From the NCBI GenBank assembly GCA_031459655.1, contig JAVKID010000003.1, positions 1 to 60,629 of the forward strand: a stretch of 60,629 bases of DNA. Direction: 5' to 3'. Below are positions 1 through 60,629 of this stretch, one piece after another; within the stretch, counting starts at the first letter, position 1; each line of letters opens with the position of its first letter. A program made the translations under genes and the position numbers. The notes beneath the pieces are model-generated. The model worked only from the letters and a program-made list of their open reading frames with translations, did not search any database and was not told the origin of the DNA. The DNA is from Candidatus Fervidifonticultor octavus. GTDB taxonomy: Bacteria > Sysuimicrobiota > Sysuimicrobiia > Sysuimicrobiales > Humicultoraceae.

Positions 1-1
1 G

Positions 2-547
2 CAGGCGCTCGACCGCGGGGCCTACGGGGTGATCGTGCCGCTGGTCAACACCCCGGAGCAGGCCCAGGCAGCCGTCGCAGCCGCGAAGTACCCACCCGAC
101 GGCATCCGCGGCGTGGCCGGCACCCGGGTCACGCGGTACGGCATGGATCTGCCCGACTACTTCAAGACCTGGAACGAGCAGGTGCTGGTCGTCTGCCAGG
201 TCGAGACCACCGAGGCACTGGCGAACGTGGACCAGATCGCCTCGACGCCTGGCGTGGACGTGCTGTTTGTCGGCCCCAACGACCTCTCGGCGAACCTGGG
301 GGTCTTCCGGCAGTTCGATCATCCGGAATTCGTCGCAGCGGTGGAGCGCATCCTCAAGTCGGCCCAGCGCCACGGCATCGCGGCGGGCTACATGGCGAGC
401 AGCGCCGAGGAAGTGCTCCAGCGGATCGACCAGGGCTTCCGTTTCGTCGCGGGCGGAAGCGACGCGCGGCTGCTGGCGGGGGCGGCAGGGGCGATGTACA
501 AGGCGATCCGGGATGGGCTCGCCCAGAGGACTGTGGCCCCCCGCTGA
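2..547 (+). CDS. HpcH/HpaI-family aldolase, 5' end cut by the window edge
   Basis: ORF 29..547 stays open back to nt 2 in the same frame (QALDRGAYGVIVPLVNTPEQA...). The VPLVNT and QVETTEAL..VD.I....GVDVLFVGPNDL blocks are typical of HpcH/HpaI TIM-barrel aldolases. TGA stop at 545-547. Confidence 0.8.
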   Translation, partial: QALDRGAYGVIVPLVNTPEQAQAAVAAAKYPPDGIRGVAGTRVTRYGMDLPDYFKTWNEQVLVVCQVETTEALANVDQIASTPGVDVLFVGPNDLSANLGVFRQFDHPEFVAAVERILKSAQRHGIAAGYMASSAEEVLQRIDQGFRFVAGGSDARLLAGAAGAMYKAIRDGLAQRTVAPR

Positions 548-616
548 GGACCCGCCGGGAGGCCGCAGACCCGGCCGCCACCAGATCGCGACTTGGGTAA
601 AGCGCCGGAGTCCACC

Positions 617-1876
617 TCAACGCTCGGGTGTCCCTCGCCTTTCGGCCTCGCAGAGGCGCAGGGCCAGCCCGGCGTAGATGCGCGCGGCCACGTGGAGGTC
701 TGCGGTCGGGACATGCTCGTCGTCCGCGTGGGCCACGGCGAGCGATCCCGGCCCGAAGACGACCGACGGGATCCCGGCAGCCTGGAGGATCGCGGCGTCG
801 GTGAAGGCCGCGAGGACGGTGCAGGCGGCAGGCCGTCCGGTCACACGCGCCGCGGCGGCGGCGAGGGCGCGGACCAGCGCGTGGTCTTCCGAAATGGCCA
901 GCGGCGGATGCGGGATCTGATCGAACTCGGGCTCGTGGGCCATCTCCGCGGCGCCGGGCCCCAGCGTCTGCGCCACGACCGCCTCCAGATCCGCCCGGAT
1001 CTGCTCGGGACTGTCGCCGGGGAGCCACCGCTTCTCGATCTGAAACGTGCAGCGATCCGGGACGACGTTCCGGCTGACGCCGCCCTGAATCGTACCGATA
1101 TTGTAGGAGGGGCCCCCCAGGAGGGGGTGTGTCCGATGGCGCTGTGAGTTCCCCAGGTGCTCATCCAGGGCCACAATGAGCCGGGCCGCCTGCACGATGG
1201 CGTTGACGCCCCGCTCGGGCGTGGCACCGTGCGCGGCGCAGCCTCGCACCGTGATGCGGTAGCGGTCGACGCCCTTGTGGGCCGTGACGATCTCCAGAGC
1301 CGTCGGCTCGCCGACGACCGCAAAGGAAGCGGAGGCGCCGGTGCGGACCGCCTCGCGTGCGAGGGCGGCAGTGCCCAGGTTCCCCGTTTCCTCGGCGGCC
1401 ACGGCGGCCAGTACGATCGGCCGGGGCGGGCGCACCCCGGCGCGGCGTAGGGCGACTAGCGCGGCGGCCATCGCCGCCAGACCGCCTTTCATGTCCGCGG
1501 CGCCCCGGCCCCACAGCCGCCCGCTGCTGACCTCGGCGGCAAACGGCGGCCGGACCATCGACGACGACGGCGGCACGGTGTCCATGTGCCCGTTGAACAG
1601 CAGCAGGGGTGGGCCGTCGCGCTCGCCGGGCAGGACAGCCAGCAGATTCGAGCGGTCGGCTAAGACGGCCTGCCGGGTCACGGCCAGGCCTTCCCCGGCC
1701 AGCAGGTCGTCGAGCGCGCGGGCGACGCCGTCCTCCCAGCCGTGCTCAGCGCCGAAGCTGGGGATGGCCACCAGCCGGCGGGCCAGGGCGGTGACCTCGT
1801 CGGGGTCGATGTCAGCCTCGACCCGGTCCACGTTCAGCCGGTGCACGGCGTCACCTCGCACCCGCAGCCTACTCAC
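617..1876 (-). CDS. M20-family metallopeptidase (ArgE/DapE/acetylornithine deacetylase-like)
   Basis: 419-aa ORF with LLLFNGHMDTVPP, GRGAADMKGGLAAM and AAEETG metal-ligand blocks. GTG start at 1874-1876 overlaps the stop of the upstream gene. Confidence 0.85.
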   Translation of the reverse strand: MSRLRVRGDAVHRLNVDRVEADIDPDEVTALARRLVAIPSFGAEHGWEDGVARALDDLLAGEGLAVTRQAVLADRSNLLAVLPGERDGPPLLLFNGHMDTVPPSSSMVRPPFAAEVSSGRLWGRGAADMKGGLAAMAAALVALRRAGVRPPRPIVLAAVAAEETGNLGTAALAREAVRTGASASFAVVGEPTALEIVTAHKGVDRYRITVRGCAAHGATPERGVNAIVQAARLIVALDEHLGNSQRHRTHPLLGGPSYNIGTIQGGVSRNVVPDRCTFQIEKRWLPGDSPEQIRADLEAVVAQTLGPGAAEMAHEPEFDQIPHPPLAISEDHALVRALAAAAARVTGRPAACTVLAAFTDAAILQAAGIPSVVFGPGSLAVAHADDEHVPTADLHVAARIYAGLALRLCEAERRGTPER

Positions 1877-2387
1877 GGTACCGGCGGGCCCACTCCCCGC
1901 CCGTCCAGGTCTGCCAGCGCCGCGGGGTGATCTTGATCAGGTAGCGTGGCCGCCGCATGGTGCGCTGCGCATACTCGGGTCCCCGCTCCCCCATGTACCG
2001 GCGCGACAGCCTCACCGCGAGGGCCTTGAGCCGGGGGCTGTCGTCGGGTGCCACCGGACCCTCGAGGATCTCCGCCGTCCCCTCGACCAGGACGCGCGTA
2101 TGCTGCAGGTGCAGGTCGTCGGCGACGTGAAATGCCACCGCCGGGTTGTGCCGGATGTGCTCCACATAGGCCGACCGCTCCCTGGCCACCACATAGAAGA
2201 CGCGCTCGGCGGGATCGTACTCGTACCAGACAGGGACCACATAAGGAGTGTTCTGCGGGGTCACGGTAGCGAGCCGCCCGTTCCACGGTTGCGTGAGGAA
2301 AGCGGTCATCTCGGCTTCGGTCAGCCCTCCGAACCTGTCGGGAGGGACCGCCGCCTTCTCAGGAGCGGGCCCTGGTGCCGTGCTCAT
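1869..2387 (-). CDS. pyridoxamine 5'-phosphate oxidase-family flavin-binding protein
   Basis: Only the C-terminal 172 codons of ORF 1869..2831 look like protein (GRLATVTPQNTPYVVPVWYEYD...VFYVVARERSAYVEHIRHNP...). ATG at 2385-2387, TAG stop at 1869-1871. Confidence 0.75.
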   Translation of the reverse strand: MSTAPGPAPEKAAVPPDRFGGLTEAEMTAFLTQPWNGRLATVTPQNTPYVVPVWYEYDPAERVFYVVARERSAYVEHIRHNPAVAFHVADDLHLQHTRVLVEGTAEILEGPVAPDDSPRLKALAVRLSRRYMGERGPEYAQRTMRRPRYLIKITPRRWQTWTGGEWARRYRE

Positions 2388-3423
2388 CGACGTGATCCTC
2401 CACACCCGTGATGGCCCCGCTCTCCATGGCGCGCACGATCGCCGCGGCCACCCCGACTCCGTGGACGCTGTCGGCCAGCGGCGCGAGCGCCGATGGGGTG
2501 CGGGAGGCGACGCAGCCCACGAAGTGCTCGAGCTCGGCGCGCAGGGCGCCGACCACGTGCCCGCCGACGCGGGGGACGACGAAGAGATCGGGGGCATACG
2601 GACCCTCGTGACTCCAGATGGACAGCCCGCCCCCGTCGTCCAGGCGGGCGATCCCGGCCTCGCCGATGACTTCCACCGCCCCCACCCGGGTCCCAGGCCG
2701 CTCAGGCGGCAGGGTGTTGGCGGGGTACGAGGGAGGGAGGAGGAAGTGGCTCTCCACGACCGCCGTGGCGCCGTCGGCCAGCCACAGCAGGCCGCAGAGG
2801 CTACGCGGCCACTCCTCCCCGGGCAGGACATGGCCCGCCGCCGCCACCCGCGTGACCCGCTGCCCGGTCAGCCACAGCAGCAGATCGACATCGTGGATCG
2901 TGGCGCGAAGCGCCGGGTGCACCCCGATGCGGCCGAACCAGTCGGCGCTGACGTACCGGGCGCTGCGCACGTGGAGGACGCGGCCGAGCCCTCCGGCCAG
3001 GACCGCCTCGGCGAGCCGGCGGTGCGGGAGGCTGAACCGGAGGATCGTGCCCACCATCGCTACCCGCCCGGTGCGCCCGGCCGCCTCCTGGACTGCCAGC
3101 GCCTCGGGGAGATCCAGGGCCAGCGGCTTCTCCACCAGGACGTCCCACTCGCGCTCCAGGGCCGCTACGGCCTGCCGCGCGTGTTGATCCTCGGGGGTCG
3201 CCAGGACCACCGCGTCGAGGTCGGCCTCCCGGAGGCACGCGTCGAACGAGTCAAACGCCGCCACGCCCCCCAGCGCTCCGGCGACCTGCCGCGCCCGCTG
3301 CGGATCCACATCGCAGACCGCAGCCAGCCGGACCCCGGGGAGCGCGGCCAGGACCTCGGCGTGGAGGCGGCCGAAGTTCCCGACGCCGACGACGCCGACC
3401 CGGACGACACCATCGGGCGTCAT
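2359..3423 (-). CDS. Gfo/Idh/MocA-family NAD(P)-dependent oxidoreductase
   Basis: Rossmann N-terminus VRVGVVGVGNFGRLHAEVLAALPGVRLAAVCD directly after the ATG at 3421-3423. That ATG overlaps the upstream permease stop (ATGA). Confidence 0.85.
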   Translation of the reverse strand: MTPDGVVRVGVVGVGNFGRLHAEVLAALPGVRLAAVCDVDPQRARQVAGALGGVAAFDSFDACLREADLDAVVLATPEDQHARQAVAALEREWDVLVEKPLALDLPEALAVQEAAGRTGRVAMVGTILRFSLPHRRLAEAVLAGGLGRVLHVRSARYVSADWFGRIGVHPALRATIHDVDLLLWLTGQRVTRVAAAGHVLPGEEWPRSLCGLLWLADGATAVVESHFLLPPSYPANTLPPERPGTRVGAVEVIGEAGIARLDDGGGLSIWSHEGPYAPDLFVVPRVGGHVVGALRAELEHFVGCVASRTPSALAPLADSVHGVGVAAAIVRAMESGAITGVEDHVDEHGTRARS

Positions 3424-4319
3424 GGTCGCAGCCGCGGATCGAGGTAGTCGCGCAGGCCGTCGCTGAGGAAGTTCAGCGCCAGCACCGAGAGCATGATGAA
3501 CAGCCCGGGGAACAGCGAGATCCACGGCGAGATGGGCAGGAACTCCTTCCCTTCGTTGAGGATCGTCCCCCACGACGGTGTCGGCGGCTGCACGCCGACC
3601 CCCAGGTAGCTCAGCGCCGACTCGATCAGGATCGCATAGGACAGCGACACCGCGATCTGGACGACCATAGGCGACAGGACGTTGCGCAGGATGTGGCGCG
3701 TCATGATGGTCCAGGCGCCGGCGCCGATCGCTTCTGCCGCCTCGACGTACGTGAGCCCTCTCTCCGCCATCACGCTGGCCCGCATCACGCGAAAGAACAG
3801 CGGGGTGTAGACGACCGCGATGGCGACCACCACCGTCGTGGCGCCGGCCCCCAGTACGGCCGAGATCCCCAGCGCCAGCAGCACGGAGGGAAAGGCGAAG
3901 AAGACGTCCATGAAGCGGCCCAACAGCTGGTCGACACCGCGCCCCACGTAACCGGCCAACAGGCCCAGCAGCCCGCCGCCCAGGGCGGCGATAGCGATGG
4001 ACAGGCCGGCGATCCCCAGCGACACGCGGACCCCGTAGACGACCCGGCTGAACAGATCGCGGCCGAACCGGTCCGTCCCGAACAGGTGGGCGCTGGAGGG
4101 GGCCTGGAACATCCGCTGTGCATCGATCGCAATGGGGTGGTAGGGCGCGATGACCGGCGCGAAGGCACCCATCACGACGAAGACCGCCAGGATCAGCGCG
4201 CCGGCGGCGAACAGGGGGTTCTGGCGCACGCGCCGCGCCCAGACCCCGCCCCGTGCCCGCCGCGGGGCAGGCGCCTCGACGGACCGGTCTGCGGCCGGGC
4301 GGAGGACGCGGAGCATCAT
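3420..4319 (-). CDS. ABC peptide/nickel-type importer permease (DppC/OppC-like)
   Basis: C-terminal 299 codons of ORF 3420..5081: multi-TM, FGTDRFGRDLFSRVVYG and the EAA-loop-like YVEAAEAIGAGAWTIMTRHILRNV. ATGATG start at 4314-4319 overlaps the upstream stop. Confidence 0.9.
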   Translation of the reverse strand: MMLRVLRPAADRSVEAPAPRRARGGVWARRVRQNPLFAAGALILAVFVVMGAFAPVIAPYHPIAIDAQRMFQAPSSAHLFGTDRFGRDLFSRVVYGVRVSLGIAGLSIAIAALGGGLLGLLAGYVGRGVDQLLGRFMDVFFAFPSVLLALGISAVLGAGATTVVVAIAVVYTPLFFRVMRASVMAERGLTYVEAAEAIGAGAWTIMTRHILRNVLSPMVVQIAVSLSYAILIESALSYLGVGVQPPTPSWGTILNEGKEFLPISPWISLFPGLFIMLSVLALNFLSDGLRDYLDPRLRP

Positions 4320-5266
4320 CCGTACTGGATCCGCGGGTCGATCACGGCGTAGAGGAGGTCCACGAGGAAGTTCAACACCATGAACAGCGCCGCGCCCAGC
4401 AGAATGCTCCCCTGCACCACAGGGTAGTCCCGCTGGAAGATGGCATCCAGGAGCAGCCGGCCGATCCCCGGCAGGTTGAAGACGTCCTCGACCACGACGA
4501 TGCCGCCGAGGATGTAGCCCATCTGCACCCCGGCCACGGTGATGACGGGAATGAGCGCGTTCCGCAGCGCGTGGTGGGACACCACCTGCGGCTCCTGCGC
4601 GCCCTTGGCGCGCGCGGTCCGGATGTACTCCCGGCCGAGCACGTCCAGCATCGCCGACCGGGTCATGCGGCTGATCATGGCCGCCGTGGCCGTCCCCAGC
4701 GTCAGGGCCGGCAGGGCGATGATCTCCAGGTTCGTCCACGGATCCTCCCGCAGCGACACCCACTGGAGCGACGGCATCCACTGCAGGTGGATGGAGAACA
4801 GCAGGATCAGCAGCGTCCCCTGCCAGAACGCCGGGACCGACAGGCCCAGCGTCGAGACGAACCGGATGGCGCTGTCGGAGGGCGTGCCGCGCCGCACGGC
4901 AGCCAGCACGCCGAGGGGGATGCCGAGCACCAGCGACCAGGCCACGGCCAGCACGGCCAGCTCCGCCGAGACCGGCAGGCGCGAGAGGAACAGGGAGAGA
5001 ACGGGGCGGTTGCTGCGCCAGGAGTTCCCCAGGTCCCCGCGCAGCAACCCGGCCATCCACTCCACGTACTGCACGTACCACGGCCGGTCGAGCCCGAAGA
5101 ACTCCCGCAGGCTCCGGATCGTCTCCTCGCCCACCAGCGCGCTCTGCCCCAGCAACTGCTCCACCACGGTGCCCGGGATCAGCCGCATCATGGTGAACAC
5201 GATAGCGCTGACCCCGAGCAGCGTGGCCGCCATGGCGGCGAGCCGGCGCAGGACGTACGCGCGCAC
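4316..5266 (-). CDS. ABC peptide/nickel-type importer permease (DppB/OppB-like)
   Basis: 316-aa ORF starting MRAYVLRRLAAMAATLLGVSAIVFTMMRLIPG, with REYIRTARAKG; classic DppB layout. Confidence 0.9.
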   Translation of the reverse strand: MRAYVLRRLAAMAATLLGVSAIVFTMMRLIPGTVVEQLLGQSALVGEETIRSLREFFGLDRPWYVQYVEWMAGLLRGDLGNSWRSNRPVLSLFLSRLPVSAELAVLAVAWSLVLGIPLGVLAAVRRGTPSDSAIRFVSTLGLSVPAFWQGTLLILLFSIHLQWMPSLQWVSLREDPWTNLEIIALPALTLGTATAAMISRMTRSAMLDVLGREYIRTARAKGAQEPQVVSHHALRNALIPVITVAGVQMGYILGGIVVVEDVFNLPGIGRLLLDAIFQRDYPVVQGSILLGAALFMVLNFLVDLLYAVIDPRIQYG

Positions 5267-5275
5267 GCGGTGCGC

Positions 5276-6874
5276 CTACTCTTCGATCCAGACGTCCCTC
5301 AACCCGAACAGGAACCCTGTGGGATACGGCCGGAACCCCCTGACCTTCCGGTTCATGCTGTAGAGCAGGTTCGGCGCGTACAGCGGGATGCTGATGGGAT
5401 CCTCGGCCATGATCATCTGGATCCTATCGTAGATCGCCTTGCGCCGGTTCCGGTCCAGCGTCGTGCGCCCCTCGTCCAGCAGCCGGTCGACTTCGGCGTT
5501 GTTCCACCGGCGGAAGTCCATGCCCTTGGGCGGCGTGTGGTAGTGCCGGTAGAAGGCCTGATCGGGGTCGATGAAGCCGCCCCACTCGTTCATGGTGGGC
5601 ACGCTCTGCCGGGCGATCCAGTCGCGGATCCACACGCCGATGTCCACAGTCTCCACCCGCACGTCGAAGCCGACTTCCTTCAGGTTGTCGGCGATCACCT
5701 GCACCGAGGCGATCAGCGACGGGAAACCCACGATGTTGCGGATGACCAGCGGCACAGGCGGCCGCAGCCCGGCCCGCTGGAGGAACTCGCGGGCGCGGCC
5801 CACATCGCGCTTCTGGTTGGGCAGCCGATCCCGGGGCACCGCCCAGAACTCCATGGCGGGCGGGAGCACGCCCAGGGGCTTGCCCAGCCCGTCGCCGGCG
5901 ATGCGCAGGACCGCCTCCCGGTCGATCCCCACGGCGATGGCCCGGCGGACATCGGGGTTGCTGGTGGGCGCCATGTCTCCCATCAGATCGAGAACGACCC
6001 ACCGGATCCCCGGCGCCTGGACGTTGTTCAGCGCGCGGAGATGACGGATCAGGTTGAAGTTGACGCCGCTCTCGAACTGCGCCATGTCGATCTGACCGGT
6101 GCGCAGCGCGGCCACGATGGACGACTCGTCGGGGACGGCCTGGAACGTGATCCCGTCCAGGTAGGGCTTGCCGCGATCCCAGTAATCCGGGAACCGCCGG
6201 AGCACCAGGAGCCGGTTGGGCTCGAAGGTCTCGACCATGAACGGACCGGTGCCGACCGCGGCGTGCTGGAGTTCGCGGCCCGTCCTGACCGCGTCCTTGG
6301 GGATGACGGCGTTGTACTTGCCCGCCACGTTGACCAGGAACGTGGCCGTGGGCTCGTGGAGGACAAAGCGCAGCGTGTGGCGGTCGATGATGTCGATGCT
6401 CTTGATCATCACCAGGTCGCCGCGCCCTCCCGACCCGGTCCGGGGGTCCATGACCCGCTCATAGCTGAACTTGACGTCCTCGGCGTCCATCTCCTTGCCG
6501 TTGTGGAACCTGACGCCGCGGCGGAGGTAGAAGATGTACTCGGTGGCCGAGCGCTCCTCCCAGCGCTCGGCCAGTTGCGGCTTGGGGACCAGATCAAAGT
6601 CCACCCACACGAGGGTCTCGTAGAAGAGGAACTTGCGCCGCTGGTAGATGTCGGCACCCTCCAGGTGGGGCTCGATGCTGGCCGGCAGGGCTGCGCTCGC
6701 GAAGGTGATCCGGCCGCCGCGCCGCGGGGTCCCTGCGGCGGGCGCCGCCTGGGCGCTCCACAGGCGGTAGGGTGACAACACGCTCCCGGCGGCCAGGCCC
6801 AGCCCGGCGGTGCCGGCGAGCCTGAGGAACTCGCGGCGCTTGAGATCCCGTCCCTCCTGCGAGGGTTCGTCCAT
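5276..6874 (-). CDS. ABC transporter substrate-binding protein, family 5 (peptide/nickel type), Tat-type signal
   Basis: Only the last 532 codons of the 1064-aa ORF are protein-like. MDEPSQEGRDLKRREFLRLAGTAGLGLAAG is a twin-arginine signal. GGGAGGGAGG sits 5 nt upstream of the ATG at 6872-6874. TAG stop. Confidence 0.9.
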   Translation of the reverse strand: MDEPSQEGRDLKRREFLRLAGTAGLGLAAGSVLSPYRLWSAQAAPAAGTPRRGGRITFASAALPASIEPHLEGADIYQRRKFLFYETLVWVDFDLVPKPQLAERWEERSATEYIFYLRRGVRFHNGKEMDAEDVKFSYERVMDPRTGSGGRGDLVMIKSIDIIDRHTLRFVLHEPTATFLVNVAGKYNAVIPKDAVRTGRELQHAAVGTGPFMVETFEPNRLLVLRRFPDYWDRGKPYLDGITFQAVPDESSIVAALRTGQIDMAQFESGVNFNLIRHLRALNNVQAPGIRWVVLDLMGDMAPTSNPDVRRAIAVGIDREAVLRIAGDGLGKPLGVLPPAMEFWAVPRDRLPNQKRDVGRAREFLQRAGLRPPVPLVIRNIVGFPSLIASVQVIADNLKEVGFDVRVETVDIGVWIRDWIARQSVPTMNEWGGFIDPDQAFYRHYHTPPKGMDFRRWNNAEVDRLLDEGRTTLDRNRRKAIYDRIQMIMAEDPISIPLYAPNLLYSMNRKVRGFRPYPTGFLFGLRDVWIEE

Positions 6875-6901
6875 GACTGCCTCCCTCCCCATGCAGATTG
6901 C

Positions 6902-8539
6902 TTGGCCGAGAACCTTGCTCCCCTGATTATACGTCGTCGTCGCCACGTCAGGGTCCACGTGGGAAGAGGACCGGTCAGCGTAGAAACCGGGGGTGTGGAC
7001 AACCGCCGCCTGGAGGCCACCTGGACGTACCACAACGGCACCAAGCACTCGTATGCGAGCATCCGAGCCGGCGGCCACGGGCTGGACTGGGCGAACCAGC
7101 CGCTCCCGTACAAGATCTACTCGACGCTGGAGCCTCTGGCGCTGCCGCAGGACCTGTCGTTCCCCAGGACGGCCGCGCTGGACGCGATCGCGGCCGGTGA
7201 GACGGCGACGCCGGGGACGGCCCGGATGCCGGACCTGCGGACGCTGGCCGGCGTCCTCTACCTCTCCGGCGGGATCACCAAGCGCATCCGATTCTCCTGG
7301 GGACCGATGGACTTCCGGGCGGCGGCGTGCACCGGTGCGCTCTACCACATCGAGATGTACCTCGTCTGTGGGGACCTGCCGGACCTGCCGGCCGGCGTCT
7401 ACCATTTTGGCGCGCACGACTTCGCACTGCGGCGACTGCGCAGGGGCGACTTCCGGGTGGCGGTGGTCGAGGCGACGGGATCCGAGCCGTCGGTGGCTTC
7501 CGCCCCGGTCGTCGTCGTCCTCACGACGACCTTCTGGCGGAACGCCTGGAAGTACCGCGCCCGGGCCTACCGTCACGCCTTCTGGGATTCGGGAACGATC
7601 TTCGCCAACTGCCTGGCCGCCTCGGCCGCATACCGTTTCCCGGCCCGGCTGGTGTGCGGGTTTGCCGACGCGGAGGTGAACCGCCTGCTGGACCTGGACA
7701 CGCAGCGCGAGGTGGCGGTGGCGATGGTGGCCCTCGGACGCGACAGACCTGCCCCGTCGGCGACCCCGGAGATCACCCCGCTGGGCCTGGTCACCGTCCC
7801 GCTGTCGGGCGCCGAGGTGGACTACCCGGCGATCCGGGCGATGCACGCGGCGTCGTCGCTGCAGTCCGGCGGCGAGGTGCGGGCGTGGCGCGCAGGTGGG
7901 CCGCCGCGATCGTCCAGAGGCCCCGCAGCGTCTCTCATCCCCCTCCAGCCCCTCCCCGACCCCGCCCTGCCCCGCGACCCGCTCAGCCGCGTCATCGTCC
8001 GACGGGGGTCGAGCCGTCGGTTCCGACGGGAACCGATTCCCTTTGCGCATCTCTCGACCATGCTCGACCGAGCCACGCGCGGGATCGCCGCGGACTTCCT
8101 CGAGCCGCCCGGAGCCATCCTCAACGACCTCTACCTCATCATCCACGCCGTGGACGGGCTGCCATCTGGCGCGTATGCGTTCCGCCGAGAGGCCAGCGCC
8201 CTCGAGCCGATCAGGGAAGGCGACTTCCGCCGGCATGCGGGCTACCTGGCGCTGGAACAGCCCCTGGCCGCCGACGCCAGTGCCAACGTCTACTTCCTGG
8301 CGGATCTGGCGCCGATTCTGGAGCGTTTCGGGAACCGCGGCTATCGCGTCGCGCAGCTGGAGGCGGCGATCATGGGCGGGCGGCTGTACCTGGCGGCCTA
8401 CGCGCTGGGGCTGGGCGCCACGGGCCTCACCTTCTACGACGACGACGTCACCGCGTTCTTCTCCCCTCATGCGGCGGGGAGGAGTGTCATGTTCCTGACC
8501 GCGCTCGGCGTGCCCGCGAGGCGCGGGCGCCGCACGTAG
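6902..8539 (+). CDS. SagB/ThcOx-type (tandem nitroreductase-fold) dehydrogenase
   Basis: YHNGTKHSY....LDWANQPLPYKIY N-terminal block, with two nitroreductase-like halves (FRAAACTGALYHIEMYL... and YRVAQLEAAIMGGRLYLAAYALGLGATGLTFYDD). 6902 is only the first TTG after a stop; the true start is more likely GTG 6959 or GTG 6995. Confidence 0.7.
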   Translation: MAENLAPLIIRRRRHVRVHVGRGPVSVETGGVDNRRLEATWTYHNGTKHSYASIRAGGHGLDWANQPLPYKIYSTLEPLALPQDLSFPRTAALDAIAAGETATPGTARMPDLRTLAGVLYLSGGITKRIRFSWGPMDFRAAACTGALYHIEMYLVCGDLPDLPAGVYHFGAHDFALRRLRRGDFRVAVVEATGSEPSVASAPVVVVLTTTFWRNAWKYRARAYRHAFWDSGTIFANCLAASAAYRFPARLVCGFADAEVNRLLDLDTQREVAVAMVALGRDRPAPSATPEITPLGLVTVPLSGAEVDYPAIRAMHAASSLQSGGEVRAWRAGGPPRSSRGPAASLIPLQPLPDPALPRDPLSRVIVRRGSSRRFRREPIPFAHLSTMLDRATRGIAADFLEPPGAILNDLYLIIHAVDGLPSGAYAFRREASALEPIREGDFRRHAGYLALEQPLAADASANVYFLADLAPILERFGNRGYRVAQLEAAIMGGRLYLAAYALGLGATGLTFYDDDVTAFFSPHAAGRSVMFLTALGVPARRGRRT

Positions 8540-8540
8540 T

Positions 8541-9734
8541 TCAGGCCCGGGGCAGATCCACCGGCACGTGCTCGACGTACTTCATCCCCGCGCCGGTGAT
8601 CAGCAGCAGCACCCGGTCCCCGGGGCCGATCGCCCCCCGCCCGCACAGGTGCGGCAGCGCCGCCACCGTGGCCGCCGCCTCGGGCGCCGCGAACACCCCC
8701 TCGGATGCCGCCAGGTCTCGCATGGCCGCCAGGATCTCGCCGTCGGTCACCGCCAGGGCGGTCCCGCCGCTGTCCCGCACGGCCTGGAGCATCAGGTAGT
8801 CGCCGATGGCCGCCGGCACCCGCAGGCCCGAGGCAATGGTGTGGGGACGCTCCACCGGCTCGGCGTGGGTCTTCCCCTGCTCGAAGGCGCGGACAATGGG
8901 CGCGCAGCCGGCTGCCTGCACCGCGATCATCCGGGGCCGCGGCGGTCCGACCCACCCCAGTTCGGCCATCTCGGCCACGGCCTTCCAGATCCCGACCAGA
9001 CCGGTGCCGCCGCCGGCCGGATAGACGATCACATCGGGCAGGGTCCAGTCCAGGGCCTCGGCGATCTCATAGCCCATGGTCTTCTTGCCCTCGACGCGGT
9101 AGGGCTCGCGGAGGGTGGAGAGGTCGAACCAGCCGCGCCCGGAGGCCAGCCTGCGCACCGCCCGCCCGGCGTCGTGGATGAGCCCGTCGACGCCGTAGAC
9201 GTGGGCGCCGTAGGCCACGCACTCGGCCCGGTTGACAGCCGGGGTGTCCTCGGGCATCACGATGTGGGCCTCCAGCCCGCCGCGCGCGGCGTAGGCGGCC
9301 AGCGCGGCGCCGGCGTTGCCTGCGGTCGGCATCGCCAGGGCCCGCACGCCGAGTTCCCGCGCCCGCGAGACCGCCGCGCACAGGCCGCGGGCCTTGAAGG
9401 TCCCGGTGGGGTTCTTCCCCTCGTCCTTCAACCACAGCGTCCGGAGGCCGTACCGGCGGGCCAGGCGCGAGGCCTCCAGGAGCGGCGTCATCCCTTCGCC
9501 GAGGCTCACGATATTCGCGGGATCGCGGACCGGGAGCACTTCGTGATACCGCCACATGTCCGGACGCCGGTCGCGCAACGCATCGCGGGGCAGTGCGCGC
9601 TTCAGGCCGTCCAGGTCATAGCGCGCGTAAAGCACCTTGCCGCAGTCGCGGCACGTACCCGCGAGCCGGTCCGCATCGAACCGGGTGCCGCAGGCGGTAC
9701 ACTCCAGGTGTGTCAGAAAGCTGAAAGGCATCAT
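8541..9734 (-). CDS. thrC: threonine synthase
   Basis: 397 aa. N-terminal Cys4 ribbon (CTACGTRF...CRDCGKVLYARYDL), PLP-lysine block NPTGTFKARG, and GNAGAALAAYAA. Confidence 0.9.
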   Translation of the reverse strand: MMPFSFLTHLECTACGTRFDADRLAGTCRDCGKVLYARYDLDGLKRALPRDALRDRRPDMWRYHEVLPVRDPANIVSLGEGMTPLLEASRLARRYGLRTLWLKDEGKNPTGTFKARGLCAAVSRARELGVRALAMPTAGNAGAALAAYAARGGLEAHIVMPEDTPAVNRAECVAYGAHVYGVDGLIHDAGRAVRRLASGRGWFDLSTLREPYRVEGKKTMGYEIAEALDWTLPDVIVYPAGGGTGLVGIWKAVAEMAELGWVGPPRPRMIAVQAAGCAPIVRAFEQGKTHAEPVERPHTIASGLRVPAAIGDYLMLQAVRDSGGTALAVTDGEILAAMRDLAASEGVFAAPEAAATVAALPHLCGRGAIGPGDRVLLLITGAGMKYVEHVPVDLPRA

Positions 9735-10075
9735 CGCGCGGGAAACACCGTGAATCTCTGCTCCACAACCCGCTCATCGAACGCCAACGCCTGTCGCACC
9801 CCGCGGGGACACATCAGCTCAAAACTCACCCAACCGACCAGGCCGACATCGCGCTGGCCGGCGGCGAGGAGGGCCGCCATCGCCATGTTGCCAGGATCGC
9901 GTACAGCCTCGAGACACCAACGACGGTGCTCATGTTGAGACCGGCGGGCTTCTCCCAGGTACTCATCGTGCTTTACACTGGTGTCGCGGTGGCCGGAGGC
10001 GAAACGTCCCGCTGCTGAAGCGCGCGGTGACGGCGTTCTTCCCACGGCATCTCGCCGGCGGATCGTATCCAGACG

Positions 10076-10104
10076 TCGACTGTCTCGCGGGTTATCATAA
10101 TAAT
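10076..10104 (+). promoter_or_regulatory. candidate sigma70-type promoter for the DinB gene
   Basis: TCGACT (10076-10081), 17-nt spacer, AATAAT (10099-10104), inside the only AT-rich patch of the intergenic region, about 50 nt upstream of ATG 10157. Confidence 0.35.
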
Positions 10105-10156
10105 GCATAGAAACCAACACGTCGACTAGGGATTCCCGGACGCGTGGGGTGTTCTC

Positions 10157-10633
10157 ATGACCGTCAAGGAGTTGCTGCTGGACCACCTGACATGCACCTT
10201 CGAGACAGAGACCTGGCAGCCGCCGCTGTCGATGGCCGTCGATGGGCTCACCGCGAGGCAGGCCGCCTGGAAACCGTCGCCGGAGCGTCACTCGATCTGG
10301 CAGATCGTGCGGCACGTCATCCTCTGGAAGCAGGGCGTTCTGGACGCCTGGGACGACCGCGTGCCCGACGAGGGGTCGCTCGAACGCGCCGACTGGCAGG
10401 AAGTCTCGGGCGACGACGCAGCCTGGCAGGCGGACGTGCGAATGTTGCACGAGGTCACGCGGACATTCAAAGAGCGGGTGCACGGGCTGGACGACGCAGG
10501 CCTGGGCCGCATGATGCCAACGTACAGGGGCTATCCCGATCAACCAATCGCGATCCGCATTGCGCGGATGGCCACCCACGACATCTACCACGCAGGGCAG
10601 ATCCGGTACCTGCGCGCGCTGCAGGGAGCGTGA
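10157..10633 (+). CDS. DinB-superfamily (DinB_2-like) four-helix-bundle protein
   Basis: 158 aa. HSIWQIVRHVILW ... ATHDIYHAGQIRYLRAL carries the His triad pattern of DinB/YfiT-like proteins. Confidence 0.85.
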   Translation: MTVKELLLDHLTCTFETETWQPPLSMAVDGLTARQAAWKPSPERHSIWQIVRHVILWKQGVLDAWDDRVPDEGSLERADWQEVSGDDAAWQADVRMLHEVTRTFKERVHGLDDAGLGRMMPTYRGYPDQPIAIRIARMATHDIYHAGQIRYLRALQGA

Positions 10634-10645
10634 TGGCCGAGCGCG

Positions 10646-11156
10646 TCAGCGCCTCGGACAGCACGCGCCAGTCGCCTGGCGCGGTGCCGCGATCCCCAGC
10701 AAAGACGCCAGCGTCGGCGCGAAATTGGTGGACCGGGCCTCGTGCACGATTCTCCCCGACCGCTCGGCCGCCGTCGCGCGCCTTTGCCATCGCCCGGCGG
10801 ATCTGCGCAACCGCGGCTGCGGGCTCCTGGGCCCGATGATGCCATCCCTGCGGTGTTGGGTCTTGATCGAACACACCAGCGGCACGACCTAGTGCCGGCA
10901 GCAGTTCAGGGCGGGAACTCCGCTCGCTCACAGGCCGCGCCAAGTACAGGAAGAAGTCGCGGTCGTCGGGGCGCAGGTCAAACAATCTGAGGTAGATCGC
11001 AGCGCCGGGCTGGCCCGTGGCCCCGGCCACGAGAGCACGACAGCCCGCACCGGTAACTGGGCAGGGGCAAGCGAGGTCACCCGCCAGCCATTCAGTGCAA
11101 CAATGCGGAACCGTGCCGCGATCCGTGGAACTCTCGTCTGTCACCCTTGATTGCAC
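10646..11156 (-). pseudogene. possible degraded remnant of an alkaline-phosphatase/nucleotide-pyrophosphatase-family gene
   Basis: Pieces in two minus-strand frames resemble AlkP-family blocks: CPCPVTGAGCRALVAGATGQPGAAIY (like PsvTxPa..sl.TG..P..HGI) and NFAPTLASLLGIAAP (like d.aPTl..llGi..P). They are squeezed into about 500 bp and need frame changes. The long frame would also overlap the DinB gene by 167 nt. Confidence 0.25.
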
Positions 11157-11167
11157 GGAGGAACACC

Positions 11168-11633
11168 ATGGACCTTCGCAGGATGCTGCTCTACGGCCTG
11201 ACCGCCACGCACAGACGGGCCCGCCTGTGCGTGGAGGATCTTAATTAACGATGACGAGGCCCGGCGTTCGCCGACCGGCGGCCTCAGCCCGATCGTCTGG
11301 CAGACCGGTCACATCACCCTGACGGACTTCGGCATGGCGCGGAGGGCGGGCGACCTCACGAGTCCGCCGGAAGGCTACACGGAACTCTTTGCGCCCGGCA
11401 CCGGCGGTGAAGCGGCCTATCCGCCGATCGCCTCGGTCTCCGAGGCGATGGAACGCGCGCACCACGTCCTCGAGGAGGTAGCGAAGTCGGCCGACCTGGA
11501 CGGCCCCGCGGAGAGCCACAATTACGCCACGGTCGGCGAAATGCTCATCTTCGCCATTTACCACCGCGGCTACCACATCGGGAAGATGACGACGCTGCGC
11601 GCATTGCTTGGAAAGAAGCGGCTCTTCGGCTGA
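11168..11633 (+). pseudogene. DinB-family gene disrupted by a 4-bp duplication
   Basis: ATG 11168 reads MDLRRMLLYGLTATHRRARLCVEDLN, then TAA at 11246-11248. The next frame continues DDEARRSPTGGLSPIVWQTGHITLTDFGMARR...AIYHRGYHIGKMTTLRALLG to TGA 11631-11633. Deleting one TTAA restores a single ORF (..VEDLNDDEARR..). Confidence 0.7.
11241..11248. repeat. TTAATTAA, a tandem duplication of TTAA at the DinB break point
   Basis: Read directly as gaggatc TTAA TTAA cgatgac. An AT-only 8-mer palindrome in a very GC-rich gene; it puts TAA in two forward frames. Confidence 0.9.
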
Positions 11634-11676
11634 CAGGCCCTTCAGGTAGCAGCCCTCTGTGGGGAACGCGCTCCGG

Positions 11677-13179
11677 TCACTTCCCGCCGGCCGAAGTCGC
11701 CGTCGCCTCCGCGCGGGCCGCCGCGAGCTGGGCGATGCGGCCGCGCGGCGCCAGGGCGGTGGCCGCGAGCCCCGCCGCTGCGGTGACGAAGGCAATGATG
11801 AAGACCCCCCGGATCGCGCCGGCCAGGGCGGCCCGCAGCACGGCCTCGAGCCCCGTCGCCGCTGACGCGCGGACCAGCGGGTCGAGCAACCGGTTCAGGG
11901 AGACCGCCGCGGGATCCGCGCCGGCGGCGGCCAGCGTCCCGGCCAGGCGCAGGCTGAGGACCAATCCCATGACGCTGACGCCGACGGCGCCTCCGATGCT
12001 GCGCATGAACTGCAACGTCGAGGTCGCGGTGCCCAGATCGTGCCGGGCGACGGCGGTCTGCACGGCGATCATCAACGACGGCACCGAGAGCCCCATCCCG
12101 ATCCCCATCAGCGCCAGGCTGGCCAGCAGGAACCCGTGACCGGTCTGCTCGCCGATCTGCGCCATCAGGAAGGTGCCGATCGTCAGCGACGCCATCCCGG
12201 TCACCGCCACCGGCCGGTAGCCGACGACCAGCAGCAGCCGGCTGCCGATGATGCTGGCGGCCACCCACCCGAGCATCAGCGGCATGAGCGTGGCACCGGC
12301 GGCGGTGGCGCTGGTCCCCATCACCGCCTGCACGAAGAGCGGCACGAAGGCCACCCCGCCGAATACGGCGCACCCTGCGAGCACGCCGTGGGCGCTGGCG
12401 GCGGCAAAGAGCCGGTCGCGGAACAGGCGCAGCGGCAGGACCGGATCGGCGGCAGCATGCTCCACGCGCCACAACACCGCAAAGGCGCCCGCCGCGAGGA
12501 CCAGGAGCAGGCGCCCCACCGGTGTGCGCACTTCGAACAAGCCGAGCAGCAGCGCGGCCACACCCATCGACAGAAGGATCGCCCCGGCGTAGTCCACCGA
12601 GACGGCGCCGGCGCCGGCCGGGCGCGCCTCGTCCACCCAGACGAACCCGATGAGCGCCGCCGCCAGCAGCCCGGGCACGAGGTTGATGTAGAAGATCCAC
12701 CGCCAGGAGACCTGGTCCACCAGGAAGCCGCCGAGCAGCGGGCCGACGAGAGACGAGATGCCCCACACGCCGGCGAAGACCCCCTGAACCTTGGCGCGCT
12801 GCTCGAAACTGAACAATGCGCCGACGATGACGAACGCCAGCGGCAGGACCCCCCCGGCGCCCAGGCCCTGCACGATGCGGAAGGCGATGAGCTGAGCCAT
12901 GCTCTGGGCCAGACCGCACAGCAGCGACCCGGCCAGGAACAATCCCATGGCCACCAGGTAGACCGGCCGCCGGCCAAACAGGTCGGAGAGCTTGCCGAAG
13001 ATCGGGACGGTGGCCGTGGCGGCCAGCATGTAGGCCGAGAACACCCAGCTGTAGATATCCAGGCCGCCGAGCTGGCTCACGATGGTCGGCATCCCGGTGG
13101 CGACCACGGTGGCCTCCATGGAGGCCAGGAAGAGGCTCAGCATGACGCCCAGCGTGATCAGGACCTTGGAGCGGTTCAC
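11677..13179 (-). CDS. MFS transporter, DHA2 (EmrB/QacA-like, 14-TMS) drug/H+ antiporter family
   Basis: 500 aa. LFLASMEATVVATGMPTIVSQLGG, GKLSDLFGRRPVY and FRIVQGLGAGGVLPL blocks. GTG start 13177-13179 overlaps the upstream stop (GTGA). Confidence 0.9.
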   Translation of the reverse strand: MNRSKVLITLGVMLSLFLASMEATVVATGMPTIVSQLGGLDIYSWVFSAYMLAATATVPIFGKLSDLFGRRPVYLVAMGLFLAGSLLCGLAQSMAQLIAFRIVQGLGAGGVLPLAFVIVGALFSFEQRAKVQGVFAGVWGISSLVGPLLGGFLVDQVSWRWIFYINLVPGLLAAALIGFVWVDEARPAGAGAVSVDYAGAILLSMGVAALLLGLFEVRTPVGRLLLVLAAGAFAVLWRVEHAAADPVLPLRLFRDRLFAAASAHGVLAGCAVFGGVAFVPLFVQAVMGTSATAAGATLMPLMLGWVAASIIGSRLLLVVGYRPVAVTGMASLTIGTFLMAQIGEQTGHGFLLASLALMGIGMGLSVPSLMIAVQTAVARHDLGTATSTLQFMRSIGGAVGVSVMGLVLSLRLAGTLAAAGADPAAVSLNRLLDPLVRASAATGLEAVLRAALAGAIRGVFIIAFVTAAAGLAATALAPRGRIAQLAAARAEATATSAGGK

Positions 13180-14363
13180 CCGACGACCTCGCGGAAGACC
13201 CTCAGGAAGTTCAGGCCCAGCAGTTTGCGAAGTTCCACTTCGTCAAACCCCCACCGCGCCAGGGCCACCGTGAGGTTGGGCCAGTCGCCGAAGTTCGCAT
13301 AGCCGGTCAGGCGGTAGTCGGGTGTGAGGCGGTGCTCCTCCCGGCGGAAGCCCGTCCAGTCGAATGTCTCCGGGCGAGACAGCGGCATCGCCGTTGGGTA
13401 CTCGACCAGGGAGTCGGTGCCGGGGCCGGGGCCGGCCTTATCGGTCCCGATTCCCACGTGGTCGATCCCGCAGACGTCGACCAGGTGCTCGACGTGGCGG
13501 CAGAAGTCGTCGAGGGTGACCTCCCGGGCCTCGGAGAGGAACCCGGGGATGACCACGACCCCGAAGAACCCGCCGCGGTCCGCCACCGCCTTGGCCAGTT
13601 CGTCGCTCTTCCCGCGGTCGTGGTAGCAGACGGCCTTGCTGCTCGAGTGGGAAATGACGATCGGGGCGCTGGACACCTTCAAGGCGTCCCATCCCACCTG
13701 CTCGCTGCAGTGACTGACATCGACCAGCATCCTGGCCTCGTTGAGGCGCCTGACCATCTCGCGGCCGAAGTAGGACAGCCCACCCTGATGCGCCTCGGTG
13801 CAGCCGTCTCCGACCAGGTTGCGCAGGTTGTAGGTGAGCTGCACCATGCGCACGCCGAGGTCGCGGAAGACGTCCACCCTGTCCAGGTCGTCGCCGAACG
13901 GCGTGGTGTTCTGGAAGTCGAGGATGAGCCCCCACTTCCCGTCGCGGTGGACCCGCTCGATGTCGGCCGCCCTGCGCACCAGGGTCAAGTCGCCCCCGAG
14001 GGCGTCGACGTAGGCGTACGCCTCCGCGATCCGTCGGGAGGCCTGCTCGAACGCATCGCCTGGCCGCATCCCTCCCGAGTAGGTCCCACAGGCCACGGTC
14101 ACGCCGGACTGCCGCCACAGCTCCCGATACGCGCGGCGGGCCTCCTCGGACGTCTGGAGTTCGCGGAGCGCCATCTCGGCCATCAGCGGCTCCACCTCGT
14201 CCCGCGCCTTCCCCTGGAGGGCGGCCTCGGCCAGCGCCGCCCGCATCTTCTCCGTGAACAGGAACCCGCGGGTCACCGGCGGCTGCTGCGCGTCGATGAC
14301 CAGCGCCTCTGCGTGCAGCCGACGGGCCTCCTCGGGGGTCAGGCTGGGGGTCGGGCGTCTCAT
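13176..14363 (-). CDS. membrane (renal-type) dipeptidase, peptidase family M19
   Basis: Last 395 codons of ORF 13176..15686: VIDAQQPP, VRMVQLTYNLRNLVGDGC, MLVDVSHCSEQ, PIVISHSS, IDHVGIGTDK. ATG 14361-14363 overlaps the upstream stop (ATGA). Confidence 0.9.
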   Translation of the reverse strand: MRRPTPSLTPEEARRLHAEALVIDAQQPPVTRGFLFTEKMRAALAEAALQGKARDEVEPLMAEMALRELQTSEEARRAYRELWRQSGVTVACGTYSGGMRPGDAFEQASRRIAEAYAYVDALGGDLTLVRRAADIERVHRDGKWGLILDFQNTTPFGDDLDRVDVFRDLGVRMVQLTYNLRNLVGDGCTEAHQGGLSYFGREMVRRLNEARMLVDVSHCSEQVGWDALKVSSAPIVISHSSSKAVCYHDRGKSDELAKAVADRGGFFGVVVIPGFLSEAREVTLDDFCRHVEHLVDVCGIDHVGIGTDKAGPGPGTDSLVEYPTAMPLSRPETFDWTGFRREEHRLTPDYRLTGYANFGDWPNLTVALARWGFDEVELRKLLGLNFLRVFREVVG

Positions 14364-15136
14364 AGCAGCCTCCACTCGGACAGCAGGTCGCTCCCGGCCG
14401 CCCGGCCTTCGGCTCTGAGCTTCAGCAGGTGGGCGTAGACCGACCGCGCAGCCAGAGGATGAAGGGACGGGGGCACATCGGTATAGATGCGCGACACCAG
14501 GTCGGGAATCCTGGCGGGTCCCTGCCGCAGGGCCTCCAGGATCTGCTCCTCGCGCATCCGACGGTGTGCCAGGTACTCTGCGATGACCGCCGCGGGGTCG
14601 TCGAGGGGCTCCCCGTGCCCGGGGTAGATCCGCGCGATGGCGCGCTGCCGCAGTCGCTCCAGGGAGCGGAGGTAGGCCGCCATGTCTCCGTCGGGCGGCG
14701 CGATGACCACGGTCGAGCCGCTCATGATCAGGTCCCCGGAGAACAGCGCCCGCTCCTCCCGAAGGAAGAAGCACACGTGGTCGGAGGCGTGTCCAGGCGT
14801 GTGGATCACCTCGACCGTCGCGCTCCCCCGGACCAGGACTTCCCCGTCGCGCAGCGTGAGCGGAAAGGCCAGCACCGCCGCCCCCGTCGCCCGTGCCAGA
14901 TGCGCGGCCCCCGGCGCGTGGTCCGGGTGGGAGTGGGTGAGGAGGATCCGGCCGACCCGCTCGCGGCCCAGGGCCGCCATGACGGCCTCGATGTGCCGGG
15001 GGTCGTCGGGGCCGGGGTCGATGACCGTCACCTCGCCGGTCCCGACCAGGTAGGTGTTCGTCCCCGGGCCGGTCATGGGAGAGGGGTTGGGGGCGATGAC
15101 CCGGTGGACCAGGGCAGAGAGCCGCCTCGCGAGCAT
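14360..15136 (-). CDS. MBL-fold metallo-hydrolase (LACTB2-like)
   Basis: 258 aa. GTNTYLVG, ILLTHSHPDHAPGA (HxHxDH) and HTPGHASDH. Confidence 0.9.
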   Translation of the reverse strand: MLARRLSALVHRVIAPNPSPMTGPGTNTYLVGTGEVTVIDPGPDDPRHIEAVMAALGRERVGRILLTHSHPDHAPGAAHLARATGAAVLAFPLTLRDGEVLVRGSATVEVIHTPGHASDHVCFFLREERALFSGDLIMSGSTVVIAPPDGDMAAYLRSLERLRQRAIARIYPGHGEPLDDPAAVIAEYLAHRRMREEQILEALRQGPARIPDLVSRIYTDVPPSLHPLAARSVYAHLLKLRAEGRAAGSDLLSEWRLL

Positions 15137-15208
15137 CGTGCTTCCTCCAGACAGGATCTACGGCCTGATGTCTAGAGTCTCCGGCATTTGGGAAGATACC
15201 CAGCGAAG

Positions 15209-15290
15209 CCTCCGATAAAGGCAAACCCGCCGCGAGGTGGGGACGCAAAGCCACAGGACCCCTCTGGGGTCGGCTGGGTTGCCGAAGAGG
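15209..15290 (+). promoter_or_regulatory. c-di-GMP-I (GEMM-I) riboswitch aptamer
   Basis: CCUCCGAUAAAGGCAAACCCGCC-GCGA-GGUGGGGACGCAAAGCCACAGGACCCC-UCU-GGGGUCGGCUGGGUUGCCGAAGAGG. This has the same block order as the Vc2 aptamer as I recall it: GGCAAACC, a GNRA-capped hairpin, GGGACGCAAAGCC, a second hairpin, GGGUU.CCGA. A second copy with compensatory stem changes lies at 52263-52349. Confidence 0.8.
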
Positions 15291-15328
15291 GTTTCGTTGC
15301 CAGCGGCGAAATCCTCTTACTTCTTTTT
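15285..15328 (+). terminator. intrinsic terminator (riboswitch expression platform)
   Basis: 12-bp stem AAGAGGGUUUCG / CGAAAUCCUCUU (one G-U pair), 10-nt loop, then ACUUCUUUUU. There is no upstream plus-strand gene to terminate. The 5' arm shares GAGG with the aptamer closing helix. Confidence 0.7.
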
Positions 15329-15350
15329 GGCCCGCGGAGGGGGATGCGCA

Positions 15351-15944
15351 ATGACCGTCGAGAGCATGCTCGCCGAAGTCGCCGGACTCGTTGACGTCCA
15401 GTGCCCGTGGCCGGAGGGGCATCCACGGCGTGTGGCCGGATACTGCGCCCACCTGGCTTCGGCGGCTGCTCTCGACGGGATCGCCACGGCGACCCTCGTC
15501 AGGGCCGCCCTCCTCCACGAGATCGGCAAACTGGGCATCTCCGAGCAGGTCCTGCGCAAGGCCGACCGGCTGACCCAGGAGGAGTACGCGGAGGTCAAAC
15601 GCCACCCCGTCCTGGGGGCCGAGATGTGCCGGCCGCTCCCCGACGGCGAGGCCATCGCGGCGATTGTCCGCAGTCACCACGAACACTGGAACGGCGAAGG
15701 CTATCCCGATGGTCTGGCCGGGGAGGCGATCCCGCTGGGCGCCCGGATCCTGGCCATCGCCGACGCCTACGACACCCTGACCATGGACCGGCCGTGGCGG
15801 CCGGCCTACACGCCGGAGGAGGCTTTGCAGATCCTCTGGTTTGGGGCCGACACACAGTGGGATCCCCGGCTGGTCGAATTGTTCGATCGGGTGGCGCGCT
15901 CGCGGTTCCTCACGGGCGCTCAGGTCTCCAATAGCGCCGCCTAG
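15351..15944 (+). CDS. stand-alone HD-GYP domain protein (c-di-GMP phosphodiesterase family)
   Basis: 197 aa from ATG 15351 (GGAGGGGG 7 nt upstream). EGHPRRVAGY, LLHEIGK, RSHHEHWNGEGYPDGL and ILAIADAYD blocks. The canonical HD dyad reads HE. Confidence 0.85.
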   Translation: MTVESMLAEVAGLVDVQCPWPEGHPRRVAGYCAHLASAAALDGIATATLVRAALLHEIGKLGISEQVLRKADRLTQEEYAEVKRHPVLGAEMCRPLPDGEAIAAIVRSHHEHWNGEGYPDGLAGEAIPLGARILAIADAYDTLTMDRPWRPAYTPEEALQILWFGADTQWDPRLVELFDRVARSRFLTGAQVSNSAA

Positions 15945-15947
15945 CGC

Positions 15948-16658
15948 CTACTCCAACCGCTCAAGCAGCGTCCTGGCCTCTCGGGCTGCCGCGCTGGTCG
16001 GATCCAGTTCAATGGCGCGCTCCAGTGCCTGGCGCGCCTCGGTGAGCCGGCCGGCCTTCCACGCCGCCCGGCCCATCCAGAGTTGCGCGCTGGCGGAGCC
16101 CGGCATCACCGCGGCGGCCTGCCTGAAGCGGCCGATGGCGGGTCCGTACCAGCCCGTCGAATAGAGCTGGTAGCCCTCGCGCATCAGCCTCTCGAAGTAC
16201 TTCGGGGGGGTGAGCGTGGGCTCGTCGGCGGCCGGTGACGGCGTGGCCCTCGGTGCTGGACGAGGCCGCGTCCCGGGCGCCGGTGTGGGTGGTGCGCGGT
16301 CGGAGGCCGGCCGGCTCGATGGAGTCTCTACCTTCCGGGTGGATTCAAGGCGGCGAGCGGGTCCGACCGTGGGGACGGTGGCTTTGAAGACGGGCCCACC
16401 CGCCGACGGCGCAGAGACCGCCAGCCCCGGCGTCACGCGCTTTGCGGCCCGGATCTGCGCGGCCGGAGCCTGCTGGATCAACCTGGCAAACGCCTCCAGG
16501 GGCCCGGGACCGGCGGCCAGGAAGCCCAGGACGATCAGCGCGCCCGCGAACTGGACAGAGAGGACCCACGAAGGCGTCGTCCTCGCGGAACGCCGCCTCC
16601 GAGCGTCCGGCCCGTCACCCTGCCGCGTCCCCATCTCTTCAGAGAGGGTTCTTCCCAT
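15948..16658 (-). CDS. membrane-anchored proline-rich protein with C-terminal TPR-like repeat
   Basis: One TM segment (WVLSVQFAGALIVLGFLAAG), a Pro/Ala-rich linker, and a C-terminal GWYGPAIGRFRQAAAV...AQLWMGRAAWKAGRLTEARQALERAIELDP. Start is ATG 16658 or 16634. Confidence 0.6.
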   Translation of the reverse strand: MGRTLSEEMGTRQGDGPDARRRRSARTTPSWVLSVQFAGALIVLGFLAAGPGPLEAFARLIQQAPAAQIRAAKRVTPGLAVSAPSAGGPVFKATVPTVGPARRLESTRKVETPSSRPASDRAPPTPAPGTRPRPAPRATPSPAADEPTLTPPKYFERLMREGYQLYSTGWYGPAIGRFRQAAAVMPGSASAQLWMGRAAWKAGRLTEARQALERAIELDPTSAAAREARTLLERLE

Positions 16659-16687
16659 CTTCGCCGGGCAGGAGTCCTGCTCGGGGC

Positions 16688-17917
16688 CTACCGGAGGGCC
16701 CCATCCGGCAACGCGAAGGCCGCAGCGGCCAGGTTCGCGATGTGCCGGCCGATGGCCAGCGAGGCTGTGGCTGCTGGTGAGGGCGCGTTCAGCACGTGGA
16801 TGGCGCGCGGTGCCTCCACGATGTGGAAGTCGTCCAGCAGTCGGCCATCGGGGGCGACCGCCTGGGCCCGTACCCCGGCGCCGCCGCGGGTCACATCGTC
16901 CGGGCGGAGATCGGGGACCAGGCGCTGGAGGGTCCGGACGAACGCCCTGCGGGACAGCGACCGGTAGACTTCGTAGAGCCCCGTCTGCCAGTAGCGAGCG
17001 GCCATGCGCCAGAAGCCGGGAAAGACCAGGGTCGCCGCGACCTCTGCGGGTCGGATGTGTCGCCACGAATACCCTTCCCGGGCCAGCGCCAGCACGGCGT
17101 TGGGCCCGGCTTCCACCTCGCCGGAGACGGTCCGCGTGAAGTGCACCCCCAGGAACGGAACCTCCGGATCGGGAACCGGGTAGATCAGCCCGCGCACCAG
17201 ATCCCGGCGCTCCGGCCGCAGCAGGTAGTACTCTCCCCGAAACGGGATGATGCGGATCTCGGGCGCGATCCCGACCATCTGCGCGATGCGGTCGGCGTGC
17301 AGGCCCGCGCAGTTGATCACCCAGCGCGCGCGTATTTCGCCTCCGCCCGCCTGCACGACGAAACCGTCCGCATACGGCCTGATGGCAGTCACCGGGGTGG
17401 CGGTCCGGACCGAGGCGCCGCGCCGCCTCGCCGCCTCCGCCATGGCCAGCGCGACCCGGCGAAAATCCACGCTGGCGGTCCGCGGAGAGTAGAGCGCCCG
17501 CAGTCCCGCCGCGTGCGGCTCGATCTCGCGCAGGCGCTCGGGGCCGATCCGCTCGAGGCCTTCAACGCCGTTGGCTCTGCCGCGCTCGTAGAGGTCGTCC
17601 AGGCGGGGCAGTTCGCGGGCGTCGGTGGCAACAATGACCTTCCCCAACTCCGCGACGGGAATCCCCCACTCAGCGCAACATGCGCGCAGCAACCGCGCGC
17701 CTTCCACGCACAGGCGGGCCTTGGCCGAACCGGGCCGGTAGTAGATGCCGGAGTGGATCACCCCGCTGTTGTGCCCGGTCTGGTGCATGCCGACATCGGG
17801 TTCCTTCTCGAGCACGGCCACGCGGAGGTCCGGATGCCGCCCGGTCAGGGCCAGCGCCGTCGCCAGCCCGACGATGCCGCCGCCGATGACGAGCAGGTCG
17901 ACCGAGTGGTCATCCAT
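16688..17917 (-). CDS. lhgO: FAD-dependent L-2-hydroxyglutarate oxidase/dehydrogenase
   Basis: 409 aa from MDDHSVDLLVIGGGIVGLATALAL, plus HQTGHNSGVIHSGIYYRPGS and IHVLNAPSPAATASLAIG. Confidence 0.85.
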   Translation of the reverse strand: MDDHSVDLLVIGGGIVGLATALALTGRHPDLRVAVLEKEPDVGMHQTGHNSGVIHSGIYYRPGSAKARLCVEGARLLRACCAEWGIPVAELGKVIVATDARELPRLDDLYERGRANGVEGLERIGPERLREIEPHAAGLRALYSPRTASVDFRRVALAMAEAARRRGASVRTATPVTAIRPYADGFVVQAGGGEIRARWVINCAGLHADRIAQMVGIAPEIRIIPFRGEYYLLRPERRDLVRGLIYPVPDPEVPFLGVHFTRTVSGEVEAGPNAVLALAREGYSWRHIRPAEVAATLVFPGFWRMAARYWQTGLYEVYRSLSRRAFVRTLQRLVPDLRPDDVTRGGAGVRAQAVAPDGRLLDDFHIVEAPRAIHVLNAPSPAATASLAIGRHIANLAAAAFALPDGALR

Positions 17918-18008
17918 GGATGCCAGCCCCCAGACACCTTCGGACGACCGAGGGCGCGGCCCTGCCAGGCAGGAGACGGCCGGCCCGCCGCCTAGCAGTG
18001 GCGGGACG

Positions 18009-19566
18009 ATGACCTCACCGCGCTGGACCCTGGCAGCCGCGATCGTCGGCTCGGGCATCGTCTTCCTCGACTCCACCGTCGTGAACGTGGCGCTCCCCAG
18101 CATCGGCCGGGACCTGCCCACCGCCCTCTTCGGCGTGCTGGAGGGACAGTCGTACGTCTACAACGGCCACCTGTTGACGTTGAGCGCGCTGCTCATCCTG
18201 GCCGGGGCGCTGAACGACTACTACGGCCGCAGGCGGATGTTCGCGCTGGGTCTGGCCGGCTTTGCCGTGACCTCGGTCCTCTGCGGCCTGGCGCCGACCA
18301 TGGAATGGCTGATCCTGTTCCGCATCCTGCAGGGGGCGGCCGGGGCGCTGCTGGGTGCCCGGGTCGCTGTCGCTCATCACCGCCACCTTCACAGGCGAGG
18401 AGTAGGGGCGGGCCTTCGGGCTCTGGGCGGGAGCGTCGGGGACAACCACTATCCTGGGTCCGGTGATCGGCGGCCTGCTGGTGGATGCGATCTCCTGGCG
18501 CATGGCGTTTCTCATCAACGTTCCGCTCGTGGCGTTTGCGCTGTGGGCGACGCTGGCGCATGTGGGAGAGAGCCGCGACGAGCAGGCCTCCGGGGCCTTC
18601 GACTGGCTCGGGGCATTCGTCATCGCTGTGGCGGTCGGCGGGCTGGCGTTCGGGGCCATCTACGACCAGCAGCGCGAGTGGCGGGACCCGCTGGCGTTCG
18701 TCGTCCTGCCGGTCGGCGCGCTTGCGACGGTGGCGTTCCCCCTCCTGATGGCGCGCTCGTCCAACCCGCTGGTGCCCCTGCACCTGTTCAGGTCGCGCAA
18801 CTTCACGGTGACCAACCTCTCGACGTTCTTGATCTACGGCGCCCTCTACGTGTCGTTCTACTATGCGCCCCTGTTCATGCAGGGCACGCTCGGCTATACC
18901 GCGGCGGCGGTCGGCCTCTCGACCGTGCCGAGGACGCTGTTCCTGGTGTTGCTCTCATCGCGCTTCGGTGCGCTGGCCGGACGGCACGGGCCGCGCTGGT
19001 TCATGGCGGTCGGCCCGGCGATCATGGCGGCGGGAGTGCTCTGGCTGGCCCGCGTCCCGTCCGACTCCGCCGCGTGGGCGTTCGGCCCTGGGAACCTGGC
19101 GGGCCTGATCCCGCCGGCCGGCTACCTGGTGGACTTCCTCCCCGGGTTCGTCGTCTTCGGCATCGGCCTGTGCATCATGGTGGCGCCGCTGACCACCTGC
19201 CTGATGACCTCGGTGCCGGTGCGCCACTCAGGCGTCGCCTCGGCGATCAACAACGCCATCTCGCGGATCGGACCGCAACTGGCCGGGGCGCTCATCTTCG
19301 TCGCCATCACGGCGAGCTTCTACGCCGGGCTGGGCGCGCGCGTGCCGGGGCTTGATGTCACATCGCCCCGCCTGCGTGCGCAGATCGCTCCGCTCAACCG
19401 GCCGGCGGCCGGCGTTCCAGCCGACCAGGTCGCCGCAGCCCGCCGCGCATCCACCGAGGCCTTTCACCTGGCGATGCTGATCAGCGCCGGGCTGCTGGCA
19501 GTCGGCGCGGTCGTCAACGCGGTGTGGAGTACCAATCCGCCTCGGCGCCACCCGACGCCCACCTGA
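18009..19566 (+). pseudogene. DHA2-family MFS transporter gene with a +1 frameshift and an in-frame TAG
   Basis: The N-terminal part (MTSPRWTLAAAIVGSGIVFLDSTVVNVALPSIGRDL...FRILQGAAGALL) is in one frame. After an extra G near 18354 the sequence continues VPGSLSLITATFTGEE-TAG(18403-18405)-GRAFGLWAGASG...GPVIGGLLVDAISWRMAFLINVP in the next frame, ending at TGA 19564-19566. Confidence 0.7.
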
Positions 19567-19623
19567 CGGAGCAATTACATCCCCGCAGGTTCCGTCAGGC
19601 ATAGGCACACTCCCCTTTCAGTT

Positions 19624-19632
19624 TGTCATAAT
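19624..19632 (+). promoter_or_regulatory. candidate extended -10 element upstream of guaB
   Basis: TGTCATAAT (TGn + CATAAT) 46 nt upstream of ATG 19678. The -35 is weak (GGCACA). Confidence 0.3.
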
Positions 19633-19677
19633 GGGATCGGGCAGGAGCCCTCAGGGCAGCCCTTTGGGGAGATACCC

Positions 19678-21120
19678 ATGCAGGAGTACCCATTCCGGCT
19701 CGGCCTGACCTTTGACGACGTCCTCCTGGTGCCGAAGCGTTCGGGCGTGACCAGCCGGGCCCAGGTGGAGACCCGGTCCCTCCTCACCCGGCACATCGAG
19801 GTGGCGGTGCCCATCGTCAGTGCCAACATGGATTCGGTCACCGAGAGCGAGATGGCCATCGCCATGGCCCGCGAGGGCGGCATCGGCATCATCCACCGGT
19901 TCCTGACCGTGGAGCAGCAGGTGGCGGAGGTGCGCCGGGTCAAGCGGGCGGAGAGCATCGTCATCGAGGAACCCTACAGGTTCGGCCCCACCCGCACCGT
20001 GCGCGACGCGGTGACCTTCATGGAGGAGCACGGTTCCGCGGGACTGCTGATCGTCGACGGCGACGGGCAACTCCTGGGGATGGTGACGGCCCGCGACCTC
20101 CTCTTCGCCGACGGGCAAGACCGGCCCCTGGCCTCGGTCATGACGCCCCGGGAGCGGCTCATTACGGCGCCGCCGGACGTTAGCCTGGAGGAAGCGCGGG
20201 CGATCCTCCACAAGCACCGCATCGAGAAACTCCCGCTGGTGGACGGAGAGGGACGCCTGAGGGGTCTGATTACCAGCCGGGACATCCGCAGCCGCCTCAA
20301 ACACCCCGGCGCCACCAAGGACACCAAGGGGCGCCTGCGGGTGGGGGCAGCGGTCGGGATTCGCGGCGACTACCTGGAACGGGCCGACGCCGTGGTCGCC
20401 GAGGGTGCAGATGTCCTGGTGCTGGATGTGGCCCACGGCCACACCGACGCCGCCCTGTCGGCACTGGAGCGGCTGCGCGAGCGGTTCCCGGAGGTGGACC
20501 TGGTCGCCGGCAACGTCGCCACGGCTGAAGGGACCATCGACCTGATCGAGCGCGGTGCCGACGCCGTCAAGGTGGGGGTGGGGCCCGGCTCAACCTGCAC
20601 CACCAGGATCGTCACCGGCGCCGGCGTGCCGCAGCTCACGGCGATCATGGACTGCGCCCGTGTCGCGCGAGCGCGTGGGGTGCCGATCATCGCCGACGGC
20701 GGCATCCGCAACTCCGGCGACCTGACCAAGGCCCTGGCCGCAGGCGCCCACACGGTGATGCTGGGGAACCTGCTGGCCGGCACCGAGGAGGCACCCGGCG
20801 CACTCATCATCCGCAATGGCCGACAGTACAAGACCTACCGCGGCATGGCCAGCCTGTGGGCCGCGGCCCGGCGCCACGCCCTCGACGCCCCGATGGAAGA
20901 CGAGGACATCAGTCAGATCGTCGCCGAGGGTGTCGAGGCCACCGTGCCCTACCGGGGCAAGGTGACAGACGTGCTGGCCCAGCTCGTCGGCGGCCTGCGG
21001 TCGGGGATGAGTTACTGCGGGGCGCGGACGATCCCCGAACTTCACGAGAGGGCCGAGTTCATGCAGATCACGCAGGCCGGCATGAAGGAGAGCCTGCCGC
21101 ACGATGTGGAGCCGCTCTGA
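19678..21120 (+). CDS. guaB: IMP dehydrogenase
   Basis: 480 aa. [19 protein letters not shown], a CBS pair, [11 protein letters not shown] (catalytic Cys loop), [12 protein letters not shown]. Confidence 0.95.
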
Positions 21121-21485
21121 TGACGACGCTCGTTGAGATGAAGTGCACCGCCTGCCGGGGCGGCGAGCCCACGCTGACCGACGCCGAGATCGCCGACCTG
21201 CACCCGCAGGTGCCCGACTGGCAACTGGTCGAGCGCGACGGGATCCGGCGCCTGGAGCGCGTCTTCAAGTTCAAGACCTTCGCCCAGGCCCTGGCCTTCA
21301 CCAACAAGGTCGGCGAACTCGCCGAGGCCGAGGGGCACCACCCGGCGATCCTGACCGAGTGGGGTCGGGTCACCGTGACCTGGTGGACGCACAAGATCAA
21401 GGGGCTCCACCGCAACGACTTCATCATGGCGGCCAAGACAGACCAGGCGTTCGCCTCGGCGAGCGCCTCCATGTCCTCGGGCTGA
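21120..21485 (+). CDS. 4a-hydroxytetrahydrobiopterin (pterin-4-alpha-carbinolamine) dehydratase
   Basis: 121 aa. ..[62 protein letters not shown]. The ATG overlaps the guaB TGA by 1 nt. Confidence 0.9.
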
Positions 21486-21493
21486 GCGACCGG

Positions 21494-21769
21494 TCAGGGC
21501 AACCGGAGCACGACCCAGAGCAACAGCGCCAGGAAGACCGCGCTGGTGGCCTTGTCCACGACCACGACCGCCGCCTCCTCCAGAGGCGGCGGGCCCCGTC
21601 GTACCCGACCCTTAAGGATGTCCTCAAGCGGCCCCACGACCCCCACAGCCAGCACGATCACCTGGGAGAGCGGGCTCTGGCCTGTGAGATACCTCTGCGC
21701 GCCGATCCAGAGGAGCCCGAGGAAGAGCATCAGGTTGATCAGGTGCAGGATCCTGGCGACAGTGTTCAT
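21494..21769 (-). CDS. small hypothetical membrane protein
   Basis: 91 aa with three hydrophobic segments and strong GC third-position bias. No family recognised. Confidence 0.5.
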   Translation of the reverse strand: MNTVARILHLINLMLFLGLLWIGAQRYLTGQSPLSQVIVLAVGVVGPLEDILKGRVRRGPPPLEEAAVVVVDKATSAVFLALLLWVVLRLP

Positions 21770-21839
21770 CTGTGACCTCCCGGGAGGCCATGCCTATGCC
21801 GACAAGGACTTCCCCCCGCAGCCTCCGAACCCCCTCTCG

Positions 21840-24800
21840 ATGTCCGAGGTCCGACGAAAGGTCATCACGGCTATCTTCGCCGACCTGGTGGGCTCGACCG
21901 GACTCACCGAACGGCTCGATCCCGAGGAGGCGCGCGAGGTCGTCGGGCTGTTCTACACCACGGTGCAGCAGGCGGTCGAGCGGTTCGAGGGCACCGTGGC
22001 CAATCTTCTGGGCGACGCGGTCCTGGCGGTCTTCGGGTTGCCGGTGGCGCACGAAGACGACCCCGAGCGCGCCGTCGGGGCGGGCCTGACCATGCGGGAC
22101 GCCATGGCCGGCCTGAATGAGCGCCTGGCCGCCGACTATGGCCTGGACCTGGCCGTCCGCGTCGGGATCAACACCGGGGAGGTCGTGGCGGCCTCGGGCG
22201 TCACCTTCGACCGCGACTTCCTCATCGCCGATGCGGTCACCACGGCCGCGCGCATCCAGCAGGCGGTGCAGCCCGGCACCGTGGTAGTCGGCGAGCGCAC
22301 CTACCGCCTGATCCGTCAGCGCTTCGAGTGTCAGGAACTGCCGCCGCTGGAGGTGAAGGGGAAGACCGCGCCCCTGCGCGTCTGGGAGGTCGTCGCTCCC
22401 CTGCCTGCGCGACAGGAGGCCGCGGGGGTCGCCTCGCCGCTGGTCGACCGGCAGATCGAACTCGAGGTCCTGCGCCAGCTCTTCGAGCGCAGCCGCAGCG
22501 AAGGGCTGGTCCACCTGGTCACGGTGGTGGGGCAGCCCGGCATCGGCAAGAGCCGGCTCCTGCGCGAGTTCCTGGCCGACGCCGCCCGAACCGAACCGCC
22601 GCCGCTGGTCCTGCGCGGACGGAGCCCGGCGTTCGGCGGCCAGATCGGCTACCACGCGCTGCTGGACATCCTGCGGGAGCAAGGCGGGCTCCAGGACACC
22701 GATGCCTCCGAGGCAGTACGCGCGAAACTGAATGAGTGGCTGCGCCGGGTGCTGCCCGATCACCCCGGCCTCCTCGACGGATTGCTCGTGACCTTCGGGA
22801 TGACCAAGGGGGCGCCGGCGGATCCCGAGCAGCTCCGCCGGGAACTCTTGGCGGCGTGGAGGACGCTGCTCTTTGGCCTGGCCGCGTCCCGACCGGTCGT
22901 TGCGGTATTTGAGGACGTCCACTGGGCCGACGACGGGGTGCTCGACCTGATCGACTCCCTGGTCACCGGCGCAGATAGCGTCGCGCTCTACCTGGTCTGT
23001 CTGAGCCGGCCTGAACTGTTGGAGCGGCGGCCGCATTGGGGCGGAGGGCGGCGCAACGCCATGACGATCGACCTCCGGCCGCTTCGCCTGCAGCAGACCC
23101 GCCAACTCGTGGACGCCATGGGGCCATCGCTGACACCGCAGATGCAGGAGACAATCGCTCAACGAGCCGAGGGCAACCCTCTGTTCGCGGAAGAACTCGT
23201 CCGTATGTTTGCCGACCGTGCGGAGGCCGACCGCGCTGCGACCGCAGACGCCACCGTCCCTGACACCGTCCAGGCAGTAATCACCGCGCGGATCGACCGG
23301 CTGCGGCCCGAGGAGCGCCGGGCCCTGCAGGCAGCGGCGGTCATCGGCCGGACCTTCTGGCCCTCGGCAGTCGCCGAACTCGCGGCCCTGTCCGTCGAAG
23401 AGGCCCGACACGCCATCCAGCTCCTGATGGCCAAGGACCTGGTCGCCGGACACCAGTCGTCGACCATTGCCGGCGAGACGGAGTACGCATTCCGGCAAAC
23501 CCTTACCCGCGATGTGGCGTATGGGATGCTGCCGCGCTCGCAGCGCCAGCGCGCCCACGCCCTGGCGGCCCGATGGCTGGAGGAACGGCTGGGCGAGCGC
23601 GCCGAGGAGGCGATAGAGGTCCTGGCGGAACACTTCCGCACGGCCGGCGACCACGCGAAGGCGGCGGCCTATCTCCAGCGCGCCGCGGCGAAGGCCCGGC
23701 GCCTGTACGCCAACCACGATGCCATCCGCCTCTACGACCAAGCGCTGGAGGCCGCGTCGAAGGCGTCGCTGGCCGAGCAGATCCCTCGGATCGCCCTCGG
23801 CCGCGGCGAGGTCCACCAGTTGCTCGGCCGGTATCCTGCGGCGCTGGCCGACCTCGAGATGGGCCTGGCCGTGGCCCAACAGACTGGAGACCGCGCGCTG
23901 GAGGTGGTGTTGGAACACCGCATCGGGTTCGTCCACCACCGCGAAGCCCGACTGGAGGAAGCCGAAGCGCACTTCACGCGCGCCGCGGAGTTGGCACGGG
24001 CGCAGGGTGACCGTCAGACGCTCGGGCTCTCGCTGGTGGATCTGGCCACGGTCAACTGGGACCGGGGCTGCATGCCGGCCGCCGACCGGATCCTCACCGA
24101 GGGGATTACCCTCCTGCGGGACCTCGGCGACCGCTCGAGCCTGGCCCGCGCCTTGAACCTCCGATGCATGCTGCACCTGGCACTCGGCAACGGTGCCGAA
24201 GCCCTCGCGGCCGCGCAGGAGGCCCTGGTCACCGCGCGCGAGGCCGGCGACCGATCCCGGGAAGCCACCAGCCTCAGCTACCTGAGCGTCGTGCACAACT
24301 GGCTGGGACGGTCGCGGGTCGGCATCGAGTACGCGACGGCAGCGCTGGCGATCGCGGAATCCATCGGCGACCGCCGACGCATGGCCTACGCCAAGGAGTT
24401 CCTGACGCAGGCCCTGACGGACCTGGGCGAGTGGGGCGAGGGCATCCGCCTGACCCTGGAGTACCTGCCTCTGGCCTACGAGGTAACACCGCAGGAACTC
24501 CTCTTCTGCTATACGTTCCTTGGTCTGATGTACTACGAGATCGGGGTGTGGGATCGGGCCAGGGAGGCGTTCCGGACTGCCGCAACCTTTCCGACGAGCA
24601 GCCCCGGGTGGAGAAAAGTCAGCCTGATGGCGATGGCGTATGTGGCCCGCCTCGACCAGGACCTCCACGCGCTCCACCAGGTGCTCGATCAGCTCCTCCC
24701 CCTCCCGGCGGGGCAGTTTGTGCCGACCGATGGAGCGGTCATCCTCCCCATAGCCGAGGCGCTACGGGACGCGGGCCGCCTCGATGATCTGCGCGGGTTT

Positions 24801-25130
24801 CTGGCGAACCACGGACCGGTGATCGAACGGCTGGCGGCCCCCCCGCATCTGGCGGCGCTGGACTCCGCCAAGGCGCTGCTGGCGCTCCGCGACGGCGACC
24901 GCCACGCCGCCCGCGCGCACCTGGACGAGGCAGTCCGGCTGGCGGAGTCGTGCGAGCACGTCGTGACGATCCGCCGGGCCCGCGAGGTGCGGCTGGAGGC
25001 GTTCAACACCGAAGAAGACCGCCAGGCGCTGCGGGGGCTCTACGCGCGCATCGCGGACGGACTGCCCGATGACCTCCGGGAGGTCTTCCTGGCGAGCCCC
25101 CGCGTGGCGCCCATCGTTGGGGGGGTCTGA
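21840..25130 (+). CDS. class III adenylate/guanylate cyclase fused to a STAND-type P-loop ATPase and TPR repeats
   Basis: 1096 aa from ATG 21840. The cyclase core is VITAIFADLVGSTGLTE...GDAVLAVFGLPVAHEDDPERAV...RVGINTGEVV. Walker A is VVGQPGIGKSRLL. A long TPR-like C-terminus follows. Confidence 0.85.
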   Translation: MSEVRRKVITAIFADLVGSTGLTERLDPEEAREVVGLFYTTVQQAVERFEGTVANLLGDAVLAVFGLPVAHEDDPERAVGAGLTMRDAMAGLNERLAADYGLDLAVRVGINTGEVVAASGVTFDRDFLIADAVTTAARIQQAVQPGTVVVGERTYRLIRQRFECQELPPLEVKGKTAPLRVWEVVAPLPARQEAAGVASPLVDRQIELEVLRQLFERSRSEGLVHLVTVVGQPGIGKSRLLREFLADAARTEPPPLVLRGRSPAFGGQIGYHALLDILREQGGLQDTDASEAVRAKLNEWLRRVLPDHPGLLDGLLVTFGMTKGAPADPEQLRRELLAAWRTLLFGLAASRPVVAVFEDVHWADDGVLDLIDSLVTGADSVALYLVCLSRPELLERRPHWGGGRRNAMTIDLRPLRLQQTRQLVDAMGPSLTPQMQETIAQRAEGNPLFAEELVRMFADRAEADRAATADATVPDTVQAVITARIDRLRPEERRALQAAAVIGRTFWPSAVAELAALSVEEARHAIQLLMAKDLVAGHQSSTIAGETEYAFRQTLTRDVAYGMLPRSQRQRAHALAARWLEERLGERAEEAIEVLAEHFRTAGDHAKAAAYLQRAAAKARRLYANHDAIRLYDQALEAASKASLAEQIPRIALGRGEVHQLLGRYPAALADLEMGLAVAQQTGDRALEVVLEHRIGFVHHREARLEEAEAHFTRAAELARAQGDRQTLGLSLVDLATVNWDRGCMPAADRILTEGITLLRDLGDRSSLARALNLRCMLHLALGNGAEALAAAQEALVTAREAGDRSREATSLSYLSVVHNWLGRSRVGIEYATAALAIAESIGDRRRMAYAKEFLTQALTDLGEWGEGIRLTLEYLPLAYEVTPQELLFCYTFLGLMYYEIGVWDRAREAFRTAATFPTSSPGWRKVSLMAMAYVARLDQDLHALHQVLDQLLPLPAGQFVPTDGAVILPIAEALRDAGRLDDLRGFLANHGPVIERLAAPPHLAALDSAKALLALRDGDRHAARAHLDEAVRLAESCEHVVTIRRAREVRLEAFNTEEDRQALRGLYARIADGLPDDLREVFLASPRVAPIVGGV

Positions 25131-25198
25131 GGACGCGCGCAGGCCCGCCGCGGTCGTGCAGCGCCGGCACAGGCTGTCGGCGCCCTGCGACCCGAAGA

Positions 25199-26386
25199 TC
25201 ACGTTCGGTGGCGCCGTACCGCGAGCGCGGCCGCCAGCGCCGCGCCGCACGCCGGTGCCACGCCGGCCAGGCCAAACATCGCCGGCAGGCCCAGCATCCG
25301 CCCCGCGAACCCGCCGCCAATGGCGCCGAAGGCGATCCCGATCTCCAAAAAGATCCCCATCGTCGCCATCGCGCTGCCTTGCTCCCGCGGGGGGATCAGG
25401 TCCGCCGCCAGCGCGTAGAGCGCGGGCGAGCCGATGCCCAGCGCGAGGCCCGAGAGCCCGGCCGCCAGCACCAGCATCCACCCGTCCGCCAGTGCCGTGG
25501 TCCACATGCCCAGCATGCCCAGGACCAGCCCGGGCAGGATCACCGGGATCCTGCCGACCCGGTCCGAGATCCGGCCTGAGGTCACCTGGGCCAGCAGGAT
25601 CCCCAGCGCGTGGGCCGTGAACACCAGGCCCGGGTTCTCCAGCCCGCGGCGGGCGGCGTGGGCCGGCAGCAGCCCCACGTTTGCCCCGAAGGGGACCATC
25701 ATCAACAGCATGAGCAGGCCCGGCCCCATCAACGCGCGGTGGAGGGTGTAGCGGCGGCCGGGCCCCTCCGGCCCCCGCCGCAGCGCGCGCATCGGCCAGG
25801 CCAACGCCGCCGCGAGCAGTGCCACAGCGGCGCTGGCGGCAAACAGCCACGCGTAGCCTGATCGCCTCGCCAGCGCAACTCCGGCCGGCGGCCCGAGCAC
25901 CTGGGCCAGCGTCAGGGACACACTGTAGAAGCCGAAGGCCTCACCCCGCTGCCTCGGCGGCGCCAGGGCGACGGCCAGGGACTGGCCGGACGTGATGAAG
26001 ACTGCGATGGCCAGACCCGTCAGGGCCCGGAAGGCCAGGACGCCGGGGACCGACGCGGCCAGCCAGTAGCCCAGCGCGGCCGTCGCGTAGAGGCCGACCC
26101 CAACCAGCAGCGCCCATGCGCCCCCGCCGCGATCCACCCACCACCCGACCCACGGCCGGGCGGCCAGTGAGGTGAGGGCGATCAGCCCCACCATGGCTCC
26201 CAGCACCACTTCGTCGGCACCCAGATCGAGCACGTAGAGCGGAAGGCCGGCGCTCAGCAGCTGGACGCTCGCGGTGCCCCCCAGGGCCACCGCGCACAGC
26301 CGCAGGAAGGCGGGGGAAAAGATGCGCGCCGGCGAGGGCCGTGCAGGCCCCTCGCCGGCCACCGCGGGCGTGATGGGCCGATTCAC
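25199..26386 (-). CDS. MFS transporter (12-TMS type)
   Basis: 395 aa, uniformly hydrophobic, with WWVDRGGG and GRISDRVGR loop motifs. Confidence 0.85.
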   Translation of the reverse strand: MNRPITPAVAGEGPARPSPARIFSPAFLRLCAVALGGTASVQLLSAGLPLYVLDLGADEVVLGAMVGLIALTSLAARPWVGWWVDRGGGAWALLVGVGLYATAALGYWLAASVPGVLAFRALTGLAIAVFITSGQSLAVALAPPRQRGEAFGFYSVSLTLAQVLGPPAGVALARRSGYAWLFAASAAVALLAAALAWPMRALRRGPEGPGRRYTLHRALMGPGLLMLLMMVPFGANVGLLPAHAARRGLENPGLVFTAHALGILLAQVTSGRISDRVGRIPVILPGLVLGMLGMWTTALADGWMLVLAAGLSGLALGIGSPALYALAADLIPPREQGSAMATMGIFLEIGIAFGAIGGGFAGRMLGLPAMFGLAGVAPACGAALAAALAVRRHRT

Positions 26387-26417
26387 GGCTCGCAGGGGAG
26401 CCGGAGGGGTGCCGCGT

Positions 26418-26915
26418 CTACCCCTTGTCGGTCCCCTCCCGGGCCAGGTAGTCTTCCACCAGCAGCAGCCCGCCCTCGCCGGCGCGGCGCACGACGCTCA
26501 GCAACTTCTCCATGCTGGAGACCTCCTCCAGTTGTTCCTCGACGAACCACTGGAGGAACTGCTGCGTGGTGTAGTCGTGCTCCTTGACGGCCAGCTCCAG
26601 GATGCCGTGGATCTGCCTGGTGACGTCCTGTTCCCACCGCAGCGAGAGGCCCACCGCCTCCTCGGCCGTGGCGAACTCGTTCTTGGGACCGGCGACCGCC
26701 GGAATCGCGACCTTCGCGCCCGCGTCCACCAGGTATTTGATGAACCGCATGGCGTGGTCGCGCTCTTCCTCGGCCTGACGGTAGAAGTGTTTGGCCAGCC
26801 GGGGCAGGTTCTCGGTGTCGAAGTGCGCCGCGATGGCCACGTACTGAAGGAACGCGCCGAATTCACGGCCGACCTGCTCGTTGATGGCCGTGTTCATCTC
26901 CTGGCTGATCAGCAT
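26418..26915 (-). CDS. non-haem ferritin
   Basis: 165 aa from MLISQEMNTAINEQVGREFGAFLQYVAIAAHF; EEERDHAMRFIKYL and FLQWFVEEQLEE ferroxidase-centre blocks. GGAGGAGG upstream of ATG 26913-26915. Confidence 0.9.
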   Translation of the reverse strand: MLISQEMNTAINEQVGREFGAFLQYVAIAAHFDTENLPRLAKHFYRQAEEERDHAMRFIKYLVDAGAKVAIPAVAGPKNEFATAEEAVGLSLRWEQDVTRQIHGILELAVKEHDYTTQQFLQWFVEEQLEEVSSMEKLLSVVRRAGEGGLLLVEDYLAREGTDKG

Positions 26916-27010
26916 GGGACCTCCTCCGGCCCATCCCCCCACATCCGCCGATCCGCCTGTGAGGGAACCGGATCCTCGTGGTCAACACCTAACATTCTAG
27001 GGGCCTTCGC

Positions 27011-28003
27011 TCAGGCCCTCCACCCCTGCAGGACGCGAATGTAGTTGGAGCGCTCGAACGCGGCGGGGTCCGGGCAGCGCGACAGGCTCATGCTGCCGCG
27101 CATCTGCGCCAGGGAGGTGTAGCCGTGCTCGGTCATCCAGGCCTCCAGGCCCTGACGCACCAGGCGCAGGTAGCCCGGACCGTGGCGCAGCAACGCCGAG
27201 ACCATCTGCACCGCGTCCGCGCCGGCCATGATGGCCTTGATGGCGTCGGTGGCCGAGTGCACTCCGCCGGAGACGGCCAGCGAGGCCGAGACCCGGCCGG
27301 AGAGCACGGCCAGCCAGCGCAGCCGCAGGAGCAGTTCTCCACTGCTGGACAACTCCAGCCGGGGCACGACGTCCAGGGTCTCGATGTCGATCTCCGGCTG
27401 ATAGAACCGGTTGAAGAGCACCAGGCCGTCGGCGCCGGCCGCGTCGAGTTCGGCCGCGAAGTGCGCCAGGGACGAGAAGAAGGGCGAGAGTTTGACCGCG
27501 ATGGGAATCGACACCGTCGTCCTGACCGCCCGGAGGATGTCGAGGGTACGCCCCTCGACGGCGGCGGCGGGTTCCTGGGGGTCGGTCGCCAGGTAGTAGA
27601 CGTTCAACTCGATGGCATCCGCGCCCGCCTCCTGCATCCGGCGGGCGTAGGCCATCCAGCCGCCGGTTGTGACCCCGTTGAGCGAGGCGATCACCGGCAC
27701 CCCCACGGCCCGCTTGATGCGCTCCAGGTGTCTCAGGTACTGCTCGGGCCCCAGCGCGAACTCGCTCGGACGCGGAAAGTAGGAAAGCGCCTCGGGGAAG
27801 GACTCGGCGTGCACCTCCATGTGGTGGACCGTGGCGAGTTGCTCCTGCACGATCTGCTCCTCGAAGAGGGAGTGCATGATGATGGCCGCAGCCCCGGCGT
27901 CTTCCAGCCGCTTGACCGTGTCCAGGTCGTCCACCAACGGCGAGGCGCCCGGCATGAGCGGATGCGGCAGCGACAGACCCAGGTAGGTCGTGGAGAGGTC
28001 CAT
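27011..28003 (-). CDS. dihydroorotate dehydrogenase-like TIM-barrel flavoprotein (PFOR-associated type)
   Basis: 330 aa. YLGLSLPHPLMPGASPL, IASLNG, ELNVYY, IAVKLSPFF, VSGGV blocks. Starts 9 nt after the PFOR stop. Confidence 0.85.
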   Translation of the reverse strand: MDLSTTYLGLSLPHPLMPGASPLVDDLDTVKRLEDAGAAAIIMHSLFEEQIVQEQLATVHHMEVHAESFPEALSYFPRPSEFALGPEQYLRHLERIKRAVGVPVIASLNGVTTGGWMAYARRMQEAGADAIELNVYYLATDPQEPAAAVEGRTLDILRAVRTTVSIPIAVKLSPFFSSLAHFAAELDAAGADGLVLFNRFYQPEIDIETLDVVPRLELSSSGELLLRLRWLAVLSGRVSASLAVSGGVHSATDAIKAIMAGADAVQMVSALLRHGPGYLRLVRQGLEAWMTEHGYTSLAQMRGSMSLSRCPDPAAFERSNYIRVLQGWRA

Positions 28004-28012
28004 CGGGCCGCC

Positions 28013-31000
28013 TCAGGTGCCGGCCGCGTCTGCCGGCGCCATCGCCGAGGCGGCAGCCGGTGCCGGCGTCGCGACGGCGCCCGATGCCGACGTCGGTGCA
28101 GCCACCGGCGTCTGCGCGAGTTGCTCGTAGGCCCGGTAGCGCGCCAGGACGTCCCGCCGCGCCATCTCCAACAACTCCCGCGCCCGCTGGCGGTCCATCC
28201 CCTCTACCATCCGGAAGCGGACCTCGTTGTAGGTGAACTTGGCCAGGTCCACCTTCGGCGGGCCCGAATCCAGTTGCAGTGCCGGCTTGCCCTCGGCCAG
28301 ACGCCGGGGATCGTAGCGGAGCAGGGGCCAGTAGCCGCTCTCGACGGCCAGCTTCTGCTGCTCGGCGCCGAAGGCCAGATCGTAGCCGTGCATGATGCAG
28401 GGACAGTAGGCAATGATCAGCGCCGTGCCCGGGTACGCATCGGCCTCCTGGAACGCCCGCACGGTGTGGGCATCCTTGGCGCCGAAGGCCACCCGCGCCA
28501 CGTAGACGTTGCCGTAGGTCATGGCGAGGGCCGCCAGGTCCTTCTTCTGGGTGGCCTTGCCGGCCGAGGCAAACTTGGCCGCGGCCCCGCGAGGGGTGGC
28601 CTTGGACTGCTGCCCGCCGGTGTTGGAGTAGACCTCCGTGTCCAGCACCAGGATCTTGACGTCCCGCCCCATGGCCAGGACGTGGTCGAGTCCGCCGTAG
28701 CCGATGTCGTAGGCCCAGCCGTCGCCGCCGATGATCCAGACGCTCTTGCGCACCAGGTAGTCGGCCAGCAGTTCCAGGCGGCGCGCGTCGGGCCCCTCCA
28801 GCGCCGCCAGGCGCGCCCGCAGGGCGGCGACCCGCTCGCGCTGCCGGGCGATGCCGGCCTCGGTGAGCTGGTCGCCGTTGAGCACCGCGGCCGCCAGTTC
28901 TTCCCCGATCTGGGGCGCCAGACGCTGGACCAGGTCGCGGGCCTGCCCGGCCAGCATGTCCACCGCCAGGCGCATGCCCAGCCCGAATTCGGCGTTGTCC
29001 TCGAACAGGGAGTTGGACCAGGCCGGACCCCTCCCGTCATGGTTGGTCGTATAGGGGGTGGTCGGCAGGTTGCCGCCGTAGATGGATGAGCACCCGGTGG
29101 CGTTGGCGATCAACAGCCGGTCGCCGACGAGCTGGGTCAGCAGCTTGATGTACGGCGTCTCGCCGCAGCCGGCGCACGCCCCGGAGAACTCGAACAGCGG
29201 CGTCATGAACTGCGTGTCCTTGACGTCGTGCTTCAACCGCGTCCGGTCGAATTCAGGTAGGGTCAGGAAGAACTCCCAGTTCCGCCGCTCGGCCTCCCGC
29301 AGCGGCAGCTGCGGCGCCATGTCGATGGCCTTGTGCTTGGGGTTGGCCTTGTCCTTGACCGGACAGACCATCACGCACAGGCTGCACCCGGTGCAGTCCT
29401 CGGGAGAGACCTGGAGCGAGTAGAGGTGCCCCTTGATCTCCTGGCTGCGGTAGGGCATGGACTTGAAGGTGGGCGGCGCGCCGTCCAGATGCTGCGGCTC
29501 GTAGATCTTGGCCCGGATGACCGCATGCGGGCAGACGAAGACGCACTTGTTGCACTGGATGCAGATGGCCGGATCCCACACCGGGATCTCGTGGGCGATG
29601 TTGCGCTTCTCCCACCTGGTCGTACCCACCGGCCAGGTCCCGTCCGGGGGGAAGGCGCTGACCGGCAGCCGGTCGCCATCCCCGGCCATCATGGCGGCGG
29701 TGACCCGTCTGACGAAGTCGGGTGCCGACTCGGGCACCAGCGGCCGGCGCGGGGCTTCTGCCGTCACGCGGCCGGGGATCCTGACCTCGTACAGGTTGGC
29801 CAGGGTCTCATCGACGGCCTGCCAGTTCCGCCGGACGACCTCGTCGCCCTTGCGCCCGTAGGTCTTCTGAATGGCCTCCTTGATCTTGGCGATGGCTTCA
29901 TCCCGCGGCAGCACCCCTGAGATGGCGAAGAAGCAGGTCTGCATGATGGCGTTGATGCGGCCGCCCATGCCGGTCCGCTGCGCGATCTCGACGGCGTTGA
30001 TGACGTAGAACCTCAGCCGCTTCTCGATGATCTGGGCCTGGACGTCACGGGCGAGGTGGTCCCAGACCTCGTCGGGCCCATAAGGGGCGTTCAGCAGGAA
30101 GACCGCGCCGGGCGCCGCGTAGTCCAGCACGTTGTACCGCTCCATGAAGGGGAACTGGTGGCACGCGACAAAGTTGGCGCGCCGGATCAGATACGATGAG
30201 CGGATCGGTCGGGGGCCGAACCGCAGGTGCGAGATGGTCATCGCCCCCGATTTCTTGGAGTCGTAGACGAAGTAGCCCTGGGCGTAGTACGGTGTTTCTT
30301 CCCCGATGATCTTGATGGAATTCTTGTTGGCCCCCACGGTGCCGTCGGCGCCGAGCCCGAAGAACACCGCCCGGACCACATCGTCGGGCTCGATGTCCAA
30401 CTCCGCGTCGACGGGCAGCGAGAGGCCGGTCACGTCGTCGGTGATCCCCACGGTGAAGTGCCGCCTGGGCGAGGTCCTGGCCAGTTCCGCAAAGACCGCG
30501 ACCACCATCGCCGGGGTGAACTCCTTGGACGCCAGGCCGTAGCGGCCGCCGATCACGACGGGCTCGGCGGCGAAGCGGCCCGCGCCCTCTTCGCGCAGCG
30601 CCGCGACCACGTCCAGGTACAGCGGCTCACCGAGTGCCCCGGGCTCCTTGGTCCGGTCCAGGACCGCGATGGCCCGCACCGTCGGCGGCAGGGCCGCGAC
30701 GAAGTCGGCCGCAGCAAACGGCCGGTAGAGGCGGACCTTGACCACACCCACCTTCTCGCCGGAGGCCAGCATCCACTCCACGGTCTCGTGCGCGGTCTCG
30801 GCGCCAGATCCCATGAGCACGATGATCCGCTCGGCCTCCGGGTGGCCGACATAGTCGAACAGGTGGTACTGCCGGCCGGTCAGGCGGGCGAACCGGTCCA
30901 TGATGTCCTGAACCAGCGTGGGGCAGGCCAGGTAGAACGGGTTGCACGCCTCGCGCGCCTGGAAGAACGTGTCGGGGTTCTGGGCGGTCCCCCGGAGCAC

Positions 31001-31651
31001 CGGGCGGTCCGGGGTCAGGGCCCGCTCCCGGTGGGCGCGGATGGCCTCGTCGGGGAGCATGGCCCGCAGGTCGTCATCGGAGAGCATCTCGATCTTGGCG
31101 ACCTCGTGGGACGTACGGAAGCCGTCGAAGAAGTGCAGGAACGGCACGCGGCTGCGCAGGGTCGCGGCGTGCGCGATGCAGGCCAGGTCGTGGGCCTCCT
31201 GCACCGAGCCCGACGCCAGCATCGCGAAGCCGATCTGGCGGCAGGCCATGACGTCGGAATGATCGCCAAAGATCGAGAGGGCGTGGGTGGCCACGGTCCG
31301 GGCCGAGACGTGCATCGCGAAGGCCGTCAGTTCTCCCGCGATCTTGTACATGTTGGGGATCATCAACAGCAGCCCCTGAGAGGCGGTGAACGTGGTGGTG
31401 AGGGCACCCGCCTGCAGGGCCCCGTGCACGGCGCCGGCCGCTCCGGCCTCCGACTGCATCTCCACCACCTGGGGGACCGTGCCCCACAGGTTCGGCCGCC
31501 GCTCGGCCGCCCACTCGTCGGCGAACTCGCCCATGGGCGACGAGGGTGTGATCGGGTAGATGGCGATGACCTCGCTGGCGCGGTAGGCGACCGAGGCGGC
31601 CGCCTCGTTGCCGTCGAGCGTCACCGGGGCGCGCGGGGTGACTTGACTCAT
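28013..31651 (-). CDS. nifJ: pyruvate:ferredoxin (flavodoxin) oxidoreductase, single-polypeptide type
   Basis: 1212 aa from MSQVTPRAPVTLDGNEAAASVAYRASEVIAIYPITPSSPMGE. Two 4Fe-4S motifs (CIQCNKCVFVCPH, CTGCSLCVMVCPV) and the TPP block GGDGWAYDIGYGGLDHV. GAGGAGGA upstream of ATG 31649-31651. Confidence 0.95.
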   Translation of the reverse strand: MSQVTPRAPVTLDGNEAAASVAYRASEVIAIYPITPSSPMGEFADEWAAERRPNLWGTVPQVVEMQSEAGAAGAVHGALQAGALTTTFTASQGLLLMIPNMYKIAGELTAFAMHVSARTVATHALSIFGDHSDVMACRQIGFAMLASGSVQEAHDLACIAHAATLRSRVPFLHFFDGFRTSHEVAKIEMLSDDDLRAMLPDEAIRAHRERALTPDRPVLRGTAQNPDTFFQAREACNPFYLACPTLVQDIMDRFARLTGRQYHLFDYVGHPEAERIIVLMGSGAETAHETVEWMLASGEKVGVVKVRLYRPFAAADFVAALPPTVRAIAVLDRTKEPGALGEPLYLDVVAALREEGAGRFAAEPVVIGGRYGLASKEFTPAMVVAVFAELARTSPRRHFTVGITDDVTGLSLPVDAELDIEPDDVVRAVFFGLGADGTVGANKNSIKIIGEETPYYAQGYFVYDSKKSGAMTISHLRFGPRPIRSSYLIRRANFVACHQFPFMERYNVLDYAAPGAVFLLNAPYGPDEVWDHLARDVQAQIIEKRLRFYVINAVEIAQRTGMGGRINAIMQTCFFAISGVLPRDEAIAKIKEAIQKTYGRKGDEVVRRNWQAVDETLANLYEVRIPGRVTAEAPRRPLVPESAPDFVRRVTAAMMAGDGDRLPVSAFPPDGTWPVGTTRWEKRNIAHEIPVWDPAICIQCNKCVFVCPHAVIRAKIYEPQHLDGAPPTFKSMPYRSQEIKGHLYSLQVSPEDCTGCSLCVMVCPVKDKANPKHKAIDMAPQLPLREAERRNWEFFLTLPEFDRTRLKHDVKDTQFMTPLFEFSGACAGCGETPYIKLLTQLVGDRLLIANATGCSSIYGGNLPTTPYTTNHDGRGPAWSNSLFEDNAEFGLGMRLAVDMLAGQARDLVQRLAPQIGEELAAAVLNGDQLTEAGIARQRERVAALRARLAALEGPDARRLELLADYLVRKSVWIIGGDGWAYDIGYGGLDHVLAMGRDVKILVLDTEVYSNTGGQQSKATPRGAAAKFASAGKATQKKDLAALAMTYGNVYVARVAFGAKDAHTVRAFQEADAYPGTALIIAYCPCIMHGYDLAFGAEQQKLAVESGYWPLLRYDPRRLAEGKPALQLDSGPPKVDLAKFTYNEVRFRMVEGMDRQRARELLEMARRDVLARYRAYEQLAQTPVAAPTSASGAVATPAPAAASAMAPADAAGT

Positions 31652-31788
31652 GCCGATCCTCCTCACCGGGTCCCCTATCGGGCCGTCCTCCATGAGGGTA
31701 GCCCCGGGCCGGGGATGACAGGTATACATCCTCGACCCGATGGAGACTCCAGGCCGATGCGTCCAGGAGGGCGGGCCCGAACGCGGCC

Positions 31789-32451
31789 TCAGGCGGCGGA
31801 GCCTTTGGCGTACCGGACCTCGATGCGCGAAATCACGAAAGGCGACTGCTTCAGGATCTCGGACCGGATGACCTCTCCCTGGCGGACGTCGGGGCTCCCC
31901 CACGCCGAGAGCCTGACGAGCGCGGCCTCGGGCAGGCCCTGGAGCACCAGGACCGCGCCGCCGGCCGTCTCGGCCTGGGTGATGGCCCAGGTCTCCCCGG
32001 GGCCCTGCTGGACCAGGACCGGCAGGAGGTAGCGGTCTGGTGGGGCTGTGGACGTCCAGCGTGCCAGCAGCCGTGGAAGCCGAGCGGGGCCGTTCCCCCA
32101 GGAGGCGGGCGCGGGCCGGGCAACCGGGAAGACGAACTCGGACAGCAGCCTCGCGGTGTCCGGATGCAGCGGATCCAGGGCCAGCCCCAGCCTCAGCCCG
32201 TAGACGCTGTCGCGGACGTAGGCGACCCGGCCCGCCATCCCCACGCGGTCGCCGAACCACAGCAACAGCAGCCAGACACGTTCGGCGTCGAACCGGACCC
32301 GTGGCACGAGCAGCCCGGCGCCGTGGTGGTGCGCGTCCACGAGCACGCCGATCCCGACCTGTCCCTCCTCGGTCGCGTAGCGGACCGGCACGGCGACCTG
32401 GAGCCTGGGCAGGCTGCGGCGTTCACCCCGGCGGCGACCCGGAAGCCACAT
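31789..32451 (-). CDS. PilZ-domain protein with a second PilZ-like barrel
   Basis: 220 aa. ERRSLPR (RRxxxR) followed 20 residues later by DAHHHG (DxSxxG with S replaced by H). About 40% identical by eye to the ORF at 49732-50472. Confidence 0.7.
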   Translation of the reverse strand: MWLPGRRRGERRSLPRLQVAVPVRYATEEGQVGIGVLVDAHHHGAGLLVPRVRFDAERVWLLLLWFGDRVGMAGRVAYVRDSVYGLRLGLALDPLHPDTARLLSEFVFPVARPAPASWGNGPARLPRLLARWTSTAPPDRYLLPVLVQQGPGETWAITQAETAGGAVLVLQGLPEAALVRLSAWGSPDVRQGEVIRSEILKQSPFVISRIEVRYAKGSAA

Positions 32452-32483
32452 CCCTGCTGGATTGTGCCCGAGACCGAGGGACT

Positions 32484-33872
32484 TCAGTCCGCCCGCCGCG
32501 GCACCTCGCCCGCGGCATCGGCTGCAGCCAGCGCCTGGAACACCTGGGCGCTCACGTGGATCCCGTCGTAGAACCGCTCCAGGCTCAGGTTCTCGTTGGG
32601 GGCATGGTTGTTCTCGTCGGCGTTGGCGTACGGAACGCAGAGGTGCGGGACGCCGAGGACATCCGGCCAGACGGCGTTGGGCAGGCTCCCGCCGCTGCTT
32701 GGGATGATGACCGGCTCGACCCTGCGGATGGCTGCCACGGCCCGGGCGACCACTGCGACCGCCGGATGGTCGGGCGCCGTGCGGCTGGGCTCCATCCGCC
32801 CCAGGCCGCGGTCGACTACCTGGATCCTGGGATCGACCTTCGCGGCGTGGGCCCTGACCTTCTGGAAGATTTCCTCCGTCGCCTGATCCGCCACCAGGCG
32901 GAGGTCGATCCGGCACTCGGCGGTCGCGGGGATGATCGTCTTGGACCCGGAACCCACGTACCCGCCGGCCACCCCCTGGATGTTGATGTAGGGCTCCAGC
33001 ATGATCCGCCGCCAGTACGTCGGGCCGTCGATGGCGAGCCTTTCCAGACCCATCGTCGCGGCAAACACCTCCGGCTCGAAGTCCAGCGCTGCCAGCAGCC
33101 GCTCCTCGGTCGGACCGATGGGCCGCACGCGGTCGTAGAAACCCTCGATCAGCACGCGGCCGGACGGGTCCACCATCGTCGAGAGCAGGTGCACCAGCAT
33201 CCAGACGGGGTTGGGGACCACGCCGCCCTTGTTCCCCGAGTGGTTGTCCCGCATGGCACCCTGGGCGACCAGGGCGATCTGGAGGACGCCCCGGTTGCCC
33301 AGCGAGATGACCGGCGCGCCGGACGGGTGTAGACCGCCGTCGGAGATGTAGACGAGGTCCGCGCCCAGTCTCGCCCGGTGCGCCCGGACGAAGGACGCCA
33401 GGTGCTTGGAGCCCAACTCCTCCTCGCCTTCGAAGACGAACTTCAGGTTGAGCGGCGGGCCGCCGGCCGCCTGCGTCCAGGCGTGGGCGGCCAGCAGGTG
33501 GGTGAGCAGTTGCCCTTTGTTGTCCCCGGTCCCGCGGCCGTACAGCCGGCCGTCGCGCACCGTGGGCTCAAACGGCGGGCTCGTCCACAGGTCCAGCGGC
33601 TCGGGCGGCTGCACATCGTAGTGGCCGTAGACGAGCAGAGTAAACGCTCGGGGATCCGTGCGGAGCTCGCCGTAGACCACCGGCTGGGTGGGCGTGGTGA
33701 TGACCTCGGCGCCGACGCCCAGGTCGCGCATGATCCCTGCCAGCAGCGCGGCGCACTCCTTGACCCCCTCATCCTGCGCGCTGATGCTCGGCTGCCGCAC
33801 CAGGGTCTTGAGAATCTCGAGGGATTCCGCTCGGTGATCGTCGATGTAGCCGTGCACACGATCGGTTGCCAT
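32484..33872 (-). CDS. M20-family dipeptidase
   Basis: 462 aa from MATDRVHGYIDDH. LLVYGHYDVQPP, GRGTGDNKGQ, FEGEEELGS blocks. GAGGAGGAGG upstream of ATG 33870-33872. Confidence 0.9.
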   Translation of the reverse strand: MATDRVHGYIDDHRAESLEILKTLVRQPSISAQDEGVKECAALLAGIMRDLGVGAEVITTPTQPVVYGELRTDPRAFTLLVYGHYDVQPPEPLDLWTSPPFEPTVRDGRLYGRGTGDNKGQLLTHLLAAHAWTQAAGGPPLNLKFVFEGEEELGSKHLASFVRAHRARLGADLVYISDGGLHPSGAPVISLGNRGVLQIALVAQGAMRDNHSGNKGGVVPNPVWMLVHLLSTMVDPSGRVLIEGFYDRVRPIGPTEERLLAALDFEPEVFAATMGLERLAIDGPTYWRRIMLEPYINIQGVAGGYVGSGSKTIIPATAECRIDLRLVADQATEEIFQKVRAHAAKVDPRIQVVDRGLGRMEPSRTAPDHPAVAVVARAVAAIRRVEPVIIPSSGGSLPNAVWPDVLGVPHLCVPYANADENNHAPNENLSLERFYDGIHVSAQVFQALAAADAAGEVPRRAD

Positions 33873-33937
33873 CCTGCCTCCTCCTCGCTGACATCCAAGG
33901 GACGCGGCCGATCTTCCCGGCCGCGCCGGGATGGGGA

Positions 33938-34990
33938 TCATCGACTCCACGCCAGCGCCAGGCCCGCGGCCAACCCTGCAAGCACGGCCAGGGCGGCAGC
34001 CGCCAGCAGCCAGGTGCGCCCATCTCCCCGCCGCCGGCCCAGGGCGGAGCGCCGGGCAAGTCCGGCATCGAAGGCAAATGCCGGCGCAGGAGGCGGCGGG
34101 AGCATGGCGACCTCGGAGGGCGCAGGGAGGACGGGCTCGGCCCGGGGCGGCACCGGCCGGACGCCCGCTGGCTCCGGCTGGACCGGCTGCGGCGGAACCG
34201 GTTCCAGCCGGGGCGGTTCCGGTGGCGCCGGCTCCTGGGAAGCCGTCGGTGACTGGACCAGTGACTGGCCCGCCTCCGGAAGGCGCACCGTGCGCCGGAC
34301 CTCCCGGAACGCGCGCTCGACGAGATTGACCGTGCGGACCTTCGGCCACAGCAGCGGGGAGAACCGGTAGAACGTCAGACACGCCGCCAGGTCGGACTCC
34401 AGGCTGGCCACGGCCCGGTGGGCCTGCACAGCCCAGCGCGCCCGCCACTCCCGGAATCTGCCGACGGCCGCCGCCAGATCCGGCGCGGAAAAGATCGCCC
34501 GGGCTTCCGCCAGACATGCAGCCCGCCACCGACGGTCGACCATCCGTGAGAGCGCCAGCAACCGGTGCGCCACGCTGATCTGGATCGGGATCCCGGGATA
34601 CACCTCCGGAATCGTCCGGAGCAGAGCGGGGTGGCCGTCGCAGCAGACGAGGAGCAGGTGCCTGCCGACTCCTCCTGCCTTCAAGTCGCGGAGCACGGCC
34701 AGCCACTCCCGGTCGTGTTCCCCCGGCACAGCGCGCCAGGCCAGGGGATGGGCCCGGCCGTCCCGGTCGAGTCCCAGGGCGCAGAGCACGGTCACGCCGC
34801 CCCCGGGAGCCCCCGGGCTGCGCAGGCCGTCGAGGAGGAGAAAGGCAATCTCAGGACGCGGCGAGGTGGATGGGTCGCCACGGGCAGGTTGGTCGATGCT
34901 GCGCTCCACTGTCGCACCCGGCAGGCCAACGGCCAGGCACTGTGTTCGGGACGGGAAGCCCGGACGCCTGTTGCTCCCTGGCCGTGCCAT
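33938..34990 (-). mobile_element. IS256/Mutator-family transposase-derived ORF, N-terminally truncated, with a foreign Pro-rich and TM tail
   Basis: FLLLDG..., LLLVCCDGHPALLRTIPEVYPGIPIQISVAHRL, FYRFSPLLWPKVRTVNLVERAFREVRR match the DDE core of Mutator-type transposases. Only about 45 residues precede the first D. The C-terminus is PAPPEPPRLEPVPPQPVQPEP... plus TWLLAAAALAVLAGLAAGLALAW. GGGAGGGG lies directly upstream of ATG 34988-34990. No inverted repeats seen. Confidence 0.6.
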
Positions 34991-35045
34991 CCCCTCCCGA
35001 CCCTGCTACACTGGTGTCGTCTCACCATCCGACGGGGGGACCACG

Positions 35046-37563
35046 GTGGACCCAGAGTTTCCCAGCGGTACCGTCACCTTCCTCATTTACCGACATCGAG
35101 GGCTCCACGCGCCTGCTGCAGACCCTCGGGACACGGTACCCCGACCTGCTGGAAGAACACCGCCGGCTGATCCGGGAGGCCATCAGGGCTCAGGACGGCT
35201 GCGAGGTCAACACCGAGGGCGACAGTTTCTTCGTGGCGTTCACGGGAGCAGTCCGCGCCGCCGTGGCCGCCGCGGAGGCACAGCGGGCCCTCGAAGGCTT
35301 CCCCTGGCCGGGGGGACTGCCCTTCCGCGCCCGCATGGGTCTCCACACGGGGGACGCCGTCCCTGTCGGTCACGACTACGTCGGACTGGACGTCCACCGC
35401 GCGGCCCGCATCTGCGCCGCCGGCCACGGCGGACAGATCCTGGTCTCCCAAGCGACGAAAGAGATCATCGAGCACGCCCTCCCGGCGGGCCTCGGCCTCC
35501 GCGACCTGGGGGCGCACCGCCTCAAGGACCTCTCGAAACCTGAGCGCCTGTTCCAGCTCGTGGCGCCGGATCTGCCCGATGCCTTTCCGCCGCTGCGGAC
35601 GTTGGAGGCGATCCCCAACAACCTGCCGATCTAGCTCACCAGTTTCGTCGGCCGCGAGCGCGAACTCGCCCAGGCCCGACGGCTGCTGGACGGGACGCGG
35701 CTGCTGACGCTCACGGGCCCCGGGGGCACCGGCAAGACCCGGCTGGCCATGCAACTGGCCGCCGAGGTGGTCGACCAGTTCCCAGACGGCGTCTACTTCG
35801 TCCCGCTCGCGCCGATATCAGACCCCGGCCTCGTCGCGTCTGCCATCGCCCAGAGCCTCGAGGTGCGCGAGACGGGCAGTCGGCCCATCCTCGACCGCCT
35901 GCAGGAATACCTGGACGGCAAGAGGCTCCTCCTGGTCCTCGACAACTTCGAGCAGGTCATCGCCGCGGCGCCCGTCGTTGGCGACCTGCTCAAGACCAGC
36001 ACCCATCTGAAGGTCATCGCCACCACGCGAATCCCCCTGCACCTGTCCGGTGAACAGGAACTCCCGGTCCCGCCGCTGCGGCGTCCCGATCCCAGGCACC
36101 CACCGGGGGTGGAGTCCCTCTTGCAGTACGAGGCCGTCACGCTGTTCATCCAGCGGGCCGTCGCCGTGAAGCCCGACTTCACCATCACCAACGAGAATGC
36201 GCCGGCGGTGGCGGAGATCGCCTCGCGGCTGGACGGGCTGCCGCTGGCCATCGAACTCGCCGCGGCGCGGGTCAAACTCTTCCCCCCCAGGCGATGCTCG
36301 CGCGGCTCCAGCGCCGCCTCAGTTTCCTGAGCGGCGGCCCGCGGGACCTGCCGGCGCGGCAGCAGACCCTGCGCGATGCCATCGCCTGGAGCTACGATCT
36401 GCTCGACGAAGGCGGCAGGCGGCTGCTGGCGCGCGTCGCGGTCTTCGTCGGCGGGTGCAGCCTCGAGCAGGCGGAGGCTGTCTGCGGGCCGGCCGAAGCC
36501 CTGGGGCGGGACGTGCTGGACGGGCTGGCCGGGCTCGTAGACCAGAGCCTCCTCCATCAGGAGGAGGTCGAAGGCGAACCCCGCTTCGTGATGCTGGAGA
36601 CCATCCGGGAATTCGCGCTCGAACCGCTGGAAGCCAGCGGCGATGCCGAGGAGATCCGCCGGCGCCACGCGATAGCGTACCTGGCACTCGCCGAGCAGGC
36701 CGCCCCGCACCTGACGGGGCCGCAGCGGGTGACCTGGCTCGACCGCCTGGAGCGCGAGCACGACAACCTGCGCGCCGCTATCGCCTGGGCGATCGACCAG
36801 GCCGACTCGGAGACCGGCCTCCGGCTGGGAGCCAGCCTCTGGCGCTTCTGGCAGATGCGGGGACACCTGCACGAAGCCCGCGAGCGGCTGGGCAGGCTCG
36901 CGGCGCCAACTCGGGAATCCCCGAGACGTCGCGGCGGACCTGTACGATCTGTCCTTCGTCTGCATCGTCCCCCAGACGGACATCGAGCGGGGCCGGTCGC
37001 TCCTCGAGGAGAGCCTGGCGATCTACGAGCAGGCGGGCGACCGGGCGGGCATCGCCAAGGTGCACTGGGCCATGGCCAGCGTGACCTACACGGCCGGGGA
37101 CTATCCGGCGTCATTTCGTCACCTCGCGATCAGCATTCCCATCTTCCGTGGCCAGGACGACCGGTTCAGTCTGGGATGGGCCCTCCACTCCCTCGGCCTG
37201 GCGGCCAGCAAGACGGGCGACTATCCGGCCGCGCGCGCGGCCTTCGACAAAGCCATGGGCCTGTTCGCGGAAGCGCGCGACGTCTCGGGAATCGCCCTGC
37301 TGCTCCTGGACTTCTCGGGCCTCGCGCTCCTGGAGGGCGAGCCCGAGCGGGCTGCACGGCTGGCCGGCGGGGCCGCCGCGTTGCAGAAATCCGGCGGTGT
37401 GGACCTGGCTTCGATCGTCGACGCCACGGAAGGACCCTGGCAGGTCGGTGGGAAACTGGACCGCCAGGCCCTCGCCGCGGCCATCGAGGAGGGCCGTGCC
37501 ATGCCGACGGACGAGATGATCGCGTACGCTCTCAGACGTCCCCCGCGGGCTGGCGCAGGGTAA
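35046..37563 (+). pseudogene. adenylate cyclase / NB-ARC-like ATPase / TPR gene with at least four disabling lesions
   Basis: GTG 35046 reads VDPEFPSGTVTFL. An extra A at 35085 precedes FTDIEGSTRLLQ...RMGLHTGD. An in-frame TAG at 35632-35634 falls inside NNLPI*LTSFVGRERE. Walker A is LTGPGGTGKTRLA. There is a frame change at the C7 run 36282-36288 (..ARVKLFPP / QAMLARLQRRLSFLSGGPRDLPARQQTLRDAIAWSYDLL) and another near 36905-36925. TPR-like tail to TAA 37561-37563. Confidence 0.75.
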
Positions 37564-37633
37564 CGACGCCGACCGGCGTCAGCGATACCGAAGCCTTCGC
37601 CGCGATCCGCTTGCAGGAGGCGCGCAGGCGCCG

Positions 37634-38542
37634 CTACAACCCCTGGATCACCAGGTAGTTCTTCGTGAAGATCGGGATCAGCACACGGTTGCGCTTCGTG
37701 TCGTACCCGATATCCGCTGGCGAGGGCACGTCTTTCACGACCACCTTCGCCATCCCACCCGCATCGATCCGGTAGACGACCGACGCCTCCCAGCTTGAGA
37801 CCAGCAGCACCCCGCCCGGCAGCGCCACGACCCCGTCCAGTTGACCGGCGGGTGTAGCCCGGACGTTCTGCTTCTGGCCTGCCGGACCCAGCGTGTAGAC
37901 TTCCCCGGGCTTGCTGAACGTCACGACGACAATCCGGCCGTTGGGCAAGACCGCCACGCCGTTCGGACTGCGGAGGTCGGGAGTCTTGGCGACCGTGGTC
38001 AGCTCCCCCATCCGGTCAATGCGGTAGATGGCGTCGGTCCCCGACGGGCTGAAGTCCGGCTTCAGACCGCTGTCGCTGACGTATACCGAGCCGTCCGGGG
38101 CGGACGCCAGGTCGTTGATGAAGGTCGAACCGGGAATATCAACCGATCCCTTGGGCTGGCCGGTCCTGCGGTCGAACATCCGCACCGCGGTGATGTCGGA
38201 CACGTAGAGGGTGTTGCCGACGATCGCCAGCCCCTTGGGAGCGTTGAGCGTGACACCCGGTTTCCTGCCGTCGATCCACTTCAGGGTAAGCACCCTCCCA
38301 GCCGGAGAGACCCTCGCGATAAACCCGTTCCCGTCTGTGCCGGTTGGATTCCCGTTGATGTTCGAAACCAGGTACACGTCGTCGGCGCGGTCGTAGAGGA
38401 TCGACTCGGGAGTCTCCAAGCCGACGTCCTTCACAACGATCGTGGGCGCCATGGCCGCCATGGTGACCCCTTGAGCCATCGCGACCGCGAGCATCAGCCC
38501 AACCAGCACCAGCCGGCCGTTCGCCTCGATTCTCATCAGCAC
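37634..38542 (-). CDS. secreted beta-propeller protein (SMP-30/gluconolactonase/NHL-like)
   Basis: 302 aa with a signal peptide and repeated blade-like units (PESILYD..DDVYLVSN, PKGLAIVGNTLYVSD, DLASAPDGSVYVSDSG, PNGVAVLPNGRIVVV, LDGVVALPGGVLLVSS). Confidence 0.65.
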   Translation of the reverse strand: MLMRIEANGRLVLVGLMLAVAMAQGVTMAAMAPTIVVKDVGLETPESILYDRADDVYLVSNINGNPTGTDGNGFIARVSPAGRVLTLKWIDGRKPGVTLNAPKGLAIVGNTLYVSDITAVRMFDRRTGQPKGSVDIPGSTFINDLASAPDGSVYVSDSGLKPDFSPSGTDAIYRIDRMGELTTVAKTPDLRSPNGVAVLPNGRIVVVTFSKPGEVYTLGPAGQKQNVRATPAGQLDGVVALPGGVLLVSSWEASVVYRIDAGGMAKVVVKDVPSPADIGYDTKRNRVLIPIFTKNYLVIQGL

Positions 38543-38551
38543 CCTCCGCCT

Positions 38552-39460
38552 CTACGAAGTGGATCCAACATGTAGCAGCAAGGTTCTGCGGAACCGCAGC
38601 GCATCCTCCCACATGGAAATGTTGTTGAACAGCACGTAGGTCGCGCCGGAGCACATCGCCCGCAGTGCCCGGAGGTCCGCGGCGGTGTACCGGTACCGAT
38701 ACCCGCCCTTGCCGTGCAGGCGGTAGTAGCGCGGGCGACCGTGGTAACTGGGGCCGGCGAACGGATCCACGCAGTGGATCAGATCCAGGTCTCGGCACAG
38801 GGAGGCAATGACGTCAGCCGGCCAGTCGCCGCGGGGCTCCCATGCCAAGCGCATCCCCTCCCGCGTGATGCGGGCGAAGAACCGCCTGAGGTTCGCCACG
38901 TGCGCGGGCGTTGGGGTGAAACTGGCCGGGCACTGGAAGAGGACGATGGTGGCGCGCAGGATTCGGGCGACCGCGCGTGTGGCCTCCCAGGCCTCCAGGA
39001 CCTCGTCGGTGGCGGCAAAGAACCCGTACCGGCCGTGCTTCGATGAGGGGATCGTCCGCCCCAGCCGCCGGTAGGTCGGGCTCGTCGGCGGATGGGTGAT
39101 GAGCTGCCAGGCCTTCATAGTGAATTCGAACTCGGCCGGGACACGCCCGCGCCACCGCTCAGCGGTCTGGAGCCGTGGGGGCCTGTAGAACGTCTGCTGC
39201 ACCTCCACCAGGGAGAGGTGCCGGGCGTATTCTTCCTGTCGGCGCGGGAACCCGCAGCATCCCACCTTGATGGTCGCCGGCCGGCCGGATCTCCTCTTCG
39301 AATCCCCCGCCGGGGTCGTCACGGGCCCACCGTGCCCGGCGTGATCGCCCACCGCATGCTGGGCGACCTTCCGGGCATCCTGCCAGCCTTTCTTCGTCAG
39401 GGGCCTGGCCGGATCTTCATCCTCACGTTTGGCCTCGGCGTGCTGCACAAGATACAGCAT
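38552..39460 (-). CDS. DUF72 (YecE/UPF0759) family protein with a SixA-like N-terminal remnant
   Basis: The DUF72 body is IKVGCCGFP...LVEVQQTFYRPP...EFEFTMKAWQLITH...LFQCPASF. The only ATG (39458-39460) adds MLYLVQHAEAKREDEDPARPLTKKGWQDARKVA, which resembles the start of histidine phosphatase SixA. Confidence 0.75.
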   Translation of the reverse strand: MLYLVQHAEAKREDEDPARPLTKKGWQDARKVAQHAVGDHAGHGGPVTTPAGDSKRRSGRPATIKVGCCGFPRRQEEYARHLSLVEVQQTFYRPPRLQTAERWRGRVPAEFEFTMKAWQLITHPPTSPTYRRLGRTIPSSKHGRYGFFAATDEVLEAWEATRAVARILRATIVLFQCPASFTPTPAHVANLRRFFARITREGMRLAWEPRGDWPADVIASLCRDLDLIHCVDPFAGPSYHGRPRYYRLHGKGGYRYRYTAADLRALRAMCSGATYVLFNNISMWEDALRFRRTLLLHVGSTS

Positions 39461-39511
39461 CACAGATACCGACCTCCCCACGCGGCGCTGTAGAGTGGTG
39501 TTGAGGACCCG

Positions 39512-40063
39512 ATGGCGGACATCCTGCTGATCGCCGGCCGGCCCGGGGTCGGGAAGACGACGCTCGTCCGGGGACTGGCGGACACCCTGGGGCGCAGGGC
39601 CGCCGGATTCTACACCGAGGAGATCAGGGCATCCGGTGCGCGCGTGGGGTTCCGGCTGGTCACCCTGGACGGCCGGGCGGCGGTCTTTGCCCACGTGGAC
39701 TGGGCGAAGACCGCATCCCACCGCGTGGGACGCTATGGCGTCGATCTCGCGGCGCTCGAACGATTCGGCCTGCCGGCCATCCGGCGGGGCCTGAGGGGTC
39801 GCCGGGTGATCCTGGTGGACGAGATCGGCAAGATGGAACTTGCCAGCGAGGCCTTCCAAACGGTGATGGACGAGGTCGCTGCCAGCCCGGCCCTGCTCGT
39901 CGCCACGATCACCGTGGCCCCTCATCCGTGGTCTGACGCCTTCAAGCGACGACCCGGAACCACGCTCTACGAGCTCACCAGGGCAAACCGCGACCGGGTC
40001 CTTGAGGCTGCGCGGACCTGGCTGGACCGAAGGGGTCCGGAGAGGAGGAAACCCCGACGGTGA
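39512..40063 (+). CDS. THEP1/NTPase_1-family nucleoside triphosphatase
   Basis: 183 aa. Walker A IAGRPGVGKTTLV, Walker B VILVDEIGKMEL, and RVGFRLVTLDG. Confidence 0.8.
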   Translation: MADILLIAGRPGVGKTTLVRGLADTLGRRAAGFYTEEIRASGARVGFRLVTLDGRAAVFAHVDWAKTASHRVGRYGVDLAALERFGLPAIRRGLRGRRVILVDEIGKMELASEAFQTVMDEVAASPALLVATITVAPHPWSDAFKRRPGTTLYELTRANRDRVLEAARTWLDRRGPERRKPRR

Positions 40064-40773
40064 CAGGCGGGACGGCCTCCACACCGCCCTGGCCCACGAC
40101 GCCAGAGGACCTCATGGTGGAGCAAGCCAGACTGTCGGTGGCGTCACCCGAACCCTGGCATCCTGCAGACGGCGTCCTGCAAGCGGTGGCAGGGTGTTTC
40201 GTGTGCTTCCCACGGGGGAAGGACGGCGCAGGCGCACCCGGCGATCCCGCGTGGGCGGCCGCGGCGCTGCTGGTCGGCGGCCGACTCGTGGATGCGGCGG
40301 TGGTCCGCGGGCAGGCGGGGGCGGCCTATGAGCCCGGGCTGCTGGCCCTCCGCGAGGGACCACTCCTGGAGGCTGCGGTGCGCCGCCTGCGCGCGGTGCC
40401 TGAAGTCCTGATCGTCAACGCCACCGGCCGGGATCACCCCCGCCGCGCCGGGCTGGCGCTGCATCTCGGGGCCCGGCTGTCGGTGCCGACGGTCGGCGTG
40501 ACCACCAGGCCGCTCCTGGCCGACGGCCCCTGGCCGGCCGACGCGCCCGGTGCCACGGGTCCGCTGAAGATCGGGGACGAACTCGTGGGCTACTGGCTCC
40601 GGACGCAACGCGGGGCGCGGCCTCTGGCCGTCCACGCGGCCTGGAGGACCGATCCTGAGAGCGCGGTCGCCGTCGTCCTGGCCGTCACCGCCGGCTCCCG
40701 CACGCCCGAGCCGCTGCGCCTGGCGCGCCGGGCCGCCCGCCAGGCGCGGGCCGATGATGCGGGATGCGCATGA
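40060..40773 (+). CDS. nfi: endonuclease V
   Basis: YEPGLLALREGP, NATGRDHPRRAGLALHLG and PTVGVTTRPL blocks. GTG 40060 overlaps the NTPase stop (GTGA). Confidence 0.85.
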   Translation: MTGGTASTPPWPTTPEDLMVEQARLSVASPEPWHPADGVLQAVAGCFVCFPRGKDGAGAPGDPAWAAAALLVGGRLVDAAVVRGQAGAAYEPGLLALREGPLLEAAVRRLRAVPEVLIVNATGRDHPRRAGLALHLGARLSVPTVGVTTRPLLADGPWPADAPGATGPLKIGDELVGYWLRTQRGARPLAVHAAWRTDPESAVAVVLAVTAGSRTPEPLRLARRAARQARADDAGCA

Positions 40774-40838
40774 TTGGCTCTGGTGCGACGCAGCGGGGCG
40801 TGCGCGAGCTTGATGCTGAAGTGTCATGATGCTGTTGA

Positions 40839-41333
40839 CTAGCGCAACCCCGGAAACCCCAGAACGATGATGTAGAGCATCATGCCCGAGAGCATCCCGT
40901 AGGAGTAGGCCGAGACCCGACTGCCCTGCAGGCTGGCGTGGCTGAAGACCAGCAACGAGAAGCTGGCCGACAGCACCAACTCGGAGATCGGCACCGTCGA
41001 GCCCCGCGCCGAGAATCGGATCACCGCCATCACCAGCAGCCCCACCAGCGAGGAGAGCAGGAAGCTGGTGGTGGGCGAGAAGGCAACCAGCCGCGCCAGC
41101 CATCCCCGTGCGAAGATGAAGGCGAATGTCACCACCGACAGCGGGAACAGCACCGCCGCGAAGCTCCGAATGCCAGGGTAGAATCCCTCGCCGAAGGCGG
41201 CGAGCACGAAGTAGGCGATCAATACCAGCAGGATCGCCGGCGGCAGGAAGACCGACAGGGGGTGGATGACCTGCTGGATGATCCATGTTCCCCAGTTCTC
41301 CGGTTCAGGCGGCCGTTCGTTTTCATTCCCCAT
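40839..41333 (-). CDS. hypothetical integral membrane protein (about 5 TMS)
   Basis: 164 aa, hydrophobic throughout. Starts 23 nt downstream of the aminotransferase stop, so probably co-transcribed. No family recognised. Confidence 0.6.
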   Translation of the reverse strand: MGNENERPPEPENWGTWIIQQVIHPLSVFLPPAILLVLIAYFVLAAFGEGFYPGIRSFAAVLFPLSVVTFAFIFARGWLARLVAFSPTTSFLLSSLVGLLVMAVIRFSARGSTVPISELVLSASFSLLVFSHASLQGSRVSAYSYGMLSGMMLYIIVLGFPGLR

Positions 41334-41356
41334 GGCTCCCCCTCAGGCGGCGCCTG

Positions 41357-42694
41357 TCACGACGCGGCCGTGATTGATTCGCGGAGGATCTCGACGATCC
41401 GATCCACCTGCGCCTCGGTGATGACCAGCGGCGGAGCCAGACAGATCGTGTCGCCAATCGGGTAGTCGCCGTTCTGTCCGACGCGGATCCGCGCAATCAG
41501 GCCCCGCTTCCTGGCCTCGGCCAGCACTTTCCCGCCCAAGCCTACCGCCGGGGCCTTCGTGGCCTTGTCGGCCACCAGTTCGACACCGCAGATCAGCCCG
41601 AGTCCACGCACATCCCCGACGGCGGGCAGATCCCGCAGCGTCTGGAGACCGGCCAGCAACCGCGCCCCAAGCCCCTGCGCTCGGTCGATCAGACCCTCTC
41701 CTTCGAGGATCTCCAAATTGCGGAGGCCCACCGCGCAGCAGGTGGGATGCCCGGAGTAGGTGGCCGCGTGCATGAAGCGCTCGGCCGCAGGTGCATCCAG
41801 AATCGTCTGGTGGATATCGCGCGACACCATCGCGCCGCCCAGCGGCAGGTACGCGCTGGTCACGCCCTTGGCAAACGTCACGATGTCGGGCTGCACACCC
41901 CAGTGGTCCAGAGCGAACCAGCGGCCGGTGCGGCCGAAGCCCGTGATGACCTCGTCCGCGATGAAGAGGACCTGGTAGCGGTCGCAGATCTCCCTGACCT
42001 GCGGGAAGTAATCCGGCGTCGGCACGATAACACCGCCGGCTCCCATCACCGGCTCCGCAATGAACGCGGCCACCGTCTCGGGCCCCTCCCGCCCGATCGC
42101 TTCCTCCAGCGCGATCGCACCGGACCCAGGATACCGGTAAGGATACGACGGAGTGATGTGCACGAACCCCGGCACGACGGGCTGAAACATCCTGTGGTAG
42201 GATGGCATCCCGGTGGCACTCATCGCCGCCAGCGTCACGCCGTGGTAGGCGTGATGGCGCGCGATGACCTTGGTCTTCGAGGGCATCCCCCGCCGCTTCC
42301 AGTAGTAGCGGGCGATCTTGAACGCCGACTCGTTGGACTCGGCGCCGGCGGTCGTGAAGTACACGCCCGAGAGATTGCGGTACGCGAGGCTCAGCAGCCG
42401 CTCGGCCAGGCGCACGGCCGGTTCGTTGGTGAACCCCACGTAGGCGGTGGTGAACGCCAGCCGGCGCATCTGGTCTGCGGCCGCCTCGGCCAGTTCGGTG
42501 CGGCCATGGCCCGCGTTGACGTTCCACAGGGAGGCCAACCCGTCGATGTACTCCCGCCCCTCCGCGTCTCGCAGGACCGCGCCTTGACCCTCGACGATGA
42601 CCAGGGGGTCGGCATGGTCGGCGGGATGATGCAGGGGGTGGATCAGATGGGCCCGATCGGCCCTGACCACGGCTGATGCTGCGCGGGGATCCAT
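41357..42694 (-). CDS. class III (omega-type) PLP-dependent aminotransferase
   Basis: 445 aa from MDPRAASAV. FTTAGAESNESA, FIADEVITGFGRTGRWFA, TFAKGVTSAYLPLG (PLP lysine). GAGGAG upstream of ATG 42692-42694. Confidence 0.9.
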   Translation of the reverse strand: MDPRAASAVVRADRAHLIHPLHHPADHADPLVIVEGQGAVLRDAEGREYIDGLASLWNVNAGHGRTELAEAAADQMRRLAFTTAYVGFTNEPAVRLAERLLSLAYRNLSGVYFTTAGAESNESAFKIARYYWKRRGMPSKTKVIARHHAYHGVTLAAMSATGMPSYHRMFQPVVPGFVHITPSYPYRYPGSGAIALEEAIGREGPETVAAFIAEPVMGAGGVIVPTPDYFPQVREICDRYQVLFIADEVITGFGRTGRWFALDHWGVQPDIVTFAKGVTSAYLPLGGAMVSRDIHQTILDAPAAERFMHAATYSGHPTCCAVGLRNLEILEGEGLIDRAQGLGARLLAGLQTLRDLPAVGDVRGLGLICGVELVADKATKAPAVGLGGKVLAEARKRGLIARIRVGQNGDYPIGDTICLAPPLVITEAQVDRIVEILRESITAAS

Positions 42695-42880
42695 GGGTGC
42701 TCCTCGCCTTGGCGGGATAGACTGCACGTGAACACTTATGCGGCGAGGCGCCCAAGCCCTCTGCGGAAGACAGACCGGACAGGAGATTGTGGGTACCGCG
42801 GGGAACCACTCAGACCCATCCCAGCCCACCGTTGGTGCTCGCGCACGACGCAGGCGAAAAAATCCGCGCGGAGGTGGACC

Positions 42881-43204
42881 ATGGCCAAGTATCTCGTGCA
42901 GGCGTCGTACAGCCCCGAAGGGACTAGGGGACTGAGGAAGGACGGGGGCTCGAAGCGCCGGGCCGCGCTGCAGGAGACCGCGTCGAGCCTGGGCGGCACA
43001 CTCGAGGCCTTCTACTACGCCTTCGGCGACACCGACGTGGTGGCCATCCTGAACCTGTCGGATAATGCCAGTGCCGCCGCGGCTGCGCTGACGATCTCTG
43101 CCAGCGGCTCGGTCTCACACTACAAGACGACGGTGCTGCTGACGCCTGAAGAGATCGACCAGGCGGCGAAGACGTCGGTCGCCTACAAGCCGCCCGGACA
43201 GTAG
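42881..43204 (+). CDS. GYD-domain protein
   Basis: 107 aa. MAKYLVQASYSPEGTRGL...GGTLEAFYYAFGDTDVVAILNLSDN. GGAGGTGG upstream. Confidence 0.8.
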   Translation: MAKYLVQASYSPEGTRGLRKDGGSKRRAALQETASSLGGTLEAFYYAFGDTDVVAILNLSDNASAAAAALTISASGSVSHYKTTVLLTPEEIDQAAKTSVAYKPPGQ

Positions 43205-43300
43205 CGCCCGACTCCTCCTGGACCGCCTCCTGCCGGGCTGCTACCGTGGTGGCGCCCGACAAGGAGGCGTCCCGGCTCGAGCGAATCCAATCTTCCATAC

Positions 43301-44539
43301 ATGGGAGCCGCGTCGCATCCTCATCGTGCCCTCTGGCCCCTCCTGCTCGTCCTCCTGCTCCCGCAGACCCTTGGGGTCCCACGGGCTGCGGCCCAGTCGC
43401 CGCCCGTCAGTCTGGGGATCGACACCCTGCTCGGCGATCCCGCGGTCCTGAACGGCAAGCGCATCGGCCTGGTCACCCACCAGTCGGGCATCACCTCCGA
43501 CGGCCGGCCGACCGCCGCGGTGCTGGCCCGCGCCCCCGGCATCCGACTGACAGCCCTCTTTGCTCCTGAGCACGGCATCGACGGCACGTACGACGCCGGC
43601 CAGCCGGTGCCGACGATCCCCAGCCGGACACCGGTCTACAGCCTGTATGGCAGGACGCTGGAGCCGACCCGCGAGATGCTGGCGCGCCTGGATACGCTGG
43701 TGGTCGACCTCCAGGATGTCGGCGTGCGGCCCTACACCTACGCGTCAACCATGGCGCTGGTCATGGCCGCCGCCAGACGGGCCGGCCAGTCCGTGGTGGT
43801 GCTCGACCGTCCGAACCCCATCGGAGGCCACATCATCGACGGCCCGCTGCTGGAGCCGCCGTTCCGCTCGTTCATCGGGATGTACCCGATCCCTTACGTC
43901 TTCGGGATGACGCTGGGCGAGCTCGCGCAGCTCTACAACAACCGGTTCGGCATCGGCGCGAGGCTGACCGTGATCCCCATGCAGGGATGGACCAGGGGGA
44001 TGACCTGGGAGGACACGGGGCTCCCCTGGGTCAACCCGTCGCCGGGGATCACCAGCCCCGATGCGCCCTTCTACTACGCCGCGACCGGCCCGGTGGACGG
44101 CACGAACCTCTGGAACGGCGTGGCCACCGAGGCGCGATTCCGGGTCGTCCTGGCACCGTGGATCGATGGCCCGACGCTGGCCGAGCGGCTCAACGGACAC
44201 CGCCTGCCGGGAGTCCGGTTCACGCCGTCGGCGGTCCCTCACCCTCGGACCGGCAGGGACTGGTACGGGGTCCGGCTGCACGTCACGGACCCGGCGGTCT
44301 TCCGCCCGTCGACGACCATCGTCTACATCCTGGCGGAGATCCGACAGTTGTACGAGGACCGGCTGAAGTTCACGCGCCCGCGGCGGGGACCGCACCTGTT
44401 CGATCTGGTCTGGGGGACGAAGGACCTCCGGCTGGCGCTCATCCGCGGCGAGTCGGCCGCGGCCATCGTCGCGCGCTGGCAGCCGGGTCTCAAGCGCTTT
44501 CAGGAACTTCGGGAACCCTACCTCCTCTACCGGCCCTGA
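43301..44539 (+). CDS. DUF1343-family protein (NamZ-like exo-muramidase family), secreted
   Basis: 412 aa with a signal peptide. GIDTLL....L.GKRIGLVTHQSGI, LFAPEHG, YSLYG, LVVDLQDVGVRPYTY, VLDRPNPIGG. Confidence 0.85.
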   Translation: MGAASHPHRALWPLLLVLLLPQTLGVPRAAAQSPPVSLGIDTLLGDPAVLNGKRIGLVTHQSGITSDGRPTAAVLARAPGIRLTALFAPEHGIDGTYDAGQPVPTIPSRTPVYSLYGRTLEPTREMLARLDTLVVDLQDVGVRPYTYASTMALVMAAARRAGQSVVVLDRPNPIGGHIIDGPLLEPPFRSFIGMYPIPYVFGMTLGELAQLYNNRFGIGARLTVIPMQGWTRGMTWEDTGLPWVNPSPGITSPDAPFYYAATGPVDGTNLWNGVATEARFRVVLAPWIDGPTLAERLNGHRLPGVRFTPSAVPHPRTGRDWYGVRLHVTDPAVFRPSTTIVYILAEIRQLYEDRLKFTRPRRGPHLFDLVWGTKDLRLALIRGESAAAIVARWQPGLKRFQELREPYLLYRP

Positions 44540-46631
44540 GGCGCACGTCGGCGGCGACCGCCCCGCGGCCTTCGGGTAGCACCCGCAGCGGGTTGATCTC
44601 GACCTCGGCAACTTCAGGGCATTCAGAGGCCAGGTGCGCCACGCGGAGCACGACCTCAATGACAGCGTCGCGGTCGGCAGGCGGCAGGCTGCGGTAGCCG
44701 CGCAGCCGGCGTCCCGCCCAGGTGCGCTCCAGCAGGTCTTCGGCGTCCTGGCGCGAGAGCGGCGCCAGGGCGAAGGCCACGTCGCCGAGGCCCTCGACCT
44801 CCACCCCGCCGGATCCGAACATCACCAGCGCTCCAAACTGCGGGTCCTGCACCGCCCCGACGATCACGTCCTGGCCCGGGGGGAGCATTTGCTCCACAGA
44901 GACACCGAGAATCCGCGCCTGGGGCCGCGCCGTCCGGGCCCGCGCCAGAATGGCCGCGGCGCTTTCTGCGACCCCGGCGGCGTCGTGCACGCCCAGCCGC
45001 ACGCCGCCCACATCGGACTTGTGGGGAATGTCGGGGGACGCCACCTTGAGGACCACCGGAAATCCGATCTCCCCGGCGAGGGCGACGGCGTCTTCCGGCG
45101 TCCGAGCCAGACCGCCTCGCGGGACGGGAATCCCGGCGAGGTGCAGGATGCGTCCGGCGTCGTGGGAGGCGAGAAATCCCTCCGCACCTCTCGGCCCCTC
45201 GGCCAGGAGCCGTCGGACGGCCTCAGGCCGAATGTCGTCAAACGCCGCAGGAGGCATCTGAGGGCGGGCCAGCGCCTCGACCCGTCGGACCAGGACCGCC
45301 AGCGCCGACGCCGCCCGCTCCGGAAACCGGTAGTCCGGAATGTGCGCGGCTCGCAGGCGGTCCGATGCGACCCGGACCGCGTGCTCACCCATTAGGACGA
45401 CGACGACCGGCTTGGCCGCGCGCCGGATCACCGGGATGATCGCCTCGGCCACCGATTCAGCCGGGTCCCGCGGCGGCGGTGGGAGGATGACCAGAACCCC
45501 GTGCACGCCGGGGTCGCTCAGCACGACCCGGAGACAGTCGGCGTACAGCGCGGGGGAGGCGGAGGCGAGGATGTCCACGGGATTGTCCACCGCGGCAGCG
45601 GGAGGGAGCATGGCGCGCAACGCTGCGCGGGTGTCGTCCTGGAGGTCGGCCAGGGTCATCCCGCAGGCTTCGAGGGCATCGGCCGCGATGATCCCCGGCC
45701 CGCCGGCGTTGGTGAGCACGGCCATCGCGCGTCCGGCCGGCAGCGGACACCACGCCAGGGCCCGCGCCCAGTCCACCATCTCCTCGCCGGTCTCTGCCTG
45801 GATCACCCCGGCCCGGCGGAACGCGGCAGCGTAGGCCGCTTCCTGCCCGGCCAGCGCGCCGGTGTGCGAGGCCACGGCGCGCCGCCCCGCGGCGGACCGC
45901 CCGACCTTGAGGGCGACGATGGGGGTATCCCGCGCGATGCGGCCCGCCACCTCCACGAAGCGACGGCCGTTGTCCACGCCTTCCAGATAGAGCGTGATCA
46001 CGCGCGTGTGGGGATCCTCGGCGACCGGCTCCAGCATGTCGGTCTCGGTCACATCCGCCTGGTTGCCGAGGCTGATCAGGTACGAGAGTCCAAACCCCTG
46101 CCCGCTGGCCCAGTCGGTGACCGCGGCACAGATCGCGCCCGAGTGCGAGAGGAAGGCCACATCGCCGGCCAGCGGGCCTGGAGGCGGCAGGAACGTCGTA
46201 TCCAGCGGCAGGTGCGTGTCGATCAGGCCGACGCAGTTCGGCCCCAGCAGCCGGATGCCGGCCTCGCGGGCGATCCGCGCGCATTCGGCCTCCAGAGCCG
46301 CGCCGGCCGGGCCCGTCTCGCGGAACCCCCCCGACAGGATGACAGCGGCGCGCACGCCGCGGCGGCCGCAGGCGCGCAGGGTGTCAGGGACGGCGGGCGC
46401 GGGGATGACCAGCACCGCTAGGTCCACCGGATCTGGCACGAGGGAGAGGTCGGCATACACGGGCCGGTCGAACAGCCGGCCGCCCCGCGGATTCACGAAG
46501 TGAACCGCGCCGGGAAAGCCGCAGCGGGCGAGGTTCTGCGCGACGCCGTAGCCGAGTTTGGAGGGGTCGCGCGACGCGCCCACCAGCACGATGCCGCGCG
46601 GGCGAAAGAATGGGAGAAGGGACGGATCCAC
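44490..46631 (-). CDS. ADP-forming acetyl-CoA synthetase (acetate--CoA ligase family, fused alpha/beta)
   Basis: 713 aa. CoA-binding N-terminus PRGIVLVGASRDPSKLGY, LLGPNCVGL, a succinyl-CoA-synthetase-like middle and an ATP-grasp C-terminus (FPVVLKVASPDIPHKSDVGGV). The 3' end overlaps the convergent DUF1343 gene by 50 nt. Confidence 0.9.
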   Translation of the reverse strand: MDPSLLPFFRPRGIVLVGASRDPSKLGYGVAQNLARCGFPGAVHFVNPRGGRLFDRPVYADLSLVPDPVDLAVLVIPAPAVPDTLRACGRRGVRAAVILSGGFRETGPAGAALEAECARIAREAGIRLLGPNCVGLIDTHLPLDTTFLPPPGPLAGDVAFLSHSGAICAAVTDWASGQGFGLSYLISLGNQADVTETDMLEPVAEDPHTRVITLYLEGVDNGRRFVEVAGRIARDTPIVALKVGRSAAGRRAVASHTGALAGQEAAYAAAFRRAGVIQAETGEEMVDWARALAWCPLPAGRAMAVLTNAGGPGIIAADALEACGMTLADLQDDTRAALRAMLPPAAAVDNPVDILASASPALYADCLRVVLSDPGVHGVLVILPPPPRDPAESVAEAIIPVIRRAAKPVVVVLMGEHAVRVASDRLRAAHIPDYRFPERAASALAVLVRRVEALARPQMPPAAFDDIRPEAVRRLLAEGPRGAEGFLASHDAGRILHLAGIPVPRGGLARTPEDAVALAGEIGFPVVLKVASPDIPHKSDVGGVRLGVHDAAGVAESAAAILARARTARPQARILGVSVEQMLPPGQDVIVGAVQDPQFGALVMFGSGGVEVEGLGDVAFALAPLSRQDAEDLLERTWAGRRLRGYRSLPPADRDAVIEVVLRVAHLASECPEVAEVEINPLRVLPEGRGAVAADVRLRAGRGGRVPEVPESA

Positions 46632-46785
46632 GCGCTGGTGTGTCCGGCGGCTGCCGCCAGGCTCTCAGAATCCCCTGATGCTCCCTCTACGCCGTGCACC
46701 TTCCCCTCGCCTGCGTGGCGCCCGGCACGGCCATGCGCCCGGCAGGAGTTGATCGTCTTCGTCTGAATTGGTCCATTGAGATTCC

Positions 46786-48525
46786 ATGAAGTACGAGGTG
46801 CTCGCTGAAGTCTATTCGAGGATCGAGGCCGTCACCTCCCGCCTGAGGATGACCGATCTGCTGGCCGATCTGTTCCGGCAGACGCCCAGAGGCCTGATCG
46901 GCCGTGTCACCTACCTGACCCAGGGGAAGCTCTACCCCGACTTCGAGGGGATCGAGATCGGCGTGGCCGAGAAGCTGGCGGTGCGCGCCCTGGCGCAGGC
47001 GACCGGCGAGGCGCCGCAGACCGTCGAGCGCCGCCTGGCGAAAGAGGGAGACCTCGGGCTGGTGGCGCAGGGGCTGCTGGCCAGGGGAAAGGAGCGGCGC
47101 CCGACGCTGAGCGTTGACGAGGTCTACCGGGAACTCGACCGGACGGCCCGCGCCGCCGGCAAGGGCGCGCAGGCCGTCAAGTTGGAGAGCATCGCGGCGT
47201 TGCTCCAGCAGGCCACCCCCCTCGAGGCGAAGTACCTGGTCCGCACCGTTACCGGGAAACTGCGCCTCGGCGTGGGCGACATGACGGTGCTGGACGCCCT
47301 GGCCATGGTCTTTGCCGGCGGCAAGGCGGCCCGCCGCGACCTGGAGCGGGCCTACAACCTGACCTCGGACCTGGGCCACGTCGCCGAAACCGTGGCATCC
47401 GGCGGCCTGGCCGCGGTCCGGAGGGTCCACGTCGTCGTCGGTAAGCCCATCCGTCCCATGCTGGCGGAGCGCCTGGGTGATCCCCAGGAGATCCTCCGCA
47501 AACTCGGCGGCCGGTGCATCGCCGAATACAAGTACGACGGGGAGCGCCTGCAGGTCCACAAGCGCGGCGGGCAGGTGGATCTGTTCTCGCGCCGGCTGGA
47601 GAAGATCACGCCCCAGTATCCTGATATCGTGGACCTGGTGCGGCGCGCGGTCAGTGCGCGGGACGCCATTCTGGAGGGCGAGGTGGTGGCCATCGACGCG
47701 GCCAGCGGCGACCTGCTGCCCTTCCAGGAACTGATGCACCGTCGCCGCAAGTACGGGATCGAAGAAGTCATGGCGCAGATTCCCACGGCACTGTACGCCT
47801 TCGACGCGCTCTACGTGAACGGGGAGGACCTCACCGAGCAGCCCTACCAGCAGCGCCACCGGGCGCTGGAGCGCGTGATCCGGCAAGGCGACCGGATCCG
47901 CCTGGCGGTCTTCCGGGAGGTGGCGTCGGTGCCGGAGCTGGAGGAGATGTTCGAACAGGCCGTCCAGGACGGCTGCGAGGGCCTCATCTGCAAGGCGACC
48001 GGCGGCGTCTACCAGGCGGGCGCCAGGGGCTGGCTGTGGATCAAGCTCAAGCGGGAGTACCGCAGCGAGATGACCGACGCGGTGGACCTGGTCCCCGTCG
48101 GGGCCTTCCACGGCCGGGGCCGGCGCGGCGGGACCTACGGCGCGCTGCTGATGGCGGCCTATGATCCCAAGACCGAGAGATTCCCGACTGTATGCAAACT
48201 GGGGTCGGGCTTCACCGACGAGTTCCTGGCGACCCTGCCGAAGACGCTGCGTCCCTACATCCGCCCCGACCGGCATCCGCGCGTGGACAGCCGGATGACC
48301 CCCGACGTCTGGCTGGAACCCGCCGTGGTCTACGAGGTCATCGGCGCCGAGATCACCCTCAGCCCCGTGCACACCGCCGGATGGGACGCCATCCGCCGGG
48401 ACAGCGGCCTGGCGATCCGGTTCCCGCGCTTCACCCGCGTCCGCGAGGACAAGAGCCCGACCGAGGCGACGACGGTGAAGGAGCTCCTCGACATGTACCG
48501 GCGGCGCCTCAAGAAGGCTGGGTGA
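46786..48525 (+). CDS. ATP-dependent DNA ligase, Lig1/archaeal type with N-terminal DNA-binding domain
   Basis: 579 aa. Motif I AEYKYDGERLQVH, LEGEVVAID, CEGLICK, WIKLKREY, and an OB-fold tail. Confidence 0.9.
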   Translation: MKYEVLAEVYSRIEAVTSRLRMTDLLADLFRQTPRGLIGRVTYLTQGKLYPDFEGIEIGVAEKLAVRALAQATGEAPQTVERRLAKEGDLGLVAQGLLARGKERRPTLSVDEVYRELDRTARAAGKGAQAVKLESIAALLQQATPLEAKYLVRTVTGKLRLGVGDMTVLDALAMVFAGGKAARRDLERAYNLTSDLGHVAETVASGGLAAVRRVHVVVGKPIRPMLAERLGDPQEILRKLGGRCIAEYKYDGERLQVHKRGGQVDLFSRRLEKITPQYPDIVDLVRRAVSARDAILEGEVVAIDAASGDLLPFQELMHRRRKYGIEEVMAQIPTALYAFDALYVNGEDLTEQPYQQRHRALERVIRQGDRIRLAVFREVASVPELEEMFEQAVQDGCEGLICKATGGVYQAGARGWLWIKLKREYRSEMTDAVDLVPVGAFHGRGRRGGTYGALLMAAYDPKTERFPTVCKLGSGFTDEFLATLPKTLRPYIRPDRHPRVDSRMTPDVWLEPAVVYEVIGAEITLSPVHTAGWDAIRRDSGLAIRFPRFTRVREDKSPTEATTVKELLDMYRRRLKKAG

Positions 48526-48831
48526 GACCGGGCGACGGCGGTGCCCCGACAGGGGGAGTTCCGCTACTGCGCATCCGGGCTCAAGGAGTTGGACCTCCGA
48601 ACGGGTGGCCGTAAGGGGAACGGTGCCGGGAGAGGTTCGCGATGAGCACGCCGGTCGTCAGTGGTCCGCTGATCGCGTGCGCGAAGCTCGAGCCGCCGCC
48701 CCTCCGGCAGGAGATCCTCCGCCGACCCCGGCTCACCGAGCAGCTCGACCGCGCCCTGGCCGGACGCCGAGGTGACGTCCGGCGGGGAGACGGTTCGTCT
48801 GGGGAGGGGCCAGGGTGCTGCGGCGGGCTGA

Positions 48832-49062
48832 GTGAGACGCTTCGCAATCTTTGCCCCGGCCCGCAGCGACGCACTCAGCGTGACCTGGACGGAGGAGAAG
48901 AGCGAGACCGGCCGGGAGGTCGCGCCCGGGGTGATCATGAGCTTCGACCGCACCGGCCGGCCGGTCTCGTTTGAGCTTCTCCAGACCAGCGCCCAGATCG
49001 GGCGGGCAGGGCTGGGGCAGATCGAGCTCGACCTGCGGCACCTGCCCCTCATCGCCTCGTAG
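48832..49062 (+). CDS. DUF2283 (YuzE-like) small protein
   Basis: 76 aa from GTG 48832, right after an in-frame TGA. DALSVTWTEEKSETGREVAPGVIMSFDRTGRPVSFELL fits the DUF2283 pattern (DaL.i.l...... e...gvi.d.d..G.ivgiEil). Confidence 0.5.
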   Translation: MRRFAIFAPARSDALSVTWTEEKSETGREVAPGVIMSFDRTGRPVSFELLQTSAQIGRAGLGQIELDLRHLPLIAS

Positions 49063-49175
49063 GCGACGGCCTCAAACGTCGGAAGCCCAGGTTCTAGAGA
49101 GCGTCGGACCTGGGCAAGAATCACCCGAAGGATCATCCTCGGCACGAGACAACCCACCGCCAGCGAGGTGCGTCC

Positions 49176-49754
49176 ATGACACGAATCCGATTCGTCATTC
49201 CCGTCCTCATCGCCGCGACCACAGCGCTGCTGACGCATTCGGCGGGAGCCGGGCCATCGCCCGTGCCCTCGCCCACGCCACCCCCGACCGTCGCCGCGCT
49301 GTCCCGCCTCAACGGTCCTGCGTTCGACACCGCGTTCATGCGCGAGCTCATCCCCGCCCACGAAGAGGCCATCGAGATCGCCATGGCCGCTACCCTGAAT
49401 GCCGACCATCCGGAACTCTTGCGCTGGAACCAGGTCATGATCGACCGCAAGAGCGGACAGGTCAGGCAGATGCTCGCGTGGCTCCAGCAGGTCGGCGCCT
49501 CGCCTGGGAAGCGCAACGCCAATGTGGTCACGGACCCCGTCAAGCGGATGCGCAGCCTGAGCGGCGCGGCCCTGGAGCGCGCCTACCTGCCGCTCATCGC
49601 CGCACACCTCGACCACAGCGTGGCGCTGGCGAAGGTGGCGACCGCCAGGGCCAGCCGGCAGGAACTCCGCGCGCTGGCGCAGACGGTGGTTGCGGTGGAG
49701 GGCCGCGAGGCCGCCATGCTGCGGGACTGGCTCAGAAAGTGGTATCCGAAGTAG
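49176..49754 (+). CDS. DUF305-family secreted four-helix protein
   Basis: 192 aa with a signal peptide. FDTAFMRELIPAHEEAIEIAM....HPELLRWNQVMIDRKSGQVRQMLAWL, and a second half-repeat. Confidence 0.8.
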   Translation: MTRIRFVIPVLIAATTALLTHSAGAGPSPVPSPTPPPTVAALSRLNGPAFDTAFMRELIPAHEEAIEIAMAATLNADHPELLRWNQVMIDRKSGQVRQMLAWLQQVGASPGKRNANVVTDPVKRMRSLSGAALERAYLPLIAAHLDHSVALAKVATARASRQELRALAQTVVAVEGREAAMLRDWLRKWYPK

Positions 49755-50472
49755 CCCCTGGCCGGGCCTCAGCAGGTGGGCGAGTGGTGTGTGCTCCCGT
49801 CTCCTCGTCGAAGCGCACCACGACGCGGTAGAGGCGGACCGACGGGAGCTCGACGGGTTCCAGGCGCTCCGCCCGGCCCGACCGGGTGAAGAGGCTGCCC
49901 CACGTCGAGACCGTCAGGGGCGTGCCCGTCTGCGGCGCCTGCGGCAGGAGCAGCACCGCACCCTGCTCGTTCCGATCCTCGGTCACGGCCCAGGCCTTGA
50001 TCCCTCCCTGCTCCACGAGGACCGGGAGGTAGCGCCGGCGGTGCCGCACCGTCGCCTCCCGCTGCTGCGCAGAGAGCGCTTCGAGGAACGCCAACGGATG
50101 ACGGCGGTCGTACCGGAACTTGCGCAGTCCGAACGGAATCAGGTAGTCGGTGATGAACCGGACGCTCCGCCCATTGACATGTTGCAACTGCAGGCCGACG
50201 CGGAAGCCGTCCGGGGTCTCCCGCACGAAGGCGACCCGTCCCTGGACGCCCATCCGGTCATTGAACCACAGGAACTGGACCCAGACGTGGAACACGTCGG
50301 GCGAGATGGTGGGGACCAGCAGGCCGGCGCCCTGCTCGTGGACGTCGATCAAGACGCCGACGCCGGTATGTCCCTGATCCGTCGCATACCGAACCGGGAC
50401 CGCCAGCGGGATCCGTGGAAGGGCGCGGCGCTCCATGCCTGTTCGACGGGCTGACCGCCAGAGAGGAACCAT
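49732..50472 (-). CDS. PilZ-domain protein with a second PilZ-like barrel (paralog of 31789-32451)
   Basis: ERRALPR (RRxxxR), DVHEQG (DxSxxG with S replaced by H), and shared blocks AVPVRYAT, GAGLLVP, LWF.DR.G..GRVAFVR, RYLPVLVEQG, GAVLLL. Start is ATG 50472 or ATG 50436. Confidence 0.7.
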   Translation of the reverse strand: MVPLWRSARRTGMERRALPRIPLAVPVRYATDQGHTGVGVLIDVHEQGAGLLVPTISPDVFHVWVQFLWFNDRMGVQGRVAFVRETPDGFRVGLQLQHVNGRSVRFITDYLIPFGLRKFRYDRRHPLAFLEALSAQQREATVRHRRRYLPVLVEQGGIKAWAVTEDRNEQGAVLLLPQAPQTGTPLTVSTWGSLFTRSGRAERLEPVELPSVRLYRVVVRFDEETGAHTTRPPAEARPGATSDTTF

Positions 50473-50542
50473 GGCTTCCCGACCCCCCACGGTGTATGCC
50501 CGTCGAACCAGACCCGTAGTCCGGGAGGAAGCGCTGTCCTCC

Positions 50543-50571
50543 TTGTGCTTCCGGCCGATCCGTGAGATAAT
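50543..50571 (+). promoter_or_regulatory. candidate promoter of cspA
   Basis: TTGTGC (50543-50548), 17-nt spacer, TG-extended GATAAT (50566-50571). Predicts a 5' UTR of roughly 55-60 nt. Confidence 0.4.
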
Positions 50572-50633
50572 GCGCAGGCATCGCAGAAGAGTTCGATGTC
50601 TGTGGTAGCCTGCAGGTAAAGGTGGCAACAAGC

Positions 50634-50840
50634 ATGGCAACAGGAACCGTCAAGTGGTTCAGCAGCGAGAAGGGGTATGGCTTCATCACCCCGGAGGACG
50701 GGTCGAAGGACCTGTTCGTGCACTTCAGCGGCATCGAGGGCGAAGGCTACAAGTCCCTCGTCGAGGGGCAGAAGGTCGAGTACACGCAGACGCAGGGTCA
50801 GAAGGGCCCCCAGGCGACTGGAGTCCGGCCGATCGGCTAA
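50634..50840 (+). CDS. cspA: cold-shock protein (CspA family)
   Basis: 68 aa. [34 protein letters not shown] (RNP1/RNP2 motifs). AAAGGTGG lies 8 nt upstream of ATG 50634. Confidence 0.95.
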
Positions 50841-50862
50841 CGCCAGGCTGTCCGCGAGACAC

Positions 50863-50897
50863 GACGGGGCCCGGGCGCGGTTCGCCCGGGCCCCGTC
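50863..50897. terminator. bidirectional GC-rich hairpin between the convergent cspA and secreted-protein genes
   Basis: Perfect 15-bp stem GACGGGGCCCGGGCG / CGCCCGGGCCCCGTC with a 5-nt loop CGGTT. No U-tract. Confidence 0.55.
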
Positions 50898-50921
50898 GCC
50901 TACCCGGCCGACCCTTCCGCC

Positions 50922-51647
50922 TCAGAGCCGGAGCCGGCGCTGGTCCTGGAGCATCCGCATCGCCTCCGCCTGCGTCAACCACGCGCCGGTCTGCTGGCGA
51001 ACCACGTAGCGCAGGAAACCTGGAACCGACATGTAGTACGTCTCCGGAGAGAAGGGCTTGAGCTGGTCCACCCGGGGCACGACCACGAGGCCCGGGTCCA
51101 CCTGGACCGGTGTGGCCGCCGCCGGTGCGGCCGCAGGAGCGTTGGAGACCGCCGGCACCGCCAGGGCGGCGGGGCGGACCTTCGGCGGATAGATGAGGAT
51201 GATCGACACGACCCCGCCGTCCAGGCCGAAGGCGATGCCCTGCTGGTCGTAGGCCATACCCATCAGGCCTTCCACCACAGCATCCACGAACTGCGTCCCG
51301 AAGACGCGGCGCACCTCACCGACAGCGGCGCCGACCGCGATCGCCTCTCCGGTTCGCATGAGGCCGTTCGTGGTGGAAACCGCACGAACGATGCCATCCG
51401 TCACGTACACGTTGATACCGTAGCGCGGAAAGGCGTACAGGGTCCCGTCCGGCAGCGCCCGCGTCTCGGCGGGGGGCCCGAGGCGGTTGAGCACCGAGGG
51501 GGCCGACTGCCCCAACCGGACGGCTGCGATCTCCTGCCCCGGCTGGATCTGGGTCGGCGGCGTCAGGTGTTGCTGGGCAATCACCGGGATCGCCAGCCCG
51601 AGGGTCATGACCAGCAAGAAGAGCAGCGCGTCGCGCGTCATCGTCAT
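50922..51647 (-). CDS. secreted hypothetical protein B (second gene of the riboswitch-controlled operon)
   Basis: 241 aa from MTMTRDALLFLLVMTLGLAIPVIAQ (signal peptide). AAGGAGG upstream of ATG 51645-51647. The N-terminal domain is paralogous to protein A (PG..I..V.LG....VLN..G ... V.....TTN....T). An Ala/Pro linker and an extra C-terminal domain follow. Confidence 0.65.
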   Translation of the reverse strand: MTMTRDALLFLLVMTLGLAIPVIAQQHLTPPTQIQPGQEIAAVRLGQSAPSVLNRLGPPAETRALPDGTLYAFPRYGINVYVTDGIVRAVSTTNGLMRTGEAIAVGAAVGEVRRVFGTQFVDAVVEGLMGMAYDQQGIAFGLDGGVVSIILIYPPKVRPAALAVPAVSNAPAAAPAAATPVQVDPGLVVVPRVDQLKPFSPETYYMSVPGFLRYVVRQQTGAWLTQAEAMRMLQDQRRLRL

Positions 51648-51709
51648 CGCCTCCTTGAGACCTTCATCCCAGGGCGCCGCGGGCCCGTCGCAGGCGGCGC
51701 CGCGTCCTG

Positions 51710-52201
51710 TTACCGCAGCCTTTCGCTGGGAAGCACCACCAGACCGACGATCCGGTCCCTCGACACCTCCAGGACCAGTCCCGCGAATGGGCACCGGACC
51801 TCGAACCCTGCGGCCGTCATGTGGACGGCACTGGCCTCACTCACCCCACCGTTGCACAAGGCCTGCCTCGCCCTGGTCCAGTTCTCGTCGCCGGGGCCGT
51901 ATCCCGATTGTGTCTTGTGGGCCGCGTTGGTAGTGCGGATACGGATCACGCGCTCGGTGGAGAGCCACACCGTCAACCCGTGGGCAGGGATTTCGAGCAC
52001 CTCGCGAGCCGGCCCCTGAGCCGGTCGCATACGTCCGCCGACTGCGTTGAGGACCTCGTGCTCGGTCATCCCGATGGCCACGGGGCCGATTCGCTTCCCG
52101 GGTTCGACGGCGAATGAGGCGGAGGACGATGGACCCGCGGCCAGGGCGACGGCTAGGAAGATGCCGACCACCGTCTGGATGCTCTGCCGACCCGGGCTCA
52201 C
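51710..52201 (-). CDS. secreted hypothetical protein A (first gene of the riboswitch-controlled operon)
   Basis: 163 aa. GTG start 52199-52201, signal peptide IQTVVGIFLAVALAAGPSSSA, TAA stop. No family recognised. Confidence 0.65.
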   Translation of the reverse strand: MSPGRQSIQTVVGIFLAVALAAGPSSSASFAVEPGKRIGPVAIGMTEHEVLNAVGGRMRPAQGPAREVLEIPAHGLTVWLSTERVIRIRTTNAAHKTQSGYGPGDENWTRARQALCNGGVSEASAVHMTAAGFEVRCPFAGLVLEVSRDRIVGLVVLPSERLR

Positions 52202-52225
52202 TGGCGGAGTGCCCCCGGAGTCCCG

Positions 52226-52256
52226 CGAAAGAAAACACGCCTCGACCGGGAGGCGT
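52226..52256 (-). terminator. intrinsic terminator (riboswitch expression platform)
   Basis: The minus strand reads ACGCCUC-CCGGUC-GAGGCGU followed by GUUUUCUUUCG, 25 nt upstream of the GTG start. No upstream minus-strand gene ends here. Confidence 0.65.
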
Positions 52257-52262
52257 CCGTGA

Positions 52263-52349
52263 CCTCCCCGTTCGGCAACCCGGCTGACTGGTCTCCCAGC
52301 CCCGTGGCTTTGCGAGCCGCCCTCGCGGGCGGGGTGCCTTTATCGCGGG
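52263..52349 (-). promoter_or_regulatory. c-di-GMP-I (GEMM-I) riboswitch aptamer, second copy
   Basis: The minus strand reads CCCGCGAUAAAGGCACCCCGCCC-GCGA-GGGCGGCUCGCAAAGCCACGGGGCUGG-GAGA-CCAGUCAGCCGGGUUGCCGAACGGGGAGG. It shares CGAUAAAGGCA, CGCAAAGCCAC and GGGUUGCCGAA with the copy at 15209-15290, and both hairpin stems differ by compensatory changes. Confidence 0.8.
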
Positions 52350-52515
52350 CAGTTTCTCTTGACTGTTGATATGCCCAGGTCCGACTCCTCCTAGGCGTCT
52401 GATGGCGCGAAGAGTGGGCACACAGAGGGACGGGATGGGTTGGAGGCTGAAAACAGGCTATGATGAGGAAGGCATCTGTGTCCGGCGTTTCCACCCAGAT
52501 CGCTCCTGAGGAGGA

Positions 52516-53085
52516 ATGACGATGCACACACGGCACGGGCGCAGCCGCATGGTGTGGGCCCTCTGTCTCTTCCTGGCCGGCAGCCTGACGCTGCCGGGCG
52601 CCGCCCAGGCCAGGACCGCGCAGGAGATCGACGCCAGCGTGAACGCCGCCCTGGACCGGCTGGTGAAGCAGGTCAGGGGATCCGGGGACGTCCTCCGGAT
52701 GGCCAAAGGGGTGCTCGTGTTCCCCGGGGTCATCCAGGCCGGCATCGGCATCGGGGGCGAGTACGGCGAGGGGGCCCTGCGCATCGGCAGAAGGACGGTC
52801 GCCTACTACAGCATCGCGTCGGCCTCCATCGGGTTCCAGCTGGGCGCCCAGAAGAAGGACATCATCCTCGTCTTCCTGCAGGAGGACGCCCTCAGGAAGT
52901 TTCAGGCCAGCGAGGGGTGGAAGATCGGGGTCGACGGCTCGGTCGTGCTCATCGACGTGGGTGCCGAGGGCTCCATCGATACGACGAAGCTCAACAAGCC
53001 CATCGTGGGATTCGTGGTGGGGCAGAAAGGCCTGATGTACAACCTGTCGCTGGAGGGGTCGAAGATCTCGAAGCTCAAGAAATAG
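52516..53085 (+). CDS. SYLF (DUF500/Ysc84-like) lipid-binding domain protein, secreted
   Basis: 189 aa with a signal peptide. GVLVFPGVIQAGIGIGGEYGEGAL...YYSIASASIGFQLGAQ...GWKIGVDGSV. ATG 52522 is better spaced from GGAGGA than ATG 52516. Confidence 0.8.
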   Translation: MTMHTRHGRSRMVWALCLFLAGSLTLPGAAQARTAQEIDASVNAALDRLVKQVRGSGDVLRMAKGVLVFPGVIQAGIGIGGEYGEGALRIGRRTVAYYSIASASIGFQLGAQKKDIILVFLQEDALRKFQASEGWKIGVDGSVVLIDVGAEGSIDTTKLNKPIVGFVVGQKGLMYNLSLEGSKISKLKK

Positions 53086-53088
53086 CCT

Positions 53089-54315
53089 GTGAAGGACCCG
53101 TTGCAGGAGCACCGGCTGGCGGCTCCGGCGTCAGGCGCGCTGGCCTGGCTGATGGCCGCGCACTTCACCAACGACCTGTACAACAACTTCCTCCCGGCGC
53201 TCCTCCCGCTGCTGGCCGACGTCCATGGACTGGGCCTCGGCCAGGCGGGCCTGCTCATCTCGACCGCCACCCTCACCGGATCCCTGCTCCAACCCGTGTT
53301 CGGGTATGTGGCTGACAACACCCGGCTGCGCGGTGTGGCGGCGACGGGACTGGCATGCGCGGCGCTGGGGTCGGCCCTGCTGGGGGTGGCCCCATCGTAT
53401 CTCTGGCTTGCGCTGGTCACCGTGTTACACGGCATCGGGATCGCCGCCTTCCACCCGCAGTCTGCAGGGTTGGTCCACCAGTTGTCCGGAGCCCGCAAAG
53501 GGACCCTCATGTCGATCTACATCATGGCCGGCCAGGCCGGACAGGCCCTCAGCCCCCTGCTGGCCGCGTACGTGGCGGTGCGCGCCGGACTCCCGTGGGT
53601 CGCGGTGACCGCCATCCCGGCCCTGCTCATGTCGGTCGTGCTCATCCGCGTCGTCCCGTGGCACTGGCGGGTGCCCCACCGCCCGGGTGCCTCCGCGAAC
53701 CTGTGGGAGGCCCTGCGCGAGAACCTCGGCGGGCTGGCCAGGCGGATGGGCCTGATTGTGTCCCGCGCCACCCTGATGCACAGCATGCTGGCCCTGCTGC
53801 CGTTCCTCTACCGCGCCCGGGGCGCGCCGGCGACGGAGGGAGCCGCGGCGATCGGCGCGATGATCTTCTCTGGCGCGGTCGGCGGAATGGTGGCCGGGTA
53901 TCTCTCGGACCGCCTCGGCCGGCGCCGGGTGCTGTTCGTCTCGTTTGCCCTGGCCGCCCCGCTCTTTCTCGCCGCGATCACCTCCAGCGGGCCGGCGACG
54001 ATCATCCTGCTCGCCCTCGGGGGAGCCGCCCTGCTGGGGTCGTCGTCGCTGGTGACGGTGGAGGCGCAGAGTCTGCTCCCCGCCCATGCGAGCCTGGCTG
54101 CGGGCCTGATGCTGGGGGTGAGCCTGGGGATCGGCGGCCTCCTGGTGGGGCCGGTGAGCGCGCTGGCGCAGGCGTTCGGGATCATCCCCGTCCTGATCGT
54201 GGTGAGCCTCCTGCCGCTGCCGGGGAGCCTGCTGACGCTGTCGCTGGCACGACCGGTCCCCGCATCGGCGGGGGGACCGGTGGCCCCAGGCGGGTCTATC
54301 CCGGAGGGCGATTGA
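53089..54315 (+). CDS. MFS transporter (Fsr-like)
   Basis: 408 aa. GTG start 3 nt after the SYLF stop. HFTNDLYNNFLPALLPLL, LLQPVFGYVAD, AFHPQSAGLV blocks. Confidence 0.85.
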   Translation: MKDPLQEHRLAAPASGALAWLMAAHFTNDLYNNFLPALLPLLADVHGLGLGQAGLLISTATLTGSLLQPVFGYVADNTRLRGVAATGLACAALGSALLGVAPSYLWLALVTVLHGIGIAAFHPQSAGLVHQLSGARKGTLMSIYIMAGQAGQALSPLLAAYVAVRAGLPWVAVTAIPALLMSVVLIRVVPWHWRVPHRPGASANLWEALRENLGGLARRMGLIVSRATLMHSMLALLPFLYRARGAPATEGAAAIGAMIFSGAVGGMVAGYLSDRLGRRRVLFVSFALAAPLFLAAITSSGPATIILLALGGAALLGSSSLVTVEAQSLLPAHASLAAGLMLGVSLGIGGLLVGPVSALAQAFGIIPVLIVVSLLPLPGSLLTLSLARPVPASAGGPVAPGGSIPEGD

Positions 54316-54364
54316 GCCGCCCACCGCCCGCTCCGAAGATCAAGGCAACAGGCGGTTCGAGACG

Positions 54365-57300
54365 CTAGACCCACATGGGCACGATCTCACTGGCGGGTCG
54401 GCCGTGGTTGGGATCGTTGCCGTCCGCGATGCGCTCGGCGTACGCGTCCCCGCCGTTGCCGAAGATCACCTCGTCGAAGAAGCCGACGAAGTGGAAGACG
54501 CTGCCGAACGCAGCCAGGTTCAGCGTGTGCCCGGCCTCGTGCTCCATGTGCCCGTCAGTGGCATTCATGTCCACGAAGGCAAAGTTGCCCATGTTGAACG
54601 CCGTGTCCCAGGCGTTCAGGTTGCTCACCCATCCACCTTTGGTGAAGATCGTCCCGGTCTTCCAGTCGACACGCATCTCCTGGATCCGGAAGAACTCGGC
54701 GCGGAAGATCCACCACCCGATGGCATGCCCGATGGCGTTGACGACGAACATGATGAGCCCCATGCCCACGACCAGCCACGACATGGGCATCAGCCAGTTG
54801 GACCAGCCCAGGATCCCCTGGTAGACCTCGCTGTTGGCGATGGTGTCGAAGGCCGCCAGGAAGTTGATGACCCCCAGGGCGATGCCGAGCCCCACGCCCA
54901 CGGGGCCCAACAGCAGGCCAACGAGCGCCGCGGCGAAGACCATGTTGAGGCCCGCGTTCAGGCCGATCAGGAAGCCGCGCATGAACTCGCCGAAGCCGGT
55001 GCCCCGGGTCTCGCGGGCCAGGAGGTAGCCGGCCGTGACCAGGCCGATGAGGCCCACGATCGCCAGGATGCCCCAGCCGATCCCGGTGGCGAACGCGACG
55101 ATGACGACGGCGGCCACAACGACCCCCACGACCACGCCGACGATCGCCCCCACCACGCTCCAAAAGGACAGGCCATTGGGATCCACATTGTCCACCGGAT
55201 CGTTGGCCACATAGGCGTACAGGTGCAGGGTCCGCGGCTCGTCGGCCCCCTGCTCGGAGCGGTACAGGGTACAGGTGGAGGGGGTCGGGCGTGAGGAAGT
55301 GGCCGATCTCGGGCGCATACCCGCGGCGGCCCACCCGGTACAGCCCCGACTCGGCATCGAACTCGTGCAGGGCAAACATCCGGGAAGGCGCGGGGCCCTG
55401 GCGGCGGCGAACATTGCCAAAGGGGTAGTAGGCGATCTCGCTGATCCTGGCGCCGGCCTCATCGGTGAAGAACGCCGCGCTGCCGAGCCTGTCGGTGTGG
55501 ATGAACCGCGTCGCACCGCCGGCAGCCGATCTCGTCCACGAACCCCTCGATCCGGCGCACCATGCCGTTGAGGTCATAGCGGTACTCGACGCGCGCCCCA
55601 TCGGGATAGACCACCGCGGTCTGCTTGCCCAGCCCGTCGAACTCGAAGGCCAGGACCTGCGGCGCGGCCTCCCCGTCGAAGTGGTACTCCTGGCGGCTGA
55701 TCTGGCCGCGTCGGTTGTAGGTGAACCGCTGTCGGCCGCCGGGATAGAGGACCTCGGAGAGCCGTCCCCATCCTCCTGTGGCGACGTCATCGTAGGTGTA
55801 GCGCTCTCGTTCCGCGCCACCCTCGAGCAGCCGCGTGATGCGGCCGGTGGCGTCGCGCTCCACGCTGATGTCGTGGCCGGCAGGATCCAGGGTGCGGACG
55901 ACCTGCGCGGTCGCATCGTACCAGAGGAACCGCCGCCCCGCGTCACGGTGGTTGATCTCGATCCGGTTCCCGCGGCGGTCATACCGGTAGGTCGCGACCG
56001 TGCCGGCCCCGTCCTCCAGGGCGAGCAGTTCACCCAGGGGGTCCAGGCCGTACCGGGTGACCACCTCGCGGCCCTCGCCGGCCCGCTCGATCACCGCGGT
56101 GCGCCGGTTCATGGCGTCGAGGGTCTCGCGCCGGGGCGTGTCAAACTGGCCCCGCGCCCGGTTGGCGGCCGAGCCGTCGGTGTCGTTGGCGTCGAACCGG
56201 ACGATCTCGAAGGGCGCATACCGGACCGTGGAGATGCCGCCGTTGTAGTTCACGGTCCGCACCGGACGCCCTTCGCCGTCGTGGGCGACCCTGCGCGAGG
56301 GCCGGCCGGCTAGGTCGGGAAGGCCAAAGTCCAGGGTGGTCCCCAGCGTGGGCTCGTACTCGGCCCGGGTCTGCCACCAGGGGTTCCGCTCGATCCAGCC
56401 GCTGACGACGACCTCGCCGGGCCGCCGCTCGACCCGCTTCTGGATCACCTCTTCGGTCCCGTCGAAGTACGTAGCGGTCCGCAGCCGCGCCCCGGGACCG
56501 ATGCGGTAGCTCGCACGTTGGACGCCGGGGAGGGCCGCGTCGTCGTATTCGTAGGTGCGGGTCGGGTCATCCAGCGTGTCGCCGCCCAGCGCGACCGCCC
56601 GCAGGCGGCCCAGCCCGTCGTCGCGATCTCCACGGCATTCCCATCCGGAGGGGTGATGCGGGTCGGCCGCGCGGTCCCCGGGTCGTAGTCGATCCTGGTC
56701 TCCCCGAGCGCGTCGGTCCGGGTCACGCGCACGAGCTCGGCCGGATCGTAGGTGTAGGACACGAGGTTCCCCAACGGGTCCATCTCGGCGGCGAGGCTCC
56801 CGCGCGCCGTGTACCGGAAGCGCTTGTTCTGGAGAAAGACGGCCGGCCGGCCATCGGCGTCCGAGCCGCGGGTGTAGCCCAGCGCCGCGGTGTCCATCCC
56901 CGCATAGTGCGCATCGAAGTCGGCCGCCGCCCATACCAAGTGTTCCTCCCGCGCCAGCAGGCCGCGGTCCGCCTGCCCCAGCGGCAGCCCCTGGAAGTCG
57001 GGGCCGCAGCCGCAACCGGGCCTTGAGCACCAGCGAGATAACCGCGGGGTTCTCGTCGGCTCCCCACGGCCGGAGGGCGCCGGCGATGTTCAGGACCCGC
57101 TGCCGCATGGGCCGCGCCGAAGGCGGCTGCGTCGCTGCGCGCCCGACGGTAGAGGTGATCGCCCCAGTCCAGATAGAGCTCGGCCAGCCTCAACCACAGG
57201 CGCACGGCTTCGGCGGTGCGGTTGACGTACGGGTACGGCAGGACGCCGAGGTACTCCGCCTCCGCCTGCTCGTAGGCCCCCATGGCCGCCAGGCAGTCGC

Positions 57301-57469
57301 CGATGGCCATCGGGAGGATGAAGAAGTAGAGGTGGGGCAGGTAGGCGACCATCGCCGAATGATGCTGGCGCTGGCCGTCCAGTAGGAGCACGTCGGTGGA
57401 GTCCATGCGCCGCTCGTAGAACTGCCGGAGGCTGGCGGCGAGGTCTCCGGCCAGGGGGATGGTGGTCAT
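54365..57469 (-). pseudogene. RHS/YD-repeat polymorphic-toxin gene, fragmented over three frames (5 frame changes)
   Basis: YD repeats: RFRYTARGSLAAEMDPLGNLVSYTYD, TVATYRYDRRGNRIEINHRDAGRRFLWYD, RERYTYDD, FTYNRRGQISRQEY, VEYRYDLNGMVRRIEG. The core end is FIHTDRLGSAAFFTDEAGARISEIAYYPFG...FDAESGLYRVGRRGYAPEIGHFLTPDP...LHLYAYVANDPVDNVDPNGL. The reading frame changes near 57105, 57015, 56625, 55525 and 55262-55275. Confidence 0.75.
55262..55275. repeat. 7-bp tandem duplication (GTACAGG x2 on the plus strand, CCTGTAC x2 in gene sense) causing the last RHS frameshift
   Basis: Read directly as gGTACAGGGTACAGGtgg. Removing one copy joins ..GHFLTPDPLHLY to RSEQGADEPRTLHLYAYVANDPVDNVDPNGL in frame. 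Confidence 0.8.
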
Positions 57470-58494
57470 CCCCGGTCTCCGAGGATGGTGAGGCGGCGGG
57501 AGCGGGTGGCTTCCGCGAGGAACGCCCCTGCGCGCAGTGGCGCCTCGGCGACGGGATTCCCTCCCGGCGCCAGACGGTCCGGGGTATCCGACATCGCCCC
57601 CAGACCCGGGATGAGCGCGCGCGAAGCGCCCACCACCCGTAGCCCGCCGGCCGGAGAGCGCACCTCCAGCCGACGGACCGGCACCTGGGGTGTGAACCCG
57701 CGCTTTCCGACGAACTTCTCGGTGGCTCGCAGGGTGCGCTTGTGGTCGGCCTCGAGGCCGGCGCGGCGCTGCAGGTCAGCGGCAAGTGTCATGGCGCCCA
57801 GGGCGGCTTCGTCCATGCCGGCCTTCCGGAACAGCGTGCCGCTCTCCTTGGCCGCTTCGATCGCCGCCGGGAGATCGCCGACCTTGTCGTGGAGAATCGC
57901 CAGGTCGTGGGCCACGGCGGCCCGGGCGGTAGCGGCCTGACGCGGCACGAGGTTGGTGGCCTCGACATAGAACCCCCGAGCTTCGGCCCAGCGCCCGGCC
58001 GCCGCCGCGACTTCACCCTTGTGAACCAGGTCTGCAATCCTCCCACCCGCAGCGTCGAACAGCCCCATCTCGGCGAACGGCGCGATCTGCGCCGCCACGC
58101 CATCGGGCACGACGCCGGGCCCGCCGGTGAGATCGGGTGGGATGTCGCTCCGGGGCGGCGGCGTTTTCAGCAGGACCTTCGCGGTCATCGCGAACATCGG
58201 CGCCACCAGCCTGACCGCGTCGATCTTGGACCCGTCGACAAACGGGCCGGTCGCCGGTGGGAGCGAGGGGTGCGCCAGACTCAGGATGAACCCCCGCAGA
58301 CTCCGGTAGGCGTGCAGCGCCAGCCCGAACTCCTCGCGGTGCAGGTAGGCGTGCGCCTGGGCCAGGTGCTGCTGCACCTGCCGCTCGAATTCGCTCTCGG
58401 GCTCCCGGATCTCGTAGTCGAAGGCGCCGACGAGCCTGGTCCGAAGATCGGGGACATGCGTGTAGAGGTTCTCGATGAGGTACCTGGGGGGCAT
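57466..58494 (-). CDS. hypothetical protein translationally coupled to the RHS gene
   Basis: 342-aa intact ORF. GGGAGGGAG upstream of ATG 58492-58494. Its stop overlaps the RHS start (ATGA). Helical-repeat-like segments (HLAQAHAYLHREEFGLALHAYRSLRGFI). No family recognised. Confidence 0.6.
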   Translation of the reverse strand: MPPRYLIENLYTHVPDLRTRLVGAFDYEIREPESEFERQVQQHLAQAHAYLHREEFGLALHAYRSLRGFILSLAHPSLPPATGPFVDGSKIDAVRLVAPMFAMTAKVLLKTPPPRSDIPPDLTGGPGVVPDGVAAQIAPFAEMGLFDAAGGRIADLVHKGEVAAAAGRWAEARGFYVEATNLVPRQAATARAAVAHDLAILHDKVGDLPAAIEAAKESGTLFRKAGMDEAALGAMTLAADLQRRAGLEADHKRTLRATEKFVGKRGFTPQVPVRRLEVRSPAGGLRVVGASRALIPGLGAMSDTPDRLAPGGNPVAEAPLRAGAFLAEATRSRRLTILGDRG

Positions 58495-58731
58495 ATCGGT
58501 CTCCCTCCCGTCCCAGAATCGGATCTACGGTGAGAGCAGGCGAACGCGTGCCGTGAAACGCTGGCCAGGGCAGGACGTCGCCACATCCTTGGAGGGTCGC
58601 CACTCCTCCTGCTCTTCTCGATTCGATCTCCGGTTACGCATCGGCTGGAATGCCCTGCTGCGAACGTCTCGGCCAAGGGAGGCACGCCTGTCTGGAGCTG
58701 GTGCCGGCGGTGAAATGCGGGAAGAGCGACC

Positions 58732-58807
58732 TGGTGGGCCCTGAGGGACTCGAACCCCCGACGCGCGGGTTAAAAGCCCGCCGCTCTGCCCGCTGAGCTA
58801 AGGGCCC
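58732..58807 (-). tRNA. tRNA-Lys (anticodon UUU), CCA encoded
   Basis: The minus strand reads GGGCCCUUAGCUCAGCGGGCAGAGCGGCGGGCUUUUAACCCGCGCGUCGGGGGUUCGAGUCCCUCAGGGCCCACCA. 7-bp acceptor stem GGGCCCU/AGGGCCC, anticodon stem GCGGG/CCCGC with loop CUUUUAA, T-arm GGGGG-UUCGAGU-CCCUC. Confidence 0.9.
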
Positions 58808-58869
58808 GCGCCTGAGGCAGTCGCACCGGCACACAGTATACCATGGCCTCGGCGCCAGCACCCATTCGT

Positions 58870-59937
58870 TCACACGCGGGCCTTGCCCGCCACCGCCCCC
58901 TCGGGCTGAAGCAGTTGCACACCGGCGGTCTGGCGCCACCAGGCGATGATCTCCCGCACCACCACCACCACCGGCACCGCGAAGAACATCCCGATGACGC
59001 CGAAGAGCTGGGCCAGCGCCAGCAGCGCCACGATGATGGCCAGCGGGTGCGTGCGGGTGAAGCGCCCCAGGATCAACGGCACCATGACGTTGACGGCCAC
59101 CTTCACGACCGTCACCACCAGCATCGCCCAGGCCCACTCGGACCCGCCCCTGGGCACGGCGGCTAACAGGGCCACGCCGTAGGTGGCAAATCCGCCGACA
59201 TACGGAATCGCCTCCGCGACCCCGCCGAAGATGCCGATGGCCCATGCCCCGGGCACGCCGACGATGGCCAGGCCCACGGCCGTCATGACGCTCACGATGG
59301 CACTGACGACAACCTGCGCCCACAGCCCCCAGCGCAGGGTGGCCGTGAGGGTTCCCAGCAAGTCCGCGATACGCGTCCGATGCGGCTCGCGAATCAAAGA
59401 CAGGATCGTCTCCCGCACCGAGCGGTAGTCGAGCAGGACGAAGTAGATGACGAACGGCAGCAGCAACAGCAGGTAGATCTGGCCGATGCTCCTGACAGCC
59501 AAGTTGACGGTGCGGGTGACCACGCTGTTGGCGGCGGTGACGGCAGCCTCGCCCGCCCGCTCCCACGCAGCCCGCAGCAGCCCGGGGAAGGTCGGCTCGT
59601 CCACCCGGGCCTGCCAGGTGGTCAGGACCTCCGCCACCGCCCTGATCCCGCGGGGCGTGAGGTCCAGCAAGATCTGCACCTGTCCCATGACCCAGGGGAA
59701 GACGCCGACGACCCCCAGCCCCAGGATCGCGATCAGAACCACCAGCGTGAGGCCGGCGGCGATACTGCGCGAGAGACGCGCCCGCTCCTCGAGCCAGTCC
59801 ACCACGGGGTAGATCGGGAAGGTAACGATGCCCACGATGACGGCCATGACGGCCAGCGTGCTGAACCGCTGCAGGATCCACAGTGCCGCCAGCACGCCGG
59901 CAGCCCCCAGGGCCAGACGCGACCAGGGGCGGTCCAT
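58870..59937 (-). CDS. AI-2E family transporter (PerM/UPF0118)
   Basis: 355 aa, 7-8 TMS, with the C-terminal block GVAEAIPYVGGF...PLAIIVALLALAQLFGVIGMFFAVP. Confidence 0.9.
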   Translation of the reverse strand: MDRPWSRLALGAAGVLAALWILQRFSTLAVMAVIVGIVTFPIYPVVDWLEERARLSRSIAAGLTLVVLIAILGLGVVGVFPWVMGQVQILLDLTPRGIRAVAEVLTTWQARVDEPTFPGLLRAAWERAGEAAVTAANSVVTRTVNLAVRSIGQIYLLLLLPFVIYFVLLDYRSVRETILSLIREPHRTRIADLLGTLTATLRWGLWAQVVVSAIVSVMTAVGLAIVGVPGAWAIGIFGGVAEAIPYVGGFATYGVALLAAVPRGGSEWAWAMLVVTVVKVAVNVMVPLILGRFTRTHPLAIIVALLALAQLFGVIGMFFAVPVVVVVREIIAWWRQTAGVQLLQPEGAVAGKARV

Positions 59938-60048
59938 GGTCCCTTCAGTTCCCCGACCGGGCGCGCAATTCCCTCGTCGCTCGGGTCGCGGCCTGGCACG
60001 CTCCCCGACGAGTATCCCCCGCGCTGCCGGGCGCTCGCCGCCGCGGCA

Positions 60049-60077
60049 TTGAGCCCGCCGACACGTCGTGATATGAT
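60049..60077 (+). promoter_or_regulatory. sigma70-type promoter
   Basis: TTGAGC (60049-60054), exactly 17 nt, TATGAT (60072-60077); the best -35/-10 pair I found in the window. About 210 nt upstream of ATG 60298. Confidence 0.5.
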
Positions 60078-60297
60078 GCGGGCGACATGGAGGACAGGTT
60101 GTCTATCCGAAAGGTCCTGTCACCGTCTGCTCCACGCCCGCGGAACTGCATCTGTCCCCGGGCGGAGGCCTAGCGGCCTTCGCCTTCCGTCCGGCGCGGG
60201 CCGGACACCTGCTGTTGAGAATCGACACTGTTTCGCGGCCCGCTGCGGCGTCGGTAACTGTGTCGCCCGCGCCGCGGGCCAGGGGGGACGGATCCAG

Positions 60298-60629
60298 ATG
60301 GATCACACAACGCCGATGTTGGGTATCCTTTACGAACACCCGGAGTGGTTCCGGCCCCTGTTTGGGGAGCTCGAGCGACGGGGGATCCCTTATGCGCGGA
60401 TTCTCGCCACCGCGCTGCACTTCGATCCCGCGCAGCGAGAGGCGCGGTATGCGCTGGTCCTCAATCGCATGAGCCCGTCGGCCTACCTGCGCGGGGGCGG
60501 CCATGCCATCTTCGCCGCGCTGGCGTACCTGCGCCACCTGGAGATGATGGGCGTCCCGGTGGTAAACGGCGCGGAAGCCTTCGGTCTCGAACTGTCCAAG
60601 GCGGCCCAGATCAGCCTGCTCGACCGCCT
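60298..60629 (+). CDS. ATP-grasp (RimK/glutathione-synthetase-like ligase) protein, 3' end cut by the window edge
   Basis: Not in the ORF track because no stop is reached. ATG 60298 reads MDHTTPMLGILYEHPEWFRPLFGELERRGIPYARI...ALVLNRMSPSAYLRGGGHAIFAALAYLRHLEMMGVPVVNGAEAF..SKAAQ. GGGGGGA lies upstream. Confidence 0.6.
   Translation, partial: MDHTTPMLGILYEHPEWFRPLFGELERRGIPYARILATALHFDPAQREARYALVLNRMSPSAYLRGGGHAIFAALAYLRHLEMMGVPVVNGAEAFGLELSKAAQISLLDR

What the first reader, a model, noticed from the sequence alone, without database searches (positions are those of the whole stretch)
15209..15328. GEMM-I riboswitch plus terminator in front of a stand-alone HD-GYP gene (possible c-di-GMP feedback loop)
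Between the divergent MBL-hydrolase operon and the HD-GYP gene lies CCUCCGAUAAAGGCAAACCCGCC-GCGA-GGUGGGGACGCAAAGCCACAGGACCCC-UCU-GGGGUCGGCUGGGUUGCCGAAGAGG. A 12-bp terminator stem (AAGAGGGUUUCG/CGAAAUCCUCUU) and UUCUUUUU follow immediately, then GGAGGGGG and ATG 15351. No plus-strand gene ends upstream, so this terminator only makes sense as an expression platform. The GAGG that closes the aptamer (pairing with CCUC at 15209-15212) is also the start of the terminator 5' arm. Ligand-stabilised P1 should therefore prevent termination, giving an ON switch. That would let c-di-GMP induce its own putative phosphodiesterase. It also means the two riboswitch copies in this window would have opposite polarity.
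Basis: partly seen in the sequence, partly recalled or inferred. Interest (0 to 1): 0.7.

Follow-up and report, generated by a model that had tools for sequence, protein, structure and literature searches.

The report
c-di-GMP ON-riboswitch before HD-GYP gene
This is a genuine, evolutionarily conserved c-di-GMP-sensing RNA switch whose closing helix competes with a transcription terminator, so the messenger most likely turns on a gene for a probable c-di-GMP-degrading enzyme; it is a well-built but ordinary example of a known mechanism.

Summary
Window 15209-15290 is a class I c-di-GMP (GEMM-I) aptamer. Rfam's best match is the variant model RF03167, at 68.6 bits and E 4e-14. However, the nucleotide that defines that variant is the canonical A here (A15247), so this is an ordinary c-di-GMP-I aptamer.

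A 15-bp hairpin (15285-15318) and a U-rich tract (15319-15328) follow. The hairpin's first six bases include the 3' strand of P1 (GAGG, 15287-15290). P1 and the terminator therefore exclude each other, which is the classical ON design.

The whole unit lies in front of every stand-alone HD-GYP orthologue that has enough upstream DNA, in 11 distinct Sysuimicrobiota/CSP1-3 sequences. The stem arms are invariant and the loop is hypervariable. The P1 outer helix covaries across 117 related aptamers.

The second aptamer (52263-52353, minus strand) has an antiterminator/terminator platform of the OFF type.

One caveat affects the feedback idea. All 36 closest homologues of the controlled protein read H-E instead of the signature H-D, so phosphodiesterase activity is not assured. 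No usable RNA data exist, and ligand response is untested.

Verdict: a new member of a known kind, of modest interest.

The parts
15168..15175 (+). Conserved upstream box 1 (ATGTCTAG), possibly a -35-like promoter element or an operator
   Evidence: Nearly invariant (A/C)(T/G)GTCTA in 10 of 11 orthologous leaders; flanking sequence is not conserved. The promoter role is an inference. The sigma-70 consensus scan found nothing here.
15188..15199 (+). Conserved upstream box 2 (TTGGGAAGATAC; orthologues read TGGGCACAAT). The -10-like hexamer is GAAGAT at 15192-15197, which would put the transcription start about 15203-15206, just before P1
   Evidence: TGGG.A..AT is conserved in all 11 leaders and lies 16-18 nt after box 1. 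Inference only; no RNA 5'-end data.
15209..15214 (+). P1 5' strand (CCUCCG)
   Evidence: It pairs with 15283-15284 and 15287-15290. The four outer P1 pairs covary (CG/UA/GC/AU) across 117 distinct aptamers, with 88.9% of cells paired.
15220..15220 (+). G equivalent to Vc2 G20 (Hoogsteen contact to G-alpha; it discriminates c-di-GMP from cGAMP)
   Evidence: CM alignment. Role of G20: PMC5888326, PMC10333796, PMC4744006.
15221..15246 (+). P2 helix with GNRA tetraloop GCGA (15232-15235); includes C15244, the equivalent of the inter-helix C44
   Evidence: CM alignment. Compensatory C-G to U-A change in L178. P2 cells are 98.9% paired.
15247..15247 (+). A equivalent to Vc2 A47 (it intercalates between the two guanines). 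The RF03167 'GGC' consensus has G at this position
   Evidence: the RF03167 consensus reads GACGCGAAgCc, RF01051 reads GACGCAAAgCc and the window reads GACGCAAAGCC. A is also present in all 10 other orthologues.
15249..15280 (+). P3 helix: 13 pairs, a GG bulge at 15272-15273 (G15273 = inter-helix G83 equivalent) and no 11-nt tetraloop receptor
   Evidence: CM alignment. G-C / A-U / G-U alternation at 15257:15271 among orthologues. 94.1% of cells paired, 9 pairs with changes on both sides.
15282..15282 (+). C equivalent to Vc2 C92 (Watson-Crick pair with G-beta)
   Evidence: CM alignment; PMC5888326.
15283..15290 (+). P1 3' strand: CG (inner pairs), AA bulge, GAGG (outer pairs)
15285..15318 (+). 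Intrinsic-terminator hairpin: 15 bp, loop CCAG. Its 5' arm (15285-15299) contains the AA bulge and the GAGG of P1
   Evidence: Both arms are invariant and the loop is hypervariable in sequence and length in 11 orthologues. The A-to-G changes in L004 keep U.G pairs.
15319..15328 (+). U-rich tract (ACUUCUUUUU)
   Evidence: U-rich in most orthologues: excellent in L002 and L185, poor in L176, L180 and L188.
15336..15343 (+). Shine-Dalgarno sequence GGAGGGGG
   Evidence: It lies 7 nt before the ATG. The block CCGCAGAGGGGGATGCGCAATG is conserved in orthologues.
15351..15944 (+). Stand-alone HD-GYP-family gene (197 aa) with LLHEIGK (H56-E57), HHEHWNGEGYP and RPWR
   Evidence: Pfam HD_5 9.4e-43. PDB relatives 5z7c, 4r8z and 4mcw all have HD at the aligned position. 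Clade-wide HE.
52263..52353 (-). Second c-di-GMP-I aptamer in the window (comparison copy)
   Evidence: RF01051 58.3 bits; own model R1 83.9 bits.
52237..52256 (-). Terminator of the second riboswitch (ACGCCUC/GAGGCGU followed by GUUUUCUUU). Its 5' arm can instead pair with the P1 3' strand region GGGGAGG (antiterminator), which gives an OFF design

Best explanation
A canonical class I c-di-GMP riboswitch sits at the 5' end of a monocistronic mRNA for a stand-alone HD-GYP-family protein and works as a transcriptional ON switch.

Without ligand, the nascent RNA folds the 15-bp hairpin 15285-15318 in front of the U-rich tract, and RNA polymerase terminates before the start codon.

With c-di-GMP bound in the P1/P2/P3 junction (contacts G15220, A15247, C15282), P1 is locked: CCUCCG 15209-15214 pairs with CG..GAGG 15283-15290. 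This withholds the first six bases of the terminator 5' arm. Only a weak 9-bp hairpin remains, and it lies 6 nt away from the U tract, so transcription reads through into the gene.

If the protein is an active c-di-GMP phosphodiesterase, the circuit is a negative feedback that caps c-di-GMP.

Shown here: aptamer identity, the overlap, conservation, covariation and energetics. Inferred: ligand binding, read-through, promoter position and enzyme activity.
For: Aptamer identity. The CM hit scores 68.6 bits, E 3.9e-14. The ligand-contact nucleotides match Vc2 (PMC5888326, PMC4744006).

Conservation. The aptamer lies upstream of every stand-alone orthologue with enough 5' DNA: L001, L002, L170/171, L173/174, L176/177, L178, L179, L180, L185, L188, plus a truncated copy in L187. 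It also precedes the REC-fused L004 gene. Synteny is conserved as M19 peptidase / MBL | HD-GYP | TPR / DAO.

Covariation. On 117 distinct aptamers, 95.1% of cells are paired, against 47% or less when partners are slid. All four outer P1 pairs show changes on both sides.

Terminator. The arms are invariant and the loop is free to vary in 11 leaders.

Energetics. The terminator conformer is -52.1 kcal/mol and the P1-closed conformer is -43.1 kcal/mol at 37 C. The gap is 6.7 kcal/mol at 60 C. My own recollection of picomolar-to-nanomolar c-di-GMP affinities suggests binding could bridge a gap of this size.

Specificity of the hairpins. The two strongest hairpin-plus-U sites in 60 kb are exactly the two that follow the aptamers.

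Independent and published examples. An unrelated aptamer with the same P1-overlapping terminator exists at L116:2918-3006. The same mechanism was shown by reporters for Bc3-5 of Bacillus thuringiensis (PMC4759541).

Gene association. HD-GYP genes were already listed among GEMM-associated genes in 2007 (PMC1950547). The protein has the RxxR motif linked to c-di-GMP rather than cGAMP selectivity (bioRxiv 10.1101/600031).
Against: There is no experimental or transcriptomic evidence. Only DNA metagenomes hold the exact locus. The metatranscriptome contigs cover the F. tertius orthologue (L002) evenly across promoter, leader and ORF at depth 5-7, which is uninformative and may reflect DNA.

The lower terminator stem and P1 do not vary within the orthologous group, so they give no covariation there.

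The U tract is weak in L176, L180 and L188, and P1 looks disrupted in L188.

Canonical intrinsic terminators are otherwise not enriched in this genome, so their efficiency in this phylum is unknown.

The canonical 11-nt tetraloop receptor of many GEMM-I RNAs is absent.

The HD dyad of the enzyme is H-E, so the degradative half of the feedback loop is unproven.
Confidence: 0.7

Rival explanations
1. It is a member of the c-di-GMP-I-GGC variant class, as automatic Rfam annotation would label it, and it senses a ligand other than, or bound differently from, c-di-GMP.
For: RF03167 is the best-scoring Rfam model for the window (68.6 bits, gathering score 59) and for all full-length orthologues (61-72 bits).
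Against: The only conserved core position where the RF03167 and RF01051 consensus sequences differ is GACGC-G-AA versus GACGC-A-AA. That position is A in the window and in all 10 other orthologues. No GACGCGAAGCC version occurs in any of the 188 fetched loci. RF01051 also passes its threshold: same-clan hits were suppressed, and the 5'-truncated orthologue L187 scores 50.9 bits on RF01051. The higher RF03167 score is explained by that model including P1 pairs and a short P3. I recalled the meaning of 'GGC' (positions 20, 47, 92) from memory, because the defining paper (PMC5358364) is not held.
Confidence: 0.05
2. The aptamer binds c-di-GMP, but control is not ligand-induced antitermination. 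The hairpin may be a constitutive attenuator or stability element, control may be mainly translational, or the polarity may be OFF.
For: U tracts are weak in some orthologues (L176, L180, L188). 78 of 118 related high-GC aptamers have no recognisable terminator at all, which suggests translational control is common in such genomes. The leader has two CCUC elements and two GAGG elements, one of which is the SD, so other pairings can be drawn. Thermodynamic folding of the full leader predicts that the SD is paired in the free state and more open in the bound state: mean unpaired probability 0.13 versus 0.48 at 37 C.
Against: The SD prediction points to the same ON polarity, not the opposite one. 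The 15-bp stem with invariant arms placed directly on the P1 3' strand, followed by U-rich sequence in most orthologues, is the standard ON terminator design (PMC4759541). No alternative antiterminator other than P1 itself is apparent.
Confidence: 0.12
3. The switch is an ON c-di-GMP riboswitch, but the product is not a c-di-GMP phosphodiesterase. The H-E (and in part C-H-E) clade would be an effector or binding protein, or would act on another substrate, so there is no degradative feedback.
For: All 36 closest homologues have LLHE(I/V)GK. More distant REC-fused relatives and all three solved structures have HD. 12 of the 36 also replace the first His of HHE with Cys.
Against: Asp to Glu keeps a carboxylate metal ligand. 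All other metal ligands mapped from 4mcw (H24, H85, H109/H110, D138), the GYP motif and RxxR are kept. Strict conservation of E argues for a working site rather than decay. L004, which has an ordinary HD and a REC domain, is preceded by the same riboswitch.
Confidence: 0.13

Closest known systems
Vc2 / Vc1 c-di-GMP-I (GEMM-I) riboswitches of Vibrio cholerae (Rfam RF01051)
   Same: Same three-helix junction and the same ligand contacts (G20, A47, C92). The inter-helix C44-G83 pair is kept as C15244-G15273. P2 carries a GNRA tetraloop. Vc1 is also an ON element (PMC4744006).
   Different: P3 is short and lacks the 11-nt tetraloop receptor. The unpaired A next to G83 is G here (GG bulge). The expression platform is an explicit P1-overlapping intrinsic terminator. 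The host is a high-GC candidate phylum (Sysuimicrobiota/CSP1-3).
Bc3-Bc5 (and other Bacillus thuringiensis) c-di-GMP-I ON riboswitches
   Same: The mechanism is the same. The terminator uses nucleotides of the P1 3' strand and the binding site, so bound c-di-GMP prevents terminator formation and turns transcription on. This was validated with reporters (PMC4759541).
   Different: Here there is a single aptamer rather than a tandem. The regulated gene is an HD-GYP protein rather than an adhesin operon. There are no experimental data here.
Rfam RF03167 c-di-GMP-I-GGC variant
   Same: It is the best-scoring covariance model. It shares the short P3 and the annotated P1 with an AA bulge.
   Different: The defining G at the A47 position is A in this RNA and in all its orthologues. 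It therefore fails the defining feature.
pbuE (ydhL) adenine riboswitch, the archetypal terminator-disruption ON switch
   Same: The logic is the same: the P1 3' strand doubles as the terminator 5' arm. The basis is established knowledge (Mandal and Breaker 2004, listed as ref. 26 of PMC9295807).
   Different: It has an unrelated aptamer and ligand.
HD-GYP phosphodiesterases with solved structures: PmGH (4mcw), PA4781 (4r8z), V-cGAP3 (5z7c)
   Same: Same HD_5 domain, HHExxDGxGYP motif, RxxK/R motif and most metal ligands.
   Different: It is a stand-alone 197-aa protein with no sensor domain. The HD dyad is H-E in the whole orthologous clade, and HHE is CHE in a third of it.

Membership tests
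c-di-GMP-I riboswitch (GEMM-I; Rfam clan CL00126, RF01051) | Covariance-model score above the curated threshold | tested here: met
   The RF03167 hit (same clan) scores 68.6 bits against a gathering score of 59. A second same-clan hit above its own threshold was suppressed. The truncated orthologue L187 scores 50.9 bits on RF01051, whose gathering score is 35.
c-di-GMP-I riboswitch (GEMM-I; Rfam clan CL00126, RF01051) | P1/P2/P3 three-way junction supported by covariation | tested here: met
   27 pairs; 95.1% of cells paired against 47% or less when slid; 20 pairs with changes on both sides; 0 of 500 shuffles reach the observed values. Caveat: the alignment was fitted to the model.
c-di-GMP-I riboswitch (GEMM-I; Rfam clan CL00126, RF01051) | Ligand-contacting nucleotides G20, A47, C92 and the inter-helix C44-G83 pair | tested here: met
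   G15220, A15247, C15282, C15244 and G15273, read from the CM alignment. Roles are taken from PMC5888326 and PMC4744006.
c-di-GMP-I riboswitch (GEMM-I; Rfam clan CL00126, RF01051) | GNRA tetraloop on P2 docking into a receptor in P3 | tested here: inconclusive
   A GNRA loop is present (GCGA; GCAA or GUGA in orthologues). The CUAAG...UAUG receptor of the RF01051 consensus is absent (gap).
c-di-GMP-I riboswitch (GEMM-I; Rfam clan CL00126, RF01051) | Located in a 5' leader, on the same strand as a gene of c-di-GMP signalling or its outputs | tested here: met
   It lies 60 nt upstream of an HD-GYP gene, and the upstream gene is divergent. The HD-GYP association is listed in PMC1950547.
c-di-GMP-I riboswitch (GEMM-I; Rfam clan CL00126, RF01051) | Selective binding of c-di-GMP | not testable with these tools
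   Needs in-line probing, ITC or equilibrium dialysis.
c-di-GMP-I-GGC variant (RF03167) | Covariance-model score above the gathering score | tested here: met
   68.6 bits against 59.
c-di-GMP-I-GGC variant (RF03167) | G instead of A at the position equivalent to Vc2 A47 | tested here: not met
   The window and all orthologues read GACGC-A-AAGCC, whereas the RF03167 consensus reads GACGC-G-AA.
Transcriptional ON riboswitch (terminator-disruption type) | Intrinsic terminator (GC-rich hairpin plus U tract) between the aptamer and the start codon | tested here: met
   A 15-bp stem at 15285-15318 followed by ACUUCUUUUU. The full terminator hairpin is predicted in the 37 C MFE fold and alone scores about -19.7 kcal/mol.
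Transcriptional ON riboswitch (terminator-disruption type) | The P1 3' strand is part of the terminator 5' arm, so the two are mutually exclusive | tested here: met
   15285-15290 is shared. Conformer energies are -52.1 kcal/mol (terminator) and -43.1 kcal/mol (P1 closed). The overlap is conserved in the orthologues.
Transcriptional ON riboswitch (terminator-disruption type) | Ligand-dependent increase in read-through | not testable with these tools
   No usable RNA data. Needs in vitro transcription or a reporter.
HD-GYP c-di-GMP phosphodiesterase | HD_5 domain with the HHExxDGxGYP and Rxx(K/R) motifs | tested here: met
   Pfam HD_5 9.4e-43. HHEHWNGEGYP (N in place of D) and RPWR are present. 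The Rxx(K/R) criterion comes from bioRxiv 10.1101/600031.
HD-GYP c-di-GMP phosphodiesterase | His-Asp catalytic dyad | tested here: not met
   The motif is LLHEIGK, with E57 aligned to the D of the HD dyad in 5z7c, 4r8z and 4mcw. HE occurs in all 36 closest homologues.
HD-GYP c-di-GMP phosphodiesterase | Hydrolysis of c-di-GMP | not testable with these tools
   Needs an enzyme assay.

The most novel reading that the evidence does not exclude
The riboswitch belongs to a conserved Sysuimicrobiota module. In this reading, c-di-GMP induces a distinct 'HE-GYP' protein clade: Glu replaces the Asp of the HD dyad, and Cys often replaces the first His of HHE. The metal centre, the substrate (for example pGpG or another dinucleotide) or the role (a binding protein or sponge rather than a hydrolase) would differ from classical HD-GYP enzymes. 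The loop would then not be simple degradative feedback.
Probability: 0.2. Interest if true: 0.5.

Novelty: new member of a known kind. Interest (0 to 1): 0.3.

Why it matters
This is a clean, conserved example of a c-di-GMP ON switch wired to a probable c-di-GMP-degrading enzyme. The host is an uncultivated hot-spring phylum (CSP1-3/Sysuimicrobiota) with no riboswitch or c-di-GMP work on record.

It yields three practical points:
1. Rfam clan competition labels these canonical aptamers as the 'GGC variant'. Anyone mining variant classes should check position 47.
2. The same genome pairs an ON copy with an OFF copy, which makes a compact natural test bed for polarity.
3. The regulated protein clade carries an unreported H-E dyad that deserves an enzyme assay.

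None of this changes current understanding of riboswitch mechanisms.

Tried and rejected
RNA evidence. Only DNA hot-spring metagenomes hold the exact locus. The RNA runs found (X6, X7) are Logan contigs. On the window they mostly gave cross-matches from other aptamers. On the F. tertius orthologue they gave flat depth of 5-7 over promoter, leader and ORF, which cannot show termination and may be DNA.

Literature. The paper that defines the GGC variant (PMC5358364 / 10.1073/pnas.1619581114) and Sudarsan 2008 (PMC5304454) are not held. The meaning of 'GGC' therefore rests on my own knowledge plus the two Rfam consensus lines. A search for a validated riboswitch-to-phosphodiesterase negative feedback found nothing specific.

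GGC variants. I looked for true GGC variants among the 188 fetched loci and in the window and found none.

Diguanylate cyclase. I looked for a GGDEF gene in the window and found none credible.

Sigma-70 promoter. The consensus scan found no promoter in 14800-16800.

Longer ORF. I rejected the longer GTG ORF 15237-15944 as the gene start. It would run through the aptamer and through a terminator loop that varies in length by non-multiples of three among orthologues.

Other terminator readings. I rejected the idea that the hairpin terminates a neighbouring gene, because no plus-strand gene ends upstream. On the minus strand the hairpin is not followed by a U tract.

Reversed translational polarity. 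I rejected the idea that the freed CCUCUU arm sequesters the SD when ligand is bound. Constrained folding predicts the SD is more open, not less, in the bound state.

Full report

- a full-length riboswitch hit at 15211-15287 (+), 68.6 bits, E 3.9e-14;
- a second c-di-GMP-I aptamer at 52271-52348 (-), 58.3 bits;
- a tRNA.

The hairpin after the first aptamer has 15 pairs, not 12. It runs from 15285-15299 to 15304-15318 with loop CCAG, and ACTTCTTTTT follows. It is the strongest terminator-like site in the 60 kb. The next best is the hairpin after the second aptamer. Overall, such sites occur at shuffle background, about 20 found against about 15 expected.

GGAGGGGG lies at 15336-15343 and ATG at 15351. 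The ORF 15351-15944 (197 aa) matches Pfam HD_5 at 9e-43 and has no other domain. The neighbours are an MBL-fold hydrolase on the minus strand (14360-15136) and a convergent TPR gene (15948-17066). The HD-GYP gene is therefore monocistronic, and nothing on the plus strand ends upstream.

**2. Which riboswitch class?**

The best Rfam model is RF03167 (c-di-GMP-I-GGC), not RF01051. The two consensus lines printed differ in the conserved core at one place. RF01051 reads GACGC-A-AAgCc and RF03167 reads GACGC-G-AAgCc. The window reads GACGCAAAGCC, so it has the canonical A.

In Vc2 numbering this position is A47. Together with G20 and C92 it contacts the ligand (PMC5888326, PMC4744006). G20 is the determinant of c-di-GMP over cGAMP (PMC10333796). 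The window has G15220, A15247 and C15282, plus the inter-helix pair C15244-G15273.

That 'GGC' names positions 20/47/92 is my own recollection, because the defining paper is not held.

RF01051 also passes its threshold. Same-clan hits were suppressed, and the 5'-truncated orthologue L187 scores 50.9 bits on RF01051. RF03167 wins because it models P1 with the AA bulge and a short P3. I therefore file the RNA as a canonical c-di-GMP-I aptamer that an automatic pipeline would mislabel.

One structural departure is that the 11-nt tetraloop receptor is missing from P3, although P2 keeps a GNRA loop.

**3. Where does it come from, and is it conserved?**

The protein is 97% identical to one in a 'Candidatus Fervidifonticultor sextus' MAG. 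This belongs to phylum Sysuimicrobiota (formerly CSP1-3) and comes from hot springs (PMC11604079).

Protein search found a clade of about 36 stand-alone proteins of 190-200 aa at 60-100% identity. I fetched contigs for ten of them. Every stand-alone orthologue with enough upstream DNA carries the aptamer directly in front of the gene, at 61-71 bits. Synteny is conserved: M19 peptidase and MBL divergent on one side, TPR and DAO oxidoreductase convergent on the other. A REC-fused relative (L004) has it too. Two other REC-fused relatives (L182, L183/184) do not.

This gives 11 distinct leaders. Within them:
- P2 shows a compensatory C-G to U-A change (L178).
- P3 alternates G-C / A-U / G-U at 15257:15271.

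**4. The wider family and P1**

A pattern scan of metagenome contigs returned 120 loci with related high-GC aptamers. I built a covariance model from the orthologues plus the second window copy. It aligned 118 aptamers.

On that alignment 95.1% of cells are standard pairs, against 47% or less when the 3' partners are slid. Twenty of 27 pairs change on both sides. The four outer P1 pairs beyond the AA bulge each show CG, UA, GC and AU. The alignment is fitted to the model, which favours the structure, but the slid controls are far lower. The second copy in the window has CCCG/CGGG at the same place.

**5. The expression platform**

The terminator's first six bases (15285-15290) are the AA bulge and the GAGG of P1.

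Evaluated energies at 37 C are:
- terminator conformer, -52.1 kcal/mol;
- P1 closed plus the residual 9-bp hairpin, -43.1 kcal/mol.

The gap is 6.7 kcal/mol at 60 C and 5.7 kcal/mol at 70 C. Without ligand the terminator wins. From memory, c-di-GMP-I aptamers bind with picomolar-to-nanomolar affinity, and such binding is of the right order to reverse a gap of this size. P1 is also made about 25 nt before the terminator 3' arm, so kinetic locking is plausible. With P1 closed, the remaining hairpin is weak and lies 6 nt from the U tract.

Across the 11 leaders the two arms (AAGAGGGUUUCG / CGAAAUCCUCUU) are invariant. The loop differs completely in sequence and length. The A-to-G changes in L004 keep U.G pairs, and the tail is U-rich in most. 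This is the signature of a selected hairpin. The lower stem offers no double changes, so it gives no covariation.

A simple survey of the 118 aptamers gave these counts:
- 78 had no terminator;
- 15 had a terminator well downstream;
- 3 had one nearby;
- 8 had one overlapping P1.

The eight were seven members of the orthologous group and one independent case, L116:2918-3006.

The same design, with P1 and binding-site nucleotides shared with the terminator, was shown by reporters to switch transcription on in B. thuringiensis Bc3-5 (PMC4759541). Folding the whole leader also predicts a more accessible SD in the bound state (0.48 versus 0.13 unpaired). That is the same polarity, but long-range predictions are weak evidence.

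**6. The promoter**

Upstream of P1 two blocks are conserved among the leaders: ATGTCTAG (15168-15175) and TGGG.A..AT (15188-15199, with GAAGAT at 15192-15197). They lie 16-18 nt apart amid unconserved sequence. If these are -35-like and -10-like elements, transcription would start a few bases before P1, as expected for a riboswitch leader. This is inference only. The sigma-70 consensus scan found nothing, and no RNA 5' ends are available.

**7. The second riboswitch**

On the minus strand, the P1 3' strand region of the second aptamer (CGGGGAGG) can pair with GCCUCCCG. That sequence is the 5' arm and loop of a 7-bp terminator (52256-52237) followed by GUUUUCUUU. The antiterminator alone is -14.8 kcal/mol and is the predicted ground state. 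Ligand-stabilised P1 would release the terminator, which is an OFF design. Its downstream gene (51710-52201) encodes a 163-aa protein with a signal-peptide-like N-terminus and no Pfam match.

**8. The regulated protein**

Alignment to the solved HD-GYP structures 5z7c, 4r8z and 4mcw shows that most metal ligands are present, along with HHEHWNGEGYP and RPWR. RPWR is an Rxx(K/R) motif, which is linked to c-di-GMP rather than cGAMP selectivity (bioRxiv 10.1101/600031).

The HD dyad, however, reads H56-E57. This is not a sequencing quirk. All 36 closest homologues have LLHE(I/V)GK, and 12 of them also have CHE instead of HHE. More distant, mostly REC-fused relatives have HD. L004, which is riboswitch-controlled and REC-fused, has HD. 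A Glu can still bind metal and the site is conserved, so I still favour an active hydrolase. The 'own phosphodiesterase' half of the feedback loop is nevertheless an inference that needs an assay.

**9. What could not be shown**

No RNA data bear on the switch. Only DNA metagenomes hold the locus. The one related metatranscriptome is available as assembled contigs with flat depth over the F. tertius orthologue. Ligand binding, termination and enzyme activity are untested.

**10. Verdict**

It is a new member of known kinds: a c-di-GMP-I aptamer, a terminator-disruption ON platform, and a gene association (GEMM with HD-GYP) already listed in 2007 (PMC1950547; see also PMC7266159). I score interest at 0.3.

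The most novel reading that remains open concerns the H-E clade of the regulated protein, not the RNA.

Noticed in passing
window 15516-15521 (codons H56-E57 of the ORF 15351-15944); proteins P0001-P0036: The HD dyad of the HD-GYP domain is H-E (LLHEIGK) in this protein and in all 36 closest stand-alone homologues. Twelve of them also have CHE instead of HHE. More distant REC-fused relatives and the solved structures 5z7c, 4r8z and 4mcw have HD.
   Followed up: partly
window 52222-52356 (-) and ORF 51710-52201 (-): The second c-di-GMP-I riboswitch has an antiterminator/terminator platform of the OFF type. It sits in front of a 163-aa protein that has a signal-peptide-like N-terminus and no Pfam match.
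   Followed up: partly
window 15211-15287; L001, L002, L004, L170-L188: Rfam clan competition assigns these canonical (A47) aptamers to the GGC-variant model RF03167, above its gathering score. Automatic annotation would therefore mislabel a whole lineage of ordinary c-di-GMP-I riboswitches.
   Followed up: yes
window 15168-15175 and 15188-15199: Two sequence blocks (ATGTCTAG and TGGG.A..AT) are conserved upstream of the aptamer in 11 orthologous leaders. They may be a lineage-specific promoter that does not match the TTGACA/TATAAT scan.
   Followed up: partly
whole window: Terminator-like hairpin-plus-U sites are at shuffle background across the 60 kb. The only two convincing ones are those that follow the two riboswitch aptamers.
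   Followed up: yes
L064, L073, L083, L089 (metagenome loci): In several unrelated contigs an HD-GYP gene lies immediately upstream of a c-di-GMP-I aptamer on the same strand, the reverse of the order seen here. Several contigs carry two to four aptamers, for example L095, L089 and L154.
   Followed up: no
L116:2918-3006 (-): An independent aptamer outside the orthologous group has a terminator overlapping the P1 3' strand (CACUUCCAAUGA...UCAUUGGAGGUG followed by UGCUUUUU). This is the same ON architecture with an unrelated stem sequence.
   Followed up: no
L188:448-576: This is the most divergent orthologous leader. The P1 5' strand reads CAAC instead of CCUC, which does not pair with GAGG. 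The hairpin is kept with a bulge, and there is no U tract. It may be a decayed or differently wired copy.
   Followed up: partly
window 15259-15266 and 15336-15343: In unconstrained folds of the full leader, the SD GGAGGGGG pairs with the apical P3 sequence CCCCUCU. This hints at a translational layer with the same ON polarity, but it is a low-confidence long-range prediction.
   Followed up: partly

Follow-up and report, generated by a model that had tools for sequence, protein, structure and literature searches.

A predicted c-di-GMP-I riboswitch in the leader of two genes for exported proteins in Candidatus Fervidifonticultor octavus

Introduction

Two neighbouring genes for small exported proteins in the genome of Candidatus Fervidifonticultor octavus are preceded by a 314-nt gap, raising the question of whether this gap holds an RNA element that controls them and, if so, in which direction. 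We examined this locus within a stretch of 60,629 nucleotides of a single contig (the window). The paper naming the genus Ca. Fervidifonticultor places it in CSP1-3/Sysuimicrobiota, and NCBI files the Ca. Fervidifonticultor-like lineage under Armatimonadota. A genomic study of the phylum makes no mention of c-di-GMP signalling, pili or riboswitches (PMC11604079). The gap (52202-52515) lies between the GTG start codon of the first gene at 52201 and a divergently oriented gene:

52516-53085, plus strand: Ysc84-family gene (Pfam PF04366)
51710-52201, minus strand: gene A, an open reading frame of 163 aa with a GTG start
50922-51641, minus strand: gene B', an open reading frame of 239 aa (the database gene call P0004 is also 239 aa)

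Long minus-strand open reading frames that overlap the gap are antisense shadows in DNA of 70% GC, and so the element described below sits in a true 5' leader.

Results and discussion

Identity of the aptamer

The original prediction had read a second GEMM-I element from the minus strand of this gap, and both the RNA that it quoted (52352-52227) and the length of the gap agree with the sequence. A search with cmscan against all 4227 families of Rfam 15 matched positions 52271-52348 of the minus strand to RF01051 (c-di-GMP-I) at 58.3 bits, against a gathering score of 35, with an E-value of 7.8e-9. The match is full length, covering model positions 1-87 of 87, which upheld the proposed GEMM-I identity. 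Including the closing helix P1, which lacks annotation in RF01051, the element comprised the following parts, all on the minus strand:

52271-52352: c-di-GMP-I (GEMM-I) aptamer, from the RF01051 match and the covariation of P1 and the first hairpin
52349-52344: P1 5' strand CCCGCG, with an optional CU extension at 52352-52351
52337-52312: first hairpin, with a GCGA loop
52310-52277: second hairpin

The first hairpin reads CCGCCC-GCGA-GGGCGG and is followed by the linker CGCAAAGCC and then by the second hairpin. P1 is formed by CCCGCG (52349-52344) with CG (52274-52273) and CGGG (52270-52267), separated by an AA bulge, and two further pairs (CU with AG) may lengthen it. In the Vc2 aptamer the two guanines of c-di-GMP pair with G20 and C92 (PMC5888326; PMC6140456), and A47 touches the ligand through its phosphate backbone (PMC5888326). 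The cmscan alignment, with the mapping taken from helix boundaries, places the equivalents of these residues at G 52338, an unpaired G directly 5' of the first helix, A 52311, directly 3' of the first helix, and C 52275, an unpaired C ahead of the P1 3' strand.

In common with Vc2-type GEMM-I RNAs, the element has a three-helix junction, G20, A47 and C92 equivalents, the AAA-type linker CGCAAAGCC, a position in a 5' leader and an intrinsic terminator after the aptamer. It differs from them in lacking the tetraloop receptor, in its GCGA (GYRA) loop, short second hairpin and ACC/CUC internal loop, in being very GC-rich (72%) and in coming from a hot-spring lineage; its ligand is predicted to be c-di-GMP. 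In the cmscan alignment the 11-nt tetraloop receptor of the 'receptor' subtype was absent, its columns being gapped, and the loop was GCGA rather than GAAA. This does not exclude the element from the class; it places it in the receptor-less GYRA subtype, which is part of the GEMM family (Weinberg et al., PMC1950547).

The first-hairpin internal loop is non-consensus (ACC/CUC in place of AAA/GAC). As specificity variants exist within the family (PMC6140456), the aptamer might instead sense another cyclic dinucleotide, such as 3'3'-cGAMP in the manner of GEMM-Ib, or a variant-class ligand, and Rfam put the sister copy elsewhere in the window (copy 1, 15211-15287, plus strand) under the variant family RF03167 (c-di-GMP-I-GGC). 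Geobacter GEMM-Ib RNAs (e.g. Gs1761) share the fold and also regulate pili-related and extracellular proteins. These cGAMP-sensing RNAs carry A at position 20 (PMC6140456), whereas the aligned position is G in the 52271-52352 element and, by cmscan alignment, in both copies of the window, so that c-di-GMP is the predicted ligand. The hallmark of RF03167, a G replacing A47 (model consensus line CGCGAAGCC), was likewise absent, as both copies read CGCAAAGCC; copy 1 has A where the RF03167 consensus, read from the alignment, has G, and its assignment to RF03167 probably reflects a scoring artefact. At the C92 equivalent the element carries C, the window contains c-di-GMP turnover and sensing genes (HD-GYP and PilZ), and about 10 of the 73 related sequences have a CC/YY variant of the internal loop, the rest of their core being canonical. 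We rejected the variant-ligand reading on the canonical G20, A47 and C92 equivalents and regard it as very improbable. Judged by its sequence, the element is a genuine but ordinary class-I c-di-GMP riboswitch with c-di-GMP as predicted ligand. The class is well known and the element is within reach of standard annotation.

A conserved RNA fold rather than a DNA repeat

Besides the element at 52271-52348, the window holds one other c-di-GMP-I element, copy 1, which scored 68.6 bits with RF03167 as its best-scoring model. The second local copy claimed in the original prediction was therefore real, and the compensatory stem differences between the copies were as described. The first hairpin is CCCGCC/GGUGGG in one and CCGCCC/GGGCGG in the other, with two pairs changed on both sides; in the lower second hairpin a single A-U pair is replaced by G-C, and the distal stem, though wholly different, is still paired. 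The single-stranded blocks are identical. Identical single-stranded blocks with compensatory stem changes are the opposite of what a DNA repeat would give.

We extended the comparison with a degenerate pattern of the conserved blocks, which had more than 120 metagenomic instances, 80 of which (loci L035-L114) were retrieved. The resulting set of 73 distinct sequences comprised 71 from the metagenome scan and the two window copies. Across this set the four free pairs of the first hairpin were paired in 291 of 292 cells, with 40 different stems, compared with 177 +/- 6 paired cells when partners were permuted; pairing of the first hairpin is far beyond chance. The 6-bp P1 covaries across the 71 relatives. 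Their flanks had a mean duplex energy of -8.69 kcal/mol, against -7.06 +/- 0.27 kcal/mol for permuted flanks, and none of 200 permutations reached the observed value. Folding of the whole leader was no better than that of shuffled sequences (z-scores of -1.36 and -1.14), and the argument accordingly rests on the covariance model and on constrained folds, not on overall stability. Open reading frames after the 80 metagenomic aptamers were in many cases signal-peptide-like by heuristic calling, which in high-GC DNA proved too noisy to support a census of the regulon.

The closest public genome, Ca. F. sextus (GCA_031459875.1), has the same locus, with a riboswitch scoring 59.9 bits. The aptamer is 92.8% identical between the two genomes and the expression platform 95.6%, compared with 82% for third codon positions of gene A, 79% for the A-B spacer and 67% for the far-upstream leader. 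Changes in the aptamer were confined to loops or were one-sided (G.U to G-C), and the sole difference in the terminator was one G to T change that lengthens the U-tract. The aptamer and platform appear to be under selection, their identity exceeding that of both the far-upstream leader and the third codon positions of gene A.

These comparisons bear on whether the element might be a GEMM-like sequence that arose by chance or is in decay, or else a DNA repeat, in each case without a part in regulation. In favour of this reading, the A-B' gene pair is confined to one lineage and the element is missing from its relatives. Set against this are the full-length model match at E 7.8e-9, the restriction of substitutions relative to F. 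sextus to structure-neutral ones with conservation above that of synonymous sites, and the two local copies with common single-stranded blocks and compensatory stems. The idea is already effectively refuted, and we give it next to no weight.

Expression platform and switching direction

Downstream of the aptamer, the minus strand carried a set of overlapping pairing elements:

52262-52274, minus strand: switching sequence, read from the sequence and from constrained folds
52248-52254, minus strand: antiterminator 3' arm GCCUCCC, from the unconstrained minimum free energy (MFE) structure of the nascent RNA
52227-52256, minus strand: intrinsic terminator, from a terminator scan

The terminator stem pairs ACGCCUC (52256-52250) with GAGGCGU (52243-52237) around the loop CCGGUC, followed by the U-tract GUUUUCUUUC (52236-52227), and ends 25 nt before GTG 52201. 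The terminator of the original prediction was recovered at the same coordinates by an independent terminator scan, which by itself reported ACGCCTC-CCGGTC-GAGGCGT and then GTTTTCTTTC at 52256-52227; the scan found 3 sites against 0.8 expected in shuffles. A terminator-like hairpin on the plus strand (52335-52351) is the complement of the 5' part of the aptamer with no plus-strand gene upstream, and was treated as chance. The antiterminator 5' arm GGGAGGU (52268-52262) overlaps the P1 3' strand (CG 52274-52273 and CGGG 52270-52267, extendable to 52264), and GCCUC (52254-52250) is common to the antiterminator 3' arm and the terminator 5' arm.

In unconstrained MFE folding of the nascent RNA, the hairpin GGGAGGU/GCCUCCC formed at every stage of synthesis at 37, 55, 65 and 75 C, occupying five nucleotides of the terminator 5' arm. 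When P1 was enforced in constrained folding, the terminator replaced the antiterminator at all four temperatures. Taken alone, the two hairpins have equal energies (-11.0 kcal/mol), and the ligand-free preference for the antiterminated state was only 0.7-2.3 kcal/mol, a gap that, on these modelled energies, would be easily overturned by tight ligand binding. The minimal P1 shares only 2 nt with the antiterminator, a number that rises to 5 nt when P1 gains its two-pair extension, so mutual exclusion rests partly on the energy model.

From this arrangement we propose the following mechanism. Without ligand, GGGAGGU just 3' of the aptamer would pair with GCCUCCC, occupying the terminator 5' arm and allowing RNA polymerase to read through into genes A and B'. 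With c-di-GMP bound, P1 (CCCGCG with CG-AA-CGGG, with two more pairs possible) would lock and take up the G-rich segment, the terminator ACGCCUC/GAGGCGU with its U-tract would form, and transcription would stop 25 nt before the start codon. High c-di-GMP would thereby be likely to turn down a function of the cell envelope or surface. The OFF direction is the most likely one for this standard architecture, and it fits the constrained folds without being proved by them. The OFF switch of the original prediction thus agrees with constrained folding at 37-75 C, as an in-silico result.

Comparative material for the platform consists of only one orthologue (F. sextus) and one analogue, from metagenomic locus L106. 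In the latter the first hairpin is almost identical and the P1/antiterminator/terminator logic is kept with different terminator letters (CGGGGAGG, then GCGCCTTCC/GGAAGGCGT and a T-run). The gene that follows its GEMM-I, after a leader of ~240 nt, is a NusG paralogue (4954-5520, plus strand; PF02357, E 4.8e-13).

A different read-out from the same, real aptamer has to be weighed: the switch could be ON, translational or Rho-dependent, or the terminator could attenuate constitutively, uncoupled from P1. The short overlap between P1 and the antiterminator leaves room for this, and in the full-length MFE structure the P1 5' strand CCCGCGA pairs with UCGCGGG (52228-52222), just upstream of a weak ribosome-binding region, a pairing that could couple the state of the aptamer to translation. 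Moreover, a terminator-like feature was present in only 17 of 73 related aptamers, other platforms being common in the subclass. On the other side, the terminator formed at every temperature folded with P1 enforced and the antiterminator without P1, and the textbook OFF arrangement is kept almost to the letter in F. sextus. Copy 1 shows a contrasting ON design, in which one and the same segment serves as P1 3' strand and as terminator 5' arm; the two designs can therefore be told apart. We therefore consider a different read-out unlikely, and judge it probable that this receptor-less GYRA GEMM-I is functional and acts as an OFF switch in the 5' leader of the two-gene operon A-B'.

Among the wider set of aptamers (L035-L114), many had a pyrimidine-rich P1 5' strand (CCUUCC, ACCUCC, CCCUCC) and a GGAGG-like 3' strand. 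Together with the low frequency of terminator-like features, this suggests that P1 in that subtype often doubles as a Shine-Dalgarno sequestering element.

Further upstream, a short block stood out in the comparison with F. sextus:

52366-52409, minus strand: 44-nt block directly preceding the aptamer, with 100% identity to its Ca. F. sextus counterpart between diverged flanks

A scan of 50500-53000 found no sigma-70 promoter consensus. The block may be a candidate promoter or operator, or an extra pairing partner; it contains GACGCCU, a sequence that recurs as the core of the terminator 5' arm. Transcription probably starts between the block and 52352.

The exported proteins A and B'

The product of gene A carries a Sec-type signal peptide (…LAAGPSSSA|S) along with two cysteines, C116 and C137, that are conserved and, in the homologue alignment, invariant. 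Only 2 homologues were found among 5.8 billion clusters. For B', the spacing to AAGGAGG and the database gene call indicate that the second ATG, at 51641, is the likely start. The protein has a signal peptide (…PVIA|QQ), a tandem domain of helix plus four strands, a Pro/Ala linker and a C-terminal two-helix domain. In the spacer between the two genes (51648-51709, minus strand), a GC-rich inverted repeat (CAGG..GCGGCGCC…GCGGCGCCCTGG) with no U-tract directly precedes the B' ribosome-binding site AAGGAGG.

Direct family assignment of A and B' was abandoned, as neither protein matched Pfam (at E<=0.1) or NCBIfam. The two are related to each other: homology links the N-terminal half of A with the first repeat of B, with a BLASTP E-value of 2e-6 and an hhalign probability of 95.8% against the B family. 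A profile search with B against 1.84 billion representatives returned 917 relatives, the remote ones of which carry PF14504 (CAP_assoc_N) over the matched stretch. An AlphaFold model of B', built from 28 family members, had a mean pLDDT of 64 (70-89 in most of the domain) and comprised two repeats, each of one helix and a four-stranded sheet, together with a Pro/Ala linker that is disordered and a pair of helices at the C terminus. With this model as query (pLDDT 64), the best Foldseek matches in the PDB were 4h0a, 4ifa and 2qzb as well as BLIP-like proteins, at E-values of 1.6e-4 to 1e-3 and TM-scores of only 0.33-0.57. The model of gene A, from a 3-sequence alignment, reached a pLDDT of 44 and was left out of the fold search.

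Sequence and predicted fold converge on a putative BLIP-like/CAP_assoc_N-like fold for the exported domain that A and B' share. CAP_assoc_N (PF14504) and BLIP-like proteins (4h0a, 4ifa, 2qzb YfeY, 3d4e, 3gmx) resemble the B' model in its tandem helix and four-stranded sheet and are all exported; 4h0a and 4ifa are SCP/CAP proteins whose N-terminal domains match B'. B' differs in adding the Pro/Ala linker and the C-terminal two-helix domain, and among these relatives (4h0a, 4ifa, 2qzb, 3d4e, 3gmx) there is none with a defined function. The two genes had been described as signal-peptide paralogues with a shared domain and no nameable family. The first half of this description held, by BLASTP and hhalign. 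The second held only in part, as the shared domain is predicted to be BLIP-like/CAP_assoc_N-like and B' is a paralogue of a gene from type IV pilus clusters. The C-terminal ~55 aa of B' (50922-51100, minus strand) form a two-helix domain that, in the library of 1.84 billion representatives, also occurs as stand-alone proteins of ~60-125 aa (e.g. P0117, P0125 and P0134) and is without a Pfam family.

The B family and type IV pilus clusters

The B family has ~67 members, all in the Ca. Fervidifonticultor-like lineage (CSP1-3/Sysuimicrobiota). In 25 of 25 other genomic loci, and on one further contig, the canonical B gene lies between pilD and GGDEF-pilO-pilN-pilM, divergent from the prepilin peptidase gene pilD and convergent with the diguanylate cyclase (GGDEF) gene that precedes pilO-pilN-pilM; on the far side of pilD are a PilP-like gene and the secretin. 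This placement spans several candidate genera (L005-L029, L031, L033, L034). Such synteny suggests that the canonical B gene is an unrecognised component of the pilus cluster. B' itself is outside the pilus cluster and adjoins gene A elsewhere, so a pilus role for B' would follow from paralogy, and its putative link to pili comes via paralogy and synteny. Ca. F. sextus has both copies, the canonical pilus-cluster B and the riboswitch-linked B'. In a neighbour-joining tree the branch of the riboswitch-linked pair was long and lay close to the base of the Fervidifonticultor-like clade, a placement in which old duplication and fast divergence are inseparable.

The expectation that homologues elsewhere might also be preceded by GEMM-I did not hold. 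Rfam scans found no GEMM-I within 4 kb at the 25 other B-family loci or at the distant A homologue (L003), so the link between gene and riboswitch is not conserved. A conserved regulon of GEMM-I and this gene family was rejected accordingly, since across 27 B-family loci and the distant A homologue GEMM-I occurred only in the syntenic orthologue. In the reverse direction, tblastn of A and B against the 80 metagenomic loci with the same aptamer subtype gave no match. The wiring is lineage-restricted: with the other B loci in the pilus cluster and free of GEMM-I, A-B' appears to be a diverged duplicate that was placed under riboswitch control within this lineage.

GEMM elements upstream of pilM, pilO, pilQ, HD-GYP and GGDEF genes were listed in 2007, and control of pili-related, secreted and HD-GYP genes by GEMM has been described since then (PMC1950547). 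The theme of GEMM and pili is thus known, and the A/B' gene family is new as a target. Novelty is modest and lies in the target genes, in their paralogy to a pilus-cluster gene and in a pair of switches with opposite predicted logic in the genome of an uncultured phylum. We tentatively raise the possibility, which we consider unlikely, that the B family is a conserved extracytoplasmic part of the type IV pilus machinery in CSP1-3/Sysuimicrobiota, that A-B' is its c-di-GMP-repressed alternative and that the riboswitch swaps or tunes a pilus accessory factor in response to the level of the second messenger.

Copy 1 and other c-di-GMP genes in the window

Two further genes in the window are connected with c-di-GMP:

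15351-15944, plus strand: HD-GYP phosphodiesterase gene (HD_5 at 9e-43, motif HHEHWNGEGYP)
49732-50493, minus strand: PilZ-domain protein, candidate c-di-GMP receptor (PF07238, E 1.2e-8)

The terminator of copy 1 (-20.8 kcal/mol) was abolished when P1 was enforced, which predicts an ON switch for the HD-GYP gene; by these folds copy 1 looks like an ON switch. The aptamer subtype and single-stranded blocks of copy 1 and the 52271-52352 element are the same, whereas their predicted logic is opposite. The PilZ gene is two genes downstream of the A-B' operon, on the far side of a cold-shock gene in the opposite orientation, and its location is syntenic in Ca. F. sextus. Near the locus, and unrelated to the riboswitch, 46786-48525 (plus strand) encodes a 579-aa ATP-dependent DNA ligase, a call made from the syntenic 579-aa gene of locus L001 with Pfam DNA_ligase_A_N/M/C.

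Implications

The 52271-52352 element leaves existing knowledge of how GEMM-I works unchanged. A phylum known only from metagenomes gains a GEMM-I riboswitch that is well supported and whose expression platform can be read, and a regulatory handle is gained on two otherwise anonymous exported proteins. Two switches of one subtype with opposite predicted logic are a natural pair for the study of platform design at high temperature. ON control of an HD-GYP phosphodiesterase would give homeostatic feedback on c-di-GMP and, if true, the A-B' switch and the HD-GYP switch of opposite logic would together make up a small c-di-GMP circuit built on RNA switches in a thermophilic phylum that is uncultured. 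The paralogy of A-B' to a gene embedded among pilus and GGDEF genes is a lead towards a new pilus-associated protein family.
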